20,000 nucleotides of DNA, from positions 52,962-72,961 of IMG/VR virus record IMGVR_UViG_3300043775_003095. One strand, written 5' to 3'. Shown one piece after another: positions 1 to 20,000 of the stretch. The stretch comes from an uncultured virus (IMG/VR IMGVR_UViG_3300043775_003095) (taxonomy: Duplodnaviria > Heunggongvirae > Uroviricota > Caudoviricetes). How positions within the stretch are numbered: the stretch's first letter is position 1; every line of letters starts with the position of its first letter. A program made the position numbers and the translations under genes. The notes under the pieces were generated by a model. It was not told the origin of the DNA. It saw only the letters and a list, made by a program, of their open reading frames with translations, and ran no database searches.

Positions 1-7
1 TGGTCAT
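1..7 (-). CDS. Start of a CDS running off the left edge (ATG ACC A...)
   Basis: ATG at 7-5, with an AGGTGA RBS-like motif at 11-16, just downstream of a terminator. Confidence 0.4.
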
Positions 8-20
8 TTTTCACCTGTAG

Positions 21-49
21 AAAAAAGTGGGGACCGAAGTCCCCACTTT
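21..49 (-). terminator. Rho-independent terminator
   Basis: Minus strand AAAGTGGGGAC-TTCG-GTCCCCACTTTTTT: GC stem, UUCG tetraloop, U-tract. Confidence 0.9.
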
Positions 50-62
50 GCTAGAACAATTC

Positions 63-485
63 TTACTCCGAATAAGAATCGCCCAGACCCAACTCAGCCT
101 TCAGCGAGGCAAGTTCATCGAACCCAACCTCTTCAACCTCGACCGTCGGAACCTCATCGGTCACAACAGCCTTCGGCTTACGACCGACGGTGGTCTTGGT
201 CTTCAGCACAGCGACCTTCGCAGCCTTCGGTGCCTTGGTTGCCTTGCTCTTACCGACCATCTTGCTCGCAATAGCAGCAGCATTATGCAACTGATACGAG
301 TCAACCTTACGACCATCGCGGATCGTCTCAATTTCAGCATCGCAGTCACGCTTCAATGCACAAATCAAGACCATCGCGGTCACAGGCTTGCAGCCGAGTC
401 GCGAAACAAGAGTATCGAACTTCAGCGGCTTGCCGTCCTTCAACATCTCATACACTTCAATCATCTTTCGAGTAGGATTAGCCAT
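63..485 (-). CDS. Hypothetical early protein, possibly DNA-binding (helical N-domain, Lys/Ala-rich linker, acidic C-tail)
   Basis: ORF track 63..491; GGAG at 494-497 favours the ATG at 485; KATKAPKAAK segment; has its own promoter and terminator. Confidence 0.75.
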   Translation of the reverse strand: MANPTRKMIEVYEMLKDGKPLKFDTLVSRLGCKPVTAMVLICALKRDCDAEIETIRDGRKVDSYQLHNAAAIASKMVGKSKATKAPKAAKVAVLKTKTTVGRKPKAVVTDEVPTVEVEEVGFDELASLKAELGLGDSYSE

Positions 486-523
486 TTTCAAAACTCCATA
501 ACAAATTAATAACGGACAACAAT

Positions 524-552
524 AGTATAAAACAAATCAAAGCAAAAGTAAA
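524..552 (-). promoter_or_regulatory. Sigma70-type early promoter
   Basis: TTTACT(552-547)-17 bp-TATACT(529-524). Confidence 0.7.
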
Positions 553-562
553 CCAGCAAGAA

Positions 563-703
563 TTACAGGCTATGCAACGGATTTCGTTGCCGCAAGAATG
601 CGAGTGCTTCTTGCTTGCTGCCAAACTTGCCACTGATCGGAGTCTGATGCCGACCACGGACGATGTACCAACCACCTAACAACTTATTGAATACGACTTT
701 CAT
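563..703 (-). CDS. Small hypothetical protein, 46 aa (MKVVFNKLLGGWYIVRGRHQTPISGKFGSKQEALAFLRQRNPLHSL); below the ORF-track cutoff
   Basis: Translated by hand; ATG overlaps the upstream TAA (TAATG coupling) and the ORF fills the gap exactly. Confidence 0.7.
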   Translation of the reverse strand: MKVVFNKLLGGWYIVRGRHQTPISGKFGSKQEALAFLRQRNPLHSL

Positions 704-912
704 TAAGCAACCACTGCTTCAGTCTGGGCTTGCTCTCGCACGAGCCACTCGCGGAGACGAGTCCATCGTGCTTTCTTGCCATCGGTCAAACTCTTGCGAG
801 CCAGAACCAAATCCACACGAACGATCGCATCAGCATGTTTGACCACACCAGTGGAGACCAGAGTCTTGATATCGCTGACGCTCGCCAACAAAAGAGGATT
901 CACATTACTCAT
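703..912 (-). CDS. Hypothetical protein, 69 aa (MSNVNPLL...)
   Basis: ORF track 703..993, but its upstream part is promoter sequence; AAGGA RBS precedes the ATG at 912. Confidence 0.7.
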   Translation of the reverse strand: MSNVNPLLLASVSDIKTLVSTGVVKHADAIVRVDLVLARKSLTDGKKARWTRLREWLVREQAQTEAVVA

Positions 913-944
913 AAAAAAAGTTCCTTCATCAACCTTGTACAACA

Positions 945-1004
945 ATTCTAACGCACAGCAAGAGAAAAGGCAAGGGGAAAAACCCCTTGCCATTCAATCA
1001 CTTA
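945..1004 (-). promoter_or_regulatory. Sigma70-type early promoter with upstream IHF-like box
   Basis: TTGCCT(973-968)-17 bp-TAGAAT(950-945); plus-strand ATTCAATCACTTA at 992-1004 has one mismatch to WATCAANNNNTTR. Confidence 0.7.
961..991 (-). terminator. Terminator-like hairpin overlapping the -35 box of the next promoter
   Basis: GGCAAGGGG-TTTTT-CCCCTTGCC followed by TTTTCTCT, just after the stop of 1002..1376. Confidence 0.65.
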
Positions 1005-1376
1005 CGAATTCAGCGCAGCAATCTCATCAGCCGACCAAACCTTCACAGGGCTGGCTTTTCGCTGATTCTTGCGAATCGTCTTGGGGGCAGTCGCCTTCAG
1101 GCGCAACTCAGCAAGACGCGCCTCCGCTTTCGCGATCCGATCAGCCACTCGCTGGGCTCGCTTCGCCGCACGTGCTTCCTTCACAGCGCGACGATGATCT
1201 TCCTTCACGACGCGATTAATCTGCGTCTCGCGACGAATCTCAGCGCGCAGAGCACTCTGCATCGCACGCGATGCTTTAATCGCTTCTCGCGTCGCCTTCA
1301 TGGCGCCGATCATATCCTTCACAACCTGACGCTCACGAGCCAGATTCGCCTTCATTTGATTTAGTGTAAGACCCAT
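1002..1376 (-). CDS. Basic Arg/Ala/Lys-rich coiled-coil hypothetical protein
   Basis: 124 aa ORF; AAGGAAAG RBS; own promoter upstream. Confidence 0.8.
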   Translation of the reverse strand: MGLTLNQMKANLARERQVVKDMIGAMKATREAIKASRAMQSALRAEIRRETQINRVVKEDHRRAVKEARAAKRAQRVADRIAKAEARLAELRLKATAPKTIRKNQRKASPVKVWSADEIAALNS

Positions 1377-1425
1377 AATTTTCTTTCCTTCAGTTTCGGG
1401 GACCGTTTCCCCATCCGATAAGACA

Positions 1426-1485
1426 ATTATGCCCCAGACCTACTGCAAAAGCAATAGTAAAAAACCGAATAAAATCAATAACTTA
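1426..1485 (-). promoter_or_regulatory. Sigma70-type early promoter with upstream IHF consensus box
   Basis: TTGCTT(1454-1449)-17 bp-CATAAT(1431-1426); plus-strand AATCAATAACTTA at 1473-1485 is a perfect WATCAANNNNTTR. Confidence 0.75.
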
Positions 1486-1582
1486 CGAGATCCCCGTAAA
1501 ACCGAAGGAGAAGCCCCGAGAGAGGGGCTGTTTTAGGCTAGGGAAAGGGGAGGGGAGGGGCGATAGAGCTCCCCATTCGGGC

Positions 1583-2233
1583 TCAGACTCTGATCGTCTT
1601 ACATTCCCCCAGAAATTCATTCTTCGCCGATCGGAGCATGAACGCAAAATCTAGTTGAAAGATAATTCCCTCAGCCTGATGAACTTCGAGCAATTCAACA
1701 GGAATGTAATCATAATCTCGAAAAAATGTGAGATACTCAGAAATGTTCGGCGCACCTTGATTGTATTCAATCAATGGTGTTTCACAAAAAATCAATTCTG
1801 TCTTTCCCATGACTTTTTTTGCGGCAGAAAGAATATCCAATTCTGAACCTTGTGTATCAATTTTCAACAAATTGGGAACTGGAAGATCTTTATTTTCGAT
1901 CATTTTGTCTAAAGTTGTGCATGACATCTTCACTGGAGTTTTGCCATCATACCAAGTTGTTGTCTCTTTATAATATGAATCACCAGTATTGCATCCAGGA
2001 TAGAATTCAACAAACTCACGACCTTCATTGGAAAGAACATTCAAGAAGAATGAATGTCCTGTAACAATTAAATCAGACAAATAGTGAGCGTTTGCTTCAA
2101 AAAGATAAAATGATGATTCAGGCAATACCTCACGTTTCGCTTTATTACTCCATGAACCGTTGCATGCACCCACATCATAGCATATAGGAAATTGCATTCC
2201 TCTTGACTTTAAATGTTTTATAAACTCAATCAT
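1583..2233 (-). CDS. FkbM-family SAM-dependent methyltransferase
   Basis: YDVGACNG motif I, FEAN, TLD, LLKIDTQGSELDIL. Confidence 0.85.
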   Translation of the reverse strand: MIEFIKHLKSRGMQFPICYDVGACNGSWSNKAKREVLPESSFYLFEANAHYLSDLIVTGHSFFLNVLSNEGREFVEFYPGCNTGDSYYKETTTWYDGKTPVKMSCTTLDKMIENKDLPVPNLLKIDTQGSELDILSAAKKVMGKTELIFCETPLIEYNQGAPNISEYLTFFRDYDYIPVELLEVHQAEGIIFQLDFAFMLRSAKNEFLGECKTIRV

Positions 2234-3486
2234 ACAATTGCCTCGTTCATAAAGTGTTCTATAGTTTGTTCCAATTCGTTTAAATCATATTCAGGACCAA
2301 GATATATTGTTTCCAGCCCTTGTGGTTTTTTAATCAATGTTCCTTGCATTCTTTCTACGTTATAGTGATGAATGCCTAATCCGATTGAATGCGTCGCATC
2401 ATTTGCAATCGGATCAACGAAAATGTTAAATTCTGGATGCTTCTCTTTAATTATAGAAACTCCCAGAATATTTAAAGCGCAGCCACCACCAACAATCAAG
2501 TTTCTAATTTTAGAATTCTCTTTGATAAATTGTGCATGATGAAGAAAGACTTTTTCCAATGCTCTTTGAACTTCATATGCCAGATCTGCCTTTTGTTGAA
2601 ACGTTAATTCGTCAAAAAGTTCAGGATACAAATTGTAATTCAATTCTCTTCCGCAACCAAATAGATTGTTGTTTGAGTAGATGGTATCACCAACAAGAAA
2701 TGGTGGCAAGTTATTGTCTGCCTTTCCATATGCTGATAATCCCATGACCTTTCCATATCCATTCGCTCCCATCTTAAGATGGCGTGTAATCGTTTCATAC
2801 ATGTTACCAATATCCATATGAGCCGAAGCATCAAACTTATATGGAATTTTATCAAATCCAATTTTAGGATCGATCAACTCACTTATTCCACCATTCGAAC
2901 TATAAACAGGGATTGAATCTTTCACATAGACAGGACCGCACTGAGATTTCTTATAGAGATAATTTCTTCGATATCTTGAATCAATTTCTAAGATAGAAGT
3001 GTTCTCAGATCCACCAACCCCTAAATTGTTTTTAGGGTTTTGAATCACATATCCAGAACCTAGCGCATCAACAATTAAGCAAACTGCTTCGTCAAATGGA
3101 GACATATAAAATGCAGATATCGCATGACTACAATGATGAGAGTATTTGGTGAAATCATTTTTAAGATTGATTGTTCCACGACGCTCGCTTGTTTCAATTA
3201 TTTTACCAAACTCAAACATCTGAGTAATTTTATCATAGATCTGCATACAACTCTTTTCTTCTGGTAAAAGAGTATTCATGGTTTTAAATCCATGAGCAAC
3301 CAATAAATCTATTTTTTTGGTGATCTTATTGCGAATGTATTCAAATGGTTTTAAATTAAATAGCACATCATTCTTTTTACGAGTCGCTCTTTCTGCTTGC
3401 AAAAAGAAAATGAGTTTTTCATCTTCAAATAATGCTACAGAGGCATCATGTCCAAGTGTTTGAATTGCTAGTGTGTAGTAACTCAT
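2230..3486 (-). CDS. Carbamoyltransferase (CmcH/NodU/TobZ family), stand-alone N-terminal Kae1-like domain
   Basis: GHDASVA, ERATRKKND, HHCSHAISAFY.SPF, IVDALG, GKVMGLSAYG, GGCALN, DATHSIG. Confidence 0.9.
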   Translation of the reverse strand: MSYYTLAIQTLGHDASVALFEDEKLIFFLQAERATRKKNDVLFNLKPFEYIRNKITKKIDLLVAHGFKTMNTLLPEEKSCMQIYDKITQMFEFGKIIETSERRGTINLKNDFTKYSHHCSHAISAFYMSPFDEAVCLIVDALGSGYVIQNPKNNLGVGGSENTSILEIDSRYRRNYLYKKSQCGPVYVKDSIPVYSSNGGISELIDPKIGFDKIPYKFDASAHMDIGNMYETITRHLKMGANGYGKVMGLSAYGKADNNLPPFLVGDTIYSNNNLFGCGRELNYNLYPELFDELTFQQKADLAYEVQRALEKVFLHHAQFIKENSKIRNLIVGGGCALNILGVSIIKEKHPEFNIFVDPIANDATHSIGLGIHHYNVERMQGTLIKKPQGLETIYLGPEYDLNELEQTIEHFMNEAIV

Positions 3487-4043
3487 TTTGCTAGAATCGT
3501 TTTTAATTCTGGGAAGTAAATAACGTCAATATCTGAATTATGAAAAGTCTTAAGAGCATCAAATGGAGTTTCTACAATCGGCTCGCCAGCAAGATTAAAT
3601 GATGTGTTTAGAAGAAGAGGAACTCCAGTTAGATCATTGAATGCAGAGATTAAATTATAGTAATGTTCGTTTTGTTCTTTGCGAACAGTTTGAATTCTAC
3701 ACGAACCATCAACGTGAATAACTGAGGGAATCTCGTCAGTCTTATCTGCCTTCGCCGCAAAGGAATACGTCATATATGGTGCTTCTGGAATTTGAGACAT
3801 ATCAAACCAATCAGCAGCATATTCGTAAAGTATTGAAGCGGCAAGTGGGCGAAATAATTCTCTACCCTTCATTTTGTTAATGCGATCTCTGCCATCAGGA
3901 TCAACAGGAGTATAGAGCATTGATCTATTTCCTAATGCTCTTGGTCCTGCCTCTGACCTTCCTTGGAAGATTGCAACTATTTTCTTTTGCGCTAAGAGTT
4001 GAGCAACTTCAATCGGTTTAACATTAATCAACTTTCTCATCAA
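3483..4043 (-). CDS. Carbamoyltransferase (CmcH/NodU family), stand-alone C-terminal YrdC-like domain
   Basis: FQGRSEAGPRALGNRS, KGRELFRPLA, HVDGSCRIQTV, LLNTSFNLAGEPIV. Confidence 0.92.
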   Translation of the reverse strand: MMRKLINVKPIEVAQLLAQKKIVAIFQGRSEAGPRALGNRSMLYTPVDPDGRDRINKMKGRELFRPLAASILYEYAADWFDMSQIPEAPYMTYSFAAKADKTDEIPSVIHVDGSCRIQTVRKEQNEHYYNLISAFNDLTGVPLLLNTSFNLAGEPIVETPFDALKTFHNSDIDVIYFPELKTILAK

Positions 4044-5031
4044 TGAAAACCTCTTTGAACTTTGCCATCACATTTTTGGGATTATATTTCTCTACAGCCA
4101 ACTCTCTATAGTTGACTCCAATCTTACTGCGCAAAGTTGTAATCTTTTTATAAAGATCTTCTTCATCATTCTCTCTATAAATGAGATCAAATGGCTTTAG
4201 TGTTTCAACGTGATTGCGATCAAATCCAACATCACATGCAAGAACTGGTCTGTTGAAGAAAAGAGATTCCGCAATTGCTAATCCAAATGATTCACCTAAC
4301 CATCTAGCGTGTATAAATGCATCACATGCGTTGATGTAGTTAGACTTTTGTTGATTTCCCAAGAATGGTCCCAAGAAAATAACATTTGGTAGATCGCAAA
4401 AAGGTTCCGTGTTTGCAAATAAGAAAACAATATCATCTCTTTCTTGCGCAACTCTGATTACAACGTTCCGAACAAATTGTAAGTCAAATGTTTTGTAACC
4501 ACCAAATCTTCCAATGACAAATTTATCTTTTGGAATACCAAGAGCAGTTCTTGTATCGTAATCTGGCTCTGGTAAATCTACAATATATGGAACCCATGGA
4601 TGAACAGGGGCATTGTACATTTTAGAAACGTTATGCGACATCCACTCAGAGATATACGCATACACATCACCATGAGGGTCGTACCATTGAAACACACAAT
4701 GCACACCCATCTTTGTTGATGTGATTACTGCATTTTCTCTTTTTGTGTGAGAGTCAACTCGTTCACCAGCACGTTGACTGTAGAAAAGATCGTATCCTGA
4801 AGCAATTTCGTTTAAATGATTGTTGTCATTGTATGTGAGGAGTTTAAATTTTTTACTCACATCATCGATGACTGCAGGAACACTTCCAACATCTAAACCT
4901 TCAGGATTTTCTTGAGAATATACGATGACGCTCTCATTTCCCAAAATTTCTTGATTGTAGTGAGCATACTCTAGAATGGAGTTAGTTGTTCCGCGATAAT
5001 TTAACTGCTCAGCATGAAATAGAATTTTCAC
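4024..5031 (-). CDS. GT-B fold glycosyltransferase (GT4-like)
   Basis: N-terminal RGT, C-terminal CDAFIHARWLGESFGLAIAE donor-binding motif. Confidence 0.8.
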   Translation of the reverse strand: MKILFHAEQLNYRGTTNSILEYAHYNQEILGNESVIVYSQENPEGLDVGSVPAVIDDVSKKFKLLTYNDNNHLNEIASGYDLFYSQRAGERVDSHTKRENAVITSTKMGVHCVFQWYDPHGDVYAYISEWMSHNVSKMYNAPVHPWVPYIVDLPEPDYDTRTALGIPKDKFVIGRFGGYKTFDLQFVRNVVIRVAQERDDIVFLFANTEPFCDLPNVIFLGPFLGNQQKSNYINACDAFIHARWLGESFGLAIAESLFFNRPVLACDVGFDRNHVETLKPFDLIYRENDEEDLYKKITTLRSKIGVNYRELAVEKYNPKNVMAKFKEVFIDEKVD

Positions 5032-5038
5032 AAATTTA

Positions 5039-5185
5039 TCACTCTTTAGTTACAATTTCCCACTGCTGTTGCACAGAAGTCTTTACAACTCGACGAGTTG
5101 ATGGTTCTGCGCCAAAATCTCTTTCGTAAACAGTTTTGCCTTTGTCTGGGCTTTCGTAGATCTTTGGCTTTAATTCTTCAAACAT
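5039..5185 (-). CDS. Small hypothetical protein, 48 aa (MFEELKPKIYESPDKGKTVYERDFG...); below the ORF-track cutoff
   Basis: Translated by hand; fills the gap between glutaredoxin and the glycosyltransferase. Confidence 0.7.
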   Translation of the reverse strand: MFEELKPKIYESPDKGKTVYERDFGAEPSTRRVVKTSVQQQWEIVTKE

Positions 5186-5186
5186 A

Positions 5187-5426
5187 TCAAGTTGTTCCAT
5201 TTTTCACCTCAAAGTGTTTCACAAGGTCATCATAACCGCCAATATACTCATCGTCAAGAAAAATCTGAGGAACTGTTCTTGCATTTGGAACTGACTCAAG
5301 AAGTTGCTCTTTAGTCCACCCAAATTCCAACTTTCGTTCTTCAATGAAGTACCCCTTTAAATTTAAAAGATTGACTGCTCTTACGCAGTAGGGGCAATTT
5401 GTTTTCGACCATACGATTGCTTTCAT
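5187..5426 (-). CDS. Glutaredoxin
   Basis: CPYC active site, TVPQIF, IGGYDDL; GGAG RBS. Confidence 0.93.
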   Translation of the reverse strand: MKAIVWSKTNCPYCVRAVNLLNLKGYFIEERKLEFGWTKEQLLESVPNARTVPQIFLDDEYIGGYDDLVKHFEVKNGTT

Positions 5427-5439
5427 AATAACTCCAAAA

Positions 5440-5515
5440 TGGTAGCGGGGGTTGGATTCGAACCAACGGAAACTGGATTATGAGTCCAGTGACTTGACCT
5501 CTAGTCTACCCCGCA
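5440..5515 (-). tRNA. tRNA-Met(CAT), initiator (fMet)-like
   Basis: Cloverleaf; loop CTCATAA; U1xU72 mismatch, GCGGGG/CCCCGC acceptor, A11:U24; encoded CCA. Confidence 0.9.
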
Positions 5516-5628
5516 GTTTTTTGTTTCGGTTGCTTCTTCTGACCGAAGATGCGTTCCCAGTTTTCATCAAATTGTTTTCTTGGCACGCTCAATGGGCGTG
5601 GTTTACTTCCTTTTCCACCAGTGCTCAT
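5506..5628 (-). CDS. Small basic hypothetical protein, 40 aa (MSTGGKGSKPRPLSVPRKQFDENWERIFGQKKQPKQKTAG)
   Basis: Translated by hand; ATGA coupling to the upstream gene; stop lies inside the 5' end of tRNA-Met. Confidence 0.6.
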   Translation of the reverse strand: MSTGGKGSKPRPLSVPRKQFDENWERIFGQKKQPKQKTAG

Positions 5629-6176
5629 AAAACTTTAAACCTATATGCTAATGTTATTCTAAATCCTTCGAAGTATCTCGTTGGTGCTTCGGCAAAATGC
5701 GCGATATATCCTTTAAACAGCAACGCAGAATTATATCTAGGATAAAATATCTTTGTTGCGTTATTTCCAACGAGACCATCTTGTTGTTTACTGTAATGTC
5801 TATTTATGAATACTGTCTGACCGCCCCATTCAATATTCCATTCTTTGTTCATATAAACAAGGAAAACATTTACATCCTCATCATGAGCATCAACATGAAC
5901 GCTTGAAGACATTGAAGTCGTTGTAGCGTTAAAGTATACGTCATTCAACGTTGCATTTAATTGAGTCGTCTGTAAAACTTTCTGAAAGAGAGTTTGAGTG
6001 AACAACTCATCATTCATTAGATTCATTCGCCAAAATGGTCTTTTTGGAGAGGATCCACTGATAGCCATTTCCCATTTTGGACGGCAAGACATGTTGTCAA
6101 TGAGTTCTAATTCTTCCTGATTAAAAACGTTTTCAAATTCTTTAATTTGTGAGAGAAAATCCACTAATTTCTCCAA
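5625..6176 (-). CDS. 2OG-Fe(II) oxygenase (prolyl-hydroxylase-like)
   Basis: HVD, WGGQTVF, distal H (IAHF), RITLAYRF. Confidence 0.85.
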   Translation of the reverse strand: MEKLVDFLSQIKEFENVFNQEELELIDNMSCRPKWEMAISGSSPKRPFWRMNLMNDELFTQTLFQKVLQTTQLNATLNDVYFNATTTSMSSSVHVDAHDEDVNVFLVYMNKEWNIEWGGQTVFINRHYSKQQDGLVGNNATKIFYPRYNSALLFKGYIAHFAEAPTRYFEGFRITLAYRFKVL

Positions 6177-6730
6177 ACACGACTGTTCTTTGGGATGCTT
6201 GCTTTTAAATATTCCATTTGATCAGCAAGCACTCTACGATTCTTTAAAAGAATGCGCTCATGTACAGTTGGTGCATAGGGAACATAAAGCAGATGCATCT
6301 TCGCTTCTTCTGGCGTTTTGTCACCTTTCTTATGGTTACACGCCCGACATGATGTAACGCAATTGTTCCATTGATTCCCACCACCGCGAGATTTAGGCAT
6401 AACATGGTCAATAGTTAATTGGCTAGTGCTAAACTCATCTCCACAATAAGCGCAGATATGCCAATCTCGAGCATATAATGTCATTCGATCAGCAAATTTA
6501 GTTTGTTGATTGTAGAATTTGTCACCTAGCAATGGACCACTTACGCCAATGATGCAAGAAATATCAATGCGTGATTGTTCGCCATGCTCATTGTGACCAC
6601 CGAGCATGGTTTTCATCTTTTCGCCTAATTCCCAGATAACTTTCTTTTTGGCATAGTAACATGCCGCCATTTCAAAGTTCACCCAGTCTTTCGGCATTCC
6701 ACCTTTGTCTACAACTAATACTAAACTCAT
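6164..6730 (-). CDS. HNH endonuclease (zinc-binding McrA-like type)
   Basis: RD..CAYCG, TIDHVMPKSRGG, N..CRACNHKKG. Confidence 0.9.
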   Translation of the reverse strand: MSLVLVVDKGGMPKDWVNFEMAACYYAKKKVIWELGEKMKTMLGGHNEHGEQSRIDISCIIGVSGPLLGDKFYNQQTKFADRMTLYARDWHICAYCGDEFSTSQLTIDHVMPKSRGGGNQWNNCVTSCRACNHKKGDKTPEEAKMHLLYVPYAPTVHERILLKNRRVLADQMEYLKASIPKNSRVWRN

Positions 6731-6749
6731 ATTAATCTCTAGTTTTAAT

Positions 6750-6757
6750 TATTTATC
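6750..6757 (-). promoter_or_regulatory. Possible T4-like late promoter variant (GATAAATA)
   Basis: Resembles TATAAATA; upstream of the HNH gene; the same 8-mer occurs at 16814-16821. Confidence 0.35.
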
Positions 6758-7457
6758 ACTCAAAATAGAATTTAACACTTTCACAATATTCTTGATCTTG
6801 TAACTGAATTCGGTTAAAATTCGGATCAACTCCTTCTGCTAAATTTTTCCAAGTAGTATGCCATGGTGTATCCGTATCACAATTCACCACAACATAATTT
6901 TTTTTAATCGGATCCAATCGATTCCATTGTAGTATTTCGCCGTGAAATATCTTAACGAATGGTATTTCTTTCCAATGCTTTTTCTTGATGAAAAACAAAT
7001 TCCCCATTCCCGCTGCACTAGGTCGTTTTCCGACCTCGCCTTCATGGATATAAATTATATCAATATTTCCATCTCTGTAAAAGCGTTGGTATGTGTCGTC
7101 ACCTTCATATCGAAAGACAGTTCCCACAATACCAACGTTGTCTTCAACATCTTGCGATAAAAAATCATCAACCTTTCGAAAGATGTTGATGTTTACAAAC
7201 ACATCATCTCCCAAAAAAGCCAGATGCTCAAATTGTGCAAGATTTGCTCCCAAATTCCAAGAGGGAGCAACATATAAATTTGATTCTGAGTTATGTATTC
7301 TAACCTTCGGATGAGAAAAAATCAAGTCGTTGGGAGTTTCTTGTTTATTGTTATTGATGATGATGAGTTCACCAATGCATCCGATGTGAACCAAACTCTT
7401 GAAAAATTCCAAGAATGGTGGATGTTTCCACATTGTGGGAACAATAACAGAAATCAT
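6756..7457 (-). CDS. GT-A fold glycosyltransferase (GT2-like)
   Basis: ISVIVPT, LIIINN, WNLGA, AFLGDD (DxD-like). Confidence 0.8.
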   Translation of the reverse strand: MISVIVPTMWKHPPFLEFFKSLVHIGCIGELIIINNNKQETPNDLIFSHPKVRIHNSESNLYVAPSWNLGANLAQFEHLAFLGDDVFVNINIFRKVDDFLSQDVEDNVGIVGTVFRYEGDDTYQRFYRDGNIDIIYIHEGEVGKRPSAAGMGNLFFIKKKHWKEIPFVKIFHGEILQWNRLDPIKKNYVVVNCDTDTPWHTTWKNLAEGVDPNFNRIQLQDQEYCESVKFYFE

Positions 7458-8299
7458 TTATTTTCAACAATCTCAAAAGACTTAAACATATTTCCATCGC
7501 GAAGATCATCGTTGATATAAACTGCTTCTGTTAGAAGCCATAACTGAATACCATTTTCTTCGCAATAATTTAATAGTGCTGCGGTATCTTTCGGAAAGCA
7601 AGATCCACCAAATCCAAGTTTACCATCAGGTCCTGGAACTCTCCAGTGAGTGTGACCCAAACGTTTATCCAGAACAGCGAGTTCAGAGATCTTGTTATAA
7701 TCAACATCAATTGAATCACACAAAGTTTTAAATTCGTTTGCAAAGGTGACTTTAGTTGCCAAGAAACAGTTTGCAAGATATTTAAAGAGTTCTGCTTCTT
7801 TTGTCGTTCTTTGAATCACATGCGCAACATTATCAACTTTGCTATTAAATTCATAATAAAGCTGAGTCATGACTGTTGCGATACCTGGATCATCTGCTCC
7901 AATCACAATGAGTGGTTGAGTTCGAAAATCATTATATGCCTTTGCTTCTGTCAAAAACTCTGGATTAAATCCGATCGTCATCTGAAAATCAGATGCAAGA
8001 CGTTCAGTTGTTCCTGGAGTTACAGTTGACTTAATGACAACATACTTGCGGCGATCAACTTGAGCAATGTCGTCAATCACAGAACCAACAATGCTGATGT
8101 CGCATGAACCATCTTGTCTACTTGGTGTTGGAACGCAAACAAAAATAATGTCGGATTTATCAACAAATTCTCGAAATGTTGCAACAGTGCGTTTTGTTTC
8201 ATCCGTATCCCAAACCAGTGTATTGAAAACATCTTTAAAATTTTCATACATGGCACCACCAACAAATCCTTTACCAATAATTCCCACAGTGTAACTCAT
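7454..8299 (-). CDS. UDP-glucose/GDP-mannose 6-dehydrogenase family protein (short form)
   Basis: GKGFVG Rossmann motif, VCVPTP, IKSTV.PGTT, NPEFL, KYLAN, GFGGSCFPKD with catalytic Cys. Confidence 0.9.
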   Translation of the reverse strand: MSYTVGIIGKGFVGGAMYENFKDVFNTLVWDTDETKRTVATFREFVDKSDIIFVCVPTPSRQDGSCDISIVGSVIDDIAQVDRRKYVVIKSTVTPGTTERLASDFQMTIGFNPEFLTEAKAYNDFRTQPLIVIGADDPGIATVMTQLYYEFNSKVDNVAHVIQRTTKEAELFKYLANCFLATKVTFANEFKTLCDSIDVDYNKISELAVLDKRLGHTHWRVPGPDGKLGFGGSCFPKDTAALLNYCEENGIQLWLLTEAVYINDDLRDGNMFKSFEIVENK

Positions 8300-8919
8300 G
8301 TTGATTCCTCAGTTTTTTTATATAATTTAAAAGCCATTGAAATTCGCATTCCGCTAAAATCTTTAGTTGGACCAAATGCAAAGTGAATTATGTTTGCTGG
8401 AAAGAATACGCACAAATTTGGCATTGGAAACACTGTTACATGTTTACTTTTATCCAGCACTATGGTTTCATTTGTATCAGGATCAATGTAGCGATCGAAT
8501 GCAACGAACTGCCCGCCCCATCTAAAATCCCAATATGGGTTTAGAAACCAAATGAATGTGTATGCATTTTCAATTTCACTATCGAAATGCGGATCTCCAT
8601 CTTGACACGCAGTTTGTCCGTTCAGCAATAAATGATTTAATTCTAAAGTTGGTTCGCCTGTAATTTCTCTGATACGATTTAAACATACCGTATTGAAAAA
8701 TTCTTCTTTGTGCCACATTCTACCTGCACCCCAAAATCGACGGATAGTGGGTGAGTATGATTCAATATTTGGAGAAACCCAATCATTATCAATGCCATCT
8801 TTTTGATTGCTTTGATTAGATTTCCATCTCGCCTTTGAAACCCAAGACATCCCCTCATTAAATTCTTCTTGAGAAAATGCGTTTTCGTAAATTTTAACTT
8901 GATCTAATACTGTCTTCAT
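8296..8919 (-). CDS. 2OG-Fe(II) oxygenase (prolyl-hydroxylase-like)
   Basis: PHFD, WGGQF, IIHF, RISMAFK. Confidence 0.85.
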   Translation of the reverse strand: MKTVLDQVKIYENAFSQEEFNEGMSWVSKARWKSNQSNQKDGIDNDWVSPNIESYSPTIRRFWGAGRMWHKEEFFNTVCLNRIREITGEPTLELNHLLLNGQTACQDGDPHFDSEIENAYTFIWFLNPYWDFRWGGQFVAFDRYIDPDTNETIVLDKSKHVTVFPMPNLCVFFPANIIHFAFGPTKDFSGMRISMAFKLYKKTEEST

Positions 8920-9515
8920 TTTTTATAAATGTTTCCCGCAATAGAAATCCTCTCACCATCACTTGTTCTAAATGGATAAACGCAATGAATAAGTGTGGAT
9001 GGAAACATCATAATAGTGCCTTCATGATTCTTATCTACGAATATAGCCTCATTTCTTATTGTACCGTCAAGTGTTGCATAAGTGAAGTCAAAACACGAAT
9101 TTTTCGAAGAATAGTTTGGATTGTTATAAGAAGAATAATTCATTTCTTCTTCAATATCATATGGAATTTGCATCCAAACAACAAACACAGCAAGTGCTCC
9201 AGGGTGAGAGTGATTTGGATTGAACTCGCCTTTCTTCATGTAATTAGTCCAAACAGGACCAATTGAATATTCTGCAACCTCTGTGCAGTATGTTGTTCTC
9301 CATTCTTCATACATTTCTGAAATATATTGTATAAATTCTGGCACATAAGGTGTTGCAAACTCATCATCAATACTGCCAACAAGATCATGACTTAATGAGT
9401 TTGATCTGGCTTCTTCACTATGCACAACTCTCAGCATCGTTTCATATAACGGCTGAGGAAGTTTACCAAGAAGAATTCCTGGATTATAGAGTTTTGGTAT
9501 CGTGAATTTACTCAT
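8916..9515 (-). CDS. 2OG-Fe(II) oxygenase-like protein (HxH type)
   Basis: WTNY, NPNHSH, FPSTLIHCVYPF, RISIAGN. Confidence 0.85.
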   Translation of the reverse strand: MSKFTIPKLYNPGILLGKLPQPLYETMLRVVHSEEARSNSLSHDLVGSIDDEFATPYVPEFIQYISEMYEEWRTTYCTEVAEYSIGPVWTNYMKKGEFNPNHSHPGALAVFVVWMQIPYDIEEEMNYSSYNNPNYSSKNSCFDFTYATLDGTIRNEAIFVDKNHEGTIMMFPSTLIHCVYPFRTSDGERISIAGNIYKK

Positions 9516-9518
9516 TTA

Positions 9519-10058
9519 TTATGCTGTTGCAATATATCCGCAAATTGCGATTCGCTCTTCTCGTTCTTCGACTCTAGGGAAAACAGAATATGAGATTCCT
9601 GCAGGAAACATGATCATGGTTCCTTGATATGATTTATCAATTTCAATTGGATTATTACAGATTGATCCATTGTATTGAGAATAAGTCAATACAAGTTTTT
9701 CTCCTTTATCTGGAATCTGAATCCAAAGAATAAATGATACTGCTGAACCTTTATGTGATTCTAAAGAAACATAGTCATTCTTATTCAGAATCTGAGACCA
9801 AACCTGCAAATCCATTACAGTGTATTCAACTTCGAATGCTTTGCACCAATTTGAATACATGTCTTGCAAATAGTCATTTAAACCATCATTAAATGGTAAG
9901 TGATACTTAAATGAGGTATTTTCTAGTGGCGTCTCTTTGGCAGTTGGGAGTGTGTAGAAACTCATTAATTCTCTGAAAAGAGTTTCTGGAATTTTCCCAG
10001 AAATCATTCCAGGATTAAAAACATAAGGATAGTTGTATTCGTTCATTTTATACTCCAT
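9519..10058 (-). CDS. Degenerate 2OG-Fe(II) oxygenase-like paralogue of 8916..9515
   Basis: NPGMISGKIP, WIQIP, GTMIMFP, ERIAICG align by eye with the neighbour; metal-ligand His residues are substituted. Confidence 0.75.
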   Translation of the reverse strand: MEYKMNEYNYPYVFNPGMISGKIPETLFRELMSFYTLPTAKETPLENTSFKYHLPFNDGLNDYLQDMYSNWCKAFEVEYTVMDLQVWSQILNKNDYVSLESHKGSAVSFILWIQIPDKGEKLVLTYSQYNGSICNNPIEIDKSYQGTMIMFPAGISYSVFPRVEEREERIAICGYIATA

Positions 10059-10732
10059 TAAATCGGAATCCAGTGGTTTTTATAACCAACCAACTGATTT
10101 TGGGGATCATTACACAAAGCCTCTGCTAATTTTTGAGGACCATTTAAAACAATGTTTTGTTCTGGAACGATATCAAAGGCAATCGTGATTCTTGGATGCG
10201 AAAAGGACCATGCGGAACTTCTATGCGCATCGCCATCACTAATACCCATAACAATCAATCCATCTTTACTTTCTACGTCAATGATATTCTCAACACCTTT
10301 CCATTTGTATGATGTTTTAGAATTTGGTTCAGTATCAACGCAAACAAAACCATGCCACGCTTTTGGAAAATGCTCAGGTCGATTCATATTCCAATCATGA
10401 TTGTGCCAATCAATAAAATCGTCTTTGAAATAAAAATTCAACCAACACTGAATGAACCAGTTATGATTTTCAGGAGGATCAGAATACAAATTTAATGAGT
10501 TATAGAACATTTTCTGAATTTCGAAATATAAACTTCGAATCTCAGGAAATGGATACATTAAAAAGTTATATTTCTGAAAAATACTTTCATGAAGACCAAT
10601 GTTCCCATTGTATTGATCGCCGTCATTGAAGTTGGAAAGTATGATTTCATACATTGCATGACATGTTTGTTTCAATTCAGGAATGTTTAAATTTGTATGA
10701 TCAGTATACAATCCACGAACATATTCTTTCAT
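10058..10732 (-). CDS. 2OG-Fe(II) oxygenase-like protein (HxH type)
   Basis: CWLN, WHNH, DAHRS, RITIAFDI. Confidence 0.75.
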   Translation of the reverse strand: MKEYVRGLYTDHTNLNIPELKQTCHAMYEIILSNFNDGDQYNGNIGLHESIFQKYNFLMYPFPEIRSLYFEIQKMFYNSLNLYSDPPENHNWFIQCWLNFYFKDDFIDWHNHDWNMNRPEHFPKAWHGFVCVDTEPNSKTSYKWKGVENIIDVESKDGLIVMGISDGDAHRSSAWSFSHPRITIAFDIVPEQNIVLNGPQKLAEALCNDPQNQLVGYKNHWIPI

Positions 10733-10735
10733 AAA

Positions 10736-11257
10736 TCACCATATGTTTTCAGATCCAAACGACAATCCTGCTCTTGGCGTCATTGGTTTTGTATCATGCC
10801 ACATACCTCGAGGAACATAAACAAGTTCTCCAGGTTCTAGCACCTTTTCAAAATTACGATATCTTCCTTCTATTTTCCATAAAGTATAACCAGTCATCTG
10901 CCAACACCATACATCCATTACATCACTATGACGTCCATAAGTGGCAGATTCTGTGCTTAAACTTATATATGTGAGTGCCGTGAAGTGTTGGCGATCTCTG
11001 TGATGAGATTTACTCACTGCTTCTAAAAACTTACCAACAATAGGAATCTGTTGCGATTGATGCAGTACAAATCCTAATCTGTCTTGATACTTGAAGATTT
11101 CTTTATCGTTATTATATAAATGAATTTTGTATTCGCGATCAAACTCTTGTAATATATCTACCCAATCTGGAGTTGGAACAGAAAGTTTTCCGAAGTGATA
11201 ATAATCTTCGTTATTTCTGGCATTCAAATAATCCGAATGTTGTAAAAAATCAAACAT
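10736..11257 (-). CDS. JmjC/cupin-domain protein, 173 aa
   Basis: HSD..DV..WQ..G, LEPGELVYVPRGMWH; start moved to ATG 11257 because the track's start lies inside tRNA-Leu. Confidence 0.8.
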   Translation of the reverse strand: MFDFLQHSDYLNARNNEDYYHFGKLSVPTPDWVDILQEFDREYKIHLYNNDKEIFKYQDRLGFVLHQSQQIPIVGKFLEAVSKSHHRDRQHFTALTYISLSTESATYGRHSDVMDVWCWQMTGYTLWKIEGRYRNFEKVLEPGELVYVPRGMWHDTKPMTPRAGLSFGSENIW

Positions 11258-11270
11258 ATCAGCACCAAAT

Positions 11271-11354
11271 TGGTGCCCACAGAGGGACTCGAACCCCCAC
11301 GCTTTTGGCACTGGCTTCTAAGACCAGGGTGTCTACCAATTCCACCATGTGGGC
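11271..11354 (-). tRNA. tRNA-Leu(TAG)
   Basis: Anticodon arm CTGGT-CTTAGAA-GCCAG, long variable arm, CCA. Confidence 0.93.
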
Positions 11355-11355
11355 A

Positions 11356-11901
11356 TTATATTTCTTTCAAATGATATGCGATTGTGTACCTCATCTCATA
11401 AAAATCTCTACTTGGAGAACTTCCAAAGTGGACCATATTTGACGGAAAAAATACTGCAGTGTTCGGTATCGGATATACACTGTAAACACTATCGCTATTC
11501 ATCACTTCTTCTGAATCTTCGTACCTATATCTATCAAAAAAGATTGTTTGACCGCCCCATTGATAGTCCCATGTTTTATTCGCGTAAAGAATAAAAGTGT
11601 AAGTATCTGTTGATTCACTATCAACATGAGGAGCACCATCTTGTAATGTTGATTGAGCGTTGGCAAGTATGCTTGTTGTGATAAATTTTTTTCCTGTTAA
11701 CTCCTCAACAACGGAAAACACTTTCTTATTGAAGAAAGGTTCATCATCTAAACGCATCCCCCAAAATACTTTATGAGGACTATATTTGGGATCACTAACG
11801 CTCAACGCCCATTTGGGTTGTCTGAGATAACGATCGAGAATATCAAACGTCTCGGTATCTAAAACATCTTTGTATTGTTTAATTTTTTGTATGAATTCCA
11901 T
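11356..11901 (-). CDS. 2OG-Fe(II) oxygenase (prolyl-hydroxylase-like)
   Basis: PHVD, WGGQTIF, MVHF, RYTIAY. Confidence 0.85.
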   Translation of the reverse strand: MEFIQKIKQYKDVLDTETFDILDRYLRQPKWALSVSDPKYSPHKVFWGMRLDDEPFFNKKVFSVVEELTGKKFITTSILANAQSTLQDGAPHVDSESTDTYTFILYANKTWDYQWGGQTIFFDRYRYEDSEEVMNSDSVYSVYPIPNTAVFFPSNMVHFGSSPSRDFYEMRYTIAYHLKEI

Positions 11902-11907
11902 AATTTT

Positions 11908-11997
11908 TGGCGGAAGGGGTGAGATTCGAACTCACGGTGAGGTTGCCCCCACGTCTGATTTCAAGTCAGGTGCCGTAAACCGCTTGGCTACCCTTCC
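11908..11997 (-). tRNA. tRNA-Ser(TGA)
   Basis: Loop CTTGAAA, long variable arm, G73, CCA. Confidence 0.93.
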
Positions 11998-12000
11998 GAA

Positions 12001-12360
12001 TTATTTCCTCAAACTGTGTCGAGTTGGTCTCCCATTTTCATCGACACAAACAAAAACCATTTCTTCTATATTAACTATAATTCGTTGTGAAGTCAAGTCG
12101 CGCACTTGCACTTCTAGAGTGATACTAGTGCTTCCAACTTTCTTCAACGCAACTCCAATTTCAACAACATCACCCTGACGAGCAGGAGCAACAAAGTTGA
12201 TCTCTGAAATACTCTTGGTCACAACACGTTTATGACGAGTTTCGATTGCAGCATATATAGCGGCTTCTTCGTCAATCCACTCCAAGCATCTTCCACCGAA
12301 CAACGTATCATTCGCGTTCAGATCTTCAGGCTTAACCAACTTCCTTGTTAGAAATCTCAT
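12001..12360 (-). CDS. Hotdog-fold acyl-CoA thioesterase (YciA-like)
   Basis: PEDLN..TLFGG..L.WIDE, INF.AP..GD, FVCVDENGRP. Confidence 0.88.
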   Translation of the reverse strand: MRFLTRKLVKPEDLNANDTLFGGRCLEWIDEEAAIYAAIETRHKRVVTKSISEINFVAPARQGDVVEIGVALKKVGSTSITLEVQVRDLTSQRIIVNIEEMVFVCVDENGRPTRHSLRK

Positions 12361-12679
12361 TTGTCACCTTATTATACTCTTTCTGTATGAAAATATCAAG
12401 TGCCTCTACGATCTTGTCAATTCTATAAAATTGATTGTTCTTGGCTGCTTCTCGCGTGTGATTATTTAGATATGCTAAATCAAACAAAAGATTCTCAACA
12501 GTTGTTTCATTATTTCGCACACGTCGCAAGATTTCGCGATATATGTAAGCATTCTGAATCACTTGTTTATCGTGAGGAATGCCAGAAGATGATGCGCCTT
12601 TATTTTCTAGAGCATCACAAAGCATATCCACATGCGGCTGCAGATCTTCAAATCGTAATTGTTTTCCTGAACTTGACAT
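12332..12679 (-). CDS. Hypothetical protein
   Basis: 115 aa ORF packed in the operon. Confidence 0.6.
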   Translation of the reverse strand: MSSSGKQLRFEDLQPHVDMLCDALENKGASSSGIPHDKQVIQNAYIYREILRRVRNNETTVENLLFDLAYLNNHTREAAKNNQFYRIDKIVEALDIFIQKEYNKVTNEISNKEVG

Positions 12680-12680
12680 A

Positions 12681-13427
12681 TTATTTTATCAACACATAAG
12701 CATAGTATAAATGCGCACGACTCTTGTAATGCTTGGCTTTATTTAAAAGCATTACTGTTAAAAAATGATATGCGCTTTCAGGAGGAATTTTATTCTCTCG
12801 TATATGTTGATGAATCTTTCGCATTGAGTGTATGCAGGAATCATAAACATTCTGCACAATATCAATCTTTTCAACTACTCTAAAATATTTCAGAGCATGT
12901 TTCTCGTAAGGTTTAATCAACTCAGGTCTGTATGCATCGATGTACAGAAACGTTCCTTCTGATTTTAAAACTCGATGAACAGAGGAAAAGAATCCCTCTA
13001 TATTTCTGTAGCAATGAGATGATTCAACATTTATAACACAATCGAAAGAATTCGATTCATATTTCGATAATGTTTGAGCATCATCAACTTCAAAATGAAT
13101 ACTTGAATGCGACTTGCGGCAAAAATCAATTGCCTTCTCTTCTAAATCACAGGCATGAACTTCTGCGAAATTATAAGCAGTTTTTATTAGATTAGCGCCA
13201 CCACCACGACCACAACCAACTTCTAAAATTTTTTTGCTTTCAGGATTTGAAATTCGATCTAAGAAATGACAATATAGACTTCCTGAAGAATCTAGAAATA
13301 GATGCGACGCTTTCTCATGAATTGGGTAATATCCATGATTCATGAAAGAAATATTTAAATCATCACCAAGCAATCCTGCAATTTTATCGTATGTGTCATA
13401 CTTTGCAAGTATTCCATTATATTTCAT
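12681..13427 (-). CDS. Class I SAM-dependent methyltransferase
   Basis: FMNHGY, ILEVGCGRGGG, FDCVINVESSHCY. Confidence 0.88.
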   Translation of the reverse strand: MKYNGILAKYDTYDKIAGLLGDDLNISFMNHGYYPIHEKASHLFLDSSGSLYCHFLDRISNPESKKILEVGCGRGGGANLIKTAYNFAEVHACDLEEKAIDFCRKSHSSIHFEVDDAQTLSKYESNSFDCVINVESSHCYRNIEGFFSSVHRVLKSEGTFLYIDAYRPELIKPYEKHALKYFRVVEKIDIVQNVYDSCIHSMRKIHQHIRENKIPPESAYHFLTVMLLNKAKHYKSRAHLYYAYVLIK

Positions 13428-13444
13428 AACAAATTAATTACTTT

Positions 13445-13774
13445 TTATGTCCACGGAAGCGGTTTTCGAGAAGTGCCGTCAATCAATCTTCCTTCAAGAG
13501 TTTCTTGGAGAAGGTTTTGCAATAATAGTTGCTCTTCTTCTAGATTTAAAGTTGATGTGATCCAAGTCAAGACATTAGACTCAGTTAAATCGTTATAGGC
13601 AACAAAGTTAGATGGATCTGCAGATGGCAAATCAAAAACATAAAGTCTAGAAAATTCTTTTCCAGCATCATCGTGAATTGTATATTTTGCACGAACTGTC
13701 TTTATGACATCACTCAACTCACCCTCAGATGGGGCTGTAATCATTTCTATAATTTTCCAAGTAAATGTTGGCAT
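13445..13774 (-). CDS. Conserved-type phage hypothetical protein (resembles small tail-fibre-associated proteins ending in LPW)
   Basis: FTWKI..., FVAYNDLTE..VL.WI, C-terminal PLPW; AGGAG RBS. Confidence 0.65.
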   Translation of the reverse strand: MPTFTWKIIEMITAPSEGELSDVIKTVRAKYTIHDDAGKEFSRLYVFDLPSADPSNFVAYNDLTESNVLTWITSTLNLEEEQLLLQNLLQETLEGRLIDGTSRKPLPWT

Positions 13775-13801
13775 TTAAATGCTCCTAAAAAACTTATATA
13801 G

Positions 13802-14794
13802 TTAATTGAATGTGGCGAGGTGACAATTTTTACATATCTCGCTGTATGCCTGAAGAACCGTCTTTGCTCGTTTCTCACCCAACCAAACCTCTCTAATTGA
13901 TTGTGTTTTTAAATCACCAAATTTATAATCGAAGTGATAATCGTTACAGCATAAGAAAGTATGTCCTGCAGAATTCACATTGAGCCATTCTTTAGAACGA
14001 TCGCCACCATTATTGCAACCAGTAACTCGTTGAGTTTTTCTCAATTGTTTGATCCATGGCTTATTTGTAACGATATGATCAATTGTTCCAGCACGATCAT
14101 AAAGATAATTCTTATGAACGTTGGTTTTAGGAAACATCTTTTTGCCAAGATTAAATTGAGTTTCATGCTCGCCATGTTTTGAGTTTAAATCATATTGGTG
14201 CGATTCAAACTGCTCTCCTGTTGCAATGTATCCACCAGAAATTGGTTCTTGGTCGATTCCATTCACACCAATTTGAAGTTCGTCTCCTAGATGTTGTAAT
14301 TGCTCTTGAGCATAATTTAAATTTTCCATCAGACGATCAAAATGATCTTCTGTGAATCCTGTTCGTTTTGCCCAGAGAGATTTTTCGAATGCAGGAACAT
14401 TTAAACCAACATGAATGACCACATCTTTATATTCTTTTATGAGATCAACTTTTTGCTTTGATAGTGGAATTCCATTACTTAAAACATAACATTTGAATGA
14501 ATACTTTCTCAATAGCGCGAGCAATTCATCAAAATGCTTGTACAAAAGAATTTCGTTATAGTGAGAGAGTGTCACCAGATTGAATAATGAATGAACAATG
14601 CCATCTGGTTTATTCTTTTCTTCGTAGATTTCTGACAGAATTTTATCTACTAGTTCGATTGGCATGACCCCAGAACCTTCTTCGGGTTGGGGAAAATATT
14701 TAACTGGACAAAACCAACATTTTGCGTTACAATATCCGAATGGATCTAATTGTAGAAATTTGATTTTGGTTTTGGCGAGGACATCAGAGAGCAT
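13802..14794 (-). CDS. Radical SAM protein with C-terminal SPASM/twitch-like domain
   Basis: CNAKCWFC (CxxxCxxC), SNG, C-terminal C...CCND...CKNC; AAGGA precedes ATG 14794. Confidence 0.88.
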   Translation of the reverse strand: MLSDVLAKTKIKFLQLDPFGYCNAKCWFCPVKYFPQPEEGSGVMPIELVDKILSEIYEEKNKPDGIVHSLFNLVTLSHYNEILLYKHFDELLALLRKYSFKCYVLSNGIPLSKQKVDLIKEYKDVVIHVGLNVPAFEKSLWAKRTGFTEDHFDRLMENLNYAQEQLQHLGDELQIGVNGIDQEPISGGYIATGEQFESHQYDLNSKHGEHETQFNLGKKMFPKTNVHKNYLYDRAGTIDHIVTNKPWIKQLRKTQRVTGCNNGGDRSKEWLNVNSAGHTFLCCNDYHFDYKFGDLKTQSIREVWLGEKRAKTVLQAYSEICKNCHLATFN

Positions 14795-14852
14795 ATATGT
14801 TTCCTTTTTTGTGAGAAACAACTCACAACAACTCTATATAGTCCTTTAATAA

Positions 14853-14928
14853 TGGCACGCTCGGCAGGAATCGAACCTGCGACCTACTGCTTAGAAGGCA
14901 GTTGTTCTATCCCCTGAACTACGAGCGC
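14853..14928 (-). tRNA. tRNA-Arg(TCT)
   Basis: ACTGC-CTTCTAA-GCAGT; CCA. Confidence 0.95.
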
Positions 14929-14932
14929 AAAA

Positions 14933-15006
14933 TGGAGCGGGATGAGAGAATCGAACTCTCGACCGAAGATTGGAAATCTGCTGTTTTACCATTAAACTAA
15001 TCCCGC
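14933..15006 (-). tRNA. tRNA-Gly(TCC)
   Basis: Loop TTTCCAA, U73, CCA. Confidence 0.93.
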
Positions 15007-15009
15007 ATC

Positions 15010-15094
15010 TGGTGCGACTGGTCGGACTCGAACCGACAAGGCTAATGCCGACAGATTTTAAGTCTGTTGAGTTTACCGATTTCTCCACAGTCGC
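15010..15094 (-). tRNA. tRNA-Leu(TAA)
   Basis: ACAGA-CTTAAAA-TCTGT, variable arm, CCA. Confidence 0.95.
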
Positions 15095-15100
15095 AAATCA

Positions 15101-15673
15101 TTATTCTTTTAGCGACTGCATAATATCATTGAAAACTTGACCCTGCTTATCAGAAACAAGATCCCAAATATTATCAGACCAGAGATCCCAATATCGATCA
15201 CTGTCAGTTTCTTCATTGAGTTCAGCAAGTTCAGGAACGGCTTCTTTCATCATTTCCTCAATCTCACCTTCTTCGCCCCATTCACAACCATCAATCATAC
15301 CATCTTTGTTGTAAACATATACACCAAAGAAGTTGGGCATCTCATCTTCATAAAAAACAGAAGCGATGAAATCAGGATCAACTTTGGCAATCTGTTCAAA
15401 AAGCCACTCTATGCCTTTTTGTGGAAAACTCCAAGCAGAAGTTGTGTTGAAATAATCTTCTCCGCGATCTTCGAAGTAGCACCACTTCGGACCAACGTTT
15501 TCAATATTCCAGTCGTATTGATCTGTGATTTCTTTGTCAAGACCGAAGATGTCACTGAACCATTCATATCCTTTATCTTCTGGACGAATGCGAGAGTAAA
15601 ATTCGTTTAGATATGCTTTACCTGCATCATTGAGTTTCTCGAAACGAACATGAGTATTCACATGATTAGCCAT
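15101..15673 (-). CDS. Acidic phage protein, DUF1281/YubB ferredoxin-like family (tentative)
   Basis: MANHV.., YDWNIENVGPKW, SAWSFP, YEDE motifs; GGAG RBS. Confidence 0.65.
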   Translation of the reverse strand: MANHVNTHVRFEKLNDAGKAYLNEFYSRIRPEDKGYEWFSDIFGLDKEITDQYDWNIENVGPKWCYFEDRGEDYFNTTSAWSFPQKGIEWLFEQIAKVDPDFIASVFYEDEMPNFFGVYVYNKDGMIDGCEWGEEGEIEEMMKEAVPELAELNEETDSDRYWDLWSDNIWDLVSDKQGQVFNDIMQSLKE

Positions 15674-15694
15674 AACAATCTCCAGTCATAAAAT

Positions 15695-15771
15695 TGGTCG
15701 GATATGCAAGATTCGAACTTGCGACCCCCTGCTCCCAAAGCAGGTGCACTACCAGACTGTGCTAATATCCG
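15695..15771 (-). tRNA. tRNA-Pro(TGG)
   Basis: CCTGC-TTTGGGA-GCAGG, C1:G72, CCA. Confidence 0.95.
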
Positions 15772-15783
15772 AATTGTTTATAT

Positions 15784-15812
15784 ATTCTACTATAACAAAC
15801 ATCAAAAGTAAA
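15784..15812 (-). promoter_or_regulatory. Sigma70-type promoter upstream of tRNA-Pro
   Basis: TTTACT(15812-15807)-17 bp-TAGAAT(15789-15784). Confidence 0.65.
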
Positions 15813-15815
15813 GTG

Positions 15816-16043
15816 TTACTCTACAATTTCAATCTCACTTTCTGTAACTACAGCAACTCTTGCACCACAAGGCAAGAGTGTTTTCTCATTTCCAGAATAT
15901 ACGACTTCACTTGGTCCATGAATCTTCACACGGTGACAATAAGTATTCTTCCTGCCTTCCTTGATGGTAAGCACAGGATTGTTTTCGTTGTTCTTTTTAT
16001 TTGCACGAATGACGTGCTGATTGACATGAATATATTTTTTCAT
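15816..16043 (-). CDS. Hypothetical phage protein, 75 aa (MKKYIHVNQH...)
   Basis: GGAG at 16049-16052; the track's longer start runs through a terminator. Confidence 0.75.
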   Translation of the reverse strand: MKKYIHVNQHVIRANKKNNENNPVLTIKEGRKNTYCHRVKIHGPSEVVYSGNEKTLLPCGARVAVVTESEIEIVE

Positions 16044-16052
16044 CATCACTCC

Positions 16053-16081
16053 AAAAAAAGAGGGAGCACTTGGCTCCCTCT
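16053..16081 (-). terminator. Rho-independent terminator
   Basis: AGAGGGAGC-CAAGT-GCTCCCTCT-TTTTTT. Confidence 0.85.
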
Positions 16082-16129
16082 CTATCATATATTAAAACAG
16101 GCGTCGAAACAAACTTCGAACACCCGTTA

Positions 16130-16774
16130 CTATTTTCCCAATAGACTATCGACCTTTGCTTCCGCAACTGCCAAACGTGCTTCTAGACCATCAAGAACTG
16201 GATCTGCAGGAGCAGCAACTGCAACTGCAAGTTCTTCCTTGACTTCTGGAGCAACTTCGGCACCTGTGGCGGCAGCAACAACTGCAGCAACAGCTTCTGT
16301 TGTGGCAGCAACTGCTTCAGCAGATGGAACTGGTGCTTCGGCAACTGCTTCCTTGATGAGCACAGCAACTGCTTCTGGATCCTTCACAACTTCTGGATCA
16401 GCAGCAACAACTGCAGCAACGGCAGCAGCAACAACAACTGCAACTTCTGGATTCTCAATTGCAGCAGCTTCATGTTGAGCATGAAGAACATCTTCAACAA
16501 CAAGAACTGCATCTGAATCTTCAGCACTTGGTGAGAGAAGAACAACTTCTTCAACAGCGATAGTTGCAGCAGCTGCTGGAGCAGCAACGAGTGCAGCAAC
16601 TTGTTCTTGTGTCTTAAGAGCAATCAATTGATCAACTTGAACTTCAACTACTGAGAGTCTTTGATCGAATTCAGCAACATCATCGATAATATCTGTATTT
16701 GCAACTGTGCCAGTTAGTGTTGCTAACTTGGATTCAACAGCAGCGAGTCTTACGGCAAGATCGTGTAGTCTCAT
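16130..16774 (-). CDS. Ala/Val/Glu-rich acidic low-complexity protein with terminal coiled-coil segments
   Basis: 214 aa ORF, AGGAG RBS, GCA/GCT/GTT/GAA codon bias, tandem TAG TAA stops. Confidence 0.85.
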   Translation of the reverse strand: MRLHDLAVRLAAVESKLATLTGTVANTDIIDDVAEFDQRLSVVEVQVDQLIALKTQEQVAALVAAPAAAATIAVEEVVLLSPSAEDSDAVLVVEDVLHAQHEAAAIENPEVAVVVAAAVAAVVAADPEVVKDPEAVAVLIKEAVAEAPVPSAEAVAATTEAVAAVVAAATGAEVAPEVKEELAVAVAAPADPVLDGLEARLAVAEAKVDSLLGK

Positions 16775-16813
16775 TTGTCGGTCTCCTGGAGGGTGTTAGT
16801 TCGAATACAAACC

Positions 16814-16821
16814 TATTTATC
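16814..16821 (-). promoter_or_regulatory. Possible T4-like late promoter variant (GATAAATA)
   Basis: Intergenic, about 40 bp upstream of the ATG at 16774. Confidence 0.45.
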
Positions 16822-16861
16822 CTGAAGATTTAAGAATTACCGTTAAGATTATATTAAATGT

Positions 16862-16948
16862 TGGTGGAAGGCAGTGTATTCGAAACACATTCCCAAAGGG
16901 AACCATCTGTTTAGCAAACAGCGACAGATCCTCTCTGCTTTACCTTCC
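16862..16948 (-). tRNA. tRNA-Ser(GCT) with non-canonical 8/4 acceptor/T-stem fold
   Basis: GGAAGGTA/TGCCTTCC 8-bp acceptor, GTGT/ACAC 4-bp T-stem, loop TTGCTAA, long variable arm, CCA. Confidence 0.85.
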
Positions 16949-16952
16949 AAAA

Positions 16953-17029
16953 TGGCGACTCGGATGGGGCTCGAACCCACGACCTCATGCGTGACAGGCA
17001 TGTGAACTAACCAACTGTTCTACCGAGCC
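16953..17029 (-). tRNA. tRNA-Asp(GTC)
   Basis: CATGC-CTGTCAC-GCATG; G73; CCA. Confidence 0.95.
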
Positions 17030-17034
17030 AAAAC

Positions 17035-17109
17035 TGGTGCGCGATGAGAGGGTCGAACTCCCGACATTTGCCGTGTAAAGGCACTACTCTACCACTGAGT
17101 TAATCGCGC
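17035..17109 (-). tRNA. tRNA-Val(TAC)
   Basis: Loop TTTACAC; CCA. Confidence 0.93.
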
Positions 17110-17115
17110 ATAAAC

Positions 17116-17190
17116 TGGAGTTGCGGACTGGACTCGCACCAGCATAAAAGAGTTTTGCAGACTCTTGCATAACTTTTCTGCCACCGCAAC
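17116..17190 (-). tRNA. tRNA-Cys(GCA)
   Basis: AGAGT-CTGCAAA-ACTCT; U73; CCA; T-loop TGCGAGT. Confidence 0.9.
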
Positions 17191-17194
17191 AAAA

Positions 17195-17280
17195 TGGTGG
17201 GTGAAGTAGGATTCGAACCTACTCAGCCAATGGCAGCGGATTTACAGTCCGACGCGACTCTCCAACTTCGCCGTTCACCC
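17195..17280 (-). tRNA. tRNA-Tyr(GTA)
   Basis: Loop CTGTAAA, variable arm, CCA. Confidence 0.93.
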
Positions 17281-17284
17281 AATA

Positions 17285-17358
17285 TGGCTGAGGAGCATGG
17301 ATTCGAACCACGATAAGCAGGATCAAAACCTGCTGTCCTGCCGTTAGACGACTCCTCA
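17285..17358 (-). tRNA. tRNA-Gln(TTG)
   Basis: GCAGG-TTTTGAT-CCTGC; U1:A72; CCA. Confidence 0.93.
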
Positions 17359-17366
17359 AAATAAGT

Positions 17367-17441
17367 GCTGGATGAGACAACTGGGTTTGCTCGTTCTGGG
17401 CATCCGATGAAGGCGACACATTACTGCTCGCCACATCCAGC
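17367..17441 (-). ncRNA. Unassigned tRNA-sized structured RNA
   Basis: 8-bp closing stem GCTGGATG/CATCCAGC; internal GGCGA/TCGCC hairpin capped by a GUAA (GNRA) loop. Confidence 0.5.
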
Positions 17442-17459
17442 GATCCTAAATTAGTTGCT

Positions 17460-17629
17460 TCCTCTTTGCGGCGGTTTTTGTCATCCCACCACAAACACTT
17501 ATGTGGTATCCGCATCCCGACCAAAGAGGATTCTCGCATTGCCAGCGCCAGTTCGGTTAGACTGGAACCACCCTGTGGCGATCAAGCCACTTCTCATCGT
17601 CTGGGTAGACTAGCCATTGATTAGATGGC
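17460..17629 (-). ncRNA. Unassigned multi-hairpin, potentially pseudoknotted RNA (~170 nt)
   Basis: Five short hairpins plus a domain closed by TCCTCTTTG/CAAAGAGGA; lies between tRNA-Ala and tRNA-Gln. Confidence 0.6.
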
Positions 17630-17635
17630 ACGTTT

Positions 17636-17709
17636 TGGTGGACCGTCGGAGAATCAAACTCCGATCTTCGCCGTGCAAGGGCGACGTAATCTCATTATAC
17701 CAACAGCCC
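17636..17709 (-). tRNA. tRNA-Ala(TGC)
   Basis: TCGCC-CTTGCAC-GGCGA; G3:U70; CCA; atypical D- and T-loops. Confidence 0.9.
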
Positions 17710-17714
17710 AAAAA

Positions 17715-17882
17715 TGGCGTGGGCTATCGTTCGCGAATTCTCACGCTACTAGATTATTCTTATCTATGCCCCCACGCAACATAGAATGCATTCCGTTCAA
17801 TCTCATATATCGTTGGTGCTATTCAAACGGAAAAGTCTTTGCACCGACGGATGACTTACAGTGAATTCCCTGCAAGCACCAA
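17715..17882 (-). ncRNA. Unassigned structured RNA(s): two junction modules (17813-17882 and 17715-17777)
   Basis: Closing stems TTGGTGCT/AGCACCAA and GCGTGGG/CCCACGC, each enclosing two hairpins. Confidence 0.5.
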
Positions 17883-17884
17883 GA

Positions 17885-17959
17885 TGGCTGGCGAGGATGG
17901 GATCGAACCATCGACAGGCTGATTAACAGTCAGCTGATCTACCTCTGATCTACTCGCCA
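17885..17959 (-). tRNA. tRNA-Asn(GTT)
   Basis: GCTGA-CTGTTAA-TCAGC; G73; CCA. Confidence 0.95.
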
Positions 17960-17974
17960 AAACCTTTTCACAAT

Positions 17975-18048
17975 TGGTAGGACTGGAGGGTAACGCTCCC
18001 TCTTTTACGGATTAAAAGTCCGTTACATCACTTTAATGTTTCAGTCCC
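17975..18048 (-). tRNA. tRNA-Lys(TTT), atypical
   Basis: ACGGA-CTTTTAA-TCCGT; all stems pair; T-loop AGCGTTA, A8; CCA. Confidence 0.82.
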
Positions 18049-18070
18049 AAAAAAATTCATAACAAAAATA

Positions 18071-18146
18071 TGGCGTTCCCAAGGGGACTCGAACCCCTGT
18101 TACCAGCGTGAAAGGCTAGTGTCCTAACCGACTAGACGATGGGAAC
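18071..18146 (-). tRNA. tRNA-Glu(TTC)
   Basis: CTAGC-CTTTCAC-GCTGG; CCA. Confidence 0.95.
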
Positions 18147-18152
18147 AAAATT

Positions 18153-18228
18153 TGGTGCCCACAGAGAGATTTGAACTCCCAACCTGCGGTTTACAAAACC
18201 GCTGCACTGCCAGTTGTGCTATGTGGGC
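18153..18228 (-). tRNA. tRNA-Thr(TGT)
   Basis: GCGGT-TTTGTAA-ACCGC; CCA. Confidence 0.95.
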
Positions 18229-18235
18229 AATAATA

Positions 18236-18270
18236 TTTTTAAACAGCAAGAGCAATCGCGAAGGACGCTC
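18236..18270 (-). promoter_or_regulatory. Leader hairpin followed by boxA-like antitermination sequence
   Basis: GAGCG..TGCTC hairpin, then TGCTGTTTAAAAA (cf. rrn boxA TGCTCTTTAACAA), directly before the first tRNA. Confidence 0.55.
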
Positions 18271-18287
18271 ATCAACCTTATACATAT

Positions 18288-18347
18288 ATTCTACTGTACA
18301 AGGCTGCAAAAGACAACAACTAAAAACTTTTATAAATCAACACCTTA
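18288..18347 (-). promoter_or_regulatory. Sigma70-type promoter of the tRNA operon with upstream IHF consensus box
   Basis: TTGTCT(18316-18311)-17 bp-TAGAAT(18293-18288); AATCAACACCTTA at 18335-18347. Confidence 0.75.
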
Positions 18348-18455
18348 AAAAGTTCGCAGTTTTCGGTGCGGGAGGGGAAATTCATAAGCACCTTGGGACT
18401 CTTGTCCTACCTCAAGAAGATGAGGGCGTCGCGAATCACGCAGGAAATATTTTGT
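18347..18455 (-). ncRNA. Candidate small RNA with four-way junction and C-rich loop
   Basis: Own promoter; closing stem TTCGCG/TGCGAA, three hairpins, 3' U-tract; no credible ORF. Confidence 0.55.
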
Positions 18456-18461
18456 CAGTGT

Positions 18462-18490
18462 AGTATATAGTACAATTCAAAATAAATCAA
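18462..18490 (-). promoter_or_regulatory. Sigma70-type promoter upstream of the candidate sRNA
   Basis: TTGATT(18490-18485)-17 bp-TATACT(18467-18462). Confidence 0.6.
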
Positions 18491-18639
18491 GGATGTTGCC
18501 TATAAAATTTCACCAAATTCCAAACTTGCCAAAGAACCAAGAATGTGCACATCCAACCAATCAATGTTCCACGATTGACAAAGGCAGCAAAACTTGTTCC
18601 AGCAAGAAACACCAGATCAACAATAGGAATGAGCATCAT
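18487..18639 (-). CDS. Small membrane protein, 50 aa, two hydrophobic segments (MMLIPIVDLVFLAGTSFAAFVNRGTLIGWMCTFLVLWQVWNLVKFYRQHP)
   Basis: Translated by hand; ATGA coupling with the upstream ORF. Confidence 0.65.
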   Translation of the reverse strand: MMLIPIVDLVFLAGTSFAAFVNRGTLIGWMCTFLVLWQVWNLVKFYRQHP

Positions 18640-18839
18640 GCGTATTCAGTCACTTTGTCTAGACGCTTCATTGGAAATTGACACTTGCCTTCCTTACGCA
18701 TCTTGCTTTGATATTCTACCGTACAATCGAAACAAATATCAAGCACTTTACTATTCTTGACTGTTTGTAATTCCACTTGATACAACTTCCACTGATACTC
18801 AGTGAAGCATTGCGGTTTACTGATCGAGAGTTTTGCCAT
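18636..18839 (-). CDS. Small Cys-containing hypothetical protein
   Basis: 67 aa; C...CFDC...C, possible metal site. Confidence 0.65.
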   Translation of the reverse strand: MAKLSISKPQCFTEYQWKLYQVELQTVKNSKVLDICFDCTVEYQSKMRKEGKCQFPMKRLDKVTEYA

Positions 18840-19092
18840 GTTGATTCACCAGTTGTTCAAATATTCTAAAAAGTTTGTCAAATCGAATTTCATATAGTTC
18901 TTGCATTCCCATCAATGCATTCGCTATTTGATCTGGACTCATGTCATATTCTAAAACACCTTCAGTCAGATCTTTAAGATCTGATGTAACGTTCCAGCAA
19001 GACATGATCTGCGTTTCCATTTCTAATCGATCAAACTTTATTCGAATTCGACCATTCTCATCTACATATGCTTCTGTCATGTTCTCTCCCAT
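18817..19092 (-). CDS. Hypothetical protein
   Basis: ORF in a tightly packed run; true start may be ATG 19080 (GGAG upstream). Confidence 0.7.
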   Translation of the reverse strand: MGENMTEAYVDENGRIRIKFDRLEMETQIMSCWNVTSDLKDLTEGVLEYDMSPDQIANALMGMQELYEIRFDKLFRIFEQLVNQHGKTLDQ

Positions 19093-19313
19093 ACATGTTC
19101 ACAATCAGGACACTTCCAAGCAACAGTTCGGTCTTGATCGCGATCGTATAGTCCAATTGCGCGACCAAACCTTCCACGTTCACGAGTTGCACCATACATG
19201 TCAGCAATTCTTGTTGCTTCTCGCTCATCTCCAGTTTCCTTGAAGAAGTGTTCCCAAATAGAACCACCATCAAGATCAGCATTGCAGTTTGGACAATGAC
19301 CGTGTTCGCTCAT
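19077..19313 (-). CDS. Small zinc-ribbon-like protein
   Basis: CPNC...CPDC. Confidence 0.75.
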   Translation of the reverse strand: MSEHGHCPNCNADLDGGSIWEHFFKETGDEREATRIADMYGATRERGRFGRAIGLYDRDQDRTVAWKCPDCEHVWERT

Positions 19314-19531
19314 TATTTTACTCCAAAATGAACTTTGATATGTGCTATAGGATCAACACCTACGAGATTGCATTGAGATACAACATCAATACATTCCCGA
19401 ACAATCAACTCGGCAAACTTGTCTGAATAATAGTCAACCCATTTGTTACTGTCTTTTTCAAAATAATCAGTATCCAAATTGGTCGTGATTCCAGCCTGTT
19501 CAGCAAGTTGTTTGATTCGTTCGTTCATCAT
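19313..19531 (-). CDS. Small phage hypothetical protein
   Basis: MNERIKQLAEQAG...KFAELIVRECI; overlapping start/stop coupling. Confidence 0.75.
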   Translation of the reverse strand: MMNERIKQLAEQAGITTNLDTDYFEKDSNKWVDYYSDKFAELIVRECIDVVSQCNLVGVDPIAHIKVHFGVK

Positions 19532-19890
19532 ACCACCCGATAAGTCTGTGCGGTCTCACGAACCCAAAACACAATGTTGTCTGCATCTTCATCCCAATGC
19601 GCATTCGGCGCATGTTCTGCAAGAATCGATTCAGTTGTTTGAAGTCCACCCAAATACGATTCGCCGAAAGAAGCAAGACGTGTTTGGTAGTCGGCTTCCT
19701 CTGCAGCATCCCAACCAAACTCTGCTTCAAATGCATCGCAGTGATCGCAAGAGCCAAATGAACCTTGCACCCAACCACGCTCACCACGATACTCAACAAG
19801 AGCAACCCATGAGCCTTGCCAATCACCAAAGTGTTCAAACGCAATCACGTTTGCGCCAGCAGCCGTCAATGCAGATTGATATGACATCAC
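19528..19890 (-). CDS. Hypothetical protein
   Basis: 120 aa; GDWQG.W, GSFGSCDHCD motif. Confidence 0.75.
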   Translation of the reverse strand: MMSYQSALTAAGANVIAFEHFGDWQGSWVALVEYRGERGWVQGSFGSCDHCDAFEAEFGWDAAEEADYQTRLASFGESYLGGLQTTESILAEHAPNAHWDEDADNIVFWVRETAQTYRVV

Positions 19891-20000
19891 GCAACCTTTT
19901 TCGCCACAGCACCAATATGCTTACAGTCCTTGCGGAACTCAAAGCCAGTACAGGTGCAACTAAACTTACCATTCACACGCTGAACAAGATAGATTTTCTT
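19887..20000 (-). CDS. C-terminal part of a SWIM zinc-finger protein (truncated by the window edge)
   Basis: ...KFSCTCTGFEFRKDCKHIGAV... (CxC-x7-CxH). Confidence 0.75.
   Translation of the reverse strand, partial: KKIYLVQRVNGKFSCTCTGFEFRKDCKHIGAVAKKVA

What the first reader, a model, noticed from the sequence alone, without database searches (positions are those of the whole stretch)
17460..17629. Ornate ~170-nt non-tRNA RNA with two potential pseudoknots inside the tRNA operon
Seen: most tRNAs here are 3-25 nt apart, but a 277-nt GC-richer gap separates tRNA-Ala and tRNA-Gln. On the minus strand it reads as consecutive hairpins GCCAT/ATGGC, GTCT/AGAC, GTGGC/GCCAC, CCAGT/ACTGG and CGC/GCG. 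These are followed by a domain closed by TCCTCTTTG/CAAAGAGGA that contains GCGG/CCGC and TACCACA/TGTGGTG. Loop ACCC can pair with downstream GGGT, and loop CCGA with downstream TCGG. Known: phage tRNA clusters carry stable non-tRNA RNAs (T4 species C/D; GOLLD is tRNA-associated). Inference: a co-transcribed structured RNA (ribozyme, decoy or anti-defence RNA) that I cannot assign to a family.
Basis: partly seen in the sequence, partly recalled or inferred. Interest (0 to 1): 0.8.

Follow-up and report, generated by a model that had tools for sequence, protein, structure and literature searches.

The report
Knotted RNA gene among phage tRNAs
The long gap between two tRNA genes of this uncultured T4-like phage holds a real gene for an intricately knotted, roughly 180-base non-coding RNA of a widespread phage family that no RNA catalogue lists, followed by a second small folded RNA; what they do is still unknown.

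Summary
The 277-nt gap (17359-17635, minus strand) between tRNA-Ala and tRNA-Gln contains two separable RNA modules.

All the named hairpins exist. Seven helices (P1-P7) and the ACCC/GGGU pseudoknot are kept by compensatory changes in 53 distinct relatives: 92% of cells paired, with 0 of 500 shuffles reaching the observed covariation.

- I found two further contacts: a kissing loop between the first and third hairpins, and a GGU/ACC loop pseudoknot.
Its 3' strand is used by a covarying helix.

No Rfam family matches, and neither T4 rnaC/rnaD nor any cultured phage does. Carriers are about 172-kb T4-like phages with one copy each. In 21 of 50 relatives the RNA starts flush after a tRNA's CCA. 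In others it stands alone, with promoter-like boxes upstream and a U-run downstream.

Module B (17363-17442) is an independent 80-nt three-way-junction RNA.

Function is untested. I think it is most likely a stable trans-acting RNA cut out of the tRNA transcript. A tRNA-releasing ribozyme or a self-assembling RNA remain possible.

This scan noted the same family earlier on other DNA.

The parts
17636..17709 (-). tRNA-Ala(UGC) with encoded CCA. Module A starts at the next base.
   Evidence: ARAGORN; Rfam tRNA 54.9 bits.
17456..17635 (-). Module A: the knotted RNA, about 180 nt. RNA position n corresponds to window coordinate 17636-n.
   Evidence: Covariance model R1 scores 180.8 bits, E 4e-64, and matches 54 of 54 sources at E<=1e-10. 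Alignments A2 and A4.
17613..17629 (-). P1 hairpin GCCAU/AUGGC with loop CUAAUCA.
   Evidence: 5 of 5 pairs changed on both sides; 97% of cells paired (helix 1).
17599..17610 (-). P2 hairpin GUCU/AGAC with loop ACCC.
   Evidence: 99.1% of cells paired; GC25/CG20 and CG29/GC18/AU6 at two pairs (helix 3).
17603..17606 (-). PK1 5' strand: ACCC in the P2 loop.
   Evidence: Pairs with 17570-17573. AU47->GC5 and CG47->UA5; 100% paired (helix 4).
17570..17573 (-). PK1 3' strand: GGGU just after P3.
   Evidence: helix 4.
17575..17590 (-). P3 hairpin GUGGC/GCCAC with loop UUGAUC.
   Evidence: 5 of 5 pairs changed on both sides. 75% of cells paired because the register varies among rows (helix 5).
17618..17621 (-). 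Kissing-loop strand AUCA in the P1 loop.
   Evidence: Pairs with UGAU at 17581-17584. AU30/GC18/GU3, UA35/CG10, CG26/GC9 (helix 2). Found by a mutual-information scan.
17581..17584 (-). Kissing-loop strand UGAU in the P3 loop.
17566..17569 (-). PK3 5' strand: GGUU between PK1 and P4.
   Evidence: Pairs with AACC in the P4 loop. GC41/CG5, GC41/UA3, UA41; the fourth pair is weak (helix 6).
17548..17565 (-). P4 hairpin CCAGU/ACUGG with loop CUAACCGA (ACC invariant in most rows). PK3 3' strand lies at 17555-17558.
   Evidence: 100% of cells paired; 3 pairs changed on both sides (helix 7).
17535..17547 (-). P5 hairpin CGC/GCG with the invariant loop UGGCAAU, which contains a GCAA (GNRA-type) tetranucleotide.
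   Evidence: Loop and stem are identical in 52-53 of 53 rows. One row has CGU/ACG, which is compensatory (helix 8).
17460..17530 (-). Long arm: P6 (UCCUCUUUG/CAAAGAGGA), then CG/CG, then P7 (GCGG/CCGC), then a variable tip.
   Evidence: 92.7% of cells paired; 11 of 15 pairs changed on both sides. Fold z-score -3.45.
17488..17507 (-). Tip hairpin ACCACA/UGUGGU, specific to the window's lineage. Most relatives carry a different tip (GGUGGAAGG...CUAUAAUUACC, with a UGAUG/UGAUG internal loop).
   Evidence: Alignment A2 and alignment print-out.
17456..17459 (-). Conserved single-stranded 3' tail AGCA (AAGCA or AGAGCA across the family).
17363..17442 (-). Module B: an independent 80-nt three-way-junction RNA lying directly before tRNA-Gln.
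   Evidence: 9 distinct copies; 98.8% of cells paired; 5 pairs with compensatory changes. It occurs without module A in L330, L333, L334 and L340.
17285..17358 (-). tRNA-Gln(UUG), the downstream boundary of the gap.

Best explanation
Module A is the gene for a discrete, stable non-coding RNA of an uncatalogued family carried once per genome by T4-like phages.

Shown. The RNA folds into a compact, multiply knotted 5' domain. Hairpins P1-P5 are tied together by a P1-P3 kissing loop, a P2-loop pseudoknot and a P4-loop pseudoknot. A long coaxial arm (P6-P7) follows, with a freely variable tip and a short conserved single-stranded tail.

Inferred. In this phage the RNA is transcribed with the tRNAs. 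The host's tRNA-processing enzymes release it: trimming at the CCA of tRNA-Ala on one side, and RNase P cutting at the next tRNA on the other. This is what is assumed for the T4 small RNAs C and D. The RNA then acts in trans. Its invariant unpaired nucleotides (loop UGGCAAU, junction GAUGAGAA, GUCG, tail AGCA) would form a fixed surface that binds a conserved partner, probably a protein or RNA of the tRNA or translation machinery or a host nuclease that attacks it. In that case it would act as a scaffold or decoy. The partner and the effect are not known.
For: The family and fold are real.
- 54 of 54 sources match the model at E<=1e-10.
- Covariation statistics support the helices.
- The mutual-information scan recovers the helices and finds the kissing loop without prior assumption.

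There is one copy per record in 5 of 5 records. Three of these are 100% complete genomes of 172-175 kb, and all three encode a Gp23 capsid.

The RNA looks like an independent unit rather than an appendage of one tRNA.
- The tRNA lying flush upstream (21 of 50 loci) is any of nine species: Gly 4, Ala 4, Cys 4, Ser 2, Pro 2, Met 2, Arg, Asp, Asn.
- 21 of 50 loci have no upstream tRNA in the DNA held.
- Several of those have sigma-70-like boxes that would start transcription at or a few bases before the same 5' nucleotides (L159: TTGACA-17-TATAAT; L070: TTGACG-17-TAGAAT), and a U-run after the tail.

The tip of the arm varies from 7 nt to more than 100 nt while the core stays invariant. This is typical of an RNA whose core is the functional surface.

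Contigs from RNA libraries of relatives cover module A and join it to module B and to an upstream tRNA. This is weak evidence, because DNA may be present in such libraries.

Precedent: T4 RNAs C and D lie in the T4 tRNA cluster, and their roles are unknown (PMC3014915, passage read).
Against: - No experiment, and no read-level RNA data. Only contigs were available, so ends, stability and abundance are not shown.
- No partner is identified, and there is no conserved neighbouring protein gene.
- The processing route is inferred from the position alone.
- The simple consensus scan did not call a promoter or terminator at the standalone copies L052, L061 and L312. The promoter-like boxes I cite were read by eye in other loci.
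- The nested-fold energy of the 5' domain is no better than that of shuffled sequences (z -0.24).
Confidence: 0.55

Rival explanations
1. Module A is a self-cleaving ribozyme that cuts at its own 5' edge and frees the CCA end of the preceding tRNA. This would be a larger, unrelated analogue of the HDV-like theta ribozymes of gut phages.
For: - The element begins at the base after CCA (distance -1 to +4) in 21 of 50 relatives and in the window.
- It has a compact multi-pseudoknot core with invariant unpaired nucleotides.
- Theta ribozymes sit next to phage tRNAs and are proposed to process 3' trailers (PMC10879173, passages read).
Against: - 21 of 50 loci have no upstream tRNA in the DNA held, and 8 have other sequence of 44-162 nt in between.
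- No Rfam ribozyme family matches in the window or in 18 relatives.
- The 5' nucleotides are not part of any supported helix.
- The tRNAs here encode CCA, whereas only 4.5% of theta-associated tRNAs do.
- RNA-library contigs from two studies run across the tRNA/module A junction (records 1 and 2). This is weak evidence.
Confidence: 0.12
2. Module A is a self-assembling RNA. In this reading the complementary P1 and P3 loops pair between molecules, head to tail, and build rings, cages or filaments, as shown for other phage-associated RNAs.
For: - Covariation cannot tell an intramolecular kissing loop from an intermolecular one.
- In one subgroup both loops carry the same GUAGCA sequence.
- manA RNA of cyanophages assembles through intermolecular kissing loops into pentamers and 60-mers (bioRxiv 10.64898/2026.07.01.735769, passages read).
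- GOLLD lies near tRNA clusters and forms quaternary assemblies (PMC12990946, passage read).
Against: - P1 and P3 are separated only by the short P2 hairpin, which PK1 pins next to P3, so an intramolecular kiss is sterically plausible.
- No second pair of complementary loops is seen.
- manA itself is absent from 5 of 5 carrier records searched, though that control search rang nowhere.
Confidence: 0.15
3. Module A is a cis-acting regulator, such as a riboswitch, a T-box-like tRNA sensor or an attenuator, that controls what is transcribed downstream.
For: - Standalone copies are followed by a U-run and then an ORF with a ribosome-binding site (L046, L060, L118, L090, L160).
- The invariant loop UGGCAAU contains UGG and GGC-A. 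These could in principle pair with a tRNA CCA end or with a GCC anticodon. This is my own reading and is untested.
Against: - The downstream genes differ among loci: tRNAs of many kinds, a MazG-like ORF, an unknown ORF.
- The U-run lies 6-7 nt beyond the last helix, and no alternative terminator or antiterminator pairing is conserved.
- Most copies lie between two tRNA genes.
Confidence: 0.07
4. The gap is not a functional RNA. It is a decayed tRNA, a protein-coding remnant or a chance set of hairpins.
For: Whole-gap fold z is -1.06 and 5' domain z is -0.24. A 106-aa ORF (17219-17539, minus strand) overlaps the gap.
Against: - There is covariation in 53 distinct relatives.
- ARAGORN and the Rfam tRNA model find no tRNA in the gap.
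- The ORF runs through tRNA-Gln and tRNA-Tyr and has no PHROG match (protein 25).
Confidence: 0.02

Closest known systems
Phage T4 small stable RNAs C and D (rnaC 139 nt, rnaD 119 nt; species 1 and 2)
   Same: Both are non-tRNA RNAs encoded on the tRNA strand inside the tRNA cluster of a T4-type phage, flush with a tRNA (T4 record). The role of the T4 RNAs is unknown (PMC3014915).
   Different: There is no sequence or structure match: model R1 scores at most 4.2 bits (E 0.47) anywhere in the T4 tRNA region with filters off. Module A is longer and is knotted by three tertiary pairings.
HDV-like theta ribozymes next to phage tRNAs (PMC10879173)
   Same: Both are pseudoknotted RNAs placed directly after a phage tRNA gene.
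   Different: Theta ribozymes are minimal HDV-like folds, and only 4.5% of their tRNAs encode CCA. Module A is about 180 nt, has a different topology and follows CCA-encoding tRNAs. Many copies have no tRNA upstream. No HDV-family hit was found.
GOLLD and ROOL large ornate RNAs; manA RNA of cyanophages
   Same: All are ornate RNAs borne by phages or prophages. GOLLD lies near tRNA clusters (PMC12990946). All are rich in tertiary contacts and have unknown biological function.
   Different: They are much larger: by recall, roughly 600-800 nt for ROOL and GOLLD. None of their Rfam models matches. manA (RF01745) was not found in 5 of 5 carrier records. Multimerisation of module A is untested.
wcaG RNA motif (RF01761)
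   Same: It gives a weak local resemblance in the window's arm tip: GUGGUG-GGAUGA and UGGCGAGC, at 18.3 bits. By recall, wcaG is found in cyanophages and marine metagenomes.
   Different: The score is far below the gathering score of 42. The match spans the lineage-specific tip of module A and part of module B, and it is absent from 18 of 18 other members scanned. It is a chance match.

Membership tests
Any Rfam 15 family (4227 models) | Score at or above the family's gathering threshold | tested here: not met
   In the window only tRNAs pass. In the gap at E<=10 the only hit is wcaG at 18.3 bits against 42. In 18 relatives every hit lies on a tRNA gene.
tRNA or tRNA-like gene | Cloverleaf recognised by ARAGORN or Rfam RF00005 | tested here: not met
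   Neither tool finds a tRNA between 17359 and 17635.
T4 rnaC / rnaD | Sequence and structure similarity to the T4 genes | tested here: not met
   The best R1 hit in the T4 region 68000-76000 is 4.2 bits, E 0.47, with filters off.
T4 rnaC / rnaD | Location within the tRNA cluster of a T4-type phage, on the same strand as the tRNAs | tested here: met
   Gp23 found in 3 of 3 complete carrier genomes.
Theta / HDV-like ribozyme | Nested double pseudoknot whose P1 starts at the cleavage site (+1); size about 50-100 nt | tested here: not met
   Positions 1-6 are in no supported helix. The topology is P1, P2, P3 plus a kissing loop and PK1. Length is 154-268 nt. No HDV-family hit.
Theta / HDV-like ribozyme | Self-cleavage | not testable with these tools
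   This needs an in vitro transcription and cleavage assay.
GOLLD / ROOL / manA | Match to the family's covariance model | tested here: not met
   manA was sought in 5 carrier records with 0 matches, but the control genomes did not ring either.
The uncatalogued knotted phage RNA family defined here (model R1) | P1-P7 with a P1-P3 kissing loop, PK1 and the invariant loop UGGCAAU | tested here: met
   The window scores 180.8 bits, E 4e-64, over the full model length 1-192. All helices are present.

The most novel reading that the evidence does not exclude
Module A is a new class of natural ribozyme, or tRNA-directed RNA machine. In this reading the knotted 5' domain, with its invariant UGGCAAU loop and GAUGAGAA junction, grips the CCA end or another part of a tRNA and cuts or otherwise acts on it. 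For example, it could cleave exactly after the CCA of the tRNA it follows, giving phage tRNA arrays a maturation step that does not depend on the host.
Probability: 0.1. Interest if true: 0.9.

Novelty: new variant of a known kind. Interest (0 to 1): 0.72.

Why it matters
Phage tRNA arrays are now seen as tools for keeping translation going when hosts destroy tRNAs. The non-tRNA RNAs embedded in them have been unexplained since T4 RNAs C and D were described. Here one such RNA turns out to be a widespread and very conserved family with an unusually dense set of tertiary contacts: a kissing loop and two pseudoknots within about 100 nt.

That makes the problem directly testable:
- a defined 180-nt molecule for structure determination;
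- clear mutate-and-rescue targets;
- three concrete functional hypotheses (decoy or scaffold, tRNA-releasing ribozyme, self-assembly).

The result also shows that the "gaps" in these arrays are rows of separable RNA modules (A, B and C here), which annotation pipelines currently leave blank.

Tried and rejected
- **wcaG membership.** The single sub-threshold hit was not repeated in 18 relatives.
- **manA in the carrier genomes.** 0 of 5 records matched, and the control genomes were also silent.
- **T4 rnaC/rnaD homology.** No match.
- **Cultured-phage relatives.** blastn of the gap plus flanks found only tRNA matches. Module A alone found two 26-nt chance matches at E 0.6.
- **Bacterial genomes.** Only 1 of 120 pattern hits was a true member: L228, on a 5.9-kb contig of a Bacteroidota bin, probably phage DNA.
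Not supported.
- **The long-range GAUGAGA/UCUCAUC helix in the whole-gap MFE fold**. It joins modules A and B, is not kept in L028, and is impossible in loci that have only one module.
- **A 5'-leader helix, CGU with AUG of the GAUGAGAA junction.** The apparent G-U/C-A covariation is a single lineage split with non-standard pairs.
- **Pairing of the 3' tail with the arm tip.** It is perfect in L090 only and does not covary (read).
- **The 106-aa ORF.** No PHROG match, and it overlaps two tRNAs.
- **Consensus promoter/terminator scan at standalone copies.** Nothing on the right strand at L052, L061 or L312.
- **Supplements of PMC10690425** searched for the core motif. No occurrence, but three files could not be searched, so I cannot tell whether that catalogue holds a fragment of this family.
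- **RNA-library contigs**. The parts without cover are uninformative, and no read-level ends are available.
- **A first P7 register that was off by one** (helix 9). Corrected.

Full report
**Setting.** The window is the last 20 kb of a 72,961-bp IMG/VR virus record. Its genes are those of a T4-like cyanophage-type virus: a split carbamoyltransferase, several 2OG-Fe(II) oxygenases, endonuclease V-like genes and an HNH endonuclease. An identical copy of the region lies in a 172,991-bp record rated 100% complete, and that record encodes a Gp23 major capsid protein. The minus strand of the window carries 16 ARAGORN tRNAs, plus one more seen only by Rfam.

**The observation.** tRNA-Ala (17636-17709) and tRNA-Gln (17285-17358) are 277 nt apart, while most neighbouring tRNAs are 3-6 nt apart. 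Nested-fold energy is not persuasive: the z-score is -1.06 for the gap, -0.24 for the first 105 nt and -3.45 for the arm. The comparative evidence overrides it, and pseudoknots are invisible to that calculation.

**Relatives.** Exact-pattern scans of IMG/VR followed by blastn and nhmmer gave 41 distinct homologues. One further scan of metagenome contigs added 13. A covariance model built from 24 of them (A2, R1) matches all 54 sources at E<=1e-10, and the window scores 180.8 bits.

The comparison shows at once that the gap is two modules.
- Module A is the first 180 nt or so (17456-17635). It occurs in many contexts.
- Module B is the last 80 nt or so (17363-17442). It occurs on its own, directly between a tRNA and tRNA-Gln, in other phages.

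**Structure of module A.** RNA position n corresponds to window coordinate 17636-n. On 53 distinct rows the 5' domain (P1 7-23, P2 26-37, P3 46-61, P4 71-88, P5 89-101, plus three tertiary pairings) has 92.0% of cells paired. The figure is 77.2% in shuffles and 26-44% when partners are slid by 1-3 columns. 24 of 34 pairs changed on both sides, and 0 of 500 shuffles reach the covariation score. The arm has 92.7% paired, with 11 of 15 pairs changed on both sides. It consists of P6 106-114/168-176, C117-G167 and G118-C166, and P7 123-126/162-165. G-U pairs such as UG:28 in P2 exist only on the minus-strand reading, which fixes the strand.

In a five-member sublineage it becomes GUCC/GGAC, with both changed pairs staying complementary (helix 4). 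That is one evolutionary event, not five.

An unbiased mutual-information scan recovered the helices. This contact has repeated independent changes: AU30/GC18/GU3, UA35/CG10 and CG26/GC9 (helix 2). Other members have AACG/CGUU, GUCA/UGAC, UCAU/AUGA or GCCA/UGGU.

A third contact, GGU(U) 67-70 with (A)ACC 78-81 in the P4 loop, is paired in 41-46 rows. It is re-written to C-G and U-A in the same sublineage (helix 6), so it is supported less independently.

It also competes with C117-G167, which changes to U-A in L119 (CG 23, UA 1). L032, outside that alignment, shows the same U and A in the sequences printed. I consider this pseudoknot unsupported.

The P5 loop UGGCAAU is identical in all rows, even where its stem changed (helix 8).

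The arm tip is free to vary: a 7-nt loop in L049, the window's own ACCACA hairpin, or inserts of more than 100 nt.

**What it is not.**
- No Rfam family reaches threshold.
- The one weak hit in the gap, wcaG at 18.3 bits, straddles the lineage-specific tip and module B. It is absent from 18 of 18 other members scanned, and all of their hits lie on tRNAs.
- ARAGORN and the tRNA model find nothing in the gap.
- T4's rnaC and rnaD sit in an equivalent place, but R1 scores at most 4.2 bits there.
- No cultured phage in the 50,697-record collection has a detectable match.
- Of 120 pattern hits in bacterial and archaeal genomes, one is real, on a 5.9-kb contig of a metagenome bin. That scan was row-capped.

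The family therefore appears to be phage-borne and uncultured, within the limits of these capped, exact-pattern scans.

**Context.** There is one copy per record in 5 of 5 records searched whole.

I examined 50 relatives. Three near-duplicates (L060, L186, L326) were left out. The element starts -1 to +4 nt after a tRNA in 21 of them, nearly always right after an encoded CCA. The tRNA is of nine different species. In 8 relatives another 44-162 nt intervene, and in 21 no tRNA lies upstream within the DNA held.

Several of the stand-alone copies have sigma-70-like boxes placed to start transcription at or just before the same RAAC 5' end (L159, L070, L089, L069; read by eye). They also have a U-run after the AGAGCA tail. 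The simple consensus scan did not call sites at three other copies. The genes downstream differ among loci.

**Expression.** Eighteen RNA-library runs share words with the stretch. Four were laid.
- A 230-nt contig covers 17400-17629, that is module A through into module B.
- Two contigs from two studies run from module A across the junction into a different upstream tRNA.

These are contigs of relatives in libraries that may contain DNA. They show compatibility with co-transcription and nothing about ends or abundance.

**Mechanism.** What is shown is a discrete, strongly constrained, knotted fold with an invariant unpaired surface, carried once per genome and produced either from a tRNA polycistron or from its own unit.

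The most economical inference (about 0.55) is a stable trans-acting RNA. It would be released by the tRNA-processing machinery, as assumed for T4 RNAs C and D, and would bind a conserved partner as a scaffold or decoy.

A self-cleaving ribozyme that frees the preceding CCA end is attractive because of the flush junction and the precedent of theta ribozymes (PMC10879173). It is weakened by the many copies without an upstream tRNA, the lack of any helix at the 5' end, the CCA-encoding tRNAs and the junction-spanning RNA contigs.

Self-assembly through an intermolecular P1-P3 kiss cannot be excluded by covariation. It has a precedent in manA and GOLLD.

A cis-regulatory role fits poorly with the varied downstream genes.

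**Other modules.** Module B (80 nt) is a three-way junction: an 8-bp closing stem and two hairpins with 11-nt loops. 98.8% of cells are paired and five pairs changed compensatorily in nine distinct copies. The 175-nt gap between tRNA-Asn and tRNA-Ala (17710-17884) is also conserved in seven loci, with 6 of 24 predicted pairs changed compensatorily. The operon is thus a row of tRNAs interleaved with separable folded RNAs.

**Earlier notes of this scan** describe what appears to be the same family on other DNA, with the same conclusion: real, knotted, uncatalogued, function unknown. I re-derived the fold independently here. One note's lead that the family travels with manA was not borne out in the five records I searched.

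**In print.** I found no description of this family in four full-text searches:
- (structured RNA, pseudoknot, tRNA cluster, bacteriophage);
- (manA RNA, wcaG RNA, cryo-EM);
- (theta ribozyme, HDV-like, tRNA, bacteriophage);
- (rnaC, rnaD, bacteriophage T4, stable RNA).

The IMG/VR catalogue of candidate structured RNAs (PMC10690425, passages read) reports motifs of 29-151 nt and could hold a fragment. The supplement files I could search did not contain the core motif, and three files were not searchable.

Noticed in passing
window 17363-17442 (-): Module B is an independent 80-nt three-way-junction RNA immediately 5' of tRNA-Gln. It has an 8-bp closing stem (GCUGGAUG/CAUCCAGC) and two hairpins with 11-nt loops. 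It is found without module A in other phages, is not in Rfam and is not a tRNA.
   Followed up: partly
window 17710-17884 (-): The 175-nt gap between tRNA-Asn and tRNA-Ala is also conserved in 7 loci. RNAalifold predicts 24 pairs, 6 of them with compensatory changes. Its 3' part is a 7-bp stem GCGUGGG/CCCACGC. It is probably a third non-tRNA RNA module.
   Followed up: partly
L032 and L040 (relatives), just after tRNA-Ala: A small conserved hairpin (GCCCGAAGCC...GCUUCGGC with loop UCUGCAGCAAUGUAC) precedes module A or B in some relatives. It may be a fourth module.
   Followed up: no
window 17978-18048 (-): Rfam's tRNA model finds a 17th tRNA (43.7 bits) that ARAGORN did not report.
   Followed up: no
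window 2230-4043 (-): The Nol-like carbamoyltransferase is split into two adjacent ORFs (418 aa and 186 aa) that match the N- and C-terminal parts of one PHROG profile.
   Followed up: no
window 5625-6176, 8296-8919, 11356-11901 (-): Three ORFs all match the 'DNA endonuclease V' PHROG (phrog_274), and three neighbouring ORFs match 2OG-Fe(II) oxygenase. This is a paralogue-rich region interleaved with single tRNAs.
   Followed up: no
L046, L060, L118; L090 (L312), L160: Stand-alone copies of module A are followed after a U-run by recurring small ORFs. One family begins MEKVIENGQVAVIYSPGFGAGWYTWN. The other, beginning MNEKQEEVLRIAQEECAE, looks MazG-like.
   Followed up: no
module A arm, most relatives (e.g. 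L045, L051): The common arm tip carries a symmetric UGAUG/UGAUG internal loop (tandem G-A type) and a conserved GGNUGGAAGG / CUAUAAUUACC internal loop with a non-Watson-Crick covariation (G-A 20, A-G 10). The window's lineage has replaced this tip.
   Followed up: partly

What the first reader, a model, noticed from the sequence alone, without database searches (positions are those of the whole stretch)
18347..18490. Stand-alone candidate sRNA: four-way junction exposing an anti-Shine-Dalgarno-like loop
Seen: a TTGATT-17-TATACT promoter fires into ~110 nt with no credible ORF. It folds as closing stem TTCGCG/TGCGAA with hairpins CCTCA/TGAGG, GGAC/GTCC and GGTGC/GCACC, then a U-tract. The large third loop contains TTTCCCCTCCC, complementary to GGAGG-type RBSs. 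Known: C-rich loops are used by base-pairing sRNAs (for example the CCUCCUCCC cuckoo/CcsR RNAs) to occlude RBSs. Inference: a phage early sRNA that represses host or phage translation.
Basis: partly seen in the sequence, partly recalled or inferred. Interest (0 to 1): 0.7.

Follow-up and report, generated by a model that had tools for sequence, protein, structure and literature searches.

The report
Pseudoknotted RNA heading phage tRNA array
Just ahead of a large tRNA gene cluster, these uncultured T4-like phages carry a conserved gene for a roughly 95-base knotted RNA of a family absent from Rfam; it displays a C-rich loop that may pair with ribosome-binding sites, but its expression and job remain unproven.

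Summary
The element is real, on the minus strand (core 18441-18352). It has no Rfam match, but 53 distinct homologues turned up in uncultured phage and metagenome contigs; none was found in the cellular or cultured-phage records searched.

It is an H-type pseudoknot, not a four-way junction: a missed 5' hairpin's loop pairs with the 3' end across a 1-nt bulge (G-C 40, U-A 9, C-G 3 of 52), enclosing three covarying hairpins. Promoter and U-tract are largely conserved. A second unit (IHF-type site, promoter, boxA) drives the tRNAs, so in the main clade the RNA looks like its own transcript.

The C-rich loop keeps UCC in 20 of 20 loop-blind homologues, CCUCC in 16 of 20 and the cuckoo motif in none. 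No target was found and no RNA contig covered it.

Best reading (0.40): a stable trans-acting RNA whose knot protects both ends and presents a GGA/SD-pairing seed. Rivals: protein decoy, cis leader, ligand binder. New family, function open.

The parts
18462..18490 (-). Sigma-70-type promoter of the RNA (-35 TTGATT 18490-18485, -10 TATACT 18467-18462); start inferred near 18455
   Evidence: -10-like hexamer in 48 of 52 homologues, TTGA at -35 in 38 of 52; start site not mapped
18347..18448 (-). Structured RNA gene: short pyrimidine-rich 5' flank, pseudoknot core, U-tract
   Evidence: model R1 match 18346-18447, 122 bits, the only strong hit in the window and the only hit in G000
18426..18441 (-).
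   Evidence: 2 of 4 pairs change on both sides; 99.5% of cells paired
18430..18434 (-). 5' strand of the pseudoknot helix, in the P1 loop
   Evidence: 100% of cells paired; its last base covaries G/U/C
18354..18359 (-). 3' strand of the pseudoknot helix with a variable 1-nt bulge at 18358
   Evidence: partner C/A/G in 52 of 52; bulge A 31, C 11, U 10; top MI-APC pair
18410..18425 (-). P2 hairpin with near-invariant base pairs at the junction
   Evidence: U-A to A-U or G-C change in 13 of 52
18394..18409 (-). P3 hairpin, directly following P2, usually with an A-C mismatch at its second position
   Evidence: 4 of 6 positions change on both sides; second position unpaired in 45 of 52
18365..18392 (-). 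P4 hairpin with an 18-nt loop (18387-18370); CCUCC at 18375-18371
   Evidence: 4 of 5 pairs change on both sides; loop 9-21 nt, UCC kept in 20 of 20 loop-blind homologues
18360..18364 (-). Invariant GAAAA linker; A-minor contacts to P1 inferred from general H-type pseudoknot anatomy (recalled)
   Evidence: invariant in 52 of 52, but required by the search patterns
18347..18351 (-). U-tract 2-3 nt after the pseudoknot; probable 3' end
   Evidence: TTTT in 40 of 52; stays beside the RNA when insertions displace the IHF-type site
18335..18347 (+). IHF-consensus site (consensus recalled), belonging to the downstream tRNA promoter
   Evidence: 54-55 nt from the downstream -10 in 36 of 38 loci that have it
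18288..18316 (-). Second promoter (TTGTCT, 17 nt, TAGAAT) for the tRNA operon
   Evidence: downstream -10-like hexamer in 46 of 52
18237..18270 (-). boxB-like hairpin and boxA-like motif, an rrn-type leader of the tRNA operon
   Evidence: boxA-like motif in 38 of 49 loci, compared with the E. coli rrnH leader
18153..18228 (-). tRNA-Thr(UGU), first gene of the tRNA array

Best explanation
A small, stable, trans-acting phage RNA of about 95-105 nt. Shown: it is conserved and folds as an H-type pseudoknot (P1 plus a bulged loop-to-3'-end helix) that ties the two ends together and encloses three hairpins. Inferred: it is made from its own sigma-70-type promoter and released at the U-tract once the pseudoknot helix forms, or cut out of the tRNA precursor in divergent phages. 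Inferred: the knot resists exonucleases and holds the P4 loop out as an unpaired seed. Inferred: the seed's UCC/CCUCC pairs with GGA/GGAGG sequences, most simply Shine-Dalgarno sites, and dampens translation of a set of mRNAs, host ones more likely than phage ones.
For: Covariation: 13 of 25 pairs change on both sides, 0 of 500 shuffles reach this, slid controls pair 32-44% against 95.3%; the same holds on 23 diverse rows. The loop is unpaired in the predicted ensemble and keeps UCC near its 3' side in 20 of 20 loop-blind homologues while its 5' half and length vary (9-21 nt). The tRNA operon has its own promoter, IHF-type site and boxA, so the RNA is not needed as its leader. L506 lies mid-array, before a small ORF, so first position is not essential. 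Precedent: C-rich and UCCC hairpin loops pair with ribosome-binding sites (PMC4615179, passages; PMC3961350, abstract start in listing). None of 68 phage ORFs has GGAGG in the 20 nt before the first ATG, while 24 have a shorter SD-like word.
Against: No target found: the best phage ribosome-binding-site duplexes are barely better than background (mean -4.7 against -3.8 kcal/mol), and no consistent partner appeared in 18 loci. CCUCC is absent in 4 of 20 homologues, and only 1 of 18 parsed loops matches 6 nt of the anti-SD. The most conserved bases are in the pseudoknot and junction, not the loop, which fits protein or ligand binding better, although the search patterns enforced several of them. 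The RNA is first in the array in nearly all loci (0 of 52 with a tRNA upstream). The host is unknown, so no host mRNA search was possible.
Confidence: 0.4

Rival explanations
1. A structural decoy or scaffold RNA. The conserved three-dimensional core binds a host or phage protein (for example a defence nuclease, Rho, or a ribosomal protein that recognises the 16S 3' end); the C-rich loop is part of that surface rather than a pairing seed.
For: Near-invariant unpaired or mismatched bases cluster in the P1 loop, the P2/P3 junction and the A-rich linker. The fold is more elaborate than hairpin-only anti-SD sRNAs. The same array holds four more conserved non-tRNA elements, as T4 carries rnaC and rnaD in its tRNA cluster.
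Against: No conserved partner protein gene was identified beside it; the upstream 67-aa protein has no PHROG match. A large single-stranded loop with a conserved 3'-side UCC is what pairing RNAs show.
Confidence: 0.27
2. A cis-acting leader of the tRNA operon: an attenuator whose pseudoknot helix triggers termination at the U-tract, a put/EAR-like antiterminator, or a 5' stabilising or processing element between tandem promoters.
For: A tRNA gene lies within 500 nt downstream in 36 of 38 loci with enough sequence, and none of 52 has a tRNA upstream. L260 is 10 nt from tRNA-Pro with no second promoter. RNA-only antiterminators put and EAR exist (PMC8191782, one passage).
Against: In the main clade a separate promoter with an IHF-type site and boxA lies downstream. 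L215 has an ORF inserted after the RNA, and L506 is mid-array. No competing antiterminator fold was seen, though none was searched for systematically.
Confidence: 0.15
3. A ligand-binding or catalytic RNA (riboswitch-like aptamer or self-cleaving ribozyme) whose active site is the bulged pseudoknot helix.
For: H-type pseudoknots with a short first loop and an A-rich linker form the core of SAM-II and preQ1-I aptamers (recalled). A divergent member gave a faint hammerhead III match (12.1 bits against a cut-off of 48.5).
Against: No Rfam riboswitch or ribozyme match at E <= 10 for the window or L506. The hammerhead CUGANGA core is absent. The bulged base varies freely. No coding gene follows in cis.
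Confidence: 0.1
4. The loop pairs with host ribosomal RNA rather than mRNA and interferes with ribosomes.
For: The window loop has a 9-nt perfect complement in 23S rRNA of sampled genomes of one betaproteobacterial order; loops of L235 (12 nt) and L241 (10-12 nt) complement one 23S site, with 0-8 of 200 shuffles as good.
Against: For the window loop 31-43 of 200 shuffles do as well. Different lineages prefer different sites. Across 13 loops the best shared site is matched by 3 of 20 shuffled rRNAs. The sites were picked after the fact.
Confidence: 0.05
5. A DNA-level element (promoter or replication region), not a functional RNA.
For: Single-sequence folding is at chance level, and two promoters and an IHF-type site flank it.
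Against: Compensatory changes in all five helices, G-U wobbles that work only on the minus strand, and a crossing pair with three Watson-Crick types.
Confidence: 0.03

Closest known systems
Cuckoo / CcsR (RSs0680) sRNAs of Alphaproteobacteria (PMC4615179, passages read)
   Same: Small RNA with a C-rich, anti-SD-like motif in a hairpin loop; proposed pairing to ribosome-binding sites.
   Different: Cuckoo RNAs have 2-4 adjacent hairpins, each with CCUCCUCCC, and no multiloop. This RNA has one C-rich loop, never CCUCCUCCC (0 of 18 parsed), variable loops on the other hairpins, a pseudoknot, and occurs in phage tRNA arrays.
Phage T4 rnaC and rnaD (species 1 and 2 stable RNAs; NC_000866 annotation)
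   Same: Small non-tRNA RNAs of unknown function in the tRNA cluster of a T4-like phage.
   Different: No match of the models to the T4 region or genome. T4's RNAs are 139 and 119 nt and lie at the far end of the cluster; this one usually heads the array with its own promoter and has no CCA-type end.
UCCC / C-rich seed sRNAs such as S. aureus RNAIII and RsaA (PMC4615179 passage; PMC3961350 abstract start)
   Same: UCC(C) in an exposed loop as the likely nucleation seed.
   Different: Chromosomal Firmicute RNAs with simple hairpins and known targets; no sequence relation, and no target is known here.
manA and wcaG motifs of T4-like cyanophages (PMC2864571, passages)
   Same: Orphan structured RNAs in aquatic T4-like phages.
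   Different: Those lie in 5' UTRs of protein genes; neither model matches this element.
put RNA of HK022 and EAR element (PMC8191782 passage; PMC9378689 abstract start)
   Same: Promoter-proximal structured RNA ahead of a long transcription unit.
   Different: Here a U-tract and a second promoter with boxA follow the RNA; no sequence relation was tested beyond Rfam.

Membership tests
Cuckoo / CcsR sRNAs | CCUCCUCCC motif in each hairpin loop | tested here: not met
   0 of 18 parsed P4 loops contain it; P2 and P3 loops are variable and not C-rich
Cuckoo / CcsR sRNAs | 2-4 adjacent simple hairpins without multiloop | tested here: not met
   pseudoknot enclosing three hairpins
Cuckoo / CcsR sRNAs | Represses mRNAs by pairing at the RBS | not testable with these tools
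   host unknown; phage-side search found no target
C-rich (UCCC-type) base-pairing sRNAs, works-like class | Conserved unpaired C-rich seed in a loop | tested here: met
   UCC in 20 of 20, CCUCC in 16 of 20 loop-blind homologues; loop predicted accessible
C-rich (UCCC-type) base-pairing sRNAs, works-like class | Discrete transcript | tested here: inconclusive
   4 of 24 listed RNA runs laid, contigs only, none covers the element
Any Rfam 15 family | Covariance-model match | tested here: not met
   none over the element at gathering score or E <= 10; none for L506; 12-bit hammerhead trace for L260
Hammerhead ribozyme | CUGANGA core before stem II, GAAA after it, NUH cleavage triplet (recalled) | tested here: not met
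   GAAA follows P4, but the bases before P4 are the 3' strand of P3 and no CUGANGA occurs
T4 rnaC / rnaD | Sequence or structure homology to rnaC or rnaD | tested here: not met
   R1 with filters off gives no match over rnaC or rnaD; R2 finds none in the T4 genome
tRNA or tRNA-like RNA | Cloverleaf with acceptor stem and NCCA end | tested here: not met
   no ARAGORN or Rfam call; ends are tied by a pseudoknot and followed by a U-tract
RNA antiterminators (put, EAR) | Promotes read-through of downstream terminators in cis | not testable with these tools
   needs transcription assays; a separate boxA leader downstream argues against the need

The most novel reading that the evidence does not exclude
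A lytic phage uses a pseudoknot-locked RNA that mimics the 16S rRNA anti-Shine-Dalgarno end to blanket GGAGG ribosome-binding sites of host mRNAs, while its own weaker-SD mRNAs and its tRNA supply escape. This would be an RNA-based, sequence-general host shut-off device encoded with the tRNA array.
Probability: 0.15. Interest if true: 0.85.

Novelty: new variant of a known kind. Interest (0 to 1): 0.55.

Why it matters
It adds a well-supported, compact RNA family with a distinctive fold (a bulged H-type pseudoknot enclosing three hairpins) to the poorly understood non-tRNA RNAs in phage tRNA arrays. Its boundaries, pairings and likely seed are now defined, so structure probing and reporter tests can be designed directly. 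If the loop blocks ribosome-binding sites, it would be a rare case of a lytic-phage RNA steering translation. If it binds a protein, it would be a candidate RNA counter-defence.

Tried and rejected
Expression: 4 of the 24 listed RNA runs were laid (contigs only). None covers the element, while relatives' contigs cover neighbouring spacers. Contigs cannot show absence, so this is no evidence either way.

Cellular homologues: a pattern scan of genome contigs gave 45 hits, none with an intact P1 and none beside a tRNA. R1 over 149 genomes of one betaproteobacterial order gave 3 hits of 19-23 bits that lack the core.

Cultured phages: blastn with three members against 50,697 records found nothing over the element. 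R2 over 8 whole cultured genomes (S-PM2, KVP40, RSP15, phiM12, T5, IME-SM1, HTVC008M, T4) gave one 17.7-bit hit in RSP15 without the core.

Targets: phage ribosome-binding sites, nearby tRNAs, the G-rich 3' end of the neighbouring spacer RNA (it can pair inside that RNA and does not covary with the loop) and rRNA. None was consistent. Pairing or triplex formation of the loop with the GGUAGG junction was considered by eye and rejected, because junction variants are not mirrored in the loop.

Family ideas dropped for missing core motifs (recalled, checked by eye): HDV-like/theta, twister, pistol, RNase P, Y RNA, SAM-II.

Host: not determined. AhpD is at best 60-62% identical to proteins in that one order, and other groups were not sampled.

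Literature: ten searches returned no description of this RNA. The readable supplements of the viral candidate-RNA catalogue PMC10690425 had no match, but its alignment and model archives could not be read, so an unnamed entry there is not excluded.

Full report
Context. The window is the end of G000, a 73-kb virus record estimated 42% complete. Its gp32 is 54-57% identical to the best-ranked T4-like cyanophage proteins. It carries a permuted tmRNA elsewhere and, in the window, 16 ARAGORN tRNAs and 17 Rfam tRNA matches, all on the minus strand. The finding lies on the minus strand, between a 50-codon ORF and the first tRNA of the array, tRNA-Thr. The host is unknown. Permuted tmRNAs occur in Alpha- and Betaproteobacteria and Cyanobacteria (PMC9004378, passages); a proteobacterial host is my inference.

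Observation. The promoter, three hairpins, C-rich loop and U-tract are in the sequence as described. Alone they are weak: the fold has z = -0.96, and the promoter scan finds 15 sites against 9.1 expected. Rfam gives nothing over the element, even at E <= 10.

Homologues. Loop-based patterns found the first members. To avoid circularity I added loop-blind routes. With the upstream 67-aa protein as anchor, 20 of 24 loci carry the element; the 4 misses are weak protein matches on short contigs without tRNAs. A frame pattern without the loop gave 25 hits, 24 genuine. A pattern without the inner hairpins gave 40 hits, 24 genuine and no new ones. A junction-only pattern gave 65 hits: 19 known-type members, all with P1 and the pseudoknot although the pattern did not ask for them, one new divergent member (L506, 31 bits) and the rest chance. 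These sets overlap. In all there are 52 distinct cores plus L506; effective number about 20 at 90% identity, lowest identity to the window 55%. Most of the 52 come from the loop-biased metagenome scan. Each of 14 carrier records searched whole has one strong copy, including records of 173 and 197 kb rated complete.

Structure. A 4-bp hairpin P1 precedes it, with C-G changed to A-U in 9 and to G-C in 1 of 52 rows. Its loop pairs with the 3' end. The loop base after UUCGC and the base two before GCGA form G-C in 40, U-A in 9 and C-G in 3 of 52 rows, never a mismatch, with a free bulge between. This is the highest MI-APC pair in the alignment, and the U-A and C-G states fall in several clusters. 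The other four pseudoknot pairs never vary and were partly required by the patterns, so they add no independent support. P2, P3 and P4 all covary. Overall 13 of 25 pairs change on both sides and 95.3% of cells pair; no shuffle of 500 reaches this, and slid structures pair 32-44%. A set of 23 diverse rows, chosen from the 53, agrees. Against: L506 lacks the bulged pair and has a reduced P2. The shuffle control ignores relatedness, and R-scape was not available.

Transcription unit. A -10-like hexamer lies upstream in 48 of 52 rows, with TTGA at -35 in 38; TTTT follows within 12 nt in 40. The U-tract abuts an IHF-consensus site (consensus recalled; 8 such sites in G000 against 7.0 expected). When insertions separate them, the U-tract stays with the RNA, and the IHF-type site keeps 54-55 nt from a second -10 in 36 of 38 cases. 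A hairpin and a boxA-like motif follow in 38 of 49 loci, resembling the E. coli rrnH leader. So in the main clade the RNA has its own unit, ahead of an rrn-like tRNA operon. No hairpin terminator was called; I infer that the pseudoknot helix may serve as the terminating duplex. None of 52 loci has a tRNA upstream, and 36 of 38 with at least 500 nt downstream have one within 500 nt. Exceptions: L215 has an inserted ORF, L243 has boxA but no called tRNA, L260 abuts tRNA-Pro, and L506 lies mid-array.

The C-rich loop. Among 20 distinct loop-blind members the script parsed 18: CCUCC in 14, UCC in the last 9 nt in 18, a 6-nt anti-SD match in 1, CCUCCUCCC in 0. The two unparsed rows carry the common CCUCC loop, giving 16 and 20 of 20. 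The 5' half and the length (9-21 nt) vary. This fits a short seed that pairs with GGA, but the match to the anti-SD is limited. The phage's own ORFs show no GGAGG before the first ATG in 68 cases; start calls were mechanical and the genome is A+T-rich, so this is weak. Searches for phage, tRNA, neighbouring-RNA and rRNA partners found nothing consistent.

Expression. Not shown. Four RNA runs held contigs of relatives over tRNAs and spacers, but not over this element.

Mechanism. Shown: conservation, strand, fold, genomic position. Inferred: independent transcript, end protection by the knot, seed function. I put a trans-acting GGA/SD-pairing RNA at 0.40, a protein decoy or scaffold at 0.27, a cis leader at 0.15, a ligand binder or ribozyme at 0.10, rRNA pairing at 0.05 and a DNA element at 0.03.

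Comparison. It may work like C-rich-seed sRNAs but is not a cuckoo RNA (PMC4615179, passages). It shares its setting with T4 rnaC and rnaD without homology. PAK_P3 also makes abundant small RNAs of unknown role (PMC10914365, passages). Papers seen: passages of PMC4615179, PMC2864571, PMC10690425 (with part of its supplements), PMC9004378, PMC10914365, PMC8191782 and bioRxiv 10.64898/2026.09.22.753630; others only as search listings. Ten searches found no description, and unreadable supplements of PMC10690425 may hold an unnamed model. Earlier AI notes of this scan list other pseudoknotted RNAs in phage tRNA arrays but no sequence look-alike; I did not test them.

Verdict. A real, uncatalogued RNA family with a corrected fold; its function is plausible but unproven. 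Interest 0.55.

Noticed in passing
window 17455-17635, minus strand: About 180-nt conserved structured RNA between tRNA-Ala and tRNA-Gln; 8 distinct homologues, 13 of 40 predicted pairs with two-sided changes. A relative's RNA contig covers 17534-17633. Only a weak wcaG trace overlaps it (18.3 bits).
   Followed up: partly
window 17362-17445, minus strand: About 78-nt conserved RNA with a tRNA-like closing stem, not called as tRNA; 13 distinct homologues, 4 of 22 pairs two-sided; covered by a relative's RNA contig.
   Followed up: partly
window 17812-17884 and 17712-17800, minus strand: Two more conserved elements between tRNA-Asn and tRNA-Ala with acceptor-like closing stems and CCA-like ends (4 and 18 distinct homologues); an RNA contig with 2 differences covers 17744-17854.
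   Followed up: partly
window 18237-18347: rrn-like control region of the tRNA operon: IHF-type site at fixed spacing, promoter, boxB-like hairpin and boxA.
   Followed up: yes
window 17978-18048, minus strand: Rfam tRNA match (43.7 bits) that ARAGORN does not call; relatives have tRNA-Lys at this place.
   Followed up: no
G000:C1:45495-45851 and 46176-47695, minus strand (outside the window): Permuted two-piece tmRNA beside AhpD and an AhpC-like peroxiredoxin gene.
   Followed up: partly
window 18636-18839, minus strand: Conserved 67-aa protein with four invariant cysteines and no PHROG match, usually two ORFs upstream of the RNA.
   Followed up: partly
window 2230-4043, minus strand: Nol-like carbamoyltransferase encoded as two adjacent ORFs, near several 2OG-Fe(II) oxygenase-like genes and methyltransferases.
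   Followed up: no
L345, L347, L358 (about 2001-2100): A different conserved G/C-rich element directly upstream of the same small bacterial ORF in three genomes, hit by chance by my pattern.
   Followed up: no
L235 and L238 P4 loop: This loop variant is complementary over 12 nt to a conserved 23S rRNA site and over about 13 nt to the 3' end of the neighbouring spacer RNA; not shared by most homologues, unexplained.
   Followed up: partly
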